From a virus, in IMG/VR virus record IMGVR_UViG_3300037096_000044, positions 1-62,748 of that record: a stretch of 62,748 nt of DNA, one strand, 5' to 3'. The notes under the pieces were generated by a model. It ran no database searches. It was given only the letters and a program-made list of their open reading frames with translations, and was not told where the DNA came from. This document shows positions 1 to 62,748 of the stretch, piece by piece. Made by a program: the position numbers and the translations under genes. How positions within the stretch are numbered: position 1 is the stretch's first letter; every line of letters starts with the position of its first letter.

Positions 1-127
1 TAAATTCCGTATCCTCCGGATGCGCAACCCGGATACAAAAGCCGGGAAACGCCACACCGAGATGGCCGAATATCTAAAGGCCCATCCGAATTGCGACGTG
101 GCGGAGATGTTGGCGGGAGTTAAGAGT
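1..127. repeat. Terminal direct repeat, copy 1. It is identical to 62622-62748 and marks the closure point of a circular or terminally redundant genome.
   Basis: Read directly. Both copies run from taaattccgtatcctccgg to ggcgggagttaagagt, and an ORF crosses the junction in frame. Confidence 0.95.
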
Positions 128-352
128 GCCGGTAAAGCCGACTTCACTTGGGCCGTCGCGAACAAGTACATAACCACAGACCTCAAGACGAACGGAGACG
201 CAAATGGAAAGTCCGGGCTTCAAGCGGCTGCGGTCGCACTCGCAATATCGGGAGATGATAAAGCGGACACTAGCAGAGCAAGAAAGAGCGCTAAGCGAAG
301 CCCGGCAAAACCCACCGCCAAATCCAAAAAGTCGCGTCGCAAGGCGCGATGA
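1..352 (+). CDS. 3' part of a wrap-around gene whose 5' part is 62248-62748. Hypothetical protein of ~241 aa with a basic Lys/Ala/Ser-rich C-terminus.
   Basis: The open frame at the window end (frame of 62248) continues at base 128 in the frame of track ORF 20..352. The stop lies at 350-352. Confidence 0.6.
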   Translation, partial: KFRILRMRNPDTKAGKRHTEMAEYLKAHPNCDVAEMLAGVKSAGKADFTWAVANKYITTDLKTNGDANGKSGLQAAAVALAISGDDKADTSRARKSAKRSPAKPTAKSKKSRRKAR

Positions 353-1074
353 TTATCCAATCTCAAATCCGAAACGGAGAGCAAAATGAACGCGCAGCGT
401 CGGTCGGCCGTCAAGTAAATGTTGTGACGACTAAGAACATGGCATTTTATCTTGACGGTACAATCGAGCGGCTTTGCCGCGAACGACTTGGCGATGGCCA
501 CGGCAAGCAATACTATTCCCGCGACGCAGTGGCGTTTCGCGAAGGTATCGCAGATCGCGTCATCGAAAAGATCATCCGCCGCCGTCGCGACATCGAGGCG
601 AAGGAGAAGGCCGATCAGGCAGAAGCTGCAAGGAAGGCAGCTTCTGCTGGGATTAGCCTCGCGACCACGATGACAATAGCGGGCGTCTCCGAGCGGGAGG
701 AGGCCGGCAATTATGACTTCCTCCATGGCGAGGGCGCTTGGGCGAAGAAGCTAGAGCGCGAAGCGGAGTGGGAGCGGGATTGGGATAAGCGCCAAGCCGA
801 ACGGGCAAAGGCGGAAGCCGAGGCCGAGAAGCTTCACGCGGAATGGGCGGCGGCGAACCCGGAGGAAGCGGCTAAGGAAGCGGCTAAGGACCGCGCCCGC
901 GAACGGGCGCGGGATCGTCGCGCCGCTCGAAGCTCTAATCGTTATTATTACCGCGAGACGGCCGAAGACCATCGCAAATCTTCCGGAGAATATCATGCCG
1001 GTTACGAAGCCGGAAAGAATGTTTCCATCGAGCCGCAAATGGATAGCGGTGCTAACAGAAAGATCGGACGATGA
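349..1074 (+). CDS. Hypothetical protein with a highly charged Arg/Glu/Ala-rich (coiled-coil-like) C-terminal half.
   Basis: 241-aa ORF. Its ATG overlaps the upstream stop (ATGA) and its stop overlaps the next start. An alternative start is at 439. Confidence 0.5.
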   Translation: MIIQSQIRNGEQNERAASVGRQVNVVTTKNMAFYLDGTIERLCRERLGDGHGKQYYSRDAVAFREGIADRVIEKIIRRRRDIEAKEKADQAEAARKAASAGISLATTMTIAGVSEREEAGNYDFLHGEGAWAKKLEREAEWERDWDKRQAERAKAEAEAEKLHAEWAAANPEEAAKEAAKDRARERARDRRAARSSNRYYYRETAEDHRKSSGEYHAGYEAGKNVSIEPQMDSGANRKIGR

Positions 1075-1976
1075 CCGGACATTTCGTTGCCTACGCTCCG
1101 CGCGACTTTCGCGCGGAGGCGTTGGACACTATCAAAACCGCAAACAAGATCATTGAGGAGTATGAGAGCAAAGGGATGCCGTTGACCATTCGGCAACTCT
1201 ATTATCAGTTCGTCGCTCGTGGATTGATCGAGAACTCCGATAAGTCTTACAACCGCCTCGGAGGTCTCATCAATGACGGCCGGATGGCGGGCCTCGTATC
1301 TTGGACCGCTATTGAAGACCGGGGACGTAACTTGATGGGGCTGCATACTTATGCATCTCCATCAAGTGCTGTTCGTTCCCTTCTTCCCGATTACCGCATC
1401 GACAAATGGGCCGATCAGCCGTTCCGTCCCGAAGTGTGGGTTGAGAAAGCCGCGCTCGAAGGCGTCATCGGAACGATTTGTAATAAGCTTCAAGTGGACT
1501 TCTTCGCTTGTCGCGGTTACAACTCACAATCCGAGCAATGGCGCGCTGGACGGCGGTTGGCCTCGTATATCTCGAAGGGCCAAGTGCCAATCATCTTTCA
1601 TCTCGGTGACCACGATCCTTCCGGCATCGATATGACTAGGGATAACCGGGACAGATTATCCCTATTTGCCGGCACTCCAATCATGGTCCAGCGTCTAGCG
1701 CTGAACATGCCACAGATCGAGACACATCGCCCTCCGCCGAACCCGGCGAAGGTCAACGACCCAAGAGCCACCGACTACATCGCGACTTACGGCAATGAGA
1801 GTTGGGAGCTAGACGCACTAGAGCCAAGCATTATTCACAATCTCATCGAGGATGCGATTTTACGGATACGTGATTCTCAAAAATGGGACGCAATGCTTAA
1901 GCTCGAAGCCGAAGACAAGATCGAACTTGAATCCATGATCGAAGAAGCAGGAGAGCAAGATGATGACACCATTTGA
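1071..1976 (+). CDS. Topoisomerase VI subunit A / Spo11-like protein (winged helix plus Toprim), a stand-alone 'Mini-A'-type.
   Basis: Contains LTIRQLYYQFVARG (R-x-x-Y-Y winged-helix tyrosine motif), VWVEKAALEG (Toprim Glu) and HLGDHDPSGIDM (DxDPxG Toprim). No B subunit is adjacent. Confidence 0.6.
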   Translation: MTGHFVAYAPRDFRAEALDTIKTANKIIEEYESKGMPLTIRQLYYQFVARGLIENSDKSYNRLGGLINDGRMAGLVSWTAIEDRGRNLMGLHTYASPSSAVRSLLPDYRIDKWADQPFRPEVWVEKAALEGVIGTICNKLQVDFFACRGYNSQSEQWRAGRRLASYISKGQVPIIFHLGDHDPSGIDMTRDNRDRLSLFAGTPIMVQRLALNMPQIETHRPPPNPAKVNDPRATDYIATYGNESWELDALEPSIIHNLIEDAILRIRDSQKWDAMLKLEAEDKIELESMIEEAGEQDDDTI

Positions 1977-2136
1977 AGAAGGCCGTGTGGCCGGGTTCAA
2001 AAATCTTCCTAATGTTAATCCGTATCGGAACGAAGCAGCGAAGGAGTGGGAAGACGGTTATGCTCAAGGCCAGCATGAAGGCCGGGACGAAGTGAGTACA
2101 AAGCGGGTAGCATTCGCTAAGGGGTGGAGATTTTGA
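1960..2136 (+). CDS. Small hypothetical protein (58 aa).
   Basis: The ATG is preceded by gcaggagagcaag (GGAGAG). It overlaps the end of the upstream gene, and its stop abuts the next ATG at 2137. It is below the ORF-track size cutoff. Confidence 0.35.
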   Translation: MMTPFEEGRVAGFKNLPNVNPYRNEAAKEWEDGYAQGQHEGRDEVSTKRVAFAKGWRF

Positions 2137-2472
2137 ATGACCAAACTTATCATCCCGCTCCTTAACGGTGAGAACTGGGAAGTGTATGGAAAGGTCATCG
2201 GTGATTTAGCCATTCACCCCGACAAAAAGGAACCAGCGCGGTGGAGCGTCACTCATGTTCCGTCCGGGCTGACATTCGTTAAGGCTGTCCCGAAGGACGT
2301 GCTGCGTAGTAAGTTGAAGCTGACGAAGTGGTGTGAAGCTGTTCAGCTTGAACTTAAAGGCGATTGGAAGGCTTTGAGGAGCGTTACAGCACAAAGTGTG
2401 CTGAGCGCTCCTCAATTATCAAAAGAACTCAGAGAGCGCATCCGCGCTCATTGTCTATCAACCAAAGTCTGA
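2137..2472 (+). CDS. Hypothetical protein.
   Basis: 111-aa ORF in an operon-like array. No motif recognised. Confidence 0.5.
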   Translation: MTKLIIPLLNGENWEVYGKVIGDLAIHPDKKEPARWSVTHVPSGLTFVKAVPKDVLRSKLKLTKWCEAVQLELKGDWKALRSVTAQSVLSAPQLSKELRERIRAHCLSTKV

Positions 2473-2487
2473 AAACGGAGAGCTAAA

Positions 2488-3144
2488 ATGAAATACGAAT
2501 TTACCGGTGAAACCAAAATCGAGTTCGGTGTAAAGTTACACCGTATTCGAGCGACCGCCGCAATCGTCGCTTTCGGTATCGCTATCGGCGACCTCGGAGG
2601 GTGGATTGAGAAGGAAGATAATCTGTCGCAGGTGTACGGCGATGCGTGGGTGTCCGGCGATGCGTGGGTGTACGGCGATGCGCAGGTGTCCGGCGATGCG
2701 TGGGTGTACGGCGATGCGCAGGTGTCCGGCAATGCGCGGGTGTACGGCGATGCGCAGGTGTCCGGCGATGCGCGGGTGTACGGCGATGCGTGGGTGTACG
2801 GCAATGCGCGGGTGTCCGGCGATGCGTGGGTGTCCGGCGATGCGCGGGTGTACGGCGATGCGCGGGTGTACGGCGATGCGTGGGTGTCCGGCAATGCGCG
2901 GGTGTACGGCGATGGAATTGTTGATGCTTCGATCTTGGTCGCTTCCCGAAGCGACGGTTATACTTTCACTTGCGTAAAGACTAAATCGCTTCCGGTCATA
3001 ATCGCTGGTTGCCGATATTTTACCTTCTCGGAAGCCCGCGAGCATTGGGAGGAAACCCGGAAGGGAACTAAGCTCGGGGATGAATCGTTCGCCCTAATCG
3101 ATCATCTGGAGCGGATGGCGAAGCTACAAGGCTGGTGTAAATAA
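2488..3144 (+). CDS. Hexapeptide-repeat (left-handed beta-helix-like) protein with a non-repetitive C-terminal domain.
   Basis: Carries 15 consecutive G-[DN]-A-[WQR]-V-[SY] hexads. RBS ggagag lies upstream of the ATG. Confidence 0.75.
   Translation: MKYEFTGETKIEFGVKLHRIRATAAIVAFGIAIGDLGGWIEKEDNLSQVYGDAWVSGDAWVYGDAQVSGDAWVYGDAQVSGNARVYGDAQVSGDARVYGDAWVYGNARVSGDAWVSGDARVYGDARVYGDAWVSGNARVYGDGIVDASILVASRSDGYTFTCVKTKSLPVIIAGCRYFTFSEAREHWEETRKGTKLGDESFALIDHLERMAKLQGWCK
2638..2907 (+). repeat. Tandem repeat, 15 x 18 bp, in frame within CDS 2488-3144.
   Basis: The unit is ggc[g/a]atgcg[tg/ca/cg]ggtgt[c/a]c. Only 4 of the 18 nucleotide positions vary across all copies. Confidence 0.95.
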
Positions 3145-3155
3145 GGAGAACGCAG

Positions 3156-3350
3156 ATGGCCGATATGAAAACTCGCATCGAGGAGTTCTGTAAAAGTGAC
3201 CGGGGATGGCCGCGCCATCTCCGGATTGCCCACGCGGAATACCAGGCTCGGTTGGCTACAACTGAGGATGGTAGAAACTTCTGGCGCGGCGTAAAGAACG
3301 CTAATGGCACGGACTTCAAACCGCAGGAGAGCAGACATGACATACGCTAA
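3156..3350 (+). CDS. Hypothetical protein.
   Basis: 64-aa ORF with aaggag upstream of the ATG. Confidence 0.45.
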   Translation: MADMKTRIEEFCKSDRGWPRHLRIAHAEYQARLATTEDGRNFWRGVKNANGTDFKPQESRHDIR

Positions 3351-3570
3351 CACCTATCGTGTTATTGAGAAGAAGAGCGGTGGCACGCTCAACTTCGTCC
3401 GTTACGCGGAGAACGAGAAGGATACTGATTCGGAGGAGGTCGCAGAGCGGAAGCGAAAAGCTCAAGCTATCCGCCTCCGCGACAATTGGGTTGCGAACGT
3501 GGACCCGTCGCTCACGCTTATTGTCGTGAAGTGCGATGGGATGGGCCACATTCTCGATAAGGTGGTGTGA
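3337..3570 (+). CDS. Hypothetical protein.
   Basis: Internal ATG (MTYANTY...) of track ORF 3304..3570, preceded by caggagagcag. Confidence 0.5.
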   Translation: MTYANTYRVIEKKSGGTLNFVRYAENEKDTDSEEVAERKRKAQAIRLRDNWVANVDPSLTLIVVKCDGMGHILDKVV

Positions 3571-3571
3571 T

Positions 3572-3679
3572 ATGTCCGATGCTCAAATCGACGCACTCAT
3601 ATCGGTAATGCTGCTCATTGCGTCATTGCTGATAATCGTCGCTTCTGTTGCCTCTTGGGGAGGGATAGTTTCTTTATGA
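3572..3679 (+). CDS. Small single-pass membrane peptide (35 aa).
   Basis: Sequence is MSDAQIDALISVMLLIASLLIIVASVASWGGIVSL. Its stop overlaps the next ATG (ATGA). Confidence 0.35.
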   Translation: MSDAQIDALISVMLLIASLLIIVASVASWGGIVSL

Positions 3680-4449
3680 GGATATGGACGCGGGATGGAA
3701 TGAAATGGATCGAGGCTCCGGACAAAATAGAAGTTGGAGCCATTATCCATTGGCCTGATGATGAAGGCGTTTACCGAGTAATCGCAGTTCAAGATGAACT
3801 TCGATGCGTTCAACTTAGGAAAGGAGAGCCTGTGCAAAAAGACCGTGGAAACTGGAAACCAGAGCCTCAGCAGAACCAAACGGAGAGCACTCACATGATA
3901 TCCTTAAAGACTAACGACCGGGGCAGCACAATCACTGCCCAAACGGAAGCGACAAAAGAAACTCCTTTAAATGAAATCGTCGCCGGGTATAATGCCCTCG
4001 CGACAAAGCTCGGTTCGAAAACGGTCACACGTTTCAAGAACCGGGAAACGGCGATCAAGCGTTTCAGCGAACTAAAGGCGACACAACCGGCTGCCGACGC
4101 AGCCACAACCCCGAAAGAAGGTGCTACCATGGCGACGAAGAAAAAGGCGAAGAAGACGGTTCCCGCTCCGAAGGAAGACAAGCGCTCGAAAATCTCTATC
4201 GAGTTCGGCGCGCGTCTCGGGACTAACCGTGAGAAGCTCATCGAGGCGCTGCACGGAAGCTTCGGTAAGTTCGTTCCGATCAATCAGCTTTTGAAAGCTG
4301 TATTCGGTTCGATGAACGAAGAGAACCGTGGCGCTCTCGCGATGGTCATGAAGGGCGTCGAAGTCATGATCAAGGACGAAAAGCTGCCGTACAAGACCGA
4401 CCGGAAGAAGGACGATAAGGGCCTCGCTTGGGGGCTGTTTAAGAAGTAG
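3676..4449 (+). CDS. Hypothetical protein with a Lys-rich central linker.
   Basis: The ATG at 3676 is coupled to the upstream peptide. A terminator follows the gene. Confidence 0.55.
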   Translation: MRIWTRDGMKWIEAPDKIEVGAIIHWPDDEGVYRVIAVQDELRCVQLRKGEPVQKDRGNWKPEPQQNQTESTHMISLKTNDRGSTITAQTEATKETPLNEIVAGYNALATKLGSKTVTRFKNRETAIKRFSELKATQPAADAATTPKEGATMATKKKAKKTVPAPKEDKRSKISIEFGARLGTNREKLIEALHGSFGKFVPINQLLKAVFGSMNEENRGALAMVMKGVEVMIKDEKLPYKTDRKKDDKGLAWGLFKK

Positions 4450-4454
4450 GTGCA

Positions 4455-4495
4455 AAGCGGGTATCTCCCTAAGTCGGGAAGATCCCGCTTTTTTG
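4455..4495 (+). terminator. Rho-independent terminator.
   Basis: Stem aagcggg...cccgctt followed by a tttttt run, directly after the stop at 4449. Confidence 0.7.
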
Positions 4496-4645
4496 CGTTT
4501 AAGGCCCTCCTCAGCGCTCCTAGGCGGGGCGTCCTAGGGCCTAGAAGCCCGGTCCGACGCTCGGGCTACCAATCCAGCGCCCTTCCCCGAAACCCCATCC
4601 CTGCACAAGCTCTAGGGCGGCGGGATAGGCTTAAAAGGCGACTGA

Positions 4646-6088
4646 ATGGGCTACCTCCCGAAGATGAAAAGCCGACCGGCCCAAAAGGAGGCGCTGAAGC
4701 TCCTCCGGGGTAAGGAGGCGTTTGCACTTCTTATGGCGATGCGGACCGGGAAAACAAAAGTCGTGCTCGATGACTTCGGAGAGATGGAGCTAGCCGGAGA
4801 GGTTCAAGATCAACTCGTGATCGCTCCGGCGGGCGTTTATCGGACTTGGGAGACGGCCATTCGTGATCATATGTCGGAGGACATATTGGATCGCATGTTA
4901 GTTCATACTTGGAGTTCCGGTGCAGGAGTTGGAGAGCGCCGACGCCTCGAATATTTTATGTCAATAAAAGATAAGCGAAAGCCTCGCACGCTCTTAATGA
5001 ACGTGGAGGCTTTGTCCCGGCCCGGCGATGCGAGGAAATTGGTCAGCGAATATATCAAACAGCGCCGTGTCGTTACCAACGTGGACGAAAGCACAATTAT
5101 CAAAAACAATTCCGAACGGACCAAGTTTGTAACTACCGCTGTCCTTGCTGATTCTGATTATCGGCGCATCCTCTCCGGCCTCGCCACTCCGCGCTCGCCA
5201 CTGGACCTTTTCTATCAATTCCTTTTCCTTGATTGGCGCATACTTGGTCACAAGAGCTATTGGACCTTCCGCGCCGAGGTCGCGATTATGCGGACCGAGT
5301 TCTATGGCGGTCGCCGGGTTCCGATTGTTGTAGGATACCGCCCGGAAGCGGTGGAGGCGCTTAAGGAGAGAATTGCGCCTCACAGCTTTCGCGTTCCATT
5401 CCGTCCCAAGTATCCGAGCACCTATACCATCCGCGAAGTCGAGTTGACGAAGGAGCAAAAGAAGGCTTACGCGGAGATGAAGGAGTTTTCGACCACGAAC
5501 CTCGGGCGTGAGCGCCACGTTACCGCGACCGTGGTGATAGCTCAAATCATGAAGCTCCACCAAATCCTCCTCGGGCACGTAACCGACGAGAACCGGATTA
5601 TTCAAACGTTGCCAGAGAACCGAACGGCCGCACTACTCGGATTTTTAGAAGACTATGACGGCAAAGCCGTCATTTGGGCTCCTTACGATCATGACATTCG
5701 AAAGATCGCGGCGGCGCTTCGGAAAGAGTATGGTCCAAACTCAGTCGCATGTTTTTGGGGTGGAAATGCAAACACGCGGGAGGCTGAGGAAAAACGTTTC
5801 CTCAATGATCCAGTTTGCCGGTTCGAAGTCGCTACCCAAAGCGCCGGAGGCCGAGGCCGGACTTGGACGAATGCGCGGCTCGTGATCTATTACGCTTCGA
5901 CCGATAACCTAGAACACCGGGAGCAATCGGAGCAGCGCACGCTGGGTGAAGATAACAAATACCCAGCCGACTTCGTGGACTTCATCGTTCCGGGGACAGT
6001 GGAAACCAAAATCCTCGAAGCGCTCCGCAAGAAGATCGATATGAGTTCATTTATCAATGGCGACAATTACCGGGAGTGGATTATCTAA
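4646..6088 (+). CDS. SNF2/RAD54-family helicase.
   Basis: Contains MRTGKTKVVL (Walker A-like), NVDESTIIKN (DExx box), LSGLATPRSPLDLF and QSAGGRGRTW (motif VI). Confidence 0.85.
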   Translation: MGYLPKMKSRPAQKEALKLLRGKEAFALLMAMRTGKTKVVLDDFGEMELAGEVQDQLVIAPAGVYRTWETAIRDHMSEDILDRMLVHTWSSGAGVGERRRLEYFMSIKDKRKPRTLLMNVEALSRPGDARKLVSEYIKQRRVVTNVDESTIIKNNSERTKFVTTAVLADSDYRRILSGLATPRSPLDLFYQFLFLDWRILGHKSYWTFRAEVAIMRTEFYGGRRVPIVVGYRPEAVEALKERIAPHSFRVPFRPKYPSTYTIREVELTKEQKKAYAEMKEFSTTNLGRERHVTATVVIAQIMKLHQILLGHVTDENRIIQTLPENRTAALLGFLEDYDGKAVIWAPYDHDIRKIAAALRKEYGPNSVACFWGGNANTREAEEKRFLNDPVCRFEVATQSAGGRGRTWTNARLVIYYASTDNLEHREQSEQRTLGEDNKYPADFVDFIVPGTVETKILEALRKKIDMSSFINGDNYREWII

Positions 6089-6121
6089 AAGAAAAAGCCC
6101 ATAACCTTTTGGTTCCGGGCT
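6086..6121 (-). terminator. Terminator closing the minus-strand late operon, in a convergent gap.
   Basis: On the minus strand the sequence reads AGCCC-gg-AACC-aaaa-GGTT-at-GGGCT followed by TTTTCTTTT. Confidence 0.55.
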
Positions 6122-6163
6122 AAGTTGGTCGCGGGAGACATCCAAAAACCGCGACGGGAGAAA

Positions 6164-6502
6164 TTAAGGGGATTCTAAAATATCCTCGCCATTCTCCGTC
6201 AAATTTTCCGTTAGATAACGGCGACGGACGAAATGATCAGGCTCCGGGAACTCTTCGCCATCTTTTGTTGCATTACGAACTCGCAGCCTCCAAATGTCGT
6301 TCTTAAGCTCGGCAAAGCGGTCATCATCCTCGTGATTGTGGAGCGAGATGATCCGATAGAATATTCGTCGTGTATCGTACACGAGTTGCTTTTGCTCGCT
6401 AAATTTACTTTGAAGGTAGATCATGATTGCCGAAGTCCCGGCAGCTACGGCTCCGATTAGATAGACAGTATCGTTGACGGCTAGGAGTTGCGCGAGCACC
6501 AT
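6164..6502 (-). CDS. Membrane-anchored hypothetical protein, the last gene of the late operon.
   Basis: N-terminal hydrophobic segment LLAVNDTVYLIGAVAAGTSAIMIYL. Confidence 0.5.
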   Translation of the reverse strand: MVLAQLLAVNDTVYLIGAVAAGTSAIMIYLQSKFSEQKQLVYDTRRIFYRIISLHNHEDDDRFAELKNDIWRLRVRNATKDGEEFPEPDHFVRRRYLTENLTENGEDILESP

Positions 6503-6517
6503 TTGCGGTTCTCTTTT

Positions 6518-7291
6518 TTAAGAAGTGGTAATCGCCTTGAGCTTAGATGCGAGGTCGGTTAGATCGAAGCCGGGTGGAGCTTCACCTTGCGCGGTGATCC
6601 AATCGGGGTAAAGTTCCCAATGGGCCTCCTCGCAATACGCATCGAGAAATGCGGGTGTAATCCCCTGTAACCTTCCCCAGCTTACGCAGGTGAAGGTTCC
6701 ATTACGATAGTCCACGAGCGGAACATCGTGGCCTGCCGTCGATTGGTCGCCCGTTACCGAAACATCCCACCGCGCTCCAGCGTCAAATTGGTCTTCCGCG
6801 AAGCCGGGAAGGTTAAGACCAATCCGGCAAAAACCGGAAAGTTGAATTGCCCACCGAAGATGATCCAAATTACTGGGTTCAATATTTCCCGTCGCTTGGG
6901 CTTTGTGGCCGAGAAAACCGTTTGAAACGAGATAAGCACAAACGTCGCTCTCTTGAGCCCCGTTATCGGTCAAAGGATCGGACGCATTGAACGGCGGATT
7001 AGTCACCGCAGAATAGAGCGCAAGCACTTGGTCATCGGTCGGAACGACAATGGAGCCGGAAGCGTTCGCCGTTCGCAGCATAAGCGTATGACCGGTGTCG
7101 GCTGCCGTACAGCACCCGAACCGATCATTTGCCATCATGCCCCAAGGCACTTCGACCTTAGAGACGTAATCGTTACTCTCAGGCGGCGGAGTTCCGAGCG
7201 CATCGAGCGTCGAAGCCATCAAGAGAGCCGAGCGCATCGTGCGCCGGGTTATTACCGGCGCACGACGACCATATTTGTAACGGCGGACCAT
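6518..7291 (-). CDS. Putative papain-like cysteine peptidase. The function call is tentative.
   Basis: Has NDRFGCCTAADTGH around a candidate nucleophile Cys and a later His (AGHDVPLVDY). It lies in the envelope/lysis cluster. Confidence 0.35.
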   Translation of the reverse strand: MVRRYKYGRRAPVITRRTMRSALLMASTLDALGTPPPESNDYVSKVEVPWGMMANDRFGCCTAADTGHTLMLRTANASGSIVVPTDDQVLALYSAVTNPPFNASDPLTDNGAQESDVCAYLVSNGFLGHKAQATGNIEPSNLDHLRWAIQLSGFCRIGLNLPGFAEDQFDAGARWDVSVTGDQSTAGHDVPLVDYRNGTFTCVSWGRLQGITPAFLDAYCEEAHWELYPDWITAQGEAPPGFDLTDLASKLKAITTS

Positions 7292-7296
7292 AGCGC

Positions 7297-7752
7297 TTAG
7301 TTGCTACGGTAGCCGGTAACGGCGACACCGCTCGGAGCGAACGGAAGCGCGCCAGTGGCACCAATCGAAAGCACCGCGCCGGGAGCGAGCGCGCGGAGCT
7401 TCTTGTGGAGCCGGGCTTGAGCAGCTGGGGCTTGTCCGGCGACGATATTCACCAGCGCGGAAATAACGGCATTAAGCGCCGCGCTTCCGGCCGTAACAAT
7501 CGTGGCATAAGACGGACCGAATAGACCGGCCGCAGTCGCCAAGATGCTTTCGACGGTCGGAATATATTTGACCGCCAAATTCACCGCTGATTGGATCGCA
7601 TCGGTAATCGCCGGAGGTAGCGTTACCGAGATGGCGCCGGTGGGTCCGACCGCGACACCGATGCCGGTGCCAAGGATGTTGGAACACCCGGCGACGGTAA
7701 GTGCCGCTGCCGGAGCTACACTGGCAAGAAGAGTTCTGCGAGAAAAGTTCAT
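7297..7752 (-). CDS. Putative Tat-exported lipoprotein, Ala/Gly-rich.
   Basis: MNFSRRTLLASVAPAAALTVAGCS combines a twin-Arg motif with the lipobox LTVAGC. The internal ATG of track ORF 7297..7767 is used as the start. Confidence 0.5.
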   Translation of the reverse strand: MNFSRRTLLASVAPAAALTVAGCSNILGTGIGVAVGPTGAISVTLPPAITDAIQSAVNLAVKYIPTVESILATAAGLFGPSYATIVTAGSAALNAVISALVNIVAGQAPAAQARLHKKLRALAPGAVLSIGATGALPFAPSGVAVTGYRSN

Positions 7753-7763
7753 ATTTCTTCCTT

Positions 7764-8216
7764 TCATGCTGTAATTGGTTTCGCATCCGCAGCAGCAACA
7801 ACCTTATCGCTTGCGGTTGCGTTCGCTATCGCCGGAGAAGCAATAACCTGTTTGACCTCCGGGGTGGTGGCAATTAAATCAGCCACCTTCGCCGTCGCTG
7901 CCGGACTAGAGGTTTGGACAACGATGGTATTCGGCTGGAGTGACACATTCTTCGTTTGGTGAGACTGGCGTGATACAAAACCAGAAATGATTGGAATGGC
8001 AACAACCAAAAATCCGCTGATAGCGGCCACGAGAACCCCCGCAGCTGTACCGACCGCCATTATTGAATCAATAAGCGCTTGTGCTTTCGTCGCGCTGAGA
8101 AGCCCGAGAGCGCCGGCAACTCCCGCGAGGGACATCAGCACATTGCGTCCAGCCGCCAGCGATGGAGCCGAGAACAAGTTGCTGAGATAGGTAAGAAAGG
8201 CCGTTATCTTTTTCAT
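7764..8216 (-). CDS. Membrane protein with two or more hydrophobic segments (holin-like candidate).
   Basis: The MKKITAFLTYL... start overlaps the upstream stop. Hydrophobic stretches include LMSLAGVAGALGLL and AAGVLVAAISGFLVVAIPIISGF. Confidence 0.45.
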   Translation of the reverse strand: MKKITAFLTYLSNLFSAPSLAAGRNVLMSLAGVAGALGLLSATKAQALIDSIMAVGTAAGVLVAAISGFLVVAIPIISGFVSRQSHQTKNVSLQPNTIVVQTSSPAATAKVADLIATTPEVKQVIASPAIANATASDKVVAAADAKPITA

Positions 8217-8512
8217 ACTGTTCCCCTTTCTGCTTGGACTGCCGCGATAACTGCTTGTGCAGCTTCGAGGCATTGTTCAGATGTTACATCGCTGCCGTAC
8301 CCGGCATTAGTTAGAGATGTCATCAGCGCGCTCGCTGCCGTTGCTGCGACGATAGCTTGAGCATCCGGGGTTGGAGCCGGACCGGAGCTATCAAGCACTT
8401 TGATGATTTCAGTTGCACCGGCAGTGTTTGCTTGGTCACCGACCAAGCCAGCCTCCCAACCTTCATAAGCTACCAGAGCCGCTACGCCAGCGGCGAGGTC
8501 TGCATCGGTCAT
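8213..8512 (-). CDS. Hypothetical protein.
   Basis: The MTDADLAAGVAALVAYEG... start is coupled (ATGA) to the upstream small ORF. Confidence 0.45.
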   Translation of the reverse strand: MTDADLAAGVAALVAYEGWEAGLVGDQANTAGATEIIKVLDSSGPAPTPDAQAIVAATAASALMTSLTNAGYGSDVTSEQCLEAAQAVIAAVQAERGTV

Positions 8513-8640
8513 GGCGCTCTCCTTACCGTCATTGATGTAGTCATCGAAACGAGCCAGCACCCGAATGACCAACCGACGCCCGCGCAAAAGGCGCCAACGA
8601 GACAAGCGAGTGCAAAATCTGCTGAGAGATGTAGGACCAT
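8509..8640 (-). CDS. Small membrane peptide (43 aa).
   Basis: Begins MVLHLSADFALACLVGAFCAGVGWSFGCWLV... It sits between two coupled genes and is below the track cutoff. Confidence 0.3.
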   Translation of the reverse strand: MVLHLSADFALACLVGAFCAGVGWSFGCWLVSMTTSMTVRRAP

Positions 8641-8641
8641 G

Positions 8642-8905
8642 TTAATCGAGCCTCTTTATGTAGATGGCATAGACTTCGCCCGGTAGCGCCTTCGTCCCGA
8701 TATACTGGATCGTGCCGTTTAACTCGGGAACCACGCGCGTATCGCCGGGAGAGAAGTGAAGAAGTGCCTCAATGTGCCGCACGTACTCAGTGGCCGAGTA
8801 ACCGTACCTAATAGATTGACTGGCCGTGGTAGCGGATGAGAACATGAGGGGAACCAGGAACGCGAGTGCCGCGAGCAGCGGCCATTTTCCGCGAAGCACT
8901 TTCAT
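8642..8905 (-). CDS. Secreted small protein.
   Basis: Signal-peptide-like N-terminus MKVLRGKWPLLAALAFLVPLMFSSATTA. Confidence 0.5.
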   Translation of the reverse strand: MKVLRGKWPLLAALAFLVPLMFSSATTASQSIRYGYSATEYVRHIEALLHFSPGDTRVVPELNGTIQYIGTKALPGEVYAIYIKRLD

Positions 8906-9518
8906 TGGTTACACTCCTTATTGCTGAGATGATATCATTCACTGCGTCCGGATCATGGTCAGAACAAATATGGCAATCCGGTCTTTCAATAAATGTCAAA
9001 TTGGACGAATTGAACCCCGGTCCGGGGATAAGCGGCGCGCATCCTAGTCCCGCCGTATCGAGGCAATTGGGATTGTAGGTTTCCTGAGCGCGAAGAACAT
9101 TGGCGCTTAGATCGTCTCCGCCGCACCACTGCGAACGCTGAATAACAAAAACGCCCGCTATCGGCCGCGTAACTCCTGCCGCTACGTCCGGCGAAGCGTT
9201 CGCGCCACAAGAGAACCCAATGACAATTTCCTTAACGCCCGGAGGGTCGGCGGCAATATCATTCGCTGCTGCTGCCGTTTGGTAATAGTCATAAATCTGG
9301 ACCCGCGTTACTCCGGGAATTTTCGCGGCAAGCGCGGCGATATAATCCATGCCACCGTTATCGAGCGCCTCATTGCCGAGTGGTAGCATAACTGCTACAT
9401 GTGTCCCGGTCGTGTTTGAAATATCCGATACAATCGAGACAGGCAGCTGGCTGCCGCCGCCAATACCGGCACACCCTGCGAGAGAGAGAAAGAGTAAAGC
9501 AGCACAAAGCTTTTTCAT
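8808..9518 (-). CDS. Lipoprotein with a cutinase-like serine-hydrolase motif (possible lipid esterase).
   Basis: MKKLCAALLFLSLAGC is a lipobox. IVIGFSCGA matches GxSxG, and a downstream DCHICSDHD could supply Asp and His. Confidence 0.4.
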   Translation of the reverse strand: MKKLCAALLFLSLAGCAGIGGGSQLPVSIVSDISNTTGTHVAVMLPLGNEALDNGGMDYIAALAAKIPGVTRVQIYDYYQTAAAANDIAADPPGVKEIVIGFSCGANASPDVAAGVTRPIAGVFVIQRSQWCGGDDLSANVLRAQETYNPNCLDTAGLGCAPLIPGPGFNSSNLTFIERPDCHICSDHDPDAVNDIISAIRSVTNESASRKMAAARGTRVPGSPHVLIRYHGQSIY

Positions 9519-9928
9519 GGTGTCGCCTCCGAGGGTCTGGGAGTGGGAAGAGGTGGCCAAGGTTCGTCGCGAACCGTCCCGAGGCCATCGAGATGGAGCG
9601 CTTCATTTACAGCCGGAGTGCAATCGAGCTTCCTGCCTTTGATATATGGCCCACGGTCGTTGATGATAACTTCAGCGTGATTTCGCCCGAGGCTCAAGTA
9701 ACGACGTTCTCCAAGTCCGTGATCGATCGATGCGCACTTCATCGCTCTCGCATCGTATCTCTCGCCGGAGCTAGTACCAAAAAAGTTCTTCGGGACTGTG
9801 CCATCTCCCGGCCAATAGATCGAAGCAATTACACGCTCCGAGGCGTGAGCGACTAGATCATTCCATATCGCCACAACAATCGCCGCGAGTATAAGGAGAA
9901 CGGCGAGACGGAGAAGGTTCGCGATCAT
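9515..9928 (-). CDS. Membrane-anchored RlpA-like (DPBB) lytic transglycosylase.
   Basis: TM anchor IANLLRLAVLLILAAIVVAIW, then SGERYDARAMKCAS...VIINDRGPYIKGRKLDCTPA (RlpA/3D signature DRGP). Confidence 0.6.
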   Translation of the reverse strand: MIANLLRLAVLLILAAIVVAIWNDLVAHASERVIASIYWPGDGTVPKNFFGTSSGERYDARAMKCASIDHGLGERRYLSLGRNHAEVIINDRGPYIKGRKLDCTPAVNEALHLDGLGTVRDEPWPPLPTPRPSEATP

Positions 9929-10656
9929 ACGCTGCCCCAGTTGTTTACGAGCTTCGCGACCGTCATCGTCCCCACGAGCGTGGAGTTGTCGCAATAGCGC
10001 TCGATGCCAGGGAGAGTGTGCGGGCCTGGTCCCCATTGATCACCGTCATCTTGCCATTGCAACGGTCCGGACGCCTCCCAAGGAAACGGAACGAGCGCCG
10101 GGGCGAAAGTGCCGTATTGGCAAAACCAAAGTCGGCGCTTCGTAAAATTATTAAGGACTGTCCCGGAGGCTTTCGCGAGTTGGGCGCGTGGAGCATCACC
10201 CCCATACACCTTCATCGGAAAGCAGCACCAATTCTCAGTATAGTTACAAAAATCGTCTGCCCAAGAGGCTGGCTGCTGATACCCGGAAGCGCCGATGTCT
10301 TCCCAATCGAGCGTTAGGTCATCGCCCGGCTGATATCCGGCCGCCATAACCGCAGCCCTAAAATTAGCAGCTTCGATTATTGCCGCTCCTGTGCCATTGA
10401 AATGATAAAAGCCGAAGTGTGGAAATATGGAAAGAGAAGACCCGTCAACATCTGTGACGGGGATTGCTTTTCCATCCATCCAATACCGTCGCCGGTTCGC
10501 GGCTCGGCTATCTCGCTCATTGGTTCCTTCGCTGGCCTTGTGATCGAGGAAAGCGATGCCTTGTGCCTTCACTTGAGCAAAACCGGCTAGTGGCTGGTTT
10601 GGAAGGTCAATGACGTCATCACCTTCATAAAGGTCAATGCAAAACGGAGAGTTCAT
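9925..10656 (-). CDS. Glycoside hydrolase family 25-like muramidase (endolysin candidate).
   Basis: IDLYEGD...VKAQGIAFLDHKASEG...FGFYHF fits the GH25 pattern D-x-S/Y...KATEG...YHF. Confidence 0.55.
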   Translation of the reverse strand: MNSPFCIDLYEGDDVIDLPNQPLAGFAQVKAQGIAFLDHKASEGTNERDSRAANRRRYWMDGKAIPVTDVDGSSLSIFPHFGFYHFNGTGAAIIEAANFRAAVMAAGYQPGDDLTLDWEDIGASGYQQPASWADDFCNYTENWCCFPMKVYGGDAPRAQLAKASGTVLNNFTKRRLWFCQYGTFAPALVPFPWEASGPLQWQDDGDQWGPGPHTLPGIERYCDNSTLVGTMTVAKLVNNWGSV

Positions 10657-10660
10657 GTTT

Positions 10661-10891
10661 TCACCATCTTATGAAGTTGGAGGCGAGATAGGTCACAATG
10701 CCGAGAATTATCACAATCATAAAAATGATTATGATAGGCCAAACAAAATCGAAGCGCCCCGGAGCTTCGGCCTCGGATAGATATGGCCAAACTCCTTCCC
10801 CAAATGGTGGCTCTTCGTGGCGCGGGTCTATTATCAGTTTGCGTTCACGAAGAGCCATTTTGTAGAGCCTAGCGGCGGGAGAAAGGGTCAA
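10661..10891 (-). CDS. C-terminally anchored membrane protein (holin/spanin-like candidate).
   Basis: Hydrophobic segment FDFVWPIIIIFMIVIILGIVTYLASNF. Confidence 0.45.
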   Translation of the reverse strand: MTLSPAARLYKMALRERKLIIDPRHEEPPFGEGVWPYLSEAEAPGRFDFVWPIIIIFMIVIILGIVTYLASNFIRW

Positions 10892-11279
10892 CGAAGACCA
10901 ACCCGGCCATTCGGACTTCCCGCGTTCCGAAGTAATCGGCCACAGTCACTGTGCTGCCGTTCACGGCGACTACGGGAGCGACATGCCGCCCCGGCCAAAT
11001 CGCAGCCGTCCCTGGACCGGGAGCGGTGCGACGAAAAGCAAACCAACCATTTGCCAACCACATGTTCACCCCGTTAAGGACGTGATCAGTACGGTGAAAG
11101 AAATAATCTTCAGTGTGACACCCGCATGGACCTCCCATCGAGGCTGCGCGGAGACAATCGCTTGGAAGGCCAGAAAGAGAAGCGGAGACATAATGTCGAT
11201 GCCGACTTGCGGCGTTTGCTGGAGTTGATAAAATCGCCGTTATGAGTAATCCTATGCCGAGGATTGCTCGCGTCATCAT
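10869..11279 (-). CDS. Secreted CHAP/NlpC-like peptidase candidate.
   Basis: Signal peptide MMTRAILGIGLLITAILSTPANA. Also GGPCGCH and a later WPGRHVAPVVAVNGSTVTVADY (CHAP-like His region). Confidence 0.4.
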   Translation of the reverse strand: MMTRAILGIGLLITAILSTPANAASRHRHYVSASLSGLPSDCLRAASMGGPCGCHTEDYFFHRTDHVLNGVNMWLANGWFAFRRTAPGPGTAAIWPGRHVAPVVAVNGSTVTVADYFGTREVRMAGLVFVDPFSRR

Positions 11280-11359
11280 CTCACCTGTGAGTTGTTAAAG
11301 GATACGCGGTGGGTTACAAGAGAGAGAAAGCCTTTAGCCGGTTTCTCCGATCAATACTA

Positions 11360-11833
11360 CTATGGCAATGGCTTATAGCTGATGGATACGTTCGCGGTCG
11401 CTGTCCCACCTTCCGCCGTTCCGACGCGGGCATATAAGGTCGCCGCGTTATAGGAACGAGTGGCGGAATCATTGAGCGTCAATGACATCGCATTATTGTT
11501 TGTATTTTGAGAGGCCGAAGTAACTGTGATCGCTTGATCCGACGCGACGGCGACACCACTTCCGCCCGAGCCACCCGTCGCAGTGTACACGCTCAGCGTC
11601 GCAGTCGATATTGAGGCGGAGGCCCCAGAGATACGGATATCAGTTACCACGTATCGGGTGAACCCGGCTGGCAGGTTAATCGTAATGGCATTATCGGTCG
11701 CGCCAGAGTTGAAATTGAGTGCGGCTCCGACCGCGCACAGCTTATCGATGAGCGCGAATACGCCATTTAAGAACGTAGCGAGCGCCGACATCGTCAGCGG
11801 TGAAGATGGAGTAGTTAGATTTGCAATAGTCAT
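11360..11833 (-). CDS. Tail fibre/receptor-binding-like protein, a paralog of the C-terminal part of 11845-12393.
   Basis: Shares the blocks INLPAGFTRY / IIPLPPGFSTY, VTSASQNTNNN / VSTASANTNNN and SYNAATLYARV / SYNAATLYFRV. Confidence 0.55.
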   Translation of the reverse strand: MTIANLTTPSSPLTMSALATFLNGVFALIDKLCAVGAALNFNSGATDNAITINLPAGFTRYVVTDIRISGASASISTATLSVYTATGGSGGSGVAVASDQAITVTSASQNTNNNAMSLTLNDSATRSYNAATLYARVGTAEGGTATANVSISYKPLP

Positions 11834-11844
11834 TTTGTCGCCTC

Positions 11845-12393
11845 TTAGAAGAGCGGAATAATGAAGAGCGTCACATTGCCCGTTTGCGCGGAGCCTTCGG
11901 CCGTTTGAACCCGGAAATATAAAGTCGCAGCATTGTAACTTTGCGTTCCTGCATTATTGATCGTAAAGCTTTGGGTATTGTTATTGGTATTCGCGGAGGC
12001 AGTGGAAACTGTAATCGCCGTCCCGGTCGTAACAATCGCCGTCCCGCCCGCCCCGGTCGCGGTGAACAAGCCACAAGTCGCGGTCGTTAGTGTTCCGGAA
12101 GCATCCGAAAGATAAAGAGCACTAACGAGATAGGTGGAGAACCCCGGAGGCAGCGGAATTATAATCGCATTATCGGTATTTGCGGCATTGAAATTTATTC
12201 CAGTCAGTGTAACACGGAGCCGGGCAATTTCAGCGAGCTTCGCAGCTGCCCACCCGCCTGCCGTTACGCCGTCTTGAACAACCAATCGGTTGTTTGTAGT
12301 ATCAATCGCGATTTCACCTTGAGCCCCGGTGAAAGTTGATACTTGAGCAATCGAACCGCGTCGGTGCTGGAGCTGGACTGCTGATGACGTCAT
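11845..12393 (-). CDS. Tail fibre protein with an Mtd-N/DUF2793-like N-terminus.
   Basis: The pattern LQHRRGSIAQVSTFTGAQGEIAIDTTNNRLVVQDGVTAGG is typical of phage fibre N-termini. Confidence 0.6.
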   Translation of the reverse strand: MTSSAVQLQHRRGSIAQVSTFTGAQGEIAIDTTNNRLVVQDGVTAGGWAAAKLAEIARLRVTLTGINFNAANTDNAIIIPLPPGFSTYLVSALYLSDASGTLTTATCGLFTATGAGGTAIVTTGTAITVSTASANTNNNTQSFTINNAGTQSYNAATLYFRVQTAEGSAQTGNVTLFIIPLF

Positions 12394-15300
12394 GGGTAAT
12401 CGCTCGATGAGTTGCCGGATACGGTCATATTGACAGGAGTGACATTATTGTTCTCGCCGGAAAGGTCGAAGCCTAATGCGGTAACGGATGAAGAGTTATT
12501 GTAAGCATAGAAACCATCTGCAACTCCTGTATAGGCTCCGAGGAACGTGATTGGGGCTAACGGCGATCCGCCCGCGAAGTCTGACGCGGGGAGAGCTTGA
12601 CCATCAATATAGTAAGTGTCTTCCATCTTTCCGTCGAAACCGAAACCAAAGGAATTGGTACCGCCGCCGGTCGAATAAAGATAAGCAATGACCACGATCC
12701 CACTTCCACCACCCCCGCTTCCATACAAACTTGCGCCACCACCGCCGCCGCCTGTATTTGGGGTTCCTGATACAGCAGGGCCGTTATTCCCCCCAGCGCC
12801 GCCGCCGCCAGAACCGCCAGCGCCGCCAGCGCCGCCAGCGCTAAGATCGCCCGCACCACCGCCGCCGCCGCCATAAATTACCGACGTGCCGGTAATTGAT
12901 GAAGATATCCCCGAGCCGCCAGCGCCGCCAATGTGACCGCTGCCCGTATTACCGCCGCCACCAGCGCCGCCGCCGCCACCAGCGTTAGTACTACCGGCTG
13001 CGCCTGCATTTCCTTGACCACCTGTGCCGCTTCCTCCCGAACCACCTGTGCCACCGCCACCGCCGCTTCCTCCCGTTGCACCATTGGTTGCTAGACCACC
13101 ACCACCGCCGCCACCAATAGCAGTTAACGGAGACGGAAATGCGATCTCGCTATTGCCACCGCTGTTTCCAAGAAGCGGTCCTGATGAACCTACCCCGAGC
13201 CCAGCGCCGCCGAGGCCCACCGTTATGGCGTAACTCCCGGCTGTTACTGATGTGCTGCCAGCGAGGACGCCGCCACCCCCACCGCCACCCGCTGCGTAAT
13301 GGCCACCACCACTACCACCGCCAGCGACGACCAAGTAGTTGATCACACTCACTGCACTCGCTGTGAATGTGCCCGATCCGGTGAATGTATGAATGCGGTA
13401 GCCACCCCCGGTCGTGATCGTACCGCCAGTTGACGCGCCCATACCCTGATTGACGCCCGCTCCGAGCGCCATATTAGTATTTTGCGGTGGCGAGGTCCCG
13501 GAAAGAGTTTCGGAGGAGCCATCGAGATAGAGCTTAACGCGGTTCGCAGCTGTCGCTTGAGTGGTATCAATAGCGACGCAAAGGTGGTGCCAAAGTTCAT
13601 CGCTGACAAGGCTCGAAGTCGTCAAGCTCATATACGTTCCGAGCGCGGTGGATGCGGCATTGACCGCGAACGAAGCGCCACCGACAAATTGGATGGCGAC
13701 TTGGTTCGCGGACGATCCTTGCTGCGCTAGGAATAAATTGGCAGTCTCGCTTGTCCCTCCGTATTTGAACCAAGTGGCAAAAGTGAATTTCTGCTGGTTC
13801 GCATTTGTATTCTGCGGGATGGTTGTGTATTGGTTTGCCGCCGCTCCGCTAGCTACACTTCGGAAGATCAACGATCCAGTTGAGATTGTGAAATAAACTG
13901 ACAGATCAATATCAATCAAAATATATGGCTGGGTGGTCGTGGTCGTTAAAAGACCGACGCCACCGCCGAAATCATCAACCGCCGTAATGGCACTATTGAC
14001 TTGTCCTAAATCAACGGATGCGACTTCGAGCGCTTGAGCTAACGGATGAGCGTATGCTAGAGCAGCAGGCGAGAAGGTATATGCAACACATTCCGCAAGC
14101 GTTTGAAGTCCTAAGCCATAGCCGTTATAAGCTTGAAACTTTAAATACAGCGTTTGATTAAGATACTGGGCCGGCAGATCATAGGTGAAAATTGAAGTGT
14201 CGAGCCGAGCAAAAGGGGCATTGACGGCATGGGATTGAATGACGGAGCCATATAGGCCACGGTTCAATCCGGTTAGAGCGTAGGTGTTTCCGGAAACGAG
14301 TGTGGCGGTTGTGTATGTTAGAAGCTCATCGTCTATAATACAAAGGTTCGCTGCTAACCCGGCTCCGGTCGGAGTAATTGAGGCAAGTGAGCCGTTGCTC
14401 TCTGAGAGATTGACGGTAAGTGTATCGACATTGTCCGGGTTCGTCCCAAGGTAAGTCGGAAGGCCTGTTGTTAACACGCCCATCCGGGCCGCGCCGGTTT
14501 GTTTCCCAATATTTTGGTAATTGGAGCCATCGAGCGAGAGCCAAACAAAACATCCGCCAAAATTTGGATCGAACGTCCCGCTAGGACCTCCCGAAATAGC
14601 AATCCAAACTTCCGGATTACTGCCGACCGGGGTGGAGCCTAGCATTGTGGCCGGAGGCTCGAACACAATCGGAGTATTGACCAGGTTCGGGACGATTTCA
14701 GCGTTGATAGCGAAACCAGAACCGGCTTGCGTCCCGTACTCGGGCGCGGAGACGGTGCCTAGGAACTCCTCTCCGGTAATTGTGATTGTGAAATCTTCGT
14801 TTTCTTGTATCTCAATAATCCGGACGCCTTGACGGTTTAAGCCTTGGGCGCTGTCGGTGATGGTGGCAATCGCCATAAGCTCTAGGATGAGCATAAAATG
14901 GCGGCCGACGGTCCACTGAAACGTCCGGATAATATTTTGCCGCAGCAGCTGGAGAACGGCGGATTGCTGCGCGGCGGAAGCGAGACAAAAGAAATGAGCT
15001 TGTTTTATATCGCTCGGACGCTCACGACCGAACGCGATGATGGATGCTTCGTCCTTTTGCTCGATGTCCACCGGATTGTAGTTATTGTTCCGGTCGAGGT
15101 ATTCGAGCTTAATATTGTTAAGGACTTGATCGCGCGATATCCGGATCGTCAAAAACGGGCTATCAGGGTTCGCGGTCCCGGTTCCAATTGTCCCTTGGTT
15201 CTTTAGGCAATCATCAATTGTGAAGTCATAAAGCGAATTGGTATTTGGGACATATGACGATGTAGCGGCCCAAGTATATTCGATAAGGACGGTTTGGCCA

Positions 15301-16337
15301 ATATCGCTTTGACTAAAATAATAGGTGCCGCCTTGCTCGTAATACGTTCCGACCGCGAGAGCGCCATTATAGCTTGTAACAGGAGTTAATGAACCGCCCG
15401 CTAGATAGGTGACGCCTTCATCTGCGACGAAGCTGCCGGCGTTACCAACTAGGATGGAAGGATAAGAGACGTTCGGAACAATATGGGTTTCGGTGATAGA
15501 TGTAACGGAGCCGAGCGTAACGGCGCTATCTCCATAAGGCTCCACGGTAAGGAAGCCGTATTGCCAGCACGCTACCGCGTTCGTGAACGTACACATGTCG
15601 GAAGCGTAGGAAGAGGCTTGGACTGCTGTAGCGAGCGCCGGAGAGACGACTAAACCGAGAGCCAACGTATAACTTTGCCAATCCGTTAGCGATCCTAGCC
15701 GATCAGCCGGAAAGCCGACACCATTATACCCATTCGTCAAGAATTGAGTGAATGCGATAGTAACATCACCGTCCGGTTGACCCGGTATCGCGGTGTTATT
15801 ATTTGAGAGAAGTTCAAAGGTGAAATTCGGAAGCGATGGATCAGTGCCAAGATAAAGATTTGCCGCGCCCATGTAAGCAATGCCGCGATAACCTTCCGCG
15901 TGAGATGGGTCGGCGCTCTCGGTATAGCTCCAAGTCGTTTGGGCGTAGTCTCCGAAGAACCATTCATAATTCGATGGAACTGTTGATTGACCGGTAAGCG
16001 GCGCGGCTTCGACCGCGTAAGCCGTTCCATTAACCCACATCTGTTCGAAAGCTGCGACGGGACCTTCACAAGCTGCTAAGATGAGTGTGGCATAATAAAC
16101 AGTCTCGGTTCCTCCGGGCGTCGAAAAAATGCCGCCTTTCCCTCCGCCTCCGCCAGCTGAGGCAACACTTTGCGAATTGAAACCGTAATAATCTATTAGG
16201 TTACAACCAATCCTGGTTTGACCTCCGAGGAAAAGAGTAAGCGGGACGCCTTGTAATGACGTATTAACGCGCAGCGCCGACGCGGGCGGTGTCGTTGTCT
16301 TTTGACTGCCGAATAAGCTTTGAAAGAAACGAGCCAC
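12390..16337 (-). CDS. Host-specificity / central tail fibre protein (GTA g15 'megatron'-like) with a LamG-like domain and a Gly-rich C-terminal region.
   Basis: 1315 aa, downstream of the hub and peptidase genes. A ConA/LamG-like block is present (WHHLCVAIDTT...VKLYLDGS), followed by long GGxGG tracts. Confidence 0.7.
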   Translation of the reverse strand: MARFFQSLFGSQKTTTPPASALRVNTSLQGVPLTLFLGGQTRIGCNLIDYYGFNSQSVASAGGGGGKGGIFSTPGGTETVYYATLILAACEGPVAAFEQMWVNGTAYAVEAAPLTGQSTVPSNYEWFFGDYAQTTWSYTESADPSHAEGYRGIAYMGAANLYLGTDPSLPNFTFELLSNNNTAIPGQPDGDVTIAFTQFLTNGYNGVGFPADRLGSLTDWQSYTLALGLVVSPALATAVQASSYASDMCTFTNAVACWQYGFLTVEPYGDSAVTLGSVTSITETHIVPNVSYPSILVGNAGSFVADEGVTYLAGGSLTPVTSYNGALAVGTYYEQGGTYYFSQSDIGQTVLIEYTWAATSSYVPNTNSLYDFTIDDCLKNQGTIGTGTANPDSPFLTIRISRDQVLNNIKLEYLDRNNNYNPVDIEQKDEASIIAFGRERPSDIKQAHFFCLASAAQQSAVLQLLRQNIIRTFQWTVGRHFMLILELMAIATITDSAQGLNRQGVRIIEIQENEDFTITITGEEFLGTVSAPEYGTQAGSGFAINAEIVPNLVNTPIVFEPPATMLGSTPVGSNPEVWIAISGGPSGTFDPNFGGCFVWLSLDGSNYQNIGKQTGAARMGVLTTGLPTYLGTNPDNVDTLTVNLSESNGSLASITPTGAGLAANLCIIDDELLTYTTATLVSGNTYALTGLNRGLYGSVIQSHAVNAPFARLDTSIFTYDLPAQYLNQTLYLKFQAYNGYGLGLQTLAECVAYTFSPAALAYAHPLAQALEVASVDLGQVNSAITAVDDFGGGVGLLTTTTTQPYILIDIDLSVYFTISTGSLIFRSVASGAAANQYTTIPQNTNANQQKFTFATWFKYGGTSETANLFLAQQGSSANQVAIQFVGGASFAVNAASTALGTYMSLTTSSLVSDELWHHLCVAIDTTQATAANRVKLYLDGSSETLSGTSPPQNTNMALGAGVNQGMGASTGGTITTGGGYRIHTFTGSGTFTASAVSVINYLVVAGGGSGGGHYAAGGGGGGGVLAGSTSVTAGSYAITVGLGGAGLGVGSSGPLLGNSGGNSEIAFPSPLTAIGGGGGGGLATNGATGGSGGGGGTGGSGGSGTGGQGNAGAAGSTNAGGGGGAGGGGNTGSGHIGGAGGSGISSSITGTSVIYGGGGGGAGDLSAGGAGGAGGSGGGGAGGNNGPAVSGTPNTGGGGGGASLYGSGGGGSGIVVIAYLYSTGGGTNSFGFGFDGKMEDTYYIDGQALPASDFAGGSPLAPITFLGAYTGVADGFYAYNNSSSVTALGFDLSGENNNVTPVNMTVSGNSSSDYP

Positions 16338-16345
16338 ATTCTACC

Positions 16346-16792
16346 TCACCAGATAGAAAAGAACTTGGTATCAAGAATAGGCATCCCGAGATGAACCGCG
16401 TTCCCAAAGCCTCTTCGCACCAGCTTAGAGGTCGAGTGGGCATGGATAATATTTGGCCAGCCCGGCTTAATCACAATAGCACCATGCGCAAAACAATTCC
16501 CGATCTTATACATAACGATGTCACCAGTCTTCACGCGCGATAAATCAATTTCATGCGCAAATCTTGAAACAAATTCTAGGTAATATTCATCAGAGCGGTG
16601 CAAGAAATGCTGTGGCGAATAGGTCTCAATCTTAAAGTCTTCGATGATCCCAGCTTCAACGAAGACGCATTTAACGAGCTTACCACAATCCGTCCCAACG
16701 CCCTTTAGCTCGCCTAGATCGTGATATGGCGTTCGCAACCACTCCCGCGCTACCCGGTCGATAGCATCCCGGCCGGAGGCTTCATCGATCAT
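16346..16792 (-). CDS. NlpC/P60-family cell-wall peptidase (GTA g14-like tail-associated lysin).
   Basis: GTDCGKLVKCVF carries the nucleophile Cys and HGAIV the His. The gene sits between the hub and host-specificity genes. Confidence 0.65.
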   Translation of the reverse strand: MIDEASGRDAIDRVAREWLRTPYHDLGELKGVGTDCGKLVKCVFVEAGIIEDFKIETYSPQHFLHRSDEYYLEFVSRFAHEIDLSRVKTGDIVMYKIGNCFAHGAIVIKPGWPNIIHAHSTSKLVRRGFGNAVHLGMPILDTKFFSIW

Positions 16793-17841
16793 GCGCCACC
16801 GAGAATTTCCGGAGGCGGAATGAAAAGCTGCCCGCCATAATTATCGACTGCTGTGGAAGGCTGAAAGGCTTGACAGGTAGTATAAACCTTATTACATCCT
16901 GGATAGATCGTGAAAGTATCGCCCACATTAACTGTAAATGGGAGCGGGTTGAAAAGTGTCAGCGTTGAAGAGCCATCCCAACTCTTAATGGTCCGCTGGA
17001 AAGTGTTATTTAGTCCCGAGGTAAAGACGATGCGGCCGAGCGCATAAGTGCCGGAGCCGGAAGGAACGGAAATGCCGCCACTACCAATAATTGAAGTCGA
17101 AGTCGAGTTGGCTGCCACCGTCCCATTAGTCGCGAAGCTTGAAGCGTTCATATTGTTCGAGGCATTACAGCCGAGGTCAAACAGCGTATGCCGGCAAAGC
17201 CCCTGATAAAAGTGACGCGGCATCGAGATGGTAAGGAGTGAACGATAATCGTTCACTGTTAGAATTGCTAAAGCGTTCGTTACATCGACCTCCGCAATGG
17301 TCCCGGCGAAAATAACCTTACACCCTGTCGGAACCGCGCCACCGCTCTGTAGCGGCCAAGCCGGGAGGACGGAGAAATAAGCTTCATCCACCTGAAAATC
17401 CGCACTATCGAGCGCTCCGCCAGCCGCCGCCTGTAGCCAAGGCACCGAGCCAATAGTGTCCGGGAAAGTCGCGCCCGTTACCGGATCGAATGGACGCGGC
17501 ATAATGACCAGCGTCCATGTATCAGTGTCTAAGCCAACCTTAAAGTGAGCCTGGGTCTTCGATTGCTTTTGATCGACGCGGACGCCTTGGGCCGAATAGG
17601 TATAGCCAGCAATCTTTGAGACCCCGACTGCATAGAGGTCCACATATTGCGTTTGATAAAGATTGCCGGCCAGATAAAGGTCACTATAGCCTTCATCAAT
17701 ACCTAGGATGTCGCAATCTGCATCGGTGAACCGGAGAACTCCGCCGCCGAAGAGGGTGATGGTATAAAGCCGCGCGACGAAGAGCGGAGCGTTATCCTCC
17801 ACCACCGAATTAAAGAGAGCGGTGAGCGCTGGGTTAAGCAT
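16789..17841 (-). CDS. Baseplate hub protein (DUF2163 plus BR0599-like, GTA g13-like).
   Basis: N-terminus LFVARLYTITLFGGGVLRFTDAD and Cys-containing block GLCRHTLFDLGC. The gene order matches the GTA set. Confidence 0.6.
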   Translation of the reverse strand: MLNPALTALFNSVVEDNAPLFVARLYTITLFGGGVLRFTDADCDILGIDEGYSDLYLAGNLYQTQYVDLYAVGVSKIAGYTYSAQGVRVDQKQSKTQAHFKVGLDTDTWTLVIMPRPFDPVTGATFPDTIGSVPWLQAAAGGALDSADFQVDEAYFSVLPAWPLQSGGAVPTGCKVIFAGTIAEVDVTNALAILTVNDYRSLLTISMPRHFYQGLCRHTLFDLGCNASNNMNASSFATNGTVAANSTSTSIIGSGGISVPSGSGTYALGRIVFTSGLNNTFQRTIKSWDGSSTLTLFNPLPFTVNVGDTFTIYPGCNKVYTTCQAFQPSTAVDNYGGQLFIPPPEILGGA

Positions 17842-18268
17842 TGCCGAACGGGTAATTGGACCCGGCGAAAGTTGGAGCCAGCATCAGCCCTTCGATACTT
17901 GATAATGGTTCCTTCGAATAAAGAACAAAGCTCGTCATCGGTTCGCCCGCGTTCGCTAGATCGCGGTCCGCCGTAAGGATTAAAGCGGCCAAACCATCGA
18001 GCGCCGCATTGCGCACCGGCAACGCAATGATGATCCACCATCCCGGCTGATAGGTATGGGTGACGACGTTCACCGTACCGATGCCGCCGGGACCGGTCGC
18101 AGGGGTTGTCGTGTCCTGCGCCGGATTCCAGACCTGCACGCCGGGGATGCAGACGTCGCCGCGCCAGGAGCCGGGATTGTCGTTCACGCCAGCACGCCAA
18201 TAAGCGCCAACAACCGGATCGGCTTGCGCGGTCGGCTGATCGGCGAAGCAAAACAGATAATCGATCAT
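17834..18268 (-). CDS. Hypothetical tail-module protein.
   Basis: The internal start MIDYLFCFADQ... overlaps the upstream stop. Confidence 0.4.
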   Translation of the reverse strand: MIDYLFCFADQPTAQADPVVGAYWRAGVNDNPGSWRGDVCIPGVQVWNPAQDTTTPATGPGGIGTVNVVTHTYQPGWWIIIALPVRNAALDGLAALILTADRDLANAGEPMTSFVLYSKEPLSSIEGLMLAPTFAGSNYPFGNA

Positions 18269-20205
18269 GGCGTACCGCTCGTCAGCGTTTGCAGTTGCGC
18301 GCCAGTTCCGGCAACCGGCCAGTAACCGACTTGCTTGATATGGCCGTACATACTGTTGGACCAAATCGGATCGCTGCCGCCCAAGGCAAATTCAGTGGGG
18401 GACGAAGGTGCCGTCGCTGACTTCGTATCGACAGTGCCTCCGGCCGCGACGTAGATCGCAGAAGTTCCATTCGAGGAAATTGCAGATTTCCTCGGGACGC
18501 CAGCAACAGGCGGCGATTGCCCGCTGTCGTTGTTCGAAAAGAGGGCGGTTGTTGCGGCTTCGACGCCTGCGATCAGGCTGGTGCTAAGGGTTGACGCACC
18601 TAAGATGATGCCGAACGAACCACCGGAGTTGCAGATGGCGACACTTCCAGCGCCACCGTTAGCCGCAGACAAATTATCGGCATCGACGTAAAGCGTTGAC
18701 GTGGTCGCATTGTACCAAGACGAAATCGGCGTTGCCGTCAGACTATCCGCCGCCCGCGTCGCGCTCCCCGCTGTAGTAAAAATTGGCGACGTGGCGAAGG
18801 CAAGCGCCTCCACCTGATATTGGTAGGCATAAAACCATGCTGTCGATCCGTTGCCAGTGATCGCTGCGGCAGCACCCCCGTTTGCCGCCGCCGACTGAAT
18901 GAAAAAATCGTCAGAAGACCCGGTTGGGGTGTAAGTATAGGTAAGCCGGAAAAATCCGTTCTGTGCCGGCGTAATAGTCCCACTCGCGCCGCTGCCCTGC
19001 GTGCCAACTGTCGCAGTCGAAAGATTATACCAAACGCTGCCCGGCGACCCCGATACTGCTTGGATTTTGAGCCACGGCGCAGTTAAACCGCCATACTTGA
19101 AATAAAGCGAAAAGGTGTTGGCTTTGTTGGCCGTTACCGGAACGGTAGATTGCTGCGTCCATGTGACCGTATTGCTGCCGCTGCTTGGGACAACCGCCCA
19201 AGCGCTCGTAGTGCCGTCCGGTCCTGACGCTGTCTGCGCGACGGTTGCATTGAAAAAATACCAATAGCCGGAATTGCTAAAGGTATTTGAATAGTACGAG
19301 GTGTTGGTGCTCGCCCCTTCGAGCAAAATGCCCTTCGGCAGCAGCGTGATCGGATCGTAGTCGAAGCGCAGCGCGCCGCTTGATGCCGACGCCAGCAAGC
19401 CGGACGAATTGGTGTAATACGCCGAAGACGAACGGGAGAATGTGACGCCTACTGCGGTGCACCACGCCGAGGAACCGGCGTAAACTGTACCATTGTATAA
19501 GTAATGATTGCTACCGCCCTCCGTGGTGAAATCCGCGAACATCAGTGGATTGGTACCGCCAATTTCGTAGGCATTATACCAGAGTGGCGGCGCAGTATTA
19601 ATAATATCAAGTTTCTCGGTTGTGAACTTAAGTGACTTAAGCTCCCAAAGCTCATACATGAACTTGGAGAAATCTGTTGTATCAGTATCGAACCGACACC
19701 CCCAATAATAATTTCCGGTCCATGTTAAAGCCACCCCATTAGCCGGGGCATATAAAAATGAAACATTACCAGAAGCGTTGATATTATAATCAACGCCCGC
19801 GACATAAGGAGTTCCGTTCCCGTAAAGTGTCGGAGTGCCATTAAGAAGGAAGACAGGTTCAATGAACCCGCCTTGGGTCCGAACAAGTTGAAAATATGTA
19901 CTTGTTCCATTACCAGTGCCAAAGGCTTGCGCCGTAACGGAATTATCATCCGGATCATTGTAAGCGAAAAGATTTGTCGGACCATTTAACTGTGATATGA
20001 AGCCAGAAAGTGTTTGCCATTCTAAATCGTTCGTGTCCGACCGGAGAAAGCTAAATTGAGCCTCGTAACTGTAGGTCGGATAAGTGAACAGTGAGAGCCG
20101 AATACGTTTCCCCGACAAAGCATCCTGTTTTACAGACGACCAATTTTGCGTCCGTTTAACCGGATACGTTATCCCGGCGAGGGTTGGGAAGACAGGAACG
20201 GTCAT
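18265..20205 (-). CDS. Distal tail protein-like (DUF2460/TIGR02217-like N-terminus, GTA g12-like) with a long C-terminal extension.
   Basis: N-terminus MTVPVFPTLAGITYPVKRTQNWSSVKQDALSGKRIRLSLF. It lies immediately after the tape measure gene. Confidence 0.55.
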   Translation of the reverse strand: MTVPVFPTLAGITYPVKRTQNWSSVKQDALSGKRIRLSLFTYPTYSYEAQFSFLRSDTNDLEWQTLSGFISQLNGPTNLFAYNDPDDNSVTAQAFGTGNGTSTYFQLVRTQGGFIEPVFLLNGTPTLYGNGTPYVAGVDYNINASGNVSFLYAPANGVALTWTGNYYWGCRFDTDTTDFSKFMYELWELKSLKFTTEKLDIINTAPPLWYNAYEIGGTNPLMFADFTTEGGSNHYLYNGTVYAGSSAWCTAVGVTFSRSSSAYYTNSSGLLASASSGALRFDYDPITLLPKGILLEGASTNTSYYSNTFSNSGYWYFFNATVAQTASGPDGTTSAWAVVPSSGSNTVTWTQQSTVPVTANKANTFSLYFKYGGLTAPWLKIQAVSGSPGSVWYNLSTATVGTQGSGASGTITPAQNGFFRLTYTYTPTGSSDDFFIQSAAANGGAAAAITGNGSTAWFYAYQYQVEALAFATSPIFTTAGSATRAADSLTATPISSWYNATTSTLYVDADNLSAANGGAGSVAICNSGGSFGIILGASTLSTSLIAGVEAATTALFSNNDSGQSPPVAGVPRKSAISSNGTSAIYVAAGGTVDTKSATAPSSPTEFALGGSDPIWSNSMYGHIKQVGYWPVAGTGAQLQTLTSGTP

Positions 20206-22304
20206 TGCGTACTCGGACTCAATGGTGCGGCGTTAATGAGAAGGCGCTGAAGCTGAGGCAGAATTGAATTGAGAAATGCTTGTGAACCTATCATTGTACC
20301 ATTTAGGTTAATTGATGTTCCGCCGCCGATGCCTCCGCCGCCTCCTGAGATCGCGGTGCGAAAGGCGTCCGCAAAGCCTCCTGCGGCTGGAATAATCATT
20401 TCTCCGGAATGAACTTGCGCCGTCATATTCCCTGGAACGCTCCATGAACCAACGTCGAATGACGCGGCTCCGGCTTGCGTTCCGAAAGAACCTATCACCC
20501 CCGCTTCAGCGGCAGTTCCTGCGGCGAGCGCGGCAGGAAAACCAACCACAGCGGCGAGTTGAGCCGTAACCTCTGCACCAGTTTGCGCGGCGGAAGCGGT
20601 AATGGCCTTAAGAGCAGCTACAGCCGCAGTAGAAGGTCCGCCCACAGCCGTCGCTATTTTAAAAGCGAGCCATTCAACGACCATCTTCTCAACGCCCTCG
20701 ATAAATGAAATTACCAAGTCGCCTAAAATCTTCTTCATGGCTTGACCCCAAGTCTCGGTCCCACCAAGAATGGCACGAAGCTGAGAGTTGAAGGCGCTCT
20801 CGATTGGAGTCATTAAAGATAGCCACGCCTTTTGATCCTCTTGGAGCATTTGATCAGTAAGTTGGTTGTGCTGACCAACAAATTTTTGATAATCAACTGA
20901 TTGCTGGTCCCAAGCCTTTTTCCATTCAGCAGAGCCCATTGGAATTTTTGAAATCTCGTTACTAAAAGCCGTTTGTTCCGCTGCCCAACGTTTATCGAGT
21001 GCGGCTTCAAGCAACGCTGTCTCTTGATCATATGATATTTCGTGAAGCTTCACCTCTGAGGATAATTGTTCCTTGGTTTGGTTATAAGCTTCGTCTGCCA
21101 TTCTGAGAGCGTTCTTAAATGCTTCCTCTTGTTCCTTTAGCACCGAAGGATCGGGAAGACCAAAATTGATTGATTTACCGGGCGCTGCCTCCGCGCCTCC
21201 GGCCGCTCCAATACCGAGCGCGGTTTTAATCTTATCTCCAGCGGTCTTCGCTATAGCGCCGATGTTCTTGAACATCGTCGTGACGTTCGTTTGGAGTGCT
21301 GTCGTCAAATCAGTCCAAGCGTTCTTAATATCCCCGAAGTTAAATGTGAAGGCATCCATCATTAGACGACCTGTGGCGGTCCACAGCGCTCCAATGTCCT
21401 TCGCCGCTGCCTTCGTTAGCTCCCAAAAGCTTTCGATGATCCCGATAGCAGTCGCCAACGCGATATCAATAATAACGATGGCTGCTGCAATCAATTCAAA
21501 AGCAATCTTCCAAGTTCCTCCTGCGTCGATGCTCTCCTTAATCGCGGCGAATACATCCACGAAAATCCGGACCAAGCCGGAGAACGCAGGAGCTAAAACG
21601 CCAACAATAGTGGCGTTCATATCCTTAAACGCGGTGCCGAGCGCGGTTATCCAAACATAAAGTTCATCGAGTGCCGCGATAAACTGATGCGATACTGGTC
21701 CGCCAGCTTCTTGGAAGACCTCTAATAGAGCCGCGACGCCTTCGCGACCTTGCTCCAGCATAGGCGTCATGCCGGCCGCGCCGCGCCCCATAAGCGTTAA
21801 CCCGGCCGCGCTCGGATTGATACCTTCGTCGTGGAGCTTCTTGAATGAGTCAGCGAGAAGGAGAACTTGCTCATTGATTGGAACGTCTAACATCTCCTTC
21901 GCGGAAAGGCCGAGAGCCTTTAAAGCGAGAGCTTGACGGGAGGTCGGAACGCTAGCGGCTTGTAGCGAGATTTGAAGCCGCTCCATCCCCATCGTCATCG
22001 ACTGGACGGAGCCGCCAGTGGCTACGGCAATGAAGCCTAGCTCTTGTGTCGTCTTAGTTGAAACGCCAAGCATGGCCGAGGTGCGCGTTATCTGCTCACC
22101 TAAATCGGCCATGCTATCAATAAAGCTAGCAATTCTTTCGACCGCAAACGCAACGATTACTGCTTCACCTAACGCTGCGAAGCTTTGAGCAATCGCTTGT
22201 ACTGGGGCAGTGATGCTGGTAATAGCATCCTTGACTTGATCTACTCCGGAGAGGAGACCACCAATAGCAGCGCCAAATTGTACTGATACGTCATCATCAG
22301 CCAA
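20202..22304 (-). CDS. Tape measure protein.
   Basis: 700 aa, Ala/Gly-rich with hydrophobic central segments, directly after the G/GT chaperone. The TTG start is preceded by ggaggg. Confidence 0.8.
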   Translation of the reverse strand: MADDDVSVQFGAAIGGLLSGVDQVKDAITSITAPVQAIAQSFAALGEAVIVAFAVERIASFIDSMADLGEQITRTSAMLGVSTKTTQELGFIAVATGGSVQSMTMGMERLQISLQAASVPTSRQALALKALGLSAKEMLDVPINEQVLLLADSFKKLHDEGINPSAAGLTLMGRGAAGMTPMLEQGREGVAALLEVFQEAGGPVSHQFIAALDELYVWITALGTAFKDMNATIVGVLAPAFSGLVRIFVDVFAAIKESIDAGGTWKIAFELIAAAIVIIDIALATAIGIIESFWELTKAAAKDIGALWTATGRLMMDAFTFNFGDIKNAWTDLTTALQTNVTTMFKNIGAIAKTAGDKIKTALGIGAAGGAEAAPGKSINFGLPDPSVLKEQEEAFKNALRMADEAYNQTKEQLSSEVKLHEISYDQETALLEAALDKRWAAEQTAFSNEISKIPMGSAEWKKAWDQQSVDYQKFVGQHNQLTDQMLQEDQKAWLSLMTPIESAFNSQLRAILGGTETWGQAMKKILGDLVISFIEGVEKMVVEWLAFKIATAVGGPSTAAVAALKAITASAAQTGAEVTAQLAAVVGFPAALAAGTAAEAGVIGSFGTQAGAASFDVGSWSVPGNMTAQVHSGEMIIPAAGGFADAFRTAISGGGGGIGGGTSINLNGTMIGSQAFLNSILPQLQRLLINAAPLSPSTQ

Positions 22305-22844
22305 GGCTCTTCCCTCCAGTACGTTGAACTAGCGCTACAAATTGGTCACGCGTCATCGGTTTAGATTTTTCTTCCTCTTCTTTCGGTTTGAAGCCAACGA
22401 AGCCCGCGACGATGTCGCGCAGCGGTGGATAGAAGTCCCAGTAATTGAACATCTCTTGGACACTATTTAGCGTCTCTTCATCAATTTGGGCAGTCGTGTA
22501 ATATAAATCATTACGCAGCCGTCCATAAAGATTGCGCCAGAACCGATCATTTTCCTTTACGGGATCGGAACTGGCGCTGGTGCGTTTGGGTCCGGCTTCT
22601 TCATCTCCATTCCGCTATCCTTAAGAATGGCTGCGATAGCGGTTTGGATTTCATTGAAACCGACTTCGATATCATCGAAGTTTTCCGGCAGCTTCGGTTC
22701 CGAGCGCTCGAAAGCAATAGTGAGAATGTCAGCCCACCGTGTTCCATCGTCCGGCTGCATCAGCAACTTTGAAACACGCTTAAGTTGACCAATCTTGAGC
22801 CTCGGAACCTGATATTCCTGCTCACCAAATTTAATCGTCGCCAT
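22297..22844 (-). CDS. Tail assembly chaperone GT (-1 frameshift fusion product).
   Basis: The -1 frame is open from the slippery site to a stop at 22297-22299. It has no start of its own and encodes ...ENDRFWRNLYGRLRNDLYYTTAQIDEETL... Confidence 0.55.
22557..22844 (-). CDS. Tail assembly chaperone G (zero-frame product).
   Basis: MATIKFGEQEYQVPRLKIGQLKRV..., located between the tail tube and tape measure genes. Confidence 0.6.
   Translation of the reverse strand: MATIKFGEQEYQVPRLKIGQLKRVSKLLMQPDDGTRWADILTIAFERSEPKLPENFDDIEVGFNEIQTAIAAILKDSGMEMKKPDPNAPAPVPIP
22584..22590 (-). promoter_or_regulatory. -1 programmed ribosomal frameshift slippery heptamer C CCA AAC.
   Basis: The + strand gtttggg reads CCCAAAC on the minus strand, phased X XXY YYZ in the G frame, 27 nt before the G stop. 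Confidence 0.55.
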
Positions 22845-22854
22845 TGTCTTCTCC

Positions 22855-23613
22855 TTACGAGGTGACTGCGGGTGGAGTAGTCGGGAATTGATAGGTGAAA
22901 GCTTGCTGGGCTGCATTGATGCCGATTTCGAAATCGATTGCAGGCATCATGAAGTCTTCAAGTTTGAAGTCTTGCGTCAGATCAGACATAACGCAATTGA
23001 GCATCCGGACCGCGTATGGATTGGAATTGAGATCGGTCCAATAGTCGAGTTGGAAGGTTGGAGTGGTACCGATGTTTTGCGCCGATACCGTCATGCTTTG
23101 GCCGAGCGCCGAAGAGTTCGTGTAATTGATACCGACCGCAAGGCTTTGATCGGCAGTCGCGAAATCATACACGCCTCCGGCTCCGAGGCTATAGTAGCCA
23201 GCGGACGGTGAGCCGGTCGTCTCTTTCAGCAGCGGTTGCCAACTCGCAATATAATACGCTCCAAGGTCTTGATCATAACCGTTGGAGTTGGTAACGGTAA
23301 GATTGCCGCCACCAGCGCCGATGGTATGAAGCTCGCCCATATTGTAGTTAAGGCCACCGGCTGCAAGCGTACCGGCATAAAACAGCGAGTTCCAAGCGTA
23401 AGCGGAAATCATCGCAGCTTTAATTTTGCCGGTCGTCTTGATGGTGCCCTTCGCGATGACCAGTGGACGATTGACCTGGCCGAAGAGCGACTTGACCGTT
23501 GCTTTCTCGGCAAAGCTCAACTCGTTCGCGAAACCAATATTGACGGGAGTTTGGTTCGCGATGTCGGTTCGCTTCGCAATGATGATACCAGGACCGAATA
23601 CGGGGAAAGGCAT
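22855..23613 (-). CDS. Major tail (tube) protein.
   Basis: 252 aa, immediately upstream of the chaperone pair. The call rests on position and size. Confidence 0.55.
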   Translation of the reverse strand: MPFPVFGPGIIIAKRTDIANQTPVNIGFANELSFAEKATVKSLFGQVNRPLVIAKGTIKTTGKIKAAMISAYAWNSLFYAGTLAAGGLNYNMGELHTIGAGGGNLTVTNSNGYDQDLGAYYIASWQPLLKETTGSPSAGYYSLGAGGVYDFATADQSLAVGINYTNSSALGQSMTVSAQNIGTTPTFQLDYWTDLNSNPYAVRMLNCVMSDLTQDFKLEDFMMPAIDFEIGINAAQQAFTYQFPTTPPAVTS

Positions 23614-23625
23614 CTGGCGTTCTCC

Positions 23626-24111
23626 TTATACGATAGGCGTGCCCAGTAGCACGCGGATCGGGATGATGAGAAGGGATATATTGTCGATGTCGCCGGAAGC
23701 CTTAACGATCTCACCTTCGATACGGCAATGCTCCACTAGACCACCGAGCGTTTGCTTACCGAAGATTTTTAGTCCGCCACTTGGTTTCAAAACGTTAAAG
23801 ATTGCATCCTTAACAGCGTCCAAATCTTGGATTGGGTCTTGGGTTAGATCAGCAGGAGCCGTTAAGTAAATGATTGCCTCATAACGTTGAGTATTTTTTG
23901 CGAGAGGTTCCGCTTGCCAACCAAACATCTCTCCGGGTTCCCAAAGAAAGAGCGCTGGCATATTCCCTTCGCCAACTTCATCCCATTTTTGGAACCGTCG
24001 CCGCGCAGTAACAAACGACAAATTGTTACCAGCATACAAGTTGAATTTTGCTGTGGCGAGAAGATTAAGGAGCGCGGTTGCTACGGTATTGGTTGCTGGC
24101 TGGGTCGCCAT
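23626..24111 (-). CDS. Neck / tail-terminator-like protein (call based on position).
   Basis: 161 aa, between the gp10-like gene and the tail tube gene. Confidence 0.4.
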   Translation of the reverse strand: MATQPATNTVATALLNLLATAKFNLYAGNNLSFVTARRRFQKWDEVGEGNMPALFLWEPGEMFGWQAEPLAKNTQRYEAIIYLTAPADLTQDPIQDLDAVKDAIFNVLKPSGGLKIFGKQTLGGLVEHCRIEGEIVKASGDIDNISLLIIPIRVLLGTPIV

Positions 24112-24597
24112 CTAGCGGCTCCTTAAACCTTCGAGAACCGCACTCCGCATCCCGTCAACGATTTCCTGTCGCATTTGATCGAGCGACGAACGCATATAAG
24201 AGCGCTCGGGCATATGAACATCGTGCGCCGCTACCCGCATCGCAAAGATGTCCTTAGCACCGATAACAAAATGAAGCGCCTTCGCCTTTACCGGCACTAT
24301 CTCGGGAATATGGATCACGCCGCCATATTCATGAATGGCGGCATATTTAACGTCGCCAGAGGAATAAACCTTAGCGCTGATTTGTTCCGGGTTGTCGGTG
24401 ACTTCTTCAGTGATAGAACGGCGCAAAGCGCCGGAGACTACGTTTAAGACCGGACCGGAAAGCTTCTCCTTCACCATCGCTTCAAGAAGAAGAGCTAACA
24501 TATAAACCTTTCGCCGGAGCACCACGCGAACAGTCGATGGCATCGCATTGAGGCGTTCTACAAGTTCACGGTCACCTTTTATCTCGATGGTAAACAT
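24112..24597 (-). CDS. HK97 gp10-family head-tail joining protein.
   Basis: The N-terminus GDRELVERLNAMPSTVRVVLRRKV is typical of the gp10 family. Confidence 0.55.
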   Translation of the reverse strand: MFTIEIKGDRELVERLNAMPSTVRVVLRRKVYMLALLLEAMVKEKLSGPVLNVVSGALRRSITEEVTDNPEQISAKVYSSGDVKYAAIHEYGGVIHIPEIVPVKAKALHFVIGAKDIFAMRVAAHDVHMPERSYMRSSLDQMRQEIVDGMRSAVLEGLRSR

Positions 24598-25421
24598 TAG
24601 ATGAGAGGAACAACCATCCGGAACGGATTGATCATCATCTTTATAGCCGCCGTCATTCGGGAAAGATCGTAAGCCGTAGTCTGTGGCCCCGGAGTGGTGT
24701 GGCTACGTTCACCGATGCGGTTACGATAGCGATACGCCTCGCCGACCATTTCCATACACGCCTGATTAAGTGGAGCCGGGATGTAACTGTAATTGCCCAG
24801 CAGCGCCGCTCCCGCGTCTCCGAGCGCGAAGGTATAAATGCCTAGCGCAACCGAATATTGACCTGTATTCGGAGCACCCGTCACGAGTGTAAGAGCTATA
24901 CCGGACGAAGCATAAGTAACTCCTCCGTCCTTCGCCCAAGGACCATTCAGCTGGGCTGCTGTTACCGTTCCACCGCCCACTGGAACAACCCAAGCCTCAT
25001 TCGATACAAAATAGCCAGCGGTATAAACGATCTGGATATTTTGTATGCCACAGCAGAACTCGTAACCAAGAACGTTGATCAATTGCGGCTTACCCGGAAG
25101 CTCGCCGTCCCAAGCTTCGAACGTATAACCGCACCCATAGAACTGACCGGCAGGACGAACCGGAACAACACACCGTCCGATGGTGACGGAGGCTACAGAA
25201 GTAGTCGGCCACTTCCGTAACATCTTACTGACTTCGCCATACCCGTTATAGACCTCGGTGTAAGTTTGTGACAAGACAGTCTGTCTTTGGATATCACTTA
25301 GGATCGCCTGAGATGCCGAAGTGATAAGCGAAGACAGCAAAGCATTATCGTTCCCGGACGTGGGAACGTTCGGTATCCAACTCGATACCTGAGCGAGTGT
25401 AGCGAGGTCGGTAGCGGGCAT
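24597..25421 (-). CDS. Head-tail connector (gp6-like N-terminus) with a C-terminal extension.
   Basis: N-terminus DLATLAQVSSWI...NALLSSLITSASQAILSDIQRQTVLSQTYTEVY. Confidence 0.5.
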   Translation of the reverse strand: MPATDLATLAQVSSWIPNVPTSGNDNALLSSLITSASQAILSDIQRQTVLSQTYTEVYNGYGEVSKMLRKWPTTSVASVTIGRCVVPVRPAGQFYGCGYTFEAWDGELPGKPQLINVLGYEFCCGIQNIQIVYTAGYFVSNEAWVVPVGGGTVTAAQLNGPWAKDGGVTYASSGIALTLVTGAPNTGQYSVALGIYTFALGDAGAALLGNYSYIPAPLNQACMEMVGEAYRYRNRIGERSHTTPGPQTTAYDLSRMTAAIKMMINPFRMVVPLI

Positions 25422-25640
25422 CTATGACTTCTTCAAGTCTTCAGGCTTCGCTAATCCAGTCTTCTTATTTTTGAAATCACTTGTTTCAATCTCCGGCATT
25501 TTCTCCCCAGCCGGTTTACAACCGTGCGCCAGCATATCCTTCGCAAAGTGAGCCGGCACATCGACCGTACCAGCGGTGACTTCGAAATCTTGACCTTGAA
25601 CGCAAAACTTGTTGGTACCTTCCGGAACGTAAAAGCGCAT
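25422..25640 (-). CDS. Hypothetical small head-module protein.
   Basis: 72-aa ORF after the capsid-gene terminator hairpin. Confidence 0.45.
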   Translation of the reverse strand: MRFYVPEGTNKFCVQGQDFEVTAGTVDVPAHFAKDMLAHGCKPAGEKMPEIETSDFKNKKTGLAKPEDLKKS

Positions 25641-25663
25641 GTCGCCTTCTCCTAATTGGGATT

Positions 25664-25692
25664 GAAAAGTGCCGGGGCATTTCCGCCCCGGC
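25664..25692 (-). terminator. Intrinsic terminator/attenuator hairpin directly after the major capsid gene, inside the late operon.
   Basis: Minus strand reads GCCGGGGC-ggaaat-GCCCCGGC followed by ACTTTT. Confidence 0.55.
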
Positions 25693-25704
25693 GTTCGCTC
25701 GGAC

Positions 25705-27345
25705 CTAGAAACCCGGAACGCCAGCCGGTGGGTTCACGTTCGTGATCACACCGAAAGCGGGCGGGAAGTAGCAAGAGAACACTTCGTCCACGTAGCAGCC
25801 GAACTCATAGCGCATCGTCTTGAACGGCCACTGGAGTTGGTAGTAGTCCTGCCGCACGTGGCTCTCAAGAATGTTCGCCACACCTGCGAGTTCATACGGC
25901 ACGCGGTCCGACCAAAAGATGATCGTGCCGGGCGGGACAAACGGATGGATTTCGATGTCCAGCGTATTACCGAAGAACTTATTGATGTAGGAGGTAACGC
26001 GACGGCCAGCGATGATCCGACCCGTCTGCTGGTCCGCATCGAACAGGATACGGAACTGAGCAGCCGTGTCGCCGGAACCGAAGAAGGTTCCCATCGCATT
26101 TTGAATGTCCGCTGACGACATCAAGATGCGGTCGTAACCGATCTTGTATTGGTCATAAGCGGCCTGTAGCACCGCGTCAAACTCCGCGATGTTGGTGCCG
26201 GCGATGGTAAGGCCGGAGTTGCCGGAGTTCATCGTCAAGATGATTGATCCGGAGTTGGAGCTAACGGCAATTGAGCCGTTCGTAAGCGTCGGCAAAACGG
26301 GATTGGTCGTCATCACCGTGCCCGGAGCCGAACCAAAAACCGAACCATACATCTGCGACAAGATGCCGTCCGGAAGCAGCGTGTTCAACGAGTTGTCCTG
26401 ATAGTTCGATCCAACTTTCAGGGCAGTGATCGGCTGAGCACTCGTTCCGGGGTTCTTCGAGAACGTCACCTTGTTCGCCGCAGTGATGCCTGCCAGCGTC
26501 TCGGCTCCCGTCGCCGTTCCGACGTACCACGCATAAGCGACCGCGCCATTCACCGCCGTAACCGAAGCAGTGACGATTTGCGCAGTGGTAACGCTCGCCA
26601 GCGAGGCTTCCGCCGAAGGACCGCCCGAACCGCCGCCGAATGTATCGGTGGAGCCGTCTGCGTTAACCTTCGTCACCTGACCGGGGACACCACCTTGCAT
26701 CGTCGTGGAGTTGTAGGTAGTGTAGTTGAGATAACCGAACCCCGAGAGCGCGACGCAAATGACGTACACGGTAACGGTGCCGCCCCAACTGCCAGTCGCA
26801 CCTGCCGCCGACAAGGTCGGAGTTGGCGTGGTACCGAGCGGAGTGGAGGCGTTGCCGAGGAACAGCGTTTGTTCCTCACCAATCATCACCGAGCGAAGGG
26901 TGGATTGGACCGCGATGCCTAGAGCCTCGGGAGAAAGGTTCTTGGCACCCCAGCGGGCTTGGAAGGTGACCGAGCTTTCCAAACCGAGCGTCTTGTAGGT
27001 CGCAGTCTGGTCTTGCTCGGTAATCGCGATGCGAGCACCGCGATTGCCTTCGGAAACGCCGATGGAGATATTGTTGACGTTAATCCCAACGATGCGCTTC
27101 CAGTGATAGGCGTTTCCGCCATCGGCCGGAACTCGCGGCAGTTTCGAAATTCGCGGGATCAATTCTTTGAACGGATAGAGCATCTGGACGACCGGGCGAA
27201 GATCGTACCACAACAGCCCAGTGGCCTCCGAGATGGTATCCGCTTTGTTGAGGTCTTGGCCGAGCTTTTCGGACAATCCCTTCAGCAGCCCCTCGTTAGC
27301 GAGGAGTGCAGCAACGATTTCGTTGCTGACGAGTTGCTTGGTCAT
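25705..27345 (-). CDS. Major capsid protein.
   Basis: 546 aa, follows the protease and scaffold genes, has a strong RBS (ggagaactaagaaATG) and is followed by a hairpin. The call rests on position and size. Confidence 0.7.
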   Translation of the reverse strand: MTKQLVSNEIVAALLANEGLLKGLSEKLGQDLNKADTISEATGLLWYDLRPVVQMLYPFKELIPRISKLPRVPADGGNAYHWKRIVGINVNNISIGVSEGNRGARIAITEQDQTATYKTLGLESSVTFQARWGAKNLSPEALGIAVQSTLRSVMIGEEQTLFLGNASTPLGTTPTPTLSAAGATGSWGGTVTVYVICVALSGFGYLNYTTYNSTTMQGGVPGQVTKVNADGSTDTFGGGSGGPSAEASLASVTTAQIVTASVTAVNGAVAYAWYVGTATGAETLAGITAANKVTFSKNPGTSAQPITALKVGSNYQDNSLNTLLPDGILSQMYGSVFGSAPGTVMTTNPVLPTLTNGSIAVSSNSGSIILTMNSGNSGLTIAGTNIAEFDAVLQAAYDQYKIGYDRILMSSADIQNAMGTFFGSGDTAAQFRILFDADQQTGRIIAGRRVTSYINKFFGNTLDIEIHPFVPPGTIIFWSDRVPYELAGVANILESHVRQDYYQLQWPFKTMRYEFGCYVDEVFSCYFPPAFGVITNVNPPAGVPGF

Positions 27346-27406
27346 TTCTTAGTTCTCCAGTTTGGCCAAGCCCGCATCGCCTCGGACTTTGTTTTGGGTT
27401 GAAGGG

Positions 27407-28186
27407 TTAACGTTTCGCGGACGCGGCTGCGCCTTTGAAATTCGGATCGGAGATAACCGGACGGCCGAACGTCTTGCCGCCTTTGAGAGTATCACCAATC
27501 ATGTTCGCGATCATTCCTGCCGCAGCCTTGTTCACTGAGTCAGGGTCTTGCGCATCAAAGGAGATGCCGTCCATCAGCTTCGCCATCGGGCTTCCGCCAT
27601 TGGCGCCGTTTTCGACCTCACCGCCAAAGGCAGTCTTGTCGAGAGCAAACACCCGCGCACGCGGGCCACCGGCCGGCATCCGCGAGAGCGCTTCGACCAG
27701 TTTGGTGGAGCCAGCCAACTCGCCTTCGAGCTTCGCAGCCTTCTCGCGGGCAGCAGCCTCACCTTCAGTGACGAAAGCGCCTTTCTTCGGGTCGGGAGTG
27801 CCACCAGTGAATTGTGGTTCCACTTCGCCCTCGATCATCTCGCTCATGGTCTTGGTGTCGATGGTTCCGCCCGTCGCGGTCGGAAGACCGGAGCCCATGC
27901 CCCAAGCATTGGCGACTTTGCCGATGTGATGCTCGGCCAGGGACTGATGCTCTTCCATGTCGTTGAAGTGGCCAGCGGCCTTAACGAGATGGCCAGCGGC
28001 TTCGTCCATCGGCATTTCCTTCTTGCCTGCCTTCTTCGCATCGGTGAAGCAGCCCGCCGCCTTGTCCATCGAAGTCATACCGGCTTCGCGGCACTCCGCC
28101 GCCTTGCCGAGATGCATCATGGCTTTGCCGATATTCATTTTGTGCGCGGCAGCGGTGCGCTTTTGCAGTTCGTTCTCATTGGACAT
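27407..28186 (-). CDS. Scaffold-like protein (Ala/Gly/Lys/Met-rich).
   Basis: Starts MSNENELQKRTAAAHK... and lies between the protease and capsid genes. Confidence 0.45.
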   Translation of the reverse strand: MSNENELQKRTAAAHKMNIGKAMMHLGKAAECREAGMTSMDKAAGCFTDAKKAGKKEMPMDEAAGHLVKAAGHFNDMEEHQSLAEHHIGKVANAWGMGSGLPTATGGTIDTKTMSEMIEGEVEPQFTGGTPDPKKGAFVTEGEAAAREKAAKLEGELAGSTKLVEALSRMPAGGPRARVFALDKTAFGGEVENGANGGSPMAKLMDGISFDAQDPDSVNKAAAGMIANMIGDTLKGGKTFGRPVISDPNFKGAAASAKR

Positions 28187-29879
28187 TGAACAGTTCCTTA
28201 AGTTGGGCGAAGTGATCGCCGGTTGGAGTAACAATCGGTTCGCAGCGCTTCGCCATCAAGGCTAGCGCATCGAATATGTCGGCCGGTTCCCGGCTAACAG
28301 TCGCCGCCGCAGTGATAAGTTCTTGGGCTTCTTCTTCGCCCATACTCGAAAGCAACGCATCGAGAAGTTCAGCAATGATATCGCCAAATTGAGTGAGCAT
28401 GGTACCGAACTTGTCCGTCAGTTCCTTACTGACTTCAACGGTCGTGGCACCCCACGCAAACGGGCAGCAGTAATTGTCCGCCTGTCCTTCCAACCGTTCC
28501 TCGGCACATTCGAGCGAGGCGAGGAGCGAAAGAAGATTGGACACCACGTAAAAATCCGCGATGCCGCCTTTCGCTATCTTGGACTTCCAATCGTCCGGTA
28601 GCGCGTCCGTCGCCCCGAGCGCGCGGGCGCGGGCCTTAATGTGGCGCTTAGCGCTCGCTTTATTCTTCGCGCGACCGTGGGCGATGATAGCGTTTTCCAA
28701 ATCCTTCTTGTTCTCGATTGGGAACGAACCATCCGGCATCGCCGCTCCCGAACTCGCCGCTGCGTCACGCTCCTTTGAAGAGAAATCACGTTTACCGAAG
28801 TCGATACCAGAACCGGAAAGCAGGTTCATAAACTTCGCGAACATGCCGAGGTCTTCCGGCTCAATGGTCACTGGCTTACGCGGAGCCGTTAAGAAGCTCG
28901 GAATAGGAACGTGGCCAGCGGCCTTCGCGACCTCGATACGGCAATCGGGATTGGCCGGACGATCCACCAAGCTAATCTCAATCAGCTGAAGCTCGGTGAT
29001 TGTAGTGCCCGACTTCGCCATCTTCTTGCCGCCGATAGAATAGCCCTTGAGCACCTTCTCATCAAGCAGCTTGATGCAACCCGGCTCCACGATGCGGGAC
29101 GTAAGGAAGAGGCCCTTGTCATCGACATTCGCTTCCTTCGCGGTGCCGACTGCAATGGGTTGATGCATCTGACGAATGTTACCCCATTCCATATAGTCGG
29201 GAAGCGCTTTCTCGATGGCACCTTTCGAAACAATCTCGCCATCGAGGTCTAACGTCTCGGTTGAGGCGTAGCCGGTAACGGTCCGTGAGCCGTCCGCACC
29301 TTTCTCAACCTTCGTGATCGGAACGAAAAAGTGGATTTGGTCTTCTTTCATAACGGCTCCTTTAGTCGCCGAAGAGGTCTGTGCTGCTTTCATCGCCGCC
29401 AATAATTTCTTGTCGCCTGAGTATGGAGCTAGTTCAAGGTTGTCCGGAACTCGCGTCACTCGCTCGTGTTCGTCTTCGTGAATATAAGGTTCGTAAGCGT
29501 CTTGGTACGATTGCCAAGACAAGTCGAGTTGTTCCGTGACGTAAGGTTTCTCAAACAAGAACGTCGCGATACCATGCGCGTCCTTATAGATCATTTTGAG
29601 AACGTTAATGCAATACGTCTCCGGTATCTCGTGATGAGGAAGACAGTTCCGAGGTTTGAAGGTTTTGCCACCAGCCTTCAAAGTCTCCGGCAATTCGTGA
29701 TCCGGAAACCACTCACTCATATCCTCCGAACAACCCGCGAGATAAGGCAGCGTCCAACCGTCATCGTTTAGCTTCGCCTTAACAATCAACTCGGCTATTG
29801 CCGCACAGACCTCGTCAGTAATCTGCGCGACTAAATCATCCGAAGGATAAGGCGTCTCAAGGTGATGGCCTGACGACAT
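28176..29879 (-). CDS. Prohead serine protease (HK97 S78/U35-like core) with extra N- and C-terminal regions.
   Basis: The core is LDLDGEIVSKGAIEKAL...IRQMHQPIAVG...GYSIGG...IEISLVDRPANP. About 180 aa precede it; a possible internal start is MKEDQIHFF. Confidence 0.6.
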   Translation of the reverse strand: MSSGHHLETPYPSDDLVAQITDEVCAAIAELIVKAKLNDDGWTLPYLAGCSEDMSEWFPDHELPETLKAGGKTFKPRNCLPHHEIPETYCINVLKMIYKDAHGIATFLFEKPYVTEQLDLSWQSYQDAYEPYIHEDEHERVTRVPDNLELAPYSGDKKLLAAMKAAQTSSATKGAVMKEDQIHFFVPITKVEKGADGSRTVTGYASTETLDLDGEIVSKGAIEKALPDYMEWGNIRQMHQPIAVGTAKEANVDDKGLFLTSRIVEPGCIKLLDEKVLKGYSIGGKKMAKSGTTITELQLIEISLVDRPANPDCRIEVAKAAGHVPIPSFLTAPRKPVTIEPEDLGMFAKFMNLLSGSGIDFGKRDFSSKERDAAASSGAAMPDGSFPIENKKDLENAIIAHGRAKNKASAKRHIKARARALGATDALPDDWKSKIAKGGIADFYVVSNLLSLLASLECAEERLEGQADNYCCPFAWGATTVEVSKELTDKFGTMLTQFGDIIAELLDALLSSMGEEEAQELITAAATVSREPADIFDALALMAKRCEPIVTPTGDHFAQLKELFNVQ

Positions 29880-30275
29880 CTAGCCTCCGGGAATGATCAA
29901 CGGTTTACGCTTAGGCGTCAACAGCTGCTCTTTCTTCCATTGAAGTGCGTAAGAGTGATGAAGCTCTGCGCCCTTTCGCCGGGTGATCATCTGCTGGCCA
30001 TCGATCCAAGCTTCCACCGGAGTAACGACCATGACGCTAATAGTCTTCGGCTCCGATAAAGCGTCCGCCATCATAAGTAACCGGCCCGCTGCCGTCCGGG
30101 CTTGATGCGGGGTTAGAGCAGCCACCAGTTGGGTGCCTGGTACAATATCACCATTGGCTTTCGTTTCAAGTATTTCCGTTAACGCAATCGCCACACCACC
30201 TTCGTGCGGGATGATCTCAAACGCTACGTTACCGGGAAGTTCTGCTTCCGCGCCGTTTAGTTTTCCGTTGATCAT
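29880..30275 (-). CDS. Hypothetical protein.
   Basis: 131-aa ORF whose stop abuts the protease start. Confidence 0.45.
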   Translation of the reverse strand: MINGKLNGAEAELPGNVAFEIIPHEGGVAIALTEILETKANGDIVPGTQLVAALTPHQARTAAGRLLMMADALSEPKTISVMVVTPVEAWIDGQQMITRRKGAELHHSYALQWKKEQLLTPKRKPLIIPGG

Positions 30276-31674
30276 TGTCGTCGCCTTTCATCATCTTTAC
30301 GATAGCGAACTTCATCCGCTCAATCGGTTCGTCCCAATTGTTCGGATCAACCTGGTTAAACAACCGAACCGAACTGTACCAAGGCTCCGCGCCACGCGCC
30401 CACCGCCAGCAAGGATTGATCGGATTGAACATAAACGTCGGACGCCCGAGCGCTCCAGCGATATGTACCGCGACAGTATCGACCGTGATGATTAGGTCCA
30501 TCGTATCCATAACGTTCGCAGTGTCCGCGAAGTCCCGGATGCCATTCGTGGCGTCCACAATAAGGTTCTCGGCTCCGAACTTCACTAGCTCACTATTGAA
30601 CTCTCCAACTTGGAGCGAGTGGAGCTTAACGCCACGAAGCTCTCCGAGAGTTACAAGCGCCGGAAGCGGAACGGAACGCTGCCGCGATCTTTCGTAACCT
30701 GAAGATGCGGACCAAACTAGACCGATGTTAAATGTTGGAGAGGTCCTGCGGACGCCACGGGGCGACGGCCGCAGCGCCCGCAGGTACGGCCCGGCTGACG
30801 GCAAGTTACCGTAAGTCGAACCGATAAGTGGAAGGACCGAGATGAGAGGAGAGTGGTAATCCGCCTTCATCGCAACCTTCACAATTTGTCCGGGCTGATC
30901 GATGTCGATAATTTCATCAACCTCGCACCGCCCAGTAAGCAATCGGATTAGCTCGTTTGGCGATGCAAAAACAACCTTCGCCCTCGGCCATTTCTTTTTC
31001 AACTGCGGGATGAACCGGATGAATTGAACGCTATCACCGAAACCTTGCTCACGGTGAATGATGATCGTCTTATCGTTCAAGTCTTCACCGGTCCACCGCA
31101 CCACGCCGGTATCCCAAACCATTGACTTATTAAGCATCCCATTCCAGCGGACCTCGGAGAGCTTCAAACCTTCGAGAAGATCGCCCGACTTAAGGACCGT
31201 CAGCGCCAGATCGTGGCGAAGCGGAATATTGTCCGGCTTTAAATCGAGCGAGCGCCGGAGATGATGAGCACCTAACAATGGCTTTCCGACCGAATAATAA
31301 AGCAACCCCATATTGTGATGAAAGCCAGGGTGCTTATCGTTCAACTTCAAAGCTCGCAGCAACGCCACTTCCGCGTTCGGAAAATCCTGGACCCGCCACA
31401 GTGTATTCCCAAGATCATTCCACGCCTCCGCGTTCGAAGGATCGAGCGCCAAGGATTTACGCTGAAGCGCAGCGGAAGCTTCATAACGTCCAGAGCTATT
31501 GATTAGATTGCCGAGCTTGTGGTAAGCCTCGGCGCAGCCGGGGTCTGCATCGACCGCGCCGAGGAACATAGCTCTAGCATTATTCGCGTCTCCGGCCGCC
31601 ATGCGCTCGTTACCGAGCGCAACCATTCCGGAGGCGCGGGCCTTCGCTTCGTCATTCTTCATATTGCCGTGCAT
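30229..31674 (-). CDS. TPR-repeat protein fused to a GT-B (GT9/heptosyltransferase-like) glycosyltransferase domain.
   Basis: Several TPR units are present (AEAYHKLGNL..., AEAWNDLGNTL..., GFHHNMGLLYY...). These are followed by IIIHREQGFGDSVQFIRFIPQLKKKWP, a GT9-like G-x-G-D motif. Confidence 0.55.
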   Translation of the reverse strand: MHGNMKNDEAKARASGMVALGNERMAAGDANNARAMFLGAVDADPGCAEAYHKLGNLINSSGRYEASAALQRKSLALDPSNAEAWNDLGNTLWRVQDFPNAEVALLRALKLNDKHPGFHHNMGLLYYSVGKPLLGAHHLRRSLDLKPDNIPLRHDLALTVLKSGDLLEGLKLSEVRWNGMLNKSMVWDTGVVRWTGEDLNDKTIIIHREQGFGDSVQFIRFIPQLKKKWPRAKVVFASPNELIRLLTGRCEVDEIIDIDQPGQIVKVAMKADYHSPLISVLPLIGSTYGNLPSAGPYLRALRPSPRGVRRTSPTFNIGLVWSASSGYERSRQRSVPLPALVTLGELRGVKLHSLQVGEFNSELVKFGAENLIVDATNGIRDFADTANVMDTMDLIITVDTVAVHIAGALGRPTFMFNPINPCWRWARGAEPWYSSVRLFNQVDPNNWDEPIERMKFAIVKMMKGDDNDQRKTKRRGSRTSR

Positions 31675-31697
31675 TGTCGTCGCCTATTTTTGGAAGA

Positions 31698-32426
31698 TCA
31701 ACCCGGATAAATGTAACTGTAACCGAACGAGAGGCCGTGGGTGCCGTCCGGAACTGTGGTCGGGGTGATCAAGCCACTCGCCACCACGAGCGTGCCCACC
31801 GTCTCATCCGCAGGAACGGAAAGACCGAGCGTGCCAGCGGTCGGAGTGATCTTGGTTTCCTTCGTGACCGATAGGCTGGTGAAGCTCGTATCGAGCGGCA
31901 ACGCGAGAACGTTGTTGGTGCCGATCTGAATGACTTGTGCCGAACCGCCCGCCGCGCTCGCATAAATGGTTCCTGACGTAAGATGTTCGACACCTTTCGA
32001 AGTGTACTGGGTGGCAGACGTAACGGTGCCGGCGAAGTTGAAAATGTCCGTTTGCGTCGTACCATCGTTCGCGGTGTAAGTCAACCCGAGCGAACCGGCT
32101 GTGAGTGTGCCGGTCATGTTGAGAAGGACAGCCAACTGGCGCGGAACGTCCGGCTGAGCCGCGATGGTAAGCGTAGTCGGACCGGCCGATAGCGACGTGG
32201 ACGAAACGGTGACGGAAGGCGAAGACGCGGCCGGAGCGCCGGGCGTATTGTATGAGCGGTGCACCGTCGTGGCGAATTTAAAGCCGAGCTTGATAAAATC
32301 GTTCGCGTCGGCAGGGTTAATGGAAACTGTGCCATTGGATTGGACGAACACAGTCCCAGAGTTCATCGATTGCACCGATCCGCCAAACCCGGCAGGAGCG
32401 AACATCGTAACGTTTGCGAGAGCCAT
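31698..32426 (-). CDS. Ser/Thr/Gly-rich structural-type protein (decoration or fibre candidate, possible glycosylation substrate).
   Basis: 242 aa with runs such as SSPSVTVSSTSLSAGPTTLT. It is embedded between glycosyltransferase genes. Confidence 0.45.
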   Translation of the reverse strand: MALANVTMFAPAGFGGSVQSMNSGTVFVQSNGTVSINPADANDFIKLGFKFATTVHRSYNTPGAPAASSPSVTVSSTSLSAGPTTLTIAAQPDVPRQLAVLLNMTGTLTAGSLGLTYTANDGTTQTDIFNFAGTVTSATQYTSKGVEHLTSGTIYASAAGGSAQVIQIGTNNVLALPLDTSFTSLSVTKETKITPTAGTLGLSVPADETVGTLVVASGLITPTTVPDGTHGLSFGYSYIYPG

Positions 32427-32462
32427 TTTATTAGTTCCTCTTAGCTATGTCGCCTTGCGGAT

Positions 32463-33155
32463 TCAACGTGATCGTCTTTCCATCGCTTCCCGCATTTCGC
32501 GGTAGTGTCCCGACTTTAAGACGTACTCAGGAGCCTTCTTTACTCGTTCCTCAATCTCCTCATAACTAAGGATATAAGGCCAATTAAACATTCCGTGATA
32601 GCCAAACGTTTCCTCGATTGGATAAATCGCCACACGCTCGAAAGCGAAGCGCCCAGCTAACTCGGTCGAGGCCCAAGTAAAACCTTCCCGCTCTAAAACT
32701 GGCCGATAGACCCGACACAAGATTTCATCCTCTGGCAGCCGGACCGGAAAGCCGGTCCTATTTGCCGCGATGTAATCGAGCAACCGTTTAGAGCGAAGAG
32801 AAAAACCGCTATTGCCTACGTTGTTGTGGGTGTACCACCAAGGTGCACCGATGTAGTCGTAATCGAAAAATTCTTGGCGCCAAGCGCCGGGATTAACAAT
32901 CCATCCATCCCATTGAAAGAACAAGGCATGCTTGGTCTCAATATATTTCGGCAGTTCATAATTCGTGTACTGCGCGAATGCATCATAGTTCCGGAACGGC
33001 TCTATCGGGACAGTCTCTCTCCCAAAAGATTTGTCGGTGAATAGTTTTACATCCCCGAACCGAGCGTGTTTTAAACATTCGTCCGCCGCCGCTAACGCCA
33101 ACTCATGGCAATTGTCATAAACACTAACAAGCGTGACGTCAGATAGATCAAGCAT
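32463..33155 (-). CDS. DUF5672-like putative glycosyltransferase.
   Basis: The YDYIGAPWW...VGNSGFSLRSKRLL pattern matches the family as I recall it. Confidence 0.4.
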   Translation of the reverse strand: MLDLSDVTLVSVYDNCHELALAAADECLKHARFGDVKLFTDKSFGRETVPIEPFRNYDAFAQYTNYELPKYIETKHALFFQWDGWIVNPGAWRQEFFDYDYIGAPWWYTHNNVGNSGFSLRSKRLLDYIAANRTGFPVRLPEDEILCRVYRPVLEREGFTWASTELAGRFAFERVAIYPIEETFGYHGMFNWPYILSYEEIEERVKKAPEYVLKSGHYREMREAMERRSR

Positions 33156-33885
33156 CGGCCATTAACCGCGATGATAACCGATCCAACGAAAAATCTACAC
33201 CTGAGTTAACTTCGGCATAGCGTCTCAAATCCTTATAACGAAATGCCGATACCACGCCAGCGGTGACATAAGGATTAATGAAATTATCATCTCGGTTATC
33301 GTCCCTGTAGTCTCCGATCCAAACCACAGTCGGGATGCGCAACATAGCACTCATCGTCTTGAATGCGCTATCACTGCCAACGAACCCTGAACACTCCGCG
33401 ATGTGTGAAAGATTAACTGAGATGTCTTCATTACGAACGAGCCGAAGCCTCGGACTTTCTTTCAATCCGAATTGATCCAGTTCATCGACCGACCCGAACA
33501 GCAAGAAATTATATTGCGAAGCTTTCAATACGAGTCCGACTAGCACTCTCAGCGGAAGGGCCTTTGACGGGAAGCCAAAGCGCTTCTCAACACTGATCGA
33601 GTAGCCGGAGCCTCCGAGATGAACGCCAATGACCGGGCGTCTATCGGTGAAGATTGGGTCTTGTCTCGGAAACGGGTTATTGTTAAGGAATAAAGTCCGT
33701 GGGCAATTCTTCGCGCCTTTCAACCGGCCAAGTGATAGTTCCTCCACTGATATGCCGAGTGACCGGAAGAACTCCGGGATACAATCGTTATGCGAGGCGA
33801 CTAGGTAATCGTGTTCCGGGTGCGCCATCATAAATGGCAAGCACTGTAAGAAATCCCCAATGCCACCTTTAACCGCGACCCTCAC
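33148..33885 (-). CDS. GT9-like glycosyltransferase.
   Basis: Has MRVAVKGGIGDFLQCLPFM (G-x-G-D) and a later SDSAFKTMSAML block. Confidence 0.4.
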   Translation of the reverse strand: MRVAVKGGIGDFLQCLPFMMAHPEHDYLVASHNDCIPEFFRSLGISVEELSLGRLKGAKNCPRTLFLNNNPFPRQDPIFTDRRPVIGVHLGGSGYSISVEKRFGFPSKALPLRVLVGLVLKASQYNFLLFGSVDELDQFGLKESPRLRLVRNEDISVNLSHIAECSGFVGSDSAFKTMSAMLRIPTVVWIGDYRDDNRDDNFINPYVTAGVVSAFRYKDLRRYAEVNSGVDFSLDRLSSRLMADA

Positions 33886-34919
33886 GCTAGCGCCTCTTCT
33901 TCTTTGAACCTATCCAATAGCATCTCGCGGTGAGCGTCGATATTGCTCGGCATGCAATGCGTCAGCTGACCGCAATTGTGGCAAGGCAGCTTACTTTCAC
34001 GGCGCTTACCTTCAAGGTGCATACGCCGAAGATCATTCATCTTGTCCGAGTTCCAAATCTCCTTCAAAGATTGATTGTTGGCATTACCAATAATCAATCT
34101 TCGCTCCCAGTCCTGAAAGCAAGAGCTAACGAGGCCATCCGCATTTACTGCCATGCTATAGAAAATGTAAGAGCAAACATCGACCTCTTTGATTGGCTGA
34201 TTGTAAAGGCCGGTGGTGATCGTCGCTCCGGTGAAGCCTTCAATGTCAAACTCCGGCCAGCATGGCGCAAAGTTCTCGGCAAAGATGCGGTCGCAATGAT
34301 CGCCAAAAGTATCAAAGAAACGGGCACGGGCGTCCGCATCCAGCATCTCGTTCAAAGTCTTGATGACAATTTCACACTTGCCCTTATTCGCGTACAACCA
34401 TTTCACGTTCTCCACGAACCGGGCGAAGTCGAATTTGACACCGGTGAACTTCGCGTAAGTGGCTTCATCCATCCCATCGACCGATATGTTGATCCGATCT
34501 ATCCCGGCTTCGAGCACCGGCGCCAACCGTTCGGGAGTAATGAGCGAGCCATTCGTGGTGGTATCGATATAAGGAACGGAAGGAGAGAGCTTCGCATAAC
34601 GGATCATATCTGCTAGGCGCTTATTGAGAAACGGCTCGCCATCCTTATAGAGCCGCAAGACGCGGATGGGTTTGGGGAATTCCGAAAGGTCATCGATGAT
34701 CTTTTGGAATACCTCCAACTTCATCGCGCCGACGAAGCGCCCTGTGCCCGCGATTAAATCCGGATGGCCAGTCGGACAAAAGACGCACTTGAAATTGCAA
34801 GCGCTCGCCGGGTCCACGAAGAGAACGTAAGGTGTGGTCAACGGTATGACCGTCTCCAACAGAGTACGGTCTTCGAGATTGATGCGAGGCTTAAGCTGTG
34901 CTCTCATTTCTTTTCTCAA
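33882..34919 (-). CDS. Radical SAM enzyme with a SPASM-type C-terminal Cys cluster.
   Basis: SACNFKCVFCP matches CxxxCxxC. The C-terminal cysteines are CSYIF...SSCFQDW...PCHNCGQLTHC. Confidence 0.7.
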   Translation of the reverse strand: MRKEMRAQLKPRINLEDRTLLETVIPLTTPYVLFVDPASACNFKCVFCPTGHPDLIAGTGRFVGAMKLEVFQKIIDDLSEFPKPIRVLRLYKDGEPFLNKRLADMIRYAKLSPSVPYIDTTTNGSLITPERLAPVLEAGIDRINISVDGMDEATYAKFTGVKFDFARFVENVKWLYANKGKCEIVIKTLNEMLDADARARFFDTFGDHCDRIFAENFAPCWPEFDIEGFTGATITTGLYNQPIKEVDVCSYIFYSMAVNADGLVSSCFQDWERRLIIGNANNQSLKEIWNSDKMNDLRRMHLEGKRRESKLPCHNCGQLTHCMPSNIDAHREMLLDRFKEEEALA

Positions 34920-34942
34920 TGATATAAAAATATTGATTCATT

Positions 34943-36004
34943 TCACTCACCTCGTTCTTTTGGGATCGCAAAAACGACCGCGCCGCAACCGCAATAACAA
35001 TAAAGCCGAAACAAGAAACGGTAATCCCTTAAATTTTCCATCATCCATTCCGCCGCGCGCCACAGCCCGTCCGAATTGTGATAGACGCCCACCGCTAGGA
35101 TTGGCCGGTGCTGCGCTAAGGTTTCCGTCGCTCCGCGTAAGGCGTCGAACTCGCCACCCTCCAAGTGAGCCTTAATAAAGGTCGGAGCTTCATTTAGCTC
35201 ATCGATAGTTCTCACCCGCACTTTAGTACGGCCGCGCAAGTCCAGCTTCGCCGTCAAACCATCTCCGAACATTAAGCCAATTCCAGGGTGACGGCCTAAA
35301 GCATCGAAGATGATTGTCGCGCCGCTCAGGTTAGATTTCAGCTGCGCAAGGTTCGATACCATCGGCTCAATGGCGACGATCCGCGTTGAAGCTCCCATTA
35401 CCTCTCGCGCCTTAAGCGACGCAGCGCCGATATAAGCTCCGCAATCTAGGAAGACTTCGTGATCGTGTAAGACCGCGCGAACCTCGGGGATGAAGTAGCG
35501 ATCTTCAACCGGGATTAACGGAGCTTCCTTAAATGACCACTCTTCCCGAAGCCGACGCCAAGCAACAAATTGGGTATGATGAGCGCGGGAATAATGATCG
35601 TCCCATCGGTCCCAAACCTTAAAGACGCGGCGCTCATCACCTAGAGATAGATCGCCAGCGAACCAACCGTTGTTAAGCGGGTGACGGTCGGTGTAGCATT
35701 GCGCCAGATCATAGAACGGTACAACCTCTTCAAATCCTCTTCCGTGAAGAAGCTGCTCAATAGGCGCATAAGGCGAAGTAACAATAGCAACCGCGACCGG
35801 ATAACTATTTGAAACTTTCTCATCGCGCTCAAACCAAGAGACAGGTTCAATATTGAGCGTCTTAAAAAACTCCATCGCCAACCGGCCGAGATTACCACGC
35901 CCATAAAGGTGGACTGGTTGGTTGGTATAATCCTTCATCCTCGCTGCTGGCGACTTCGTCAATGCTAAATGTAACGCGGAGAAGGAACTCAAGACACCAG
36001 CCAC
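34943..36004 (-). CDS. FkbM-family methyltransferase.
   Basis: Contains VFLDCGAYIGAAS...VAIEP...IKAHLEGGEFDAL. Confidence 0.55.
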   Translation of the reverse strand: MAGVLSSFSALHLALTKSPAARMKDYTNQPVHLYGRGNLGRLAMEFFKTLNIEPVSWFERDEKVSNSYPVAVAIVTSPYAPIEQLLHGRGFEEVVPFYDLAQCYTDRHPLNNGWFAGDLSLGDERRVFKVWDRWDDHYSRAHHTQFVAWRRLREEWSFKEAPLIPVEDRYFIPEVRAVLHDHEVFLDCGAYIGAASLKAREVMGASTRIVAIEPMVSNLAQLKSNLSGATIIFDALGRHPGIGLMFGDGLTAKLDLRGRTKVRVRTIDELNEAPTFIKAHLEGGEFDALRGATETLAQHRPILAVGVYHNSDGLWRAAEWMMENLRDYRFLFRLYCYCGCGAVVFAIPKERGE

Positions 36005-36981
36005 TCGCGGTTATCGAGATACCACCGGACCGTCTTCTCCAGCGATACCTCGAATGATAGCGGAAGCGACCAACCGAGACTTGCAAGCTTCGAGCCATCG
36101 AGCGCATAGCGCAGATCGTGGCCCGGTCGCGAAGAGTGGAAGTCCACCATAACATAGTTCAAATCTTTACCAACAAATCTAGCAACCATCTGCGCTAGTG
36201 CTAGATTGTCAACCTCTTTCTCTCCGACGATATTGAACGTCTCGCCAATGGTGCCTTTAGTCGCGACGAAGTTCAACGCGGCGGCAGCATTACGAGCGTG
36301 GATATAGAAGCGGCTACCGGGAACGGTGAGCGACTTATCAGCGTGAATGGTAACTCGCTCTCCGCGCAGCACTCGCGAAATAATCATCGGAACAAACTTT
36401 TCCGGGTGCTGCCGTTCTCCAAAAACGTTCATCGTGTGAACGATCTTTATTGGTAAGCCGTAGGTGTTACCAAACGAGACGACTAGCTGCTCGGCTCCGG
36501 CCTTCGTCGCCGCGTAAGGATTACAAGCGTTGTACGGGGCATGTTCCTTATGGAAGACGCCCGGAGCGGCCGGACCAAAAACCTCATCGGTGGAAAAGTA
36601 GATAAATTGTTCAAGCCCCAAGCCGCGAATTGCGCGCGCATAATCGAGCAGGTTACAAGTTGCCACCACGTTATCATAAACGAACGAGAGCGGATCAGCA
36701 ATCGAACGGTCCACGTGCGTCGCCGCAGCGAGATGATAGACGCGATTAAAATGACCAAGCTGCGAAGCAACGATTGAATTAATCGGCGCTCTTAGATCGT
36801 GATAGACGAACTTGGTCCGCTTCCGGTGAGTTTCCCATCCTCTTATCTGAGCGATACGGTTGAGGTTGCCGGAGGTATCGAGCTTGTCGAGGAAAATGAT
36901 TTCATCATCGGAGGTTCGCAGTATATGTTCCGCGACGCCAGCCCCGATGAAACCCGCGCCGCCCGTGAGGAGTATTCTCAT
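35989..36981 (-). CDS. NDP-sugar 4,6-dehydratase (RmlB-like extended SDR).
   Basis: Contains MRILLTGGAGFIG, STDEVFG and YAATKAGAEQL (YxxxK). Confidence 0.7.
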   Translation of the reverse strand: MRILLTGGAGFIGAGVAEHILRTSDDEIIFLDKLDTSGNLNRIAQIRGWETHRKRTKFVYHDLRAPINSIVASQLGHFNRVYHLAAATHVDRSIADPLSFVYDNVVATCNLLDYARAIRGLGLEQFIYFSTDEVFGPAAPGVFHKEHAPYNACNPYAATKAGAEQLVVSFGNTYGLPIKIVHTMNVFGERQHPEKFVPMIISRVLRGERVTIHADKSLTVPGSRFYIHARNAAAALNFVATKGTIGETFNIVGEKEVDNLALAQMVARFVGKDLNYVMVDFHSSRPGHDLRYALDGSKLASLGWSLPLSFEVSLEKTVRWYLDNREWLVS

Positions 36982-37103
36982 TTGTGTCGTCGCCTTTCGT
37001 TGGTAGAATAATTATCACCGCATCTTCGTCAGGGAAGCGGCGAACGGCGTCAGCGCTCGTACTCTTAAAGCGCCGGGTAATATCAGGAAAGCGAATTACG
37101 TTC

Positions 37104-37868
37104 TCATTCATCTTCGACTACCGGGCTGATAGCGCACTCGCAGTTTGGGTGCGCTGGAGGGGCATCGTCGCCGCTATCGAAATCATCGTCCAAGTCGATT
37201 GGCCCTTGGTCATTATTAGCGACGCAAATCTCGCAAGGCTCAGGGCCGAGCAGCCATTCCTTCTTTAGATTGACGCCCGCTTCACTCTTCGCCGCGCGAT
37301 AACCCGCCATGGCGCCAGTTGAGTTTGAGTGGCTAATCTCCGTCCGGGCGATAAGGTCAGCGCGGTCTTCCGAGAATGCGAACTGATCCGATAGTCCCTC
37401 GGCAATCTGATCTAGACCAATATTCCGCTCAAGCCCATCCACGATAGCTGATCGAAGCATATTCTTTGTTGCTGCATCAATGTTGGTAACGAGTTCGGCA
37501 GCTTGGTCCTCCGCTGCTTTAACCGCGCGCCGGTTAACGAGGTTGGTAATCTTTTCATCGTCCGATAGTCCGACCGTTGATAGAGCTTCCGCGCTCGCAT
37601 CCTCAATGGCGCCTTGAAAATCATCCGTCAACTCCGCGAAGCCGACTAGGGTGGAGAGGTCTAAGCTATCCACGATTTGGTCGGGCTGCTTCTTCGCTTT
37701 CGCGACCTTATCAGAATGAACGAGTTGGTGGGTGATCGAGTGGAGGGCCTTCGTTAAGATCGCGTGGGCCTTAGACTTGACGATGCCTTGAGCGCGGGCA
37801 ACGGTCGCCCTCTCCATTGAGACATGCCTCAAGCGCCGATAAGCCTTCGCGAAAGGGTGCGCCGGCAA
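37104..37868 (-). CDS. Head morphogenesis protein (Mu F / SPP1 gp7-like). The start is uncertain (alternative ATG at 37817).
   Basis: C-terminal PPAHPNCECAISP signature. The gene follows the portal gene and overlaps its 3' end. Confidence 0.6.
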   Translation of the reverse strand: MPAHPFAKAYRRLRHVSMERATVARAQGIVKSKAHAILTKALHSITHQLVHSDKVAKAKKQPDQIVDSLDLSTLVGFAELTDDFQGAIEDASAEALSTVGLSDDEKITNLVNRRAVKAAEDQAAELVTNIDAATKNMLRSAIVDGLERNIGLDQIAEGLSDQFAFSEDRADLIARTEISHSNSTGAMAGYRAAKSEAGVNLKKEWLLGPEPCEICVANNDQGPIDLDDDFDSGDDAPPAHPNCECAISPVVEDE

Positions 37869-39507
37869 ATTTGCCTACCCCTTTGCCTTTCTTGCCCTTC
37901 GGCGGCGGAGCCTTGTCGCTCGGAGCATTTGCCGCCTGCTGCATATTCGACATCGTTTGATCATGCGTCTCGGCTTGACGCGCTAGCTCATCGGGCACCG
38001 CGAGAGCTTTTTGCTTATTCGCTTCGACCGTCTCCGCGAAAGGAACCGGGCCATTGGGCGTCTCAACGACCGCCTCCGCTCCGGCGCCATTGGGAAGTGG
38101 CGGCATATTGATCTTGTCGCGTCCTTCGTCCGGCGTTAGAAGACCGGCTTTCACATAGCCAGTCGTCACAGTCATCTCGATTTGCGGATCAACTTCCGGT
38201 TCCGCATCCCACGCGAACTCGCAATCGTCATAACCGAAGCCAATGTCTTCTTGAACCAGCGGGTCCATAATCTCGGACTTGAACCACGTCATCAAAGGAT
38301 GTAAACCTTCCTCCTCCGACGCCTCTTGGGCGGTGTTTGCTGTCGCCCGGTTCATCATCTTAACAAACGGTTGAGGTGATACCGAGAAAGCGAAACAAAC
38401 GAGCCGTGTGAGTGACTCATCGCGGTCCGCTTGAAGGCCCTCGCCGGACGAACCCTTAATATCAAACGGCTTCATGCCGCCCGGCATAAAGCGGACCTTG
38501 GATTTAAAGTTGAGATTGCCGGACAGCATCGCATCAAACATCGCTTGGAAGCTCGCCGTTTGCTGCGGTGTCCAACTCTCCGGAACCGTGACAATCAAAT
38601 CGGGAAGCGTGCCTTCATTCCAAAATGCGGCGCGGTAAAGCTGCTTTCGTATTCCCTCAGTGACCTCGATGAAGATTTGTTCAACTGGGCTGTAGCCATA
38701 AATCGGCAGTTGAGTACGCGGGCGCATCGGCGCATAGATGAGTTCCGTCTCATCGAGGTTCACCATTGGCAAACCTTTGATAATCTGCTGGAACGCCGGA
38801 TTGGGATAGTCGGGCCGTCGCCCTGCATCATCAATCAACGGCTTAATGGTCGCGCCGTCTAACACATCGAGCGCGTATGGTTTACCTCCAGCCGAGCGCC
38901 AAACATAAAGCGACGGCGCATCGATCACGAAGAGGTCTTCAAGGAGCTTCCGGCACCAAGGCCCGAACTTGAACTTACGATCCGGGCGCTTGAAGAACTC
39001 ATCGAGTTCTTTAAGACGTTTGTTCGTCGCCTTCGGCTTATCAATCAGCTGGAACTTCCATGGCACCCGCAGCAATTGATCTTTCCGCGTCTCAATGACC
39101 GAGCGAAGAACACCCCACGACATTGACATTGCTCGCAGCGTCTCGAAGAACGAAACCCGCGACGGGATGAAATCAATATTGGTGCCGACCGGATAATCAA
39201 AGGTGCGCGGATAATCGACAAACGGCGGACCGAACGGGGTGACAGGTTGGAACGGCGAGAACCAGTTTTGATCGATGTCAACATCACTGATCGCGTTCGG
39301 CGGTTGCTCGCCGGCAAGATCATTATACTTGCCGGGACGAACGGGTTGTGTCGAGGAACGTGTCGGCGGCAACTTGTAATTTTGCATCTGGCCGAACGCC
39401 GGGCCAATCGGGGTGGATGAAGCTCCGGGCGTGACCGTTGGTGACTTCTCCACGAAGCCTTTGCCACGCTCCCAAGTCGGAAGGTCGAGCGGTTCGTTAT
39501 CAGACAT
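37771..39507 (-). CDS. Portal protein.
   Basis: 578 aa, downstream of the large terminase, with an acidic/basic C-terminal tail. The call rests on position and size. Confidence 0.7.
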   Translation of the reverse strand: MSDNEPLDLPTWERGKGFVEKSPTVTPGASSTPIGPAFGQMQNYKLPPTRSSTQPVRPGKYNDLAGEQPPNAISDVDIDQNWFSPFQPVTPFGPPFVDYPRTFDYPVGTNIDFIPSRVSFFETLRAMSMSWGVLRSVIETRKDQLLRVPWKFQLIDKPKATNKRLKELDEFFKRPDRKFKFGPWCRKLLEDLFVIDAPSLYVWRSAGGKPYALDVLDGATIKPLIDDAGRRPDYPNPAFQQIIKGLPMVNLDETELIYAPMRPRTQLPIYGYSPVEQIFIEVTEGIRKQLYRAAFWNEGTLPDLIVTVPESWTPQQTASFQAMFDAMLSGNLNFKSKVRFMPGGMKPFDIKGSSGEGLQADRDESLTRLVCFAFSVSPQPFVKMMNRATANTAQEASEEEGLHPLMTWFKSEIMDPLVQEDIGFGYDDCEFAWDAEPEVDPQIEMTVTTGYVKAGLLTPDEGRDKINMPPLPNGAGAEAVVETPNGPVPFAETVEANKQKALAVPDELARQAETHDQTMSNMQQAANAPSDKAPPPKGKKGKGVGKFAGAPFREGLSALEACLNGEGDRCPRSRHRQV

Positions 39508-39820
39508 TGATAATAGCCGAGAGCTTTTGACCCGGCGCCACGCCGAAGTATTCGGTGGAGTTCGCCGCTAGCCGTTTGCTGTTTACCGTCGCGCCGACAT
39601 AAAGAGTATTCTCATCCGCCGCGCTAATGGCGATGGAACAAATACAAGTTGAATCAGTGTGGACGCGGAGCAGGCATGTCCCAGATTGAAAGCCAGCGGA
39701 TAGTTGCGCTGTCGCATTAACCACGAGCGGGGGTTGATCGTATGACGGCTCCACCGCAACGGTAATTTGATCCGGTGCTTGGAGCGCCTTTTTGTATTCC
39801 GAAAGGTAAAGGGTCGTCAT
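39500..39820 (-). CDS. Hypothetical protein.
   Basis: The internal start MTTLYLSEYKK overlaps the upstream stop. Confidence 0.45.
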   Translation of the reverse strand: MTTLYLSEYKKALQAPDQITVAVEPSYDQPPLVVNATAQLSAGFQSGTCLLRVHTDSTCICSIAISAADENTLYVGATVNSKRLAANSTEYFGVAPGQKLSAIINV

Positions 39821-40041
39821 GGCGCTTTCACCTTCGATGTATGGAGAAGAAGAATGGAGGTCGGAACACAATTGGTGCCAATAACTTCGTTCGTTTGACA
39901 AAGTGAAACGATACGTGTTCCTGCTTCGAGTTCATCCGCTAGATCGCGAAGCGCATCCGCTAATCGAGCACGCTGGTCGGCGGCTATCGAAATGCCGAGG
40001 TATCTGTCGCCTGATCGCCCAACGAACTTTGAAGCGTCCAT
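39817..40041 (-). CDS. Hypothetical protein.
   Basis: 74-aa ORF in the operon array. Confidence 0.4.
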   Translation of the reverse strand: MDASKFVGRSGDRYLGISIAADQRARLADALRDLADELEAGTRIVSLCQTNEVIGTNCVPTSILLLHTSKVKAP

Positions 40042-40044
40042 GGC

Positions 40045-40239
40045 TCACCAACCGATATGAGGAAGCCAGTGTGAGAAGACAATCAGCACCGCGATAATGG
40101 ACCCGGTGAAGAAGGTCGGTAGCACCGGCACATCTTCCGCTGCCGATGGACTATCGCTCATCGCTGAGCTGAATAGCATTATTGCGCTCACTGCGCACGT
40201 TATCGCGAACACAATCGCTGCAACGATAAATGCGCCCAT
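40045..40239 (-). CDS. Small two-segment membrane protein.
   Basis: The MGAFIVAAIVFAITCAVSAIMLF...IIAVLIVFSHW start shares one base with the terminase stop (TAATG). Confidence 0.45.
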   Translation of the reverse strand: MGAFIVAAIVFAITCAVSAIMLFSSAMSDSPSAAEDVPVLPTFFTGSIIAVLIVFSHWLPHIGW

Positions 40240-41786
40240 TATCGTACTAGCTCCGGTTTTGGCGGTGCACATTCAACGTGCCACGAATGAACGCCATCAG
40301 TCCTTCGCGACGATCCGAGAGGCTTATTACACGTCGCACAAGTCTTAGCGCCGGGCATTAGCTCCGCAAGTGTCGCGCGATAAACGTCCATCAAGTTATC
40401 TTCGGTGGGCTTCGGCTCGATAGCCTGTGCCCAAGGTCGATTGTCGGTCTTAGCCTCGATAGGTTTCGATCCACCTTCGACCAACTCCTTGTAATACGTG
40501 ATCCAGCCTTCCGCATTGCTAGATAGCACAAGATCGGTAACAGCCCACACCCAAGCATCAGCACGATCAGGAGAGCGCTCACCGCCATAACCAGCAGGAG
40601 AAAAATTGACCAACTGATCTTCAAGCTCTGGGAAATATCCTGCATGACGGGCCTTGTCTTGCTTCTCTTCATACAAGACGGAAACTGGTTCGGCTCTTAC
40701 AGCTTTGCCTCGGCTGGCGGTAAGGACTTGAACGGCAATACCCGGATCGAGTGACCGGATAACGTAAGCGACCATGTCGCCGCCAAAATTGACTTCGGCC
40801 ACAATTCGATCCGCGCCCCATTTGTGATAAGCTGCGATGGCAGCCCGGCCCCAGACTTCCGGTGGACCATTACAGGTAACATCAGCAAGCAGGTAAACGC
40901 GATTGTCAAACCCAAGACCACCAACGACAATTCCAATGTCGTCGTTCCTTTTGTTTTCATCTTTCGCTCCTGCTCCACTAGGATCGATAGCGACCACAAC
41001 GCGACGCATCATTGGAACATCGAGCGGCTTGCCGTCTTCCGACATCACGCAACGCGCTCTATCGATAGCCTCTAGCGACCAAAAGGCATTATCAAGTTCG
41101 TCCGTATAAATGCCTTCATAGAACCTAGCTCGATGGCGCGCTGGAAGATGAGCCAACGAATCAAGATACTCGGGCGATAGGTTCGGGAGGTTATCGACCG
41201 GGTTCATAAACATCCGCGCGAAGTCGTGCGGATTACTAAGCGGCTTGCGCGAGACTGGATCAATGTGTTGGGAACCGAACTCCGCGTTGGTCCAATGCGA
41301 CTTACCGCCAGGGTTTAGATCGTAATAGGCTCGCTGCTTTAAATTCCCGACAACTTGAGCGAGACGTGTTCGAGCGGTAACGACTGACGAGTAAGGAATT
41401 TGCGAACATTCATTGAAGAGCATTGTCGCATATTCATTACCGAGGATTTTCTCAACTCGGTCTTTAACGTCTAGCCCACCAACCCAGATTTGTGAAGAGT
41501 TCGGAAGTTCAAAGAAGCCATCTTGACGATGCTCGGTCAATCGAATGTCGGGGAAACAAAGTCGAAAGACCTTCGGCAACGTATCGAGCGAGATTGACGA
41601 GCGGGCCGCGTTAGATCGGAAACGAAGAATTGCGTGACGCGATACCGGAGCCTTTAGCGCTCGAAGCCCGACGCGATTAACGAGCAGTGTAGTTTTACCG
41701 GAACGCGATCCACCGACTAGGAGCGTATGGCGCTGAGGCCCGGAAAGAAGCTCACGGGCCTCGTTTTGTCGCGAAGTGAAATCCAT
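40239..41786 (-). CDS. terL: Terminase large subunit.
   Basis: Walker A is LVGGSRSGKTTLL. The C-terminal nuclease-like region has VAIDPSG...D. A small terminase gene lies upstream. Confidence 0.85.
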   Translation of the reverse strand: MDFTSRQNEARELLSGPQRHTLLVGGSRSGKTTLLVNRVGLRALKAPVSRHAILRFRSNAARSSISLDTLPKVFRLCFPDIRLTEHRQDGFFELPNSSQIWVGGLDVKDRVEKILGNEYATMLFNECSQIPYSSVVTARTRLAQVVGNLKQRAYYDLNPGGKSHWTNAEFGSQHIDPVSRKPLSNPHDFARMFMNPVDNLPNLSPEYLDSLAHLPARHRARFYEGIYTDELDNAFWSLEAIDRARCVMSEDGKPLDVPMMRRVVVAIDPSGAGAKDENKRNDDIGIVVGGLGFDNRVYLLADVTCNGPPEVWGRAAIAAYHKWGADRIVAEVNFGGDMVAYVIRSLDPGIAVQVLTASRGKAVRAEPVSVLYEEKQDKARHAGYFPELEDQLVNFSPAGYGGERSPDRADAWVWAVTDLVLSSNAEGWITYYKELVEGGSKPIEAKTDNRPWAQAIEPKPTEDNLMDVYRATLAELMPGAKTCATCNKPLGSSRRTDGVHSWHVECAPPKPELVR

Positions 41787-42275
41787 CTAAGCTGACTCAT
41801 CAACTTTATCGAAGTGAAGATGAACGTCACCTTTAGCTTGATGCTCTATCGTCGCGAGACGCGGATGGCAGTATGGAGCGGCCTCGACCGCGCACGATTG
41901 AGCGTTCTCTCGCGCCGCGAGTAAAGTGCGAAGGAGCTTTATGCCTTCGCCGCGCTTTTCGTCTTCGTCGCCTTCGCTCGCCAAAAGCTTTTCAAGCTTC
42001 ACAGTAAAGGTTTGGGCTTGCTTGAACCAAAAGAGCATGTTGTTGATCATAACATTCAACGGAGCTTCGCCCGCGTCGATTAGCTCTTGTATCTCTTTCG
42101 CGGTGAAACCTTTGCGGATTTGTGCAAGCTTGGATAATGGCCGTCCGCCCTTCTTACCATTGGCTCTCGATACGTGCGCCGGGGGATGACTCATGTTTTC
42201 ATCGTAGGTTATAACCCACGGACTGTCCGGAAAACTTGAACGCTCCGCATCTCTATGAGACTTTATCAGTCTCAC
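41787..42275 (-). CDS. Terminase small subunit. The start is uncertain (GTG at 42275 or ATG at 42194).
   Basis: Has an NGKKGGRPLSKL DNA-binding-type motif and sits immediately upstream of terL. Confidence 0.5.
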   Translation of the reverse strand: MRLIKSHRDAERSSFPDSPWVITYDENMSHPPAHVSRANGKKGGRPLSKLAQIRKGFTAKEIQELIDAGEAPLNVMINNMLFWFKQAQTFTVKLEKLLASEGDEDEKRGEGIKLLRTLLAARENAQSCAVEAAPYCHPRLATIEHQAKGDVHLHFDKVDESA

Positions 42276-42308
42276 ATTATGACTTCAAAATTTGCTAGCT
42301 CGCCAAAG

Positions 42309-42857
42309 TCAGGCCGAGCAAGACACCAAATTATGAAGCGGAATATTCACTGGAACTTTTTGACCAAGAAGCTCGTACAAAACTCGTTCGCACTGGCTCG
42401 TTCCGGCGCCATCATAAAGGCCATACAAACCTTCTTGCGCCATCGGACCATGTTTTGCAAAAACCTTCTCGCCCATTTTGAACGGGAGCGGTTCAGGAAG
42501 AACAACCAAACCACCTTGCTCGCGTGCTTTCAATTTTTGAATGAAGGTGACAGCGAGTTGCGCTGGTTGTTCTTCCAAATCCACTTCCCTTTCCGAGAAG
42601 TCATTATTGAGACGGCTTCCACTTGTCATCAACACACCATTAATCCCAATCGTGGTCAAGATCGAATACCAGTGATCAACCACAAACACGAATATGTAGC
42701 GCGGGAAGAGCGCTCGCCGGAAACCTTGTAAGCTCCCGCGCACTACACGTTTCGCTTTTATGAATGGACAATAAACTTCGAATGACTGGCGCGCGAGATT
42801 TGTTATAGCTTTCATCTCGCCCAACGGTTCGGTTTGAGCCACCGCCCAGTATGACAT
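42309..42857 (-). CDS. NusG/RfaH-like transcription elongation/antitermination factor, the first gene of the late operon.
   Basis: The NGN pattern is SYWAVAQTEPLGEMKA...RGSLQGFRRALFPRYIFVFV...INGV. The KOW-like region is FKMGEKVFAKHGPMAQEGLYGLY. Confidence 0.7.
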   Translation of the reverse strand: MSYWAVAQTEPLGEMKAITNLARQSFEVYCPFIKAKRVVRGSLQGFRRALFPRYIFVFVVDHWYSILTTIGINGVLMTSGSRLNNDFSEREVDLEEQPAQLAVTFIQKLKAREQGGLVVLPEPLPFKMGEKVFAKHGPMAQEGLYGLYDGAGTSQCERVLYELLGQKVPVNIPLHNLVSCSA

Positions 42858-43034
42858 TCGAGGAAGGCTCCAATTCGCCGGAACGTCGCTTTTCGCTCGG
42901 AAGCTCGATCAATAAAAGCCTTTTTCGGGGTAGCCCGGCTAAGTCGTTGAAGCGGGCGTCTATTCCCACTTCTATCTAAAAGCCAACCACAACTAACCCG
43001 CGAAAACAAAGGACAACTAAGAGGTCAGTAACCG

Positions 43035-43058
43035 TTTTCCATTTTTACCCATTTTCGT
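43035..43058 (+). repeat. Direct repeat copy 1 in the AT-rich control region.
   Basis: ttttccatttttacccattttcgt, compared with ttttcaattttcccattttcgt at 43330-43351. Confidence 0.8.
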
Positions 43059-43283
43059 ACCTTTACCCTCTTTATCTCTTCTTCTTCTCTTAGACTTAAT
43101 GTAGAAGAGGGTAGGTAGCCCAAAAAAAACGTAAAACGGTTTCCGACATATAAGTTATCCGCTAACCGCAGACCTTTCCACAACTTTGTTATTAGTTTGT
43201 CGGTCGATAGTGTGCTGAAATCAGTAGCTTACGGGCGAAGGTCTTTTATCTAGGCGCTGCAACAACTTAACTGTGATTTTTTA

Positions 43284-43292
43284 TGATATAAT
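43284..43292 (+). promoter_or_regulatory. Extended -10-like element TGATATAAT. Its direction and function are uncertain.
   Basis: Perfect TGnTATAAT on the + strand. It is flanked by the inverted repeat GTGCTGAAAT (43212-43221) / AATTCAGCAC (43305-43314). No + strand gene lies downstream. Confidence 0.3.
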
Positions 43293-43329
43293 GTTGTTCT
43301 GTTAAATTCAGCACCTTTCAAAACACAAA

Positions 43330-43351
43330 TTTTCAATTTTCCCATTTTCGT
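43330..43351 (+). repeat. Direct repeat copy 2 in the AT-rich control region.
   Basis: Shares the cccattttcgt core and T-rich lead-in with 43035-43058. Confidence 0.8.
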
Positions 43352-43365
43352 GTCCAAGGTCCCCG

Positions 43366-43545
43366 TTACGGCATCGGTCTTTCCGTGAACATAAAAACGA
43401 GCCAAACGAGTGGCCAAAAGACGACCGCCGACCCGAGCGAAAGCGCCCGGCGAACGCCCGGCTTCCCCGCGTATTCGAGCTTTCGCGTGAGATAAAGATA
43501 TGTCAAAACCATCCCGACGCCATAGATTGCGAGCGCGATTTTCAT
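43366..43545 (-). CDS. Small membrane protein (59 aa).
   Basis: Sequence is MKIALAIYGVGMVLTYLYL...VVFWPLVWLVFMF. RBS ggagagg lies upstream. It is below the track cutoff. Confidence 0.45.
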   Translation of the reverse strand: MKIALAIYGVGMVLTYLYLTRKLEYAGKPGVRRALSLGSAVVFWPLVWLVFMFTERPMP

Positions 43546-43573
43546 TCGATCCTCTCCAACTTTATCCGGTATC

Positions 43574-44815
43574 CTAGCGCCTGGGCCCAGCGACGCGATG
43601 ATTGCGCGCGGAAGCTCTCAGGCGCGTCACGGCGCGTTCAAGCTGTTGGTCATAGTCATCGGCCCACGCAACGGCGGCTTGTTCCTTATGCTCTACGATG
43701 GCCTGTCCGATGGCGCACCCGAGCGCGGCCGGCACCGCATTCCCTATCTGCATGTACTGAGAACTCATTGAGCCGCTGAATTTCCAGTCCGGCGCGAAGC
43801 CTTGAATGGCCGCGCATTCACGGACTGATAACGGTCTGACGACTTCGGGATGGCACAGTGCGCTCCCCTTGCGATTGGCGCGTCCGGTGATCGTCGGGGC
43901 CGGACGATTCCATGCGAGCCGACGATAAAATCCGGTCTTGCCGCCGCCCGCCGCGAAGGAACCGCCCATAGCCTTGCGTTGAAGTTTTCGCGGCAGCGAA
44001 CGCCAATTGCCGCCTTCCGGAACAAGCGCAAAATATTGTTCCACGTCCGGCGTATATTTTGCGCCTTTGCCGGGACGGCGTCGAAACTTCCAGATTTCAT
44101 CTTTCAGCACTCGGTAAGGCAGGAGCGCCGATGGACCATGCGTCGCCGACGGCAGTACAGGCGGCGAAAAATCGCGGGCACCAATCATCACAAACCGGAG
44201 ACGGTGTTGGGCCGCGCCGTAATCCGCAGCATCAAACACGCCGAAGGTCACGAAATATCCGAGGCCGCGAATGTCGGCGAGGATTTGGCGTACTGCCGAT
44301 CCCGACAATTCGTCCTCACTCAGCGGAGCATGATCTTCGTCGCCGCTGAGCCAAGAATGATCGTAAGTCTTAAGGCTCCAATGCTGACCCGGACGCTCGG
44401 AAATTGGCCGGTGACGGAGTGCGGCTGTCGTCAGATTAGCCACGTTTTCAAGGACAAAGCGGCGCGGTCTGACTTCGCCGATTAGGCGAAGATACTCATA
44501 GATCAAATTGCCGCGAGGATCGGTTAGGGCCGCCCGTTTGCCGCCGGGCGAAAAACTCTGGCATGGCGGGCCGCCGACCATCAAATCGACTTCGCCTTTG
44601 AAGCCACGGGCTTTGCGCAGCTTGTCGGCGTCAAGGCTCGCGATGCTGTCGCTGATAAGCTGGACGGACGGTCTGTTCAGCCGGATCGTTTCGCAGCAAT
44701 CGAAATCAATCTCATTCACGAGCGTCGGGAATATCCCGGCCTTCTCTAGTCCGAGATCGAGACCAAGCGCCCCTGAGAAAAACGACCAAACCTCTGGTTT
44801 TTTCGCGCGTGCCAT
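43574..44815 (-). CDS. dcm: DNA (cytosine-5) methyltransferase.
   Basis: Motifs are FSGALGLDLG (I), GGPPCQSFS (IV), LENV (VI), AQHRLRF (VIII) and GNAVP (X). Confidence 0.9.
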   Translation of the reverse strand: MARAKKPEVWSFFSGALGLDLGLEKAGIFPTLVNEIDFDCCETIRLNRPSVQLISDSIASLDADKLRKARGFKGEVDLMVGGPPCQSFSPGGKRAALTDPRGNLIYEYLRLIGEVRPRRFVLENVANLTTAALRHRPISERPGQHWSLKTYDHSWLSGDEDHAPLSEDELSGSAVRQILADIRGLGYFVTFGVFDAADYGAAQHRLRFVMIGARDFSPPVLPSATHGPSALLPYRVLKDEIWKFRRRPGKGAKYTPDVEQYFALVPEGGNWRSLPRKLQRKAMGGSFAAGGGKTGFYRRLAWNRPAPTITGRANRKGSALCHPEVVRPLSVRECAAIQGFAPDWKFSGSMSSQYMQIGNAVPAALGCAIGQAIVEHKEQAAVAWADDYDQQLERAVTRLRASARNHRVAGPRR

Positions 44816-44938
44816 GATGGCTGATTTTACCGTGATTGCCCTGTCGGAACATTAACGCACCGGAACGCCGCGCGGCGCGAATCACTCACTCATCGAGTGA
44901 CCGTTGTGCCGCTACTGCTTTATGTAAATCTCCAATCT

Positions 44939-45301
44939 TCATGAGTGCAACCTTTCTCCTTCGCGCTCGATGAGCGCTCGCCGTTCCGTTATCCATTCTC
45001 GCGTCAGCGTTACAACTTCTTCGATACGGTTAACCGTTGCATCAATTATTGCTAGCGACGATGCTTTGTCCTTCGCATCCAACATCTTTCCGGTCTTTTC
45101 GTAAGTGGCAATGTGTTCTGAGTAGACTAGCAGCCCTGCTAAGACCGAGGCGACAATATAGTTTAGTGATGCTGGGCACATTCGGTTTTCCTCAATTAAT
45201 GAGGAGAACAGTTTAATCATTTCCGTTCCAATTTGGTTGGTTTTAACGAACCCGCCATAGTCCGCTTCTTCGACGAAGCAATTGCAAGTTGGTCTTGGCA
45301 T
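44939..45301 (-). CDS. Hypothetical protein.
   Basis: 120-aa ORF. Confidence 0.45.
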   Translation of the reverse strand: MPRPTCNCFVEEADYGGFVKTNQIGTEMIKLFSSLIEENRMCPASLNYIVASVLAGLLVYSEHIATYEKTGKMLDAKDKASSLAIIDATVNRIEEVVTLTREWITERRALIEREGERLHS

Positions 45302-45302
45302 C

Positions 45303-45500
45303 CTATTCTCCTAGTATCTCGTTAATCGCATCCCGTAAATCGGCCAGCGCCCGAAGCTCCAGTGTACTTAGCCTCGCGGTCCGTGGGTATGAGCGCAATA
45401 CTCCGAGAAGGTCTGTTGTGTTTACGCGTGTGCCGCTAAGCGGCGAAGGTGCAATAGGGCGTTCTCTGATTTGGGATATTTTATTTGCATGATTGGTCAT
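45303..45500 (-). CDS. Hypothetical protein.
   Basis: 65-aa ORF, coupled to its neighbours. Confidence 0.4.
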   Translation of the reverse strand: MTNHANKISQIRERPIAPSPLSGTRVNTTDLLGVLRSYPRTARLSTLELRALADLRDAINEILGE

Positions 45501-45703
45501 GTCACCACCTTTAATCTCGCTGTTTCAACCCAAGCTGAGTGGCTAGAGCCATTGTGAATGTAAGAGACTTCGACCGTTCGCGAACAGCCTCCATCCGAGA
45601 TTGGACGGAATTGAAACGACGTAACCTTTCCGATAAGGGAACGATCATCGTCAATCATCACTTTGTCGAACAAATCGAAGTCGGAACGAAAGTCCATTGC
45701 CAT
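45497..45703 (-). CDS. Hypothetical protein.
   Basis: 68-aa ORF. Confidence 0.45.
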   Translation of the reverse strand: MAMDFRSDFDLFDKVMIDDDRSLIGKVTSFQFRPISDGGCSRTVEVSYIHNGSSHSAWVETARLKVVT

Positions 45704-45748
45704 AAGTTACTCTCCTTTGCATTTAGCGAAAGTCAAAGATGACTTCTG

Positions 45749-48019
45749 CTATAGCTTCCACTCCTGCGCTAGTTTCTCTACATCGATGGGCCGCATGTCC
45801 TTACTAAGCTCCATGGGCAACCGCCTCGATAGCTCTGCGGAAGAACAGATTAGCCGGGCTGGTGATCCTCGCGTCCCCCATTTCTCAATCGAGACTTTGT
45901 GATCGCCGACGAACCACTCTTGCGACTTCGCGATCTTACGCACCGTTAAAGGTTTCTCTAGCCGGTCATTGTGCCGGCCATCATAGAGATGGTTCTTGAT
46001 CAGTCTAATCAAATCCGTATCTAAAAGTAGAACCCCGCCGTTGGCTGGGTTCCACTTTCCGTTTTGCCACGGAGCCTTACAAACCCGCTCCGCGAACTTC
46101 GGATCGCCCGCCATTTCCTCCCGTAGCCGGTTAAGGAAGTTCGAAACCAGAACTTGGCCCGGCGAATACCCTTCCTCGATAACCTGGCGTTTCAACACCG
46201 ACCAAGGCGCATCGTCCCCGCGAATGACAGGACCAACCTTCTTAACGAACTCCTCCGCCCAAGCTTTTATAATCCCCAATCCGCCTTCCTCTTCGAGCCA
46301 CAAATTGAACTTTGTCCAATACGCCGGGTTTTTCTTCTCGTCAGTTACTTTGGGCACGAACCACCGTCGATCATCGACCGACAACTGTATGGCCCGCATC
46401 GAGTTCGAACAAGCGAATACATGCATCCAGTTTTCCATCTCGTAATTGTCAAGGTATTTCTTTTTAACGGTAACAAATTTGTCGGTGATAATTGATTTGA
46501 GCTTATTGTAAGCCTTAGCACTGTGACCGGCGTAGATTTCATGCACGACGGCCAACCGTTTGTGGGCCAGCCAATAATTAAAATCGCTATCAACAATCTC
46601 GCTCTCGGACGGGAAAGAGACATTCCACTCTCCTAGGATTGGCGTTAGGATTTTCTCGCCCAGCGTCGATTTACCGACACCTTGGACTTCCGAGATTAAA
46701 AGCACCCCATAGGTGATTTTAGTCTCAGGTAGAGCTATCAGCGTAGCACACCACCTCATAAGCTCAGTGCGGTCTTTCTCATCGGGTATTAAGTGCTCCA
46801 TGAAATCGAGAAACGGCCTAGCTTCCCCTTTTTCCGATTTCACATTGGACGGACAATGCGTATTGATAAACCGTCCACCGTCCTTCGAGCTATAGATGCC
46901 TTTCTCCATAGCTGGGGAATATTTAATGATGGCGCTTTTCGAAGCTGCATCCTTCCGGACCAGCCTAGCAGTATCGTCCGCGTCCGAATACGGCGCGACG
47001 GTCGAATTGAATTGTTTCTCGTTCAAAAGATTTGAGGGGAAGTCCTTGTGGATATACACCTCTGGCCGGACGGAGTGGTACCATTCCTCGCGGAACGCTT
47101 GCGTCAGCTTTTGGATTGGACGGCCGGTGCCGGCCGGGTTCGGTATAAGCTCGGTGGCTCGGGTAGCGAGCACAATGAGCTTTTCAATCTTAGGTCCAAT
47201 ATATCGTCCGCTTTTCGTAAAAAGCGAACGCGGCACATCGTCCGCAAGGTCCCAGCTTAATCCAAAACGCGGATCGAACATTATCCCTTTAACCGCCATC
47301 CCAAAATTCTTCGAGAACTCCTGTAACACCGCTTTCCCGGCCCAATCGTTATCACAAACATAGATGAACTCGGTTCCGCCGCTAGATCGTAACTCCGGAT
47401 AGTCGGCACGGTGAGGCGCTAGCGCTCCGCCAATCATGCCCCAGTGTTCATATAGAGTTAGGAAATCTCCGAATGGGTGATCTTTTAACTCTTTCTTGCG
47501 CTTCGGATCGTTGACCAACCCGTCCACGAATGCTGCGCTTTTGGCGCCTTCATGCACCATTACGCGCGAAACAAGCGAGCGCTTGTCTCGCGGTTTCCAA
47601 AAGGGAAGCGACCTATCCGGCTCCATCCTTCTCCACTCGCCATCCGACCAAAACGACCACGGCACATACGCCTTCCGATCTACTAGCCGTTCTTGGACCA
47701 TGATCAGTCCGCCTTCGCGCCGGTCCCAAAATTCATATAAAGCTCCTCTTCCAACTTTTGGGAGGAGGGCCTTTATATTCTTCGCGTTAATTGATTTGGG
47801 GAAATCCGCTTTCGCCAATTCGCCTTTGATACTTTCGACTTCTTCCTTAGTAGGCGCGAACTCCTTATTGGAGCACGAAATCGTCCCATCTGAGGCGATC
47901 TTAATAAGTGCTCGCTCGGTATAGTAATTGCCGCGATGGACTTTCACCATGTAGCGGCGGAAGTTCAATTCCTCCGCGCCGACGCGGGCAATATAAGTGT
48001 TAAGCTTCGGTGTTTTCAT
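45749..48019 (-). CDS. Primase-helicase (Toprim-like domain plus SF3/D5-P4-type P-loop helicase).
   Basis: VMVHEGAKSA and FIYVCDNDWAGK give the Toprim E and DxD residues. Walker A is SEVQGVGKSTLGEKI. Confidence 0.7.
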   Translation of the reverse strand: MKTPKLNTYIARVGAEELNFRRYMVKVHRGNYYTERALIKIASDGTISCSNKEFAPTKEEVESIKGELAKADFPKSINAKNIKALLPKVGRGALYEFWDRREGGLIMVQERLVDRKAYVPWSFWSDGEWRRMEPDRSLPFWKPRDKRSLVSRVMVHEGAKSAAFVDGLVNDPKRKKELKDHPFGDFLTLYEHWGMIGGALAPHRADYPELRSSGGTEFIYVCDNDWAGKAVLQEFSKNFGMAVKGIMFDPRFGLSWDLADDVPRSLFTKSGRYIGPKIEKLIVLATRATELIPNPAGTGRPIQKLTQAFREEWYHSVRPEVYIHKDFPSNLLNEKQFNSTVAPYSDADDTARLVRKDAASKSAIIKYSPAMEKGIYSSKDGGRFINTHCPSNVKSEKGEARPFLDFMEHLIPDEKDRTELMRWCATLIALPETKITYGVLLISEVQGVGKSTLGEKILTPILGEWNVSFPSESEIVDSDFNYWLAHKRLAVVHEIYAGHSAKAYNKLKSIITDKFVTVKKKYLDNYEMENWMHVFACSNSMRAIQLSVDDRRWFVPKVTDEKKNPAYWTKFNLWLEEEGGLGIIKAWAEEFVKKVGPVIRGDDAPWSVLKRQVIEEGYSPGQVLVSNFLNRLREEMAGDPKFAERVCKAPWQNGKWNPANGGVLLLDTDLIRLIKNHLYDGRHNDRLEKPLTVRKIAKSQEWFVGDHKVSIEKWGTRGSPARLICSSAELSRRLPMELSKDMRPIDVEKLAQEWKL

Positions 48020-48452
48020 TGACCTTCTCTTTTATCATTTCAATCATTGCTGCGAGTTGTGGGTCGTCCTTTATCGCTTCTTCAATTTTTCTTTGTCCGT
48101 GTAAAACGGTCGCGTGGTGAAATCCTCCGAGTGCGGTCGCAATTTGGTTAAGGGAATAGTCGCCTTTCGCAATGAACATTACAACTTGTCTCGGCACAAC
48201 AATGTTTTGGGTATGTAGCCGCGACGTTACCCAAGCTCCCGGTATCCCGAAACTTTCAGCCACAGCGCGGATAATCTGTTTTATCTTCTTCTCGCGTGGT
48301 GCGGCAGCATAACTGTAATTGATGACGACTTCATCGGCCTTGACGCTTTGATTGATTGCCGGAGTATAAGTCCCTTTTGGCGACGGAGCGCTATTGAGGC
48401 GCTTCATCCGTTCTAAGTGTTCGCGGTGGAGCGTTCGGAGGTAGGACACCAA
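48000..48452 (-). CDS. DnaA domain IV-like helix-turn-helix protein.
   Basis: RQVVMFIAKGDYSLNQIATALGGFHHATVLHGQRKIE matches the DnaA C-terminal pattern (...HsTVlha..ki). Confidence 0.55.
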   Translation of the reverse strand: MVSYLRTLHREHLERMKRLNSAPSPKGTYTPAINQSVKADEVVINYSYAAAPREKKIKQIIRAVAESFGIPGAWVTSRLHTQNIVVPRQVVMFIAKGDYSLNQIATALGGFHHATVLHGQRKIEEAIKDDPQLAAMIEMIKEKVNENTEA

Positions 48453-48594
48453 TTACCCTCGGGCGGCGGCAACGAGGTTATTTTCGCCTTTCCCCGAAGT
48501 CAAGGAAAGGGTTTTTCCGGGCTAAAAGATAATCCTTTTATTGACTAGCGTTTCGGCGGAGACTAGCCTTCGGACGGGAAAAAGGAGAGCACCG

Positions 48595-49203
48595 ATGCCC
48601 CATCCTAACGCGGACGTTGCCGCTGCCATAGCTGGTAGCGCGAAGAGCAAACCCAACCCCGATAAGTTGCAAGAACTCCAGCGCGAAGCGGCCCGCGCCC
48701 GCGATCTAGAGCGCGAGATTGTAGATGCCGAAGAGCACCTATCATCTCTTAAAGAGAAACTTCAAAAGCTTTACTTTACCACTCTCCCCGATCTGATGGC
48801 CGAAGTGAAGCTAGACTATATCGGCGTTCCCCCGCGCGGCAACTTGCCGGGCGTCGATTATAAGCTCACCCCTTTCTATGCGGCAAATATCGCGGCGGCA
48901 TGGCCAGTTGAAAAGCGGGAGGCCGCTTTTTCACTCCTAAAACGGCTTCACGCTGAGTCATTGATTAAGACGGAGGTTAGTGCGGCGTTGCCGAAGGGCA
49001 ATTTAGCGACCGCCAAGAAGCTCGTGGCTGCCGCTAAGAAGCTCGGTGTTACCGCCGACCTAACACTGTCCGTTCACTCGGGCACACTTAAAGCTTGGCT
49101 CCGCGACCTCTATGAAAAGGGCAAGGCTCTTTCGAAATCCGACCTCGAAAAGATTGGCGGCTCGGTCGGCCGTGTCGTCCGCCCCGAGGAGCGCAAGACA
49201 TGA
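48595..49203 (+). CDS. Hypothetical protein with an N-terminal coiled coil.
   Basis: The ATG follows aaaaggagagcaccg. The track start at 48541 is a TTG extension. Confidence 0.5.
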   Translation: MPHPNADVAAAIAGSAKSKPNPDKLQELQREAARARDLEREIVDAEEHLSSLKEKLQKLYFTTLPDLMAEVKLDYIGVPPRGNLPGVDYKLTPFYAANIAAAWPVEKREAAFSLLKRLHAESLIKTEVSAALPKGNLATAKKLVAAAKKLGVTADLTLSVHSGTLKAWLRDLYEKGKALSKSDLEKIGGSVGRVVRPEERKT

Positions 49204-49370
49204 GGCGTCATCACCGGGCCGAACGCGGAAGAGGCGTTGTTACCATCGGACCGTTTTCAGGCTTAAGGAAACTCGGAAGGGCTATGCGTCGCGGTAAAGT
49301 CCCTCCAGAGCGACAGGTCATTATTGATACCGCGATGAAAAAAGCCAACGAAAGGAAATCCAATGGCTAA
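49200..49370 (+). CDS. Small basic protein (56 aa), tentative.
   Basis: MRRHHRAERGRG... ATGA overlap upstream, and its stop overlaps the next start. It is below the track cutoff. Confidence 0.3.
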   Translation: MRRHHRAERGRGVVTIGPFSGLRKLGRAMRRGKVPPERQVIIDTAMKKANERKSNG

Positions 49371-50202
49371 GGCGACAGCAAAACCTACCGGACGTGCAAT
49401 AGCGAAGACCGGAGGCGGCGGAGTTCCCGCCCACCTTCAAAAAGTCAAGATGAGTGGAGCGGGAGTATCGACCGATACCTCCGATCTATTGATCCCGATG
49501 TGCCGCATCCTCCAACCGATGTCCCCGGAGGTCCAAAAGCGCGGCGCGACGTATATTAAAGGAGCCGAGCCGGGCGACATCTATATCAAGAACGCCGCCA
49601 ACCCGGTTCTTAAGGGCGAGGATGGTTTTCTCTTTCAGCCTTGCTACTTCTCGAAGGGCATTGTTGAGTGGCTACCGCGCGATAAGGGCGGCGGCGGCGG
49701 CGGCGGGTTCGTAATGTTGCACAAGGAGGAACCGGCGGACGCAATATCCGTTCCGAACCCGCAGAACCCGGAGCGCACCATGCGTATCCGGAAGAGTAAC
49801 AAGAATATCCTCGTGGAGACGCGATACCACGGCGGTTTCATTATCACCGACGGAACCCCGATGCCGGCCGTTATTCCCTTCGCTTCATCCGGGCACACCG
49901 TATCAAAGGCTTGGATGATGCTTATGAACTCGAAGATGGTATCGGGGGTGAAGGCCGACAGCTGGGCGGTCTATTACCGCTTCAAGACGAAGCTGAAGAC
50001 GGTCGGCCCGAATACGTGGTCCATCTTCGAAATTACAGATGGTGGGGAGGAAGACGAAGACGGCCTTCCCTCTACACTGTGGGTCCCCACGCTTGAAGAC
50101 TATGAGCGCGGCGCGGCGCTCGGTAAGTCGCTAGCGAGCGGCGCTCAACGCTTCGACGCAGCGGCAGCGGGCGACGAAGCCGCTGACGATGAGAAGATGT
50201 AA
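49363..50202 (+). CDS. Hypothetical DNA-metabolism-module protein with a Gly7 tract and an acidic C-terminal tail (possible ssDNA-binding or annealing role).
   Basis: 279 aa ending in AAGDEAADDEKM. The function is a guess from context and the acidic tail. Confidence 0.4.
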   Translation: MAKATAKPTGRAIAKTGGGGVPAHLQKVKMSGAGVSTDTSDLLIPMCRILQPMSPEVQKRGATYIKGAEPGDIYIKNAANPVLKGEDGFLFQPCYFSKGIVEWLPRDKGGGGGGGFVMLHKEEPADAISVPNPQNPERTMRIRKSNKNILVETRYHGGFIITDGTPMPAVIPFASSGHTVSKAWMMLMNSKMVSGVKADSWAVYYRFKTKLKTVGPNTWSIFEITDGGEEDEDGLPSTLWVPTLEDYERGAALGKSLASGAQRFDAAAAGDEAADDEKM

Positions 50203-50210
50203 AGGTCAAA

Positions 50211-50238
50211 GGGGAAACCCAATTGGGTTTCCCCTTTC
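50211..50238 (+). terminator. Rho-independent terminator.
   Basis: Perfect palindrome GGGGAAACCC-aatt-GGGTTTCCCC followed by ttt. Confidence 0.8.
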
Positions 50239-50347
50239 AGCTTCCGGTAGAAGAGGCGTTTCATCGGTGGGCGCGCCTCCCTCCTTCTGGCAGGTCACTC
50301 GGACCGGCACCTGTGGAAGAAAGCCGGTCCACCTAATTTAATGGATA

Positions 50348-50712
50348 CATGCTTATCCGGTTGCCACACACAGGAGCTAGATCATGAGCGGCTTGACGGA
50401 AGAACAGCTTGACGCACTAGGCATAAAACGGCCTGAAATCCCGGCCGACACGGTGGAGCACCAAGTGACGCCATCACAGCGGGCCTACGGGCTTCTGTGG
50501 CGCACATTTACGGACCTGCCGTTTGTTCACATGGCGCGCCGCGAATTGTTTGAGGCGCTGTCAAAAGAGGAACGGTATGCCGGGATCGCGTGGGCTATCG
50601 AGAAGTACGGCACCATGCCAACGCAGCAAATGATCGCTGCCGATATACAGGTCGGCCAGTTCCCCGAAAAATCCTACGGATAGTAGCTGTGTGTCTAAAC
50701 CGGATAAGCATG
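50348..50712 (+). mobile_element. Inverted-repeat-bracketed cassette 1 (365 bp), flanked by an 8-bp direct duplication AATGGATA.
   Basis: The L end is 50348-50373 (CATGCTTATCCGGTTGCCACACACAG). The R end is 50687-50712 (CTGTGTGTCTAAACCGGATAAGCATG). AATGGATA occurs at 50340-50347 and at 50713-50720. Confidence 0.7.
50384..50683 (+). CDS. Cassette 1 cargo: hypothetical 99-aa protein.
   Basis: RBS caggag lies at the inner edge of the L repeat. The stop is 4 nt before the R repeat. Confidence 0.6.
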   Translation: MSGLTEEQLDALGIKRPEIPADTVEHQVTPSQRAYGLLWRTFTDLPFVHMARRELFEALSKEERYAGIAWAIEKYGTMPTQQMIAADIQVGQFPEKSYG

Positions 50713-50713
50713 A

Positions 50714-50959
50714 ATGGATATGACAATGGCAGATGATCAAGCGCTTAGGATCGATATAAAACCGGGTGATGATGGCGGTGTCCCGACTGACCGCGAAAAG
50801 GCATCCCAGTACCGAACGAAGGCGACCATCCAGCTAACATCGCTTTGTAAGCTTCTCGATGAAGCGAAGGCGGACGGTTTCATCATCTCTTACGGAACCG
50901 GCGACAATGCTCAAGGCGAACAGGCCATCACCAAACTCGACATCTCGTTTGCGCCATGA
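50714..50959 (+). CDS. Hypothetical protein.
   Basis: Its ATG lies inside the right copy of the AATGGATA duplication. Confidence 0.5.
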   Translation: MDMTMADDQALRIDIKPGDDGGVPTDREKASQYRTKATIQLTSLCKLLDEAKADGFIISYGTGDNAQGEQAITKLDISFAP

Positions 50960-51135
50960 TAGTCCGTGAAGCCGGGTTAATCATCTTCAACTGCGACAAG
51001 TGTTCCGACTTCGTGGAGACGGAGGAGCGCGGCTTCGAGGAAGCGAAATTAAAGCTCGATGCTGAGAAGTGGCACGCCGTCCGCGTCGGACTAAACTGGG
51101 AACAGATTTGTCCGTCTTGTTGGAGCAAGTTATGA
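50956..51135 (+). CDS. Small CxxC...CxxC zinc-ribbon protein (59 aa).
   Basis: Sequence is MIVREAGLIIFNCDKCSDFVE...ICPSCWSKL, with ATGA overlaps at both ends. Confidence 0.45.
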   Translation: MIVREAGLIIFNCDKCSDFVETEERGFEEAKLKLDAEKWHAVRVGLNWEQICPSCWSKL

Positions 51136-51824
51136 CCGCCGAAGTAGCGTTATCGGTTCGTGAACAAATCCTAGCGTTGTGGCCCGATCACACCGGGCCG
51201 GAGATTGAGGCTATGTTAGCGAAGGAGTTGGGTTCGGCTAAACCGCGCTACATCTTTGGCGTAGTGCGGCGGGCACGAAGACGCGGCGACGCTAGAGCCA
51301 TCGAGAAACCGAAGGGGAAGATGAGCGAGTGGACGAAGGAGAGTAAGGACCGGCTGCGCGAACTCGCCGCGCCGGGCCACGATACGCTTAGCGATTATGA
51401 TATTGCGAATATCCTTAATAAAGAGTTTGGTACATCCTTCTCCCGTAATGCCATAATCGGAATGCGTGGAAGGATGCTACTTTTTAAGGCGCGGAAAGAA
51501 AGAAAACATCATGCGCGTGGCGAGTATCGCCCGCGCGCCATCCTTCAGCCGAAGGATAAGCCGGGCCAGAATTTGAATTTTCATTCTTGGCGCTCGCCTA
51601 AGCCGTCTAAGCCTCCAGTTCTTGTAGAGCCGAAAGAAGCTCAACAAGGTTTCCCGTATCGGGCGAGCCTTCTTGAGCTTAACAATTCGACTTGCCGGTG
51701 GCCGGTGTGGCCTCACTTCGTCGATCCTCCGGACCGCGAATATTTCTTTTGTGGCGAGCCGAGCGCGGACCTCGGAGCATCGAAACCATATTGTCCCTAT
51801 CACACGTCCCAATCGAGAGGCTAA
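51132..51824 (+). CDS. gcrA: GcrA-like cell-cycle/transcription regulator with a duplicated N-terminal HTH-like module.
   Basis: The N-terminal module is MSEWTKESKDRLRELAAPGH...SRNAIIGMRGRM, and an upstream copy reads REQILALWPDHTGPEIEAMLAKELG...IFGVVRRARRRG. The C-terminal signature is CRWPVW...FFCGEP...KPYCPYH. Confidence 0.7.
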   Translation: MTAEVALSVREQILALWPDHTGPEIEAMLAKELGSAKPRYIFGVVRRARRRGDARAIEKPKGKMSEWTKESKDRLRELAAPGHDTLSDYDIANILNKEFGTSFSRNAIIGMRGRMLLFKARKERKHHARGEYRPRAILQPKDKPGQNLNFHSWRSPKPSKPPVLVEPKEAQQGFPYRASLLELNNSTCRWPVWPHFVDPPDREYFFCGEPSADLGASKPYCPYHTSQSRG

Positions 51825-51938
51825 TACCATGGTCCTTAGATCGCGCATCGGCGTGATGGAGCCGGTAGGTATGTTGGTTGCTCTCCTACCTAAAGGCGCG
51901 ATTTGAGGGGCAACTCCTTGGCTGGGAGCCATAAATAT

Positions 51939-52664
51939 CATGCTTATCCGGTTGCCACACACAAACGCTGAGACCTACTAGATGTTGATGCGAACAAAAC
52001 CCAAAGCTCTTGACCTTTTCTGCTGTGCCGGCGGCGCGGGAATGGGCTTGTGGCAAGCCGGATTTGAGGTTGTCGGTGTTGATATTGAGCCGCAGCGCCG
52101 CTATCCGTTTGAGTTTCATCAAGCCGACGCTATGACGTTTCCGCTGGACGGCTTCGATTTCGTTTGGGCAAGTCCGCCTTGCCAAGGCTACAGCCATCTG
52201 ACGCCTAAAGATGCAAAAAAGAGATGGGTCAAGCTAATTCCGGCCATAAGGGCGCGCTTAGTCAAAGCCGGAGTGCCGTATTGCATCGAGAACGTGGTGG
52301 GTGCCCGCCAACAACTCGTAAGGCCGTGCCTGCTTTGCGGCTCCATGTTTGGCCTTCGGACACAACGACACCGGCTTTTTGAAACATCGTTTTCGACCGC
52401 TCCTCCAAGAACGTGCGACCACAGCCAAATTCCGCTGCTCGTCACTACAGCCAGCAAAGCGAGCCGAGAGAAGCGTTTTAAGTTGGGAATGCCCCCAAAG
52501 ACGGTAAAAAACGCCCCCCTAGCCTACGGAATTGATTGGATGGATTTCAACGGACTGAAAGAGGCGATACCACCCGCTTACGCCAAGTTCATCGGAACAG
52601 CCGCAATGGCATATATCAAACAGACACAAGCTGTAGGGCTGTGTGTCTAAACCGGATAAGCATG
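51939..52664 (+). mobile_element. Inverted-repeat-bracketed cassette 2 (726 bp).
   Basis: The L end is 51939-51963 and the R end is 52640-52664. Its inner L and R extensions are shared with cassette 3. GAAGGATT follows the R end at 52665-52672. Confidence 0.65.
51982..52650 (+). CDS. Cassette 2 cargo: compact DNA (cytosine-5) methyltransferase (222 aa).
   Basis: Contains DLFCCAGGAGMG (I), ASPPCQGYS (IV), IENV (VI), TQRHRLF (VIII) and a short target-recognition region. The last codons and the TAA stop lie inside the R repeat. Confidence 0.75.
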   Translation: MLMRTKPKALDLFCCAGGAGMGLWQAGFEVVGVDIEPQRRYPFEFHQADAMTFPLDGFDFVWASPPCQGYSHLTPKDAKKRWVKLIPAIRARLVKAGVPYCIENVVGARQQLVRPCLLCGSMFGLRTQRHRLFETSFSTAPPRTCDHSQIPLLVTTASKASREKRFKLGMPPKTVKNAPLAYGIDWMDFNGLKEAIPPAYAKFIGTAAMAYIKQTQAVGLCV

Positions 52665-52877
52665 GAAGGATTACCCCGGACCATGCGAAACATCATCGGA
52701 GGCGATATGCTCTTTTGGAGGCCGGAAGGCCCGCAACTAGAATACCGCGATCGCACGTTTTTCATTGCCGACCTCAATCCTGAGATTGAGATTAGGTGGG
52801 CCGTGACGCCGCGCCAGCTTCTCGGCATCGGCTTCAAGTGCATCGCCGCCGCAACCCGTTCCCTCTTGTCACTTTAG
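52662..52877 (+). CDS. Hypothetical protein (alternative start 52683).
   Basis: The first ATG is the terminal ATG of the cassette 2 R repeat. Confidence 0.45.
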   Translation: MEGLPRTMRNIIGGDMLFWRPEGPQLEYRDRTFFIADLNPEIEIRWAVTPRQLLGIGFKCIAAATRSLLSL

Positions 52878-52884
52878 GCCCAAA

Positions 52885-53106
52885 ATGAACCCGGATCAGA
52901 CCATCAACCTAAATCAGAACGCCGCCGACTGCATCAAGGCAGCCAGCAAATTCGGTGAGACGATCTACACCAATATCTGCAACGGGAATGTTTCTCACGT
53001 TGCATGGGGCGGCGTCGATTGGCTTGCCATGATAGGCATATCGAGCTTTGGCCTAGCCTTCACGGCGCTGCTTTTCAGCTTCGCGATTATGGTCATTCGA
53101 GATTGA
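52885..53106 (+). CDS. Small membrane protein.
   Basis: C-terminal hydrophobic segments WLAMIGISSFGLAFTALLFSFAIMVI. Confidence 0.5.
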   Translation: MNPDQTINLNQNAADCIKAASKFGETIYTNICNGNVSHVAWGGVDWLAMIGISSFGLAFTALLFSFAIMVIRD

Positions 53107-53112
53107 AGGATT

Positions 53113-53471
53113 CATGCTTATCCGGTTGCCGCACACAAACGCTGAGACCTACTAGATGCTGAGGGCACTATGAAGATCATCGTTAACGGCGAGCCGCACG
53201 AATACGCGCACAAAAAGATAGGCTACGACGAGGTCGTTAAGCTGGCGACCGGCAAAAACTCGCAAGAACTGACGGTTACCTATTTTTGGCGCAGCCATCT
53301 GCATGATTTGACCCGCAACGGTTCGCTTTCGCCGGGTGTTTGGAAGCCCAGGAGCCTTGGCAATCTTCGCAAGACAATCGAGGTTGCCGAAGGCATGGAG
53401 TTCACCGCAGTTTGGACAGGTGCAGCGTGACCACAAGATGTAGGGCTGTGTGTCTAAACCGGATAAGCATG
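53113..53471 (+). mobile_element. Inverted-repeat-bracketed cassette 3 (359 bp).
   Basis: The L end is 53113-53137 (one A-to-G change) and the R end is 53447-53471. GAAGGATT precedes the L end at 53105-53112. Confidence 0.65.
53170..53430 (+). CDS. Cassette 3 cargo: beta-grasp (ThiS/MoaD/multiubiquitin-like) small protein.
   Basis: Contains MKIIVNGEPHEYAHKKIGYDEVVKLA...TVTY...GMEFTAV. There is no C-terminal Gly-Gly. It is preceded by a 5-codon uORF (MLRAL) whose stop overlaps this ATG. Confidence 0.45.
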   Translation: MKIIVNGEPHEYAHKKIGYDEVVKLATGKNSQELTVTYFWRSHLHDLTRNGSLSPGVWKPRSLGNLRKTIEVAEGMEFTAVWTGAA

Positions 53472-53544
53472 AATGGGATGGTTGGTGGCCCGCTGATGTT
53501 GCGGCGTAAACCGTCGAACTCCTGATGAATAAGGAAACTGGAAC

Positions 53545-53703
53545 GTGATCGACAACTGGCATGGCAAGCCTATCGGCGATCTCACGCGCGGCGAACTTAT
53601 TGACGCGCTAGAGTGGTGTGTCGGAAAACTGCGCGAATACCAACTCACCGAATTACGCCGAGCAACAAACCCATTGCGCGGACTTCCTCTGGAACGGAAA
53701 TGA
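53545..53703 (+). CDS. Small hypothetical protein (52 aa, GTG start).
   Basis: RBS aaggaa lies upstream. It is below the track cutoff. Confidence 0.3.
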   Translation: MIDNWHGKPIGDLTRGELIDALEWCVGKLREYQLTELRRATNPLRGLPLERK

Positions 53704-53722
53704 AACTGAAGGAGTTTTTGTC

Positions 53723-54649
53723 ATGACCATTGACATCATCGGAGCCGGGTTGGCCGGACTTCTCGCCGGCAATATGCTAAGCCACCGTCACCCAATCATC
53801 TCGGAGGCGCAGCCAACGTTGCCGAATAATCACAGTGCAGTATTACGCTTTAAGACATCCTCTGTAGGAGATGTCTTGAATATTCCCTTCCGTAAAGTGA
53901 CGATGGTAAAGACCGCGCTGCCTTGGCTCAATCCGGTCGCGGATGCTCTCGCGTATTCTCGTAAAAATACAGGAATAAGCCGAAGCGACCGCTCGATTAT
54001 CGCCGGCACCGTTACCGAGCCGCGTTGGATCGCACCGCCGAACCTTATATGGCTGATGGCGGAACGACTGACTATTTCTTATAGTCAGTCGTTTCTTTTT
54101 AAGGATAAGGAACGAGGCGAGAATTGGCGTCCGACCATTTCCACCATACCGATGCCGACGCTGATGAAGCTCCTCAACTATCCGAAGGCCGATCAGTTTA
54201 AGTTTAGCGGAACAGCAGGAATGAATATTAAGGCACGCCTCTTTAATTGTGATGCCTATATTTCGCTCCTCGTTCCGGACGAAAATTACATCTTTTCCCG
54301 CATCTCGGTGACAGGAGACGAAATGATTGTTGAGTGTCCAGTTGCGGAGGATATTTACGGCGATATATTAAACATCGCTATTGATGCTGCTGAGCTTCTT
54401 GGGCTAGAGGTCGATGGTAAAACGCTCTCTCATCATCAGCAAAAATATGCGAAAATCAATCCGCTCGAAGACGATGAAGCCCGCAAGGATTTCATTTATT
54501 GGGCGACCGATCAACACGGCATCTTTTCGCTCGGCCGCTTCGCGACGTGGCGGCCGCATCTCCTCTTGGATGACCTCGTTCAAGACATCCGGTTGATCGA
54601 CAAGTGGATTGAGAAGAAAGACCGATATGCCATAGCGAGGAGCCGATGA
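53723..54649 (+). CDS. FAD/NAD(P)-binding Rossmann protein (UDP-galactopyranose mutase / amine-oxidase-like fold).
   Basis: MTIDIIGAGLAGLLAG matches GxGxxG, and the C-terminus has SLGRFATWRPHLLLDDLVQDI. RBS gaaggag lies upstream of the ATG at 53723. Confidence 0.5.
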   Translation: MTIDIIGAGLAGLLAGNMLSHRHPIISEAQPTLPNNHSAVLRFKTSSVGDVLNIPFRKVTMVKTALPWLNPVADALAYSRKNTGISRSDRSIIAGTVTEPRWIAPPNLIWLMAERLTISYSQSFLFKDKERGENWRPTISTIPMPTLMKLLNYPKADQFKFSGTAGMNIKARLFNCDAYISLLVPDENYIFSRISVTGDEMIVECPVAEDIYGDILNIAIDAAELLGLEVDGKTLSHHQQKYAKINPLEDDEARKDFIYWATDQHGIFSLGRFATWRPHLLLDDLVQDIRLIDKWIEKKDRYAIARSR

Positions 54650-54849
54650 ACCCCGGAACCGTCTTCCTAGTCGCCTGTGTCTCGTGCGGGCTTCTTATCT
54701 ACATCGCTGGCTTTATCAATGGCACTTATCTCTATGGTCAATGGAACAGCGAACGGCTGCGCGCTATGGCCGTCGCCGGTTATACCGTTATCGAAGTCCG
54801 CACCTACCGGCTTCTTGACATCACGCCGAAGGTGGAGGAGAAGCTATGA
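54646..54849 (+). CDS. Small membrane protein.
   Basis: Hydrophobic segment VFLVACVSCGLLIYIAGFINGTYLY. Confidence 0.45.
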   Translation: MNPGTVFLVACVSCGLLIYIAGFINGTYLYGQWNSERLRAMAVAGYTVIEVRTYRLLDITPKVEEKL

Positions 54850-55037
54850 CCGTCTTTTATTATCGGCGCGGGCTAAAGGGTGAAGCTTGGCCGGTTAAGT
54901 CGCTCGAAAAACCGAACTCGCTGCCTTCGGAAATCTTCACGAAGGATAAAGAGAGCGTTCGCATTCAAGTTATCACTCGATGCGCTCGCCACGAAGTATC
55001 CGTTGGAGAAGACCCATGGCTGAGTTCGATCCGATAA
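54846..55037 (+). CDS. Hypothetical protein.
   Basis: 63-aa ORF with an ATGA overlap. Confidence 0.4.
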   Translation: MTVFYYRRGLKGEAWPVKSLEKPNSLPSEIFTKDKESVRIQVITRCARHEVSVGEDPWLSSIR

Positions 55038-55255
55038 GGTCCATCCAACAAGAGTTGGAAGGACTAGCGGCCGTGCGCCTCTCGATGAAACGCCGGGAGG
55101 CAGTCGCGGAGGAAGCGATGGGTAAAGCCGAGCAAGAGCTTAATGACCTCCGCAAGCTCAGTGGTTTTCTCAGTCTTGAAATCGAGCGTAAGCGTAAAGT
55201 CCTACAGGACCTCGTTGATAAACAGGAGAGCAAAGATGAAAGTTACACTGATTGA
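55016..55255 (+). CDS. Hypothetical coiled-coil protein.
   Basis: Internal ATG (MAEFDPIRSIQQELEGL...) of track ORF 54980..55255. Confidence 0.4.
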   Translation: MAEFDPIRSIQQELEGLAAVRLSMKRREAVAEEAMGKAEQELNDLRKLSGFLSLEIERKRKVLQDLVDKQESKDESYTD

Positions 55256-55994
55256 TTATACCGGAATTGGTTGGCCCGATCCGGCAGACCGCGCAGCTAA
55301 CATTCTTATCTTTTCTAAGAATACAAGATTGAATATGACGCCCGATCTAATCGGGGATATTGAGCAGTGGAACAATGAAAGAAAGCTCGAAGAGCTTACT
55401 TACATGGCCAATACCATCCCGAGCAGTTGGGAATTTGTCGATTATACCTTCCTCATCGAAGGTGTCACTCGCGCCTTTACTCACCAACTCGTTCGGACGC
55501 GGACGGCGAGCTTCGCGCAACAAACCATGCGCGTACTCGATGTGAGCGAAGGTCCGGGATGGGATTACCTAACCGGACCATCCATTGAACATCGCGCGCT
55601 GCTAGAGATGGATTACGAAGCGGCAATGGCCGTTATCGCTAAGACCTATAAGGAATTGATAAAGAACGGTGCAACAATTGAAGACGCCCGTGGCATCCTC
55701 CCCACGAACATTCTCACCAATATCGTTATGAAACTGAACATGCGCAACTTCGTCGATATGGTGAGGAAGCGCTCAAGCTCCCGGACCCAAGGCGAATACC
55801 GGGACGTTCTCGCCGCGATGAAGGAAGCAGCTTTGGCCGTCCATCCATGGCTAAAGCTCTTTATCGAGCGGGATGCGGACCGGGCGATTTCGGACCTTGA
55901 GAAAATCATAAATGGAAGCAGCATCGTTAACTCTGATCCAAATGTTAAAATAACGATGATCAAGCTCCTCGATCAATTGCGAGCGCTGGTGTAA
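55236..55994 (+). CDS. thyX: Flavin-dependent thymidylate synthase (ThyX-like) with a variant signature.
   Basis: FTHQLVRTRTASFAQQTMR is compared with the canonical RHRxxSxxxxSxR. RBS ggagag lies upstream of MKVTLIDY. Confidence 0.6.
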   Translation: MKVTLIDYTGIGWPDPADRAANILIFSKNTRLNMTPDLIGDIEQWNNERKLEELTYMANTIPSSWEFVDYTFLIEGVTRAFTHQLVRTRTASFAQQTMRVLDVSEGPGWDYLTGPSIEHRALLEMDYEAAMAVIAKTYKELIKNGATIEDARGILPTNILTNIVMKLNMRNFVDMVRKRSSSRTQGEYRDVLAAMKEAALAVHPWLKLFIERDADRAISDLEKIINGSSIVNSDPNVKITMIKLLDQLRALV

Positions 55995-56299
55995 TGCTGT
56001 TCCCCTGTCCACGGTGCGTCTCGCGCGATAGAATGGGCCGGAAGCCGAAGAGCCGAACTGATGTCATCGAAACCCAAGTCAAGTCGAAAGAAAGCTACGC
56101 CCGGAAAAGGTGGACCACCATCATTCTTAGGGCGCGGCGGTGCCGGGCCTGTGGCGCGGTCTTTACCACGCGAGAAGGCGTCTCCGATGGTACGGTGGCA
56201 CCACGCGCTGCACCAAGTCACCGGGTCGATGGCGCTAAACTTCAACGACCCAAAAGATTTCGTATCCGGGTGGATCGTTACACTGCGTTCGGTTGCTGA
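55994..56299 (+). CDS. NrdR-like zinc-ribbon protein with no ATP-cone.
   Basis: CPRC...RARRCRACGAVFTTRE resembles the NrdR ribbon (RRRxCxxCxxRFTTxE). The C-terminal half looks low quality. Confidence 0.35.
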   Translation: MLFPCPRCVSRDRMGRKPKSRTDVIETQVKSKESYARKRWTTIILRARRCRACGAVFTTREGVSDGTVAPRAAPSHRVDGAKLQRPKRFRIRVDRYTAFGC

Positions 56300-56314
56300 T
56301 GAGATGGAGACGTT

Positions 56315-56509
56315 ATGAACTGGCTCCGCCGCCTTCGCGTCCGCCGCCTTCGCCGGAAGAAGCTGGCGGAGATGGAACTGTATCAGTCTTTCACCGAGAA
56401 GAACGAATATGGTGAAGCGTTTAAGCATATCCTAATTGCGCAGCTTATCGCGCTCGAAATTGAGAAGCTTACCGGCGAACACGAGTTCTTATGGGAGACT
56501 TCGGGATGA
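56315..56509 (+). CDS. Hypothetical protein.
   Basis: 64-aa ORF. Confidence 0.4.
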   Translation: MNWLRRLRVRRLRRKKLAEMELYQSFTEKNEYGEAFKHILIAQLIALEIEKLTGEHEFLWETSG

Positions 56510-56967
56510 TTGACACCGCGACCGAGGGCCGGAAATACGTCTTAGTCGATATTGATCACGTCGTCGCCAACTCATTCTGGCGAGACGAAATGATTGGTTC
56601 CAATACTGATTGGGACCAATATCACAGTTCAAGCTGGCAAGACGAACCGCTAGAGGACGTAACTGCCTTCCTCCGTTCGATCTGGGTCGATTACTTCATC
56701 GTCGCCTTTACCGCACGCCCGGAGAAGTGGCGCAAGATGACAATGGAATGGTTCATTAAACATAATATTATGGTCGATGAACTCCTGATGCGTCCGGACG
56801 ATGCTTTTCACCCCTCCCCGGAGCTTAAATTGAAGCTCGTGACTGAAAGGTTCGGTGACCAATGGCAATCGAAGATTGCCTTTATCCTCGAAGATAGGGA
56901 TGATGTGACAGCGGCTTTTAAGGCGGCGGGAGTTACGGTCCTTCAAGTCCACGCGAGGTCTAAATGA
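56506..56967 (+). CDS. HAD-superfamily phosphatase (deoxynucleotidase or PNK-phosphatase-like).
   Basis: YVLVDIDHVVAN matches the DxDxV motif I. The ATG overlaps the upstream stop. Confidence 0.5.
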   Translation: MIDTATEGRKYVLVDIDHVVANSFWRDEMIGSNTDWDQYHSSSWQDEPLEDVTAFLRSIWVDYFIVAFTARPEKWRKMTMEWFIKHNIMVDELLMRPDDAFHPSPELKLKLVTERFGDQWQSKIAFILEDRDDVTAAFKAAGVTVLQVHARSK

Positions 56968-57269
56968 AAAAAGTCAAATCCGTTCCCAATAGGCTCCGCG
57001 ACCTCGGGAAGATTTACGAGGAGCGCAACGCCCTTTATGGCGATAGCTATAAGGAGTTTGGAAAGCTAATGGCGGCCATGTTTCCGGCTGGCATTAGCTT
57101 AAAGACGGCTGAGCAGTTCAACCGTTTTTCGTTGTTCCTTCACATCGTTGATAAGGTTCGGCGTTACGGTGGCGGTAATATGCTCCGAGGCCACCCCGAC
57201 AGTCTCGATGATCTTTCAGTCTATGCACAGATGCTTTCGGAAACGGATGAAGAAGGAGAGCGAAAATGA
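56964..57269 (+). CDS. DUF6378/MazG-related-like small protein. The call is tentative.
   Basis: ERNALYGDSYKEFG...GHPDSLDDLSVYA resembles the H-x-DS-x-x-D-x-x-x-Y pattern of that phage family. Confidence 0.35.
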   Translation: MKKVKSVPNRLRDLGKIYEERNALYGDSYKEFGKLMAAMFPAGISLKTAEQFNRFSLFLHIVDKVRRYGGGNMLRGHPDSLDDLSVYAQMLSETDEEGERK

Positions 57270-57529
57270 TAAAGCCAAATATTGTTATCAACCGAGACTC
57301 AGTCATCATCGATGATCGAACTTTATCACGTCCGCTATCGTTCTCGATAACAGCTTGGTTCGAATTTTGGGAATGGGCGCGGGACGGAGAAAATGTGAAT
57401 AGTGCTGATATTAAATCGGACCTTGAGCGAGATTGGGAAGAAAAAGTCAGTATAGCGAAGGTCGAAGGCTCTGAGGAAGGACGCGCAAAGGCCATCGAAG
57501 AAATGCGCGATAAACTAGGTGAATTATGA
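57266..57529 (+). CDS. Hypothetical protein.
   Basis: 87-aa ORF. Confidence 0.45.
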   Translation: MIKPNIVINRDSVIIDDRTLSRPLSFSITAWFEFWEWARDGENVNSADIKSDLERDWEEKVSIAKVEGSEEGRAKAIEEMRDKLGEL

Positions 57530-58086
57530 AAGCCGTCATCTTCGATACCGAGACAACCGGGCTGGTTAAGAACCGCACCATTAAGCTGGATAACCAACCC
57601 GAAATAATCGAGTTCTATGGCGCGCTCGTGGACCTCGGAAAGAAGGGCAAAATCTTGAAGGAGGTCGATACCTTGATAAAGCCCAACAAAGCTTTATCGA
57701 TGGAACCTAACCCCGGCGACAAGCGCACCATTACGCAGATTACTGGCATTGACAATGAGATGCTGAAAAGCGCTCCAATCTTTGCAGCGGTATCAAAGGA
57801 GATTTTTCAATTACTTGAAAAAGCCCCTTTGATTATTGCCCATAATCTCTCGTTCGATAAGGACATGGTTGAGATCGAGGCGCAGCGCCTAAAGAAGAAG
57901 GTAAAGTGGCCACGCGGCATTTGTACGGTCGAACAAACAATTTCCTTACTTGGCTATCGTCTTACCCTTTCCAAGCTGTATGAGCACTTGTTTGAAGAGA
58001 AGTTCGAAGGCGCTCACCGCGCAAAGGCGGATGTGGAAGCACTCATCAAGGTTTGTGTGGAGTTACACAAAAGGAATGTCATTTGA
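57526..58086 (+). CDS. dnaQ: DnaQ-like DEDDh 3'-5' exonuclease.
   Basis: VIFDTETTG is ExoI, IAHNLSFD is ExoII and HRAKADVEAL is ExoIII. Confidence 0.8.
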   Translation: MKAVIFDTETTGLVKNRTIKLDNQPEIIEFYGALVDLGKKGKILKEVDTLIKPNKALSMEPNPGDKRTITQITGIDNEMLKSAPIFAAVSKEIFQLLEKAPLIIAHNLSFDKDMVEIEAQRLKKKVKWPRGICTVEQTISLLGYRLTLSKLYEHLFEEKFEGAHRAKADVEALIKVCVELHKRNVI

Positions 58087-60923
58087 AAATCCGTACCGGC
58101 TACTCCTTCCGAACGGCCGTCGGCCATTTAGAGGATATCATCAGCAGACTTCAAGAAACAAAGTCCGCTGTGGCTCCTATCTCCGACCGGATGAGCACGT
58201 TCGGATTTGTCAAGTGGACGAAGCTCGCCGAAAAGGCAAAGCTTCGTCCATTGTATGGGGTAGAACTCGCCGTCACCGAAGCTCTTGGCGAAAAAAAGCC
58301 CATTCTCGATTACTGGACCTTCTTCGCAAAAGATAGCTTGCGCCCGCTCCACGACCTTATCGGCCTAGCGACCGACAATCCGGGCCGGGAACCGAGCTTG
58401 CTTTACTCTCAAGCTCTCGCCGCTAAAGGTCTCATAAAGATTTCCGGAGAGAGGTTGCAGCTACATTCACGGTTGAAGCCCGACAAAGATTTCTTTGTCG
58501 GGCTTCAACCGTCAACTCCAAAGGTGCTTTATGATGAAGCCCAAAAAATGGGTCTTAGATTTCTTGCTACGGGTGACAATTATTTTCCTCGCGATGGCGA
58601 CATTGAATTTTATCGCATCACGCTGGGCGGAAGAGCGAATACCCAAAGCTATCCCCAATACATTCTATCCGACTTGGAATGGCGAGAAGCTGTTAGCTGG
58701 ATAGCCGATAAAAAGTCCCAAGATCAAGCGATCAAAAACAGAGACGCAGCAATCAGGTCCTGCCGCGCGGTCTTGAAACACGCCGAGCTTTTGGTACCGA
58801 AGAAGACGAAGACGCTCCGCCAGATGTGCATTGACGGGGCGAAGCGAACCGGCACCAATTTGTCCGATCCTGTTTATGCTGAACGCCTTGATCGCGAATT
58901 AAAGCTAATTCACGATAAAAACTTTGAGGACTACTTCTTCATCATTGCGGATATGATATGCTGGGCGAAGGAGAGGATGATTGTCGGACCGGCCCGAGGG
59001 TCATCGTGTGGGTCGCTCGTTTGTTACCTTATCAATATCACGACGATTGATCCAATTCCCTACAATCTCATTTTTGAACGCTTCATCGATACCACCCGCG
59101 AAGACTTACCCGATATTGACATTGACTTCTCCGATACGAGGCGCCAACTTGTATTTGATTATGCAGAGGAGAAGTATGGCGCGGAGCGGGTGGCGCGCCT
59201 CGGCACCGTAGGATTATTTAAACCGCGCAGTGCTCTTAAAGCTACAGGTGTAGCTTTAAGAATACCCTCTTGGCAAGTCGAGAAGGTCCTAGACGGCACC
59301 ATTGAGCGAAGCTCGGGCGATGCCCGCGCCTTTCAAGCGCTAGAAGATACGTTACAAGGCACCGAAGCGGGCCGTAAAATGCTGGAGGAGTATCCCGAGG
59401 CGAAAATAGCGGGACGACTAGAGGGCCATCCCAATAACGCCTCGCAGCACGCTGCCGGTATTGTTATCACGAAGGAGCCGGTGACCGAGTATGTGGCTAT
59501 TGATAGCCGTACAAAAAGTGCCATGTGCGATAAGAAGGACGCAGAAAGCCTTAATCTTTTGAAGATCGATGCACTCGGCCTTACCCAGCTATCAATCTTC
59601 GAACGAACGCTAGAATTGATCGGAGAGAAACCAATTTCAGGGTGGCTCGAAAAACTCCCGATTGACGATAAAATGGCATTTGATGTACTCAACAAATGCC
59701 ATTTTGCCGGCATCTTTCAGTTTAACGGAGCGGCGGTGAAGTCGCTTACCACTCAAATTAAGGTCAATGACATTGAGGACATTATCGCCTTGGTCGCTCT
59801 CGCCCGTCCCGGCCCGCTCGCCACCGGAGGTTCCCAGACTTGGATTAGGCGGCGGAACGGTGAGGAGATTACCGAGACGATCCACCCACTCATGGAAGAG
59901 GTAACGCGGGCGACGTTCGGTTGCGTCATTTACCAAGAAACAGTTATGACAGTTTGCCGTCGCGTCGGCTTAATGTCGTGGGAGGATACGGCCGAAATCC
60001 GGAGGCTGATGTCCAAGTCGATGGGCGATGAGTATTTTTCGAAGTATTGGGAACGCTTCGTTAAGGGCGCAAAAAAGAATGGATTGACAGCAGAAACGGC
60101 AAAGGAGATATGGGATCAAATTTGCACCTTCGGCTCCTTCGCCTTTAATCGATCGCATGTTGTCGGTTACGGTTACATCTCGTATTGGTGCTGCTGGTTA
60201 AAGGCTCATCACCCTATCGAGTTCGCTGCCGCGACCTTAGACGCGGAGAGTGATCCAGCGCGCCAGATTGCCTTGCTTCGTGAACTTCGCGACGAAGGCA
60301 TTGACTATATCGCCGTGGACCCGGAGCTATCGACCGACAAGTGGGTGCCGGGGAAACGGGGCAAGAAGAAGTTTCTTGTAGGCCCGCTGACGATGATTAA
60401 AGGTTTCGGCTCGACAACCGTCGCTAAGATACTCGATAGCCGGACGACTGGCGAGGAACTAGCGCCCGCGACGAAGAAGAAGCTGGCGAGCGCGCGGACC
60501 GATATTGACACTCTCTTTCCGGTCGCGGACGCGGTGAAGAAGCTTCATCCCGATTTAACTGAAGCAGGTATCTTCTCCGCTCCGACTTCGGTGATAGAGG
60601 TCCAACCCGGCATTGCTGGAGAGGTTATGATTATCGCCGTTCTCCGGCGCATAGCGCCGCTCGATGAGAACGAAACACAGCGCGTCCTTAGGCGTGGCGG
60701 GAAAACGCTATCAGGTCCGACGAAGGCGCTGAACTTGTTTTTTCAAGATGACACCGATGAAATTTTTTGTAAGATCAATCGCTATGACTACCTCCGCATG
60801 GGCGTGGAGGTCTTCGAGCGTGGCCGAGCCGGGAAGGCGATCTATGCGGTAAAGGGAACGGTGCCACGCGACTTCCGGATGATTTCAATTAAACGTATCC
60901 GCTATCTCGGAGAGATAGGATGA
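58083..60923 (+). CDS. dnaE: DNA polymerase III alpha-type (DnaE-like) replicative polymerase.
   Basis: The N-terminus LKIRTGYSFRTAVG is PHP-like. Also present are GPARGSSCGSLVCYLINIT, PDIDIDF, HAAGIVI and FNRSHVVGY. The TTG at 58083 overlaps the exonuclease stop; an alternative ATG is at 58053. Confidence 0.9.
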   Translation: MKIRTGYSFRTAVGHLEDIISRLQETKSAVAPISDRMSTFGFVKWTKLAEKAKLRPLYGVELAVTEALGEKKPILDYWTFFAKDSLRPLHDLIGLATDNPGREPSLLYSQALAAKGLIKISGERLQLHSRLKPDKDFFVGLQPSTPKVLYDEAQKMGLRFLATGDNYFPRDGDIEFYRITLGGRANTQSYPQYILSDLEWREAVSWIADKKSQDQAIKNRDAAIRSCRAVLKHAELLVPKKTKTLRQMCIDGAKRTGTNLSDPVYAERLDRELKLIHDKNFEDYFFIIADMICWAKERMIVGPARGSSCGSLVCYLINITTIDPIPYNLIFERFIDTTREDLPDIDIDFSDTRRQLVFDYAEEKYGAERVARLGTVGLFKPRSALKATGVALRIPSWQVEKVLDGTIERSSGDARAFQALEDTLQGTEAGRKMLEEYPEAKIAGRLEGHPNNASQHAAGIVITKEPVTEYVAIDSRTKSAMCDKKDAESLNLLKIDALGLTQLSIFERTLELIGEKPISGWLEKLPIDDKMAFDVLNKCHFAGIFQFNGAAVKSLTTQIKVNDIEDIIALVALARPGPLATGGSQTWIRRRNGEEITETIHPLMEEVTRATFGCVIYQETVMTVCRRVGLMSWEDTAEIRRLMSKSMGDEYFSKYWERFVKGAKKNGLTAETAKEIWDQICTFGSFAFNRSHVVGYGYISYWCCWLKAHHPIEFAAATLDAESDPARQIALLRELRDEGIDYIAVDPELSTDKWVPGKRGKKKFLVGPLTMIKGFGSTTVAKILDSRTTGEELAPATKKKLASARTDIDTLFPVADAVKKLHPDLTEAGIFSAPTSVIEVQPGIAGEVMIIAVLRRIAPLDENETQRVLRRGGKTLSGPTKALNLFFQDDTDEIFCKINRYDYLRMGVEVFERGRAGKAIYAVKGTVPRDFRMISIKRIRYLGEIG

Positions 60924-61345
60924 GCGACGGCGGACTAAGGCAGCTGTTCCAAAAATATCTCTTTCAAGATGTCCAGTGGCAAGGGATTGAGACGTGGAGC
61001 ACAGGCCAAGGCGTCCCAGACATGGAGTATTGTTTCAAAGGCGGTCGCTCCGGTTGGATTGAAAATAAACTAACAGAAAGTTATTCAGTAAAAATATCTC
61101 CGGAGCAGGTCGCATGGGTAGAGCGGCGTGACCGGATGGGCGGTCGGGTCTTCGTCGCGATTAGATGGCGATGCGCGGAGAGCGCTTTAAAAAAGAAGCG
61201 CGATGAAATCTGGCTCTTCCCCGGTTCATCGATCCGGGCGCTAACGCTTAAGAAAGCGTTAAATTACATGGAACCGCTCGTTCTAGGCGAAGACGGCCCA
61301 GCAAATTGGCCTTGGGACCGTATCCGGAGAGAACTGATGAAATAA
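60920..61345 (+). CDS. VRR-NUC / PD-(D/E)xK nuclease (resolvase-like).
   Basis: GVPDMEY...GWIENKL gives the PD...ExK motif. Confidence 0.55.
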   Translation: MSDGGLRQLFQKYLFQDVQWQGIETWSTGQGVPDMEYCFKGGRSGWIENKLTESYSVKISPEQVAWVERRDRMGGRVFVAIRWRCAESALKKKRDEIWLFPGSSIRALTLKKALNYMEPLVLGEDGPANWPWDRIRRELMK

Positions 61346-61915
61346 TGATGTTATTTCATTAGTTTATACGGGTAAAATAGTTGTTTTCTTTCATGTCGGT
61401 TTGGCGGATACTTCTGTTGTCGCGCGGTTCGCGGCTACGGGCCTCCCGAGGAGCCAAGAGCATAAAATCCCCGAGCGCCTAATCCGGTCCGGCCTCCTCT
61501 AACAGAGGCGCGAGCGACCCGGCCGGAGAGGGTAAGTAAAGGCCGCCAGCGCGCGGGCCGAGAAGAAAGACCCGGATTAAAAATCCGCGCTCCGCGAATT
61601 TCGTAGTAGCGCACCCAAAGGCTCCACGTAGCCAATCCCCGAACGCCCCACGAGGCCGAAGTAAGGGACAGCGCGGAAAACAATCCGGTTCTCTTCGAGA
61701 GACGAAAAGCTCACCGAGGCGAAGGCGCTCCGCCGCCGTAGTAGCCCGATAATCCCTCCGACCTCTAAGAGATAAAGACCGATCTTTCGAACGCCCAAAG
61801 CGGCCGTAGTAGGAAGGAATTAAAAAAGGCGAAACCGGACGCGGGGAACCGCGCCCGGTCGCCGCGCTAGGCGAGCGCGGCCTGATGAGCCAGCCGAATT
61901 TTAAGGAGAGCAGAA
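61346..61915 (+). other. ORF-free, GC-rich, hairpin-dense region (candidate structured ncRNA, leader or origin).
   Basis: No credible ORF on either strand. CCGTAGTAG occurs three times (61601-61609, 61736-61744, 61804-61812), and there are many local stems. Confidence 0.5.
61822..61863 (-). terminator. Strong hairpin with a T-tract on the minus strand only (back-stop terminator for antisense or read-through transcription).
   Basis: + strand reads aaaaaa-GGCGA-aa-CCGG-a-CGCGG-ggaa-CCGCG-c-CCGG-TCGCC. Confidence 0.5.
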
Positions 61916-62251
61916 ATGACGAAGCTTAATCAAAATCAACTCACAATTATGGCCGCGATCCTTGGTGTAGGAAATATTGGATGCGACCATTTGTTCAGAG
62001 GATCAGAGCCAACAGTTACTCCTGACATAGTCAAAAAAATTTACAATACCAATAATCAATTAAATATCGAAAATGTGGTTTATCATTTCGCTGGTTGCCT
62101 TTTTGAAAGTGAAGAGATGGCTGAGATATTTTGTGATGAAGCTAAATCTTGGATTAAGAAGCTTCGCAAAATGCCTGTGAAAAAAATTAAATCGACTTGG
62201 GAGGATACGGCCAAGTTCCTTGAAGCGATGGGTCTTGGAGATACACTGTGA
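61916..62251 (+). CDS. Hypothetical protein encoded by a visibly AT-rich gene.
   Basis: RBS aaggagag lies upstream. The composition is clearly lower in GC than the neighbouring sequence. Confidence 0.55.
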   Translation: MTKLNQNQLTIMAAILGVGNIGCDHLFRGSEPTVTPDIVKKIYNTNNQLNIENVVYHFAGCLFESEEMAEIFCDEAKSWIKKLRKMPVKKIKSTWEDTAKFLEAMGLGDTL

Positions 62252-62748
62252 GAGCGCCCAAAAAGTTTGTTACCGACATCCCCGAGTTCTTGCAACGGAA
62301 GCCGGATGGCGCTTTGGCTTTCCCAAAAGCGAAGGCCCCGAAAGTTGAACTGGTGAAAGCTATCGCACCAGTTCAACTCCCCGCGCTGCCGGAAGGATTG
62401 CGCTGGGCCGCGACCGAGAGCGAAGAGACGGGAAGCTCCGCCGAACTCGGCATCGTTCCGAGGCGGTGGGCGAGCGACCCGAGCATCGCCCGGTTCCTCG
62501 CTCTAGCGATCCGCGATAAGGGAGAGAGGAAGAAGGCTTCGCTCGAAAGCTTCAAAGCGTCGATGGCCGCGAAGAAGGCGGCGGAGCCAAAAGTAGCGAA
62601 GCCGTCTTTCGGAACCGGCGTTAAATTCCGTATCCTCCGGATGCGCAACCCGGATACAAAAGCCGGGAAACGCCACACCGAGATGGCCGAATATCTAAAG
62701 GCCCATCCGAATTGCGACGTGGCGGAGATGTTGGCGGGAGTTAAGAGT
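62248..62748 (+). CDS. 5' part of the wrap-around gene, which continues at base 128 of the window.
   Basis: The GTG start overlaps the upstream stop (GTGA). The frame stays open to the window end and is in phase with ORF 20..352. Confidence 0.6.
   Translation, partial: MRAPKKFVTDIPEFLQRKPDGALAFPKAKAPKVELVKAIAPVQLPALPEGLRWAATESEETGSSAELGIVPRRWASDPSIARFLALAIRDKGERKKASLESFKASMAAKKAAEPKVAKPSFGTGVKFRILRMRNPDTKAGKRHTEMAEYLKAHPNCDVAEMLAGVKS
62622..62748. repeat. Terminal direct repeat, copy 2 (identical to 1-127).
   Basis: Read directly. Confidence 0.95.

Follow-up and report, generated by a model that had tools for sequence, protein, structure and literature searches.

Two neighbouring cassettes in the window (the whole stretch of viral DNA that was analysed, 62,748 nucleotides) probably acted together and reordered the genes between them, and the footprint of this event was found in one phage. 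The ends of the cassettes in this region followed the order L R L R L R, all on the + strand, and the left and right subterminal sequences were distinguishable. The right end of cassette 2 faced the left end of cassette 3, with both elements in the same orientation, and the 8-bp sequence GAAGGATT directly adjoined each of the two facing ends, on the side of the DNA between the cassettes. The features of the region are given below, where t1 and t2 denote the two copies of GAAGGATT, A and B denote the two genes between the cassettes, and L131 denotes a 1.9-kb metagenome contig.

50348–50712, + strand: cassette 1, non-autonomous IS1595-type, with a 99-aa cargo gene at 50384–50683
51931–51938, + strand: orphan left flank of cassette 2, ATAAATAT, present in one copy only in the window
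51939–52664, + strand: cassette 2, with left end (51939–51981), C5 DNA methyltransferase (51982–52650) and right end (about 52633–52664)
52665–52672, + strand: t1, immediately after the right end of cassette 2 (...AACCGGATAAGCATG, ending at 52664)
52683–52877, + strand: gene A, 64 aa; homologues all of at most 64 aa, protein identical in L131
52874–52880, + strand: A/B joint, TTAGGCC, a microhomology of the L131-type arrangement
52885–53106, + strand: gene B, 73 aa, with a hydrophobic C-terminal stretch in its translation; protein identical in L131
53105–53112, + strand: t2, immediately before the left end of cassette 3 (CATGCTTATCCGG..., starting at 53113)
53113–53471, + strand: cassette 3, with left end (53113–53169), 86-aa cargo (53170–53430) and right end (about 53440–53471)
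53472–53479, + strand: orphan right flank of cassette 3, AATGGGAT, without a partner at any cassette end

Judged by their sequence features, the cassettes derive from an insertion sequence of the IS1595 family and are non-autonomous, with cargo genes. A perfect 13-bp inverted repeat, CATGCTTATCCGG, with an imperfect extension to about 25–30 bp was common to all copies, and a 15-mer of the end was detected in more than 119 viral loci. Perfect 8-bp duplications were observed for 60 of the 86 end pairs of viral contigs (57 different targets), and several more pairs matched at 7 of 8 positions. Longer copies with the same ends (L056, L072, L108, L022 and L106) encoded a protein of about 347 aa that matched PF12762, DDE_Tnp_IS1595 (E = 3e-33), and the L056 protein also matched PF12760, Zn_ribbon_IS1595 (E = 9e-10). 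In alphaproteobacterial genomes, the same ends surrounded transposase-only copies of about 1.1 kb with 8-bp duplications; an end pair was present in 53 of the 80 bacterial loci scanned, and a pair with a perfect duplication was present in 41 of these 53. The sizes of the cassettes ranged from 184 to 1968 bp across the family, with one phage gene in each copy of the window, and a short leader ORF in the left end abutted the start codon of the cargo. No transposase gene was encoded within the window. The features of the IS1595 family, including the N-terminal zinc ribbon in all groups but IS1016, are described in PMC8101967, and according to the account of Siguier, Gagnevin & Chandler (2009) relayed there, IS1595 is an ISfinder family in which some members carry passenger genes.

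The mobility of the family was evaluated from elements at different sites. Cassette 1 was flanked by a perfect 8-bp target duplication, AATGGATA, at 50340–50347 and 50713–50720. It had 98% identity over 367 nt to an element in the viral contig L004, which occupied another site with the duplication CTATATTT, and the homology ended precisely at the element ends. The presence of such an element at two sites, with the homology confined to the element, indicates mobility. The cargo of cassette 2 matched Pfam DNA_methylase and PHROG 363, and related methyltransferase cassettes were found at other sites (L090, L073, L119 and L022); its left end contained a 13-codon mini-ORF, the ATG of which was inside the inverted repeat. 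The cargo of cassette 3 had a match to Pfam Multiubiquitin. The same cassette at different sites and the diversity of the targets point indirectly to mobilisation in trans by a transposase acting on these ends. The original prediction that the ends are, or once were, recombinationally active was supported by the demonstrable mobility of the family and by its 8-bp duplications. Moreover, cassettes 2 and 3 were 96% identical in their left ends and 93% identical in their right ends, with the ends in common over about 45–50 bp. Ends so nearly identical would be interchangeable substrates.

The match of the two inner flanks had been read as an 8-bp duplication left by inverse transposition, with the 432-bp segment between them being captured DNA. 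The arrangement itself was confirmed in the sequence: GAAGGATT was flush against the facing ends of cassettes 2 and 3 at 52665–52672 and 53105–53112, the outer flanks ATAAATAT and AATGGGAT differed, and neither of them had a partner beside a cassette end. The ATAAATAT copy at 51931–51938 is read as the remaining half of the original target duplication of cassette 2. A composite transposon made of cassette 2, the segment and cassette 3 was rejected since the outer flanks ATAAATAT and AATGGGAT do not form a duplication, and a nested insertion with the two facing ends as its termini was rejected since both outer faces point towards the 432-bp segment. A simple recombination of two cassettes, each having its own duplication, was rejected as well, since it does not give identical inner flanks. 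An integron gene cassette array was discarded in view of the transposon-type inverted repeats, the 8-bp duplications at many unrelated sites and the DDE transposase.

On both strands of the window, GAAGGATT occurred five times, against 2.8 times expected; its presence alone is therefore unremarkable, and it is the position flush against two ends that counts. The probability that two independent targets are identical was P = 1.5e-4 with the composition of the 57 real target duplications of the family, although few viable insertion points exist in small intergenic gaps, so that repeated use of one 8-mer is less improbable than this value suggests. Among the 21 neighbouring pairs of a right end and a left end in all loci, an 8/8 match was found only for the pair of cassettes 2 and 3, and there was no second case of an inward duplication; the routine swapping of genes by cassette pairs is thus putative. 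The target sites had a weak but real palindromic consensus, R-T-N/RWWNNWWY/N-A-Y, which GAAGGATT in its context fitted at 9 of 10 informative positions. SD-like words were present at 33% of the insertion sites and at 21% of random positions, and this modest excess was insufficient for a ribosome-binding-site preference to be accepted as the cause of target choice.

The segment was sought elsewhere with a single GAAGGATT, as had been proposed, and was found in L131, which supplied the decisive evidence. In this contig, proteins A and B were identical to those of the window, and the gene order was B-GAAGGATT-A, as against GAAGGATT-A-B-GAAGGATT in the window. The empty site of L131 reads ...CGAGATT GAAGGATT ACCCCGGACC ATG.... 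When positions 52874–53112 of the window were joined to positions 52673–52881, only 6 mismatches in 448 were observed relative to positions 806–1253 of L131. On this alignment, the window segment is a circular permutation of an L131-type 440-bp unit. On the 3' side of t1, ACCCCGGACC was followed by the start of gene A, the same as after the single GAAGGATT in L131, and on the 5' side of t2 was the native 3' end of B, also the same as in L131. The sequences to the left of t2 and to the right of t1 thus match the two sides of one GAAGGATT in L131, which makes t1 and t2 copies of a single site; judged by these contexts, they are a real target duplication of one ancestral site.

The joint between A and B fell in a 6/7 microhomology, TTAGGCC after A and TTAGCCC before B, two motifs separated by 440 bp in L131. 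Behind gene A, the sequences of L131 and L129 are alike, indicating that the A/B joint of the window is the derived state. In the cassette-free L121, GAAAGATT, a 7/8 relative of GAAGGATT, was found right after B, and GAAAGATTACTCCCG was retained on the 3' side of B. The retention of GAAAGATTACTCCCG after B in L121, together with the likeness of L131 and L129 after A, indicates that the L131 order is ancestral. Genes A and B of L131 adjoin a cassette of the same family as in the window; the L131 cassettes have a different end subfamily and a different methyltransferase, and L131 is hence not the direct ancestor of the window. Further cassette-free contexts of gene A were provided by L126–L130, and L121–L125 contained relatives of gene B, the TGA stop codon of which overlaps the first two bases of t2 in the window. 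Gene A had been placed at 52662–52877; its start is most likely 52683, in agreement with the length of 64 aa in all homologues and in L131, and the ATG at 52662 is part of the end of cassette 2.

These comparisons altered the original prediction. The topology of an inward duplication with orphan outer flanks agrees with inverse transposition, but the 432 bp are not foreign captured DNA: they are the lineage's own B-A pair in a new order, as seen from the B-GAAGGATT-A arrangement of L131 and from the microhomology joint. An 8-mer that predates the cassettes as a conserved part of both neighbouring genes had been named as evidence against a duplication. The 8-mer is indeed older than the cassettes, but it is present as a single copy separating B from A in L131 and as the 7/8 form GAAAGATT in L121. 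A single pre-existing GAAGGATT between B and A is harmless to the target-duplication reading, being the expected look of a target site.

The window was assembled from a metagenome, and its termini overlap by 127 bp. When GenBank phages were searched for near and distant DNA matches to positions 49300–55300, the searches gave no relatives and only remote methyltransferase matches, to actinophages, and a search of IMG/VR with the GcrA-like protein gave one remote match. The IMG/VR DNA patterns (end of B plus t, t plus start of A, and outer flanks, with t being one copy of GAAGGATT) gave chance matches or nothing, and in the metagenome scan with protein B, all relatives retrieved were distant and had no cassettes. 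Exact-protein look-ups returned no record for the cargo of cassettes 2 and 3 or for the gene after cassette 3; the look-up with GcrA returned L218 only, a contig of 1.3 kb that is identical in sequence to the window and breaks off at the cassette ends. No intermediates or reciprocal products of the window phage were found with the IMG/VR DNA patterns, the metagenome scan and the exact-protein look-ups. In the literature search, no mention was found of these ends or of IS1595 cargo cassettes in phages.

The possibility that no event took place was also considered: the two 8-mers could match by chance, be copies of an intergenic motif that were there beforehand, or come from misassembly at the repeated cassette ends. 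GAAGGATT looks like a ribosome-binding region, similar motifs are found repeatedly in front of small genes (e.g., the 18-bp repeat on the two sides of B in L121), and an assembly with such a terminal overlap is the source of the window. This reading is very improbable and already largely refuted: the contexts of t2 and t1 are the two sides of one site in L131, the chance is about 1.5e-4 per comparison, and the neighbouring cassette junctions were reproduced exactly in an independent data set, in which L218 repeats the left-flank junction of cassette 2 and is 100% identical to positions 50688–51966. The three novel junctions of the window (AAGCATGGAAGGATTACCCCGG, CACTTTAGGCCCAAAATGAAC and GATTGAAGGATTCATGCTTATCC) share just 7–8 bp with the alternatives, which is too short for a k-mer graph misjoin, and an assembly artefact was rejected.

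The most economical origin, and one that is moderately favoured, is reversed-ends (inside-out) transposition into the inter-cassette segment or its circle, followed by end joining. Cassettes 1–3 are mini-transposons that each consist of two IS1595-type inverted ends around one small gene; an IS1595-family DDE transposase would be supplied in trans, and the ancestor would have carried B-GAAGGATT-A between two cassettes of the same orientation. The predicted precursor junctions are CCGGATAAGCATGATAAATAT (right end plus ATAAATAT) and AATGGGATCATGCTTATCCGG (AATGGGAT plus left end), and the predicted empty site is GATTGAAGGATTACCCCGGACC. The transposase would bring together the two facing ends, the right one of cassette 2 and the left one of cassette 3, and not the two ends of one cassette. 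Cuts at the facing ends would free the intervening DNA, and the remainder of the circular phage genome would act as the 'transposon'. Both ends would integrate at the GAAGGATT that separates B from A, either in the released segment or in its circular copy, with the 8-bp stagger usual for the family; B-GAAGGATT would thereby be attached to the left end of cassette 3, and GAAGGATT-A to the right end of cassette 2. The free ends of the segment would be sealed at the 7-bp microhomology that directly follows A and directly precedes B. This would yield cassette 2, GAAGGATT-A-B-GAAGGATT and cassette 3, with the outer flanks orphaned, and the orphan outer flanks of the window are thus predicted by the model.

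In this reversed-ends model, both junctions may have been made by a single concerted event, and the target may have been the released segment in linear form or a circle of 440 bp that came from the same genome or from a co-infecting one. The model would require such a circle, or end joining of the released linear fragment in the infected cell, and its joining pathway and cut-and-paste chemistry are likewise putative; its details would differ if transposition were replicative. Against the model stand the absence of a second case among the 21 neighbouring pairs and the absence of intermediates and reciprocal products from the searches described above. Precise joining would leave AATGGGAT directly followed by ATAAATAT at the A/B joint; this sequence is absent from the window, and resection or microhomology joining must therefore be assumed. 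The breakpoint on the B side was within 8 bp of the end of the L131 cassette and might mark a transposase cut. This reading is suggestive only since the upstream cassette of L131 is flanked by ATAGGATT, whereas the flank of cassette 2 is ATAAATAT, which the model also needs on the right side of this cassette prior to the event.

One standard insertion would also create junctions of both kinds (B-t-left end and right end-t-A). A route of this kind, with ordinary insertion at GAAGGATT followed by tandem duplication and end-to-end recombination, is possible but rather unlikely. One cassette (E) would first be inserted between B and A to give B-t-E-t-A; unequal exchange at the TTAGSCC microhomology would give ...E-t-A-B-t-E..., and recombination within the shared ends of about 45 bp would remove the outer copies, replace the cargo and leave foreign outer flanks. 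The cassette ends, at 93–96% identity over about 45–50 bp, could recombine, and about a quarter of the end pairs of the family lack a perfect duplication, indicating that secondary events at cassettes are common. A RecT annotation was present in the relative L121 only, and the 279-aa ORF at 49363–50202 of the window is, at a guess, a putative recombinase. However, at least four events (insertion, illegitimate duplication and two end-to-end recombinations) would be needed, as against one event plus repair. The intermediate, with two direct repeats of more than 1 kb, would be unstable, and it was not seen with the IMG/VR DNA patterns or in the metagenome scan with protein B.

Two independent insertions at a favoured 8-mer, after tandem duplication of B-t-A and with the outer copies later trimmed by deletions, are improbable. 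In this case, GAAGGATT would be favoured by its fit to the target preference (the 9 of 10 positions given above) and as one of the few harmless positions in the 18-bp intergenic gap. In L131, another cassette is located at the equivalent 8 bp (ATAGGATT followed by AGCCCC), in a similar motif upstream of B, and neighbouring cassettes in L062 and L024 occupy 7/8-similar targets (ATCCATAT and ATCCAAAT), each with its own duplication. Five events would be needed, however, and each insertion would bear GAAGGATT on both sides, yet the outer flanks are ATAAATAT and AATGGGAT. Furthermore, a tandem B-t-A array was absent from the relatives examined (L121–L131).

The usual explanation of phage mosaicism is recombination, either homologous or illegitimate. 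Here, dozens of small cargo cassettes between phage genes have come from a bacterial IS family, and insertion sequences are considered rare in phage genomes (PMC11602168). If the reversed-ends origin is true, the locus would be a natural prokaryotic or viral counterpart of the 'alternative transposition' of maize Ac/Ds and a rare natural footprint of it in a virus. The ends would be active, now or recently, in phage DNA, and the facing ends with an IS1595 transposase would form a concrete testable substrate for a family whose chemistry is not known to have been worked out. As a tentative and rather unlikely extension, alphaproteobacterial phages may host a large undescribed population of 'expression-ready' IS1595-ended mini-transposons, in which neighbours regularly pair their facing ends. 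The leader ORF from the inverted repeat might then be coupled to the start of the cargo, and host or phage IS copies might mobilise the cassettes. Transposase-driven reversed-ends events would in that case reorder, delete and exchange small genes between cassettes, acting as an engine of mosaicism, which would not come solely from homologous or illegitimate recombination.

In the inside-out (inverse) transposition of Tn10 and Tn5, the inner ends are paired, the backbone moves, and the central segment is lost or replaced, with the target duplication beside the inner ends. The window is similar in the pairing of the inner ends of two flanking elements and in the duplication beside them; however, the IS copies of Tn10 and Tn5 are inverted and autonomous, whereas cassettes 2 and 3 are direct and non-autonomous, with different cargo, and the target is the inter-element DNA. 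After adjacent deletions by IS1, which is regarded as a relative of IS1595, and with translocatable units of IS26, the element retains one old flank, has a new flank on the other side and lacks its own duplication. Cassettes 2 and 3 share these properties, but for two different cassettes to bracket a permuted segment, such processes would have to involve another copy of the element or proceed in several steps. The likeness to IS1595 insertion sequences lies in DDE_Tnp_IS1595 and the zinc ribbon of the autonomous copies, the terminal inverted repeats and the 8-bp duplications, and the minimal IS1595 element of about 1.1 kb with a single gene resembles the bacterial copies with cassette ends. 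Unlike IS1595, the copies of the window are without transposase, carry one phage gene each, are located in a phage genome and have a leader ORF in the left end.

MITEs are common to prokaryotes and their viruses, and their ends match host elements (Nadal-Molero et al., 2024; PMC11602168). That survey covered small non-coding elements, found in only 0.01% of viral sequences, with IS1595 and cargo unmentioned (PMC11602168). The cassettes are likewise non-autonomous inverted-repeat elements in viral genomes, but each of those in the window carries an expressed-looking gene. When Ac/Ds of maize undergoes reversed-ends transposition, two elements close to each other contribute their facing ends, which together behave like a single transposon (Zhang, Peterson and co-workers; PMC3744419). 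The inter-transposon segment is released and circularised, identical 8-bp sequences are found beside the two reversed ends, and the outcomes include deletions, inversions, duplications and 'permutations' (PMC3744419). Ac/Ds is a eukaryotic hAT element with excision sites repaired by host end joining, whereas the elements here are derivatives of a bacterial IS1595 in a phage, the joint falls in a 7-bp microhomology, and the event is deduced from one fixed product, not from observed twin products. The two systems are alike in the facing ends, the identical 8-bp sequences at the reversed ends and the permutation as outcome.

The phage genome was complete and was assembled as a circle with a terminal overlap of 127 bp (1-127 = 62622-62748), which is typical for circular k-mer assembly. 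Three small gene-carrying units in one common orientation were located between 50.3 and 53.5 kb of the window, and each of these cassettes had as its ends a perfect 13-bp inverted repeat, CATGCTTATCCGG, which extended further in imperfect form.

50348-50712, plus strand: cassette 1, with its own perfect 8-bp duplication AATGGATA
51939-52664, plus strand: cassette 2, right end flush with t1
52665-52672: t1, copy of the 8-mer GAAGGATT adjoining the right end of cassette 2
53105-53112: t2, copy of GAAGGATT adjoining the left end of cassette 3
53113-53471, plus strand: cassette 3, left end flush with t2

The outer flanks of the cassette 2/cassette 3 pair, ATAAATAT and AATGGGAT, differed. Between these two cassettes, the right ends and the left ends were 93-96% identical. 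An independent sequencing run yielded a contig (L218, Logan SRR13689538) that matched window 50688-51966 at 100% identity; it covered the stretch between cassettes 1 and 2, reached into the right end of the former and the left end of the latter, and stopped at both repeats. Hence, the same phage, with the same junction between ATAAATAT and cassette 2, was present in a second data set. The original prediction was accurate in the positions and flanks of the 8-mer, and was corrected in the start of gene A (64 aa), the first of two small genes between cassettes 2 and 3. The ATG at 52662 was the final three bases of the cassette 2 end, and the start was assigned to 52683 because all homologues were at most 64 aa and the protein of a metagenome contig (L131) was identical. 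Elsewhere in the window, 16 tandem copies of an 18-bp unit were observed at 2555-2968, the minus strand of the GC-rich region at 12700-13330, with 9-bp periodic repeats, may code for a protein of glycine-rich or collagen-like type, and ORF 55143-55994 looked like a ThyX-type thymidylate synthase.

The cassette family was explored by scanning IMG/VR with the 15-mer end, pairs being called with two mismatches allowed in the 13-mer. The 15-mer was found in more than 119 loci, in many of which a left end and then a right end lay a few hundred bases apart. Perfect 8-bp direct repeats flanked 60 of the 86 left-right pairs, at 57 different sequences, and in several further pairs the duplication was 7/8 or off by one base. 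The target preference was palindromic but weak (R-T-N|RWWNNWWY|N-A-Y, approximately 4 bits of information). Short copies of 184-1200 bp carried one small gene apiece, including C5 and N6 methyltransferases, many unknowns and one gene that was taken, from its translation, for PAPS-reductase-like. Long copies of 1.7-2.0 kb (L022, L056, L072, L106, L108 and others) encoded a protein of about 347 aa with the Pfam domains DDE_Tnp_IS1595 (3e-33) and Zn_ribbon_IS1595 (9e-10). The IS1595 family is "usually flanked by 8-bp TSDs" (PMC8101967), and these transposase domains are its defining features. Copies of minimal size (about 1.1 kb) that held the transposase only, with the same ends and 8-bp duplications, were present in many alphaproteobacterial genomes and MAGs; they were multi-copy (L138-L217) in Paracoccaceae, Rhodoplanes, Methylocapsa, Xanthobacter and others. 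Some viral autonomous copies carried passengers, as at L022:3727-5491, where a transposase and a methyltransferase lay within one end pair. Transposase in trans probably comes from these autonomous relatives, which also give a clue to the host; their occurrence in alphaproteobacteria fits the GcrA-like gene of the phage. Since no IS1595-type transposase was found in the window by tblastn, cassettes 1-3 were non-autonomous cargo derivatives, necessarily moved in trans. An element in L004 was 98% identical to cassette 1 over the exact cassette length, in the opposite orientation and with a different duplication, CTATATTT. This copy at another site supports cassette mobility, and together with the mobile IS1595-type family it agrees with the predicted activity of the ends.

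Secondary arrangements were also observed. In another phage group (L062:10734-13112, L024, L020, L001), neighbouring cassettes occupied the 7/8-similar targets ATCCATAT and ATCCAAAT; one had a perfect duplication, the other was flanked by ATCCAAAT/ATCCAAAC (7/8 match), and the L062 cassette at 9570-10309 had no duplication. This group is further evidence of preferred motifs and secondary events. At L030:4470-5985 and L089:6784-7872, one more left end lay inside an outer element that itself had a perfect duplication; in L030, the truncated right end ACCGGATA stood before it. Both loci are possibly nested or abutted cassettes.

The cassette ends were partly coding. The left end contained a mini-ORF of 12-13 codons that started at an ATG within the inverted repeat (MLIRLPHTNAETY*).

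50348-50387, 51939-51984 and 53113-53172: left-end mini-ORF, also in many loci, e.g., L021, L029, L033, L073, L090 and L119

Its stop abutted the cargo start or overlapped it, as in TAGATG of cassette 2 and ATGA of cassette 1, and in many copies the cargo ATG was at element position 44. The arrangement looks like built-in translational coupling, by which cargo would be expressible at any landing site. The methyltransferase frame of cassette 2 entered the right-end repeat and stopped there (...GLCV, TAA 52648-52650; window 52626-52650), so that this transposon end was partly coding; related cassettes had the same kind of ending (DVGLCV, DVELCV).

The decisive comparison was provided by L131 (JGI, 1948 bp), which encoded the exact proteins of gene A and gene B (73 aa). 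The first feature of L131 was a right end belonging to a cassette that carried a different C5 methyltransferase; after it came ATAGGATT, AGCCCCAAA and gene B, then ...CGAGATT GAAGGATT ACCCCGGACC, gene A, its TAG and GCCGGCG.... Two genes on the minus strand and one more cassette-type end lay downstream. As had been proposed for the segment elsewhere, a single GAAGGATT was present, between B and A. The window sequence left of t2 was the B side of this site, and that right of t1 was the A side. When joined, window 52874-53112 and 52673-52881 matched L131 806-1253 with 6 mismatches in 448, so the window holds a 440-bp unit in circularly permuted form, cut open at GAAGGATT, with the 8-mer at both new ends. 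The new A-B joint (52874-52880, TTAGGCC) fell within a 6/7 microhomology, TTAGCCC before B at 806 and TTAGGCC after A at 1246 of L131, spaced by exactly 440 bp. In the cassette-free phage contig L121, GAAAGATTACTCCCG directly followed the B stop; it matched the 8-mer at 7/8 positions and continued similarly. The sequence after A in L131 resembled that of L129, another A-bearing contig. Both indicate that B-t-A was ancestral and the window order derived, and the polarity is clear. L131 was not the direct ancestor, as its cassettes differed in end subfamily, cargo and flank. The predicted capture of foreign DNA was not upheld: the segment was a reordered gene pair that already belonged to the lineage. 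The 8-mer predated the cassettes as a single copy, as a target site should, and not as two. In L121 (62 kb), an 18-bp direct repeat, ATTGAAAGATTA[A/C]TCCCG, bracketed gene B (5983-6000, immediately 5' of its ATG, and 6218-6235, overlapping its stop); it was the homologue of window ATT-GAAGGATT-ACCCCGG. This recurring inter-gene motif may serve in translation initiation or, as a short recombination site, in the shuffling of small genes.

Any explanation must yield five products: right end-t-A, B-t-left end, the illegitimate A-B joint, outer flanks orphaned at both cassettes, and a different cargo in each of the two. Nested insertion was rejected because both ends turned their outer sides toward the segment, a composite transposon because the outer flanks differed, and recombination between two cassettes with their own duplications because it would not yield identical inner flanks. 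From the composition of real targets, the probability of two independent sites being identical was 1.5e-4. Among 21 adjacent right-end/left-end pairs across all loci, the 8/8 match occurred in the cassette 2/cassette 3 pair, and no second example was found. Two hits at a favoured 8-mer within a duplicated unit are a very improbable origin. An ordinary insertion at t, followed by a microhomology tandem duplication and two end-to-end recombinations, is a better though still unlikely route. Such multi-step routes would suit the roughly one-quarter of family end pairs without a perfect duplication, the intergenic gap of just 18 bp and the other cassette of L131 at the equivalent position of a similar motif upstream of B, but they require four or five events through unstable intermediates.

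The inside-out signature itself held, with GAAGGATT on the inner flanks, unmatched outer flanks, the empty site in L131 and the permutation relative to it. We consider it rather probable that one reversed-ends event at the facing ends accounts for all five products. These two ends, right of cassette 2 and left of cassette 3, would be synapsed and cleaved together, freeing the inter-cassette DNA, and the remaining circular genome would act as the "transposon". It would integrate at GAAGGATT, either within the freed segment or within a circular 440-bp copy that came from this genome or a co-infecting one. By the standard geometry, each end would be joined to the arm on its own side, left to left and right to right, giving cassette 2-t-A... 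and ...B-t-cassette 3, and closure of the loose ends at the microhomology would produce the window arrangement. No precursor or reciprocal product was found with DNA patterns in IMG/VR, a metagenome scan with protein B or exact-protein look-ups. The element family and the rearrangement type are both known kinds; relative to the literature searched, two things appear new, namely how abundant non-autonomous IS1595 cassettes with a single gene are in phage genomes, and a natural reversed-ends permutation between two such cassettes. The logic of the proposed event is like that of inside-out transposition by Tn10 and Tn5. Moreover, it corresponds to the "reversed-ends transposition" described in passages of an account of maize Ac/Ds (PMC3744419).
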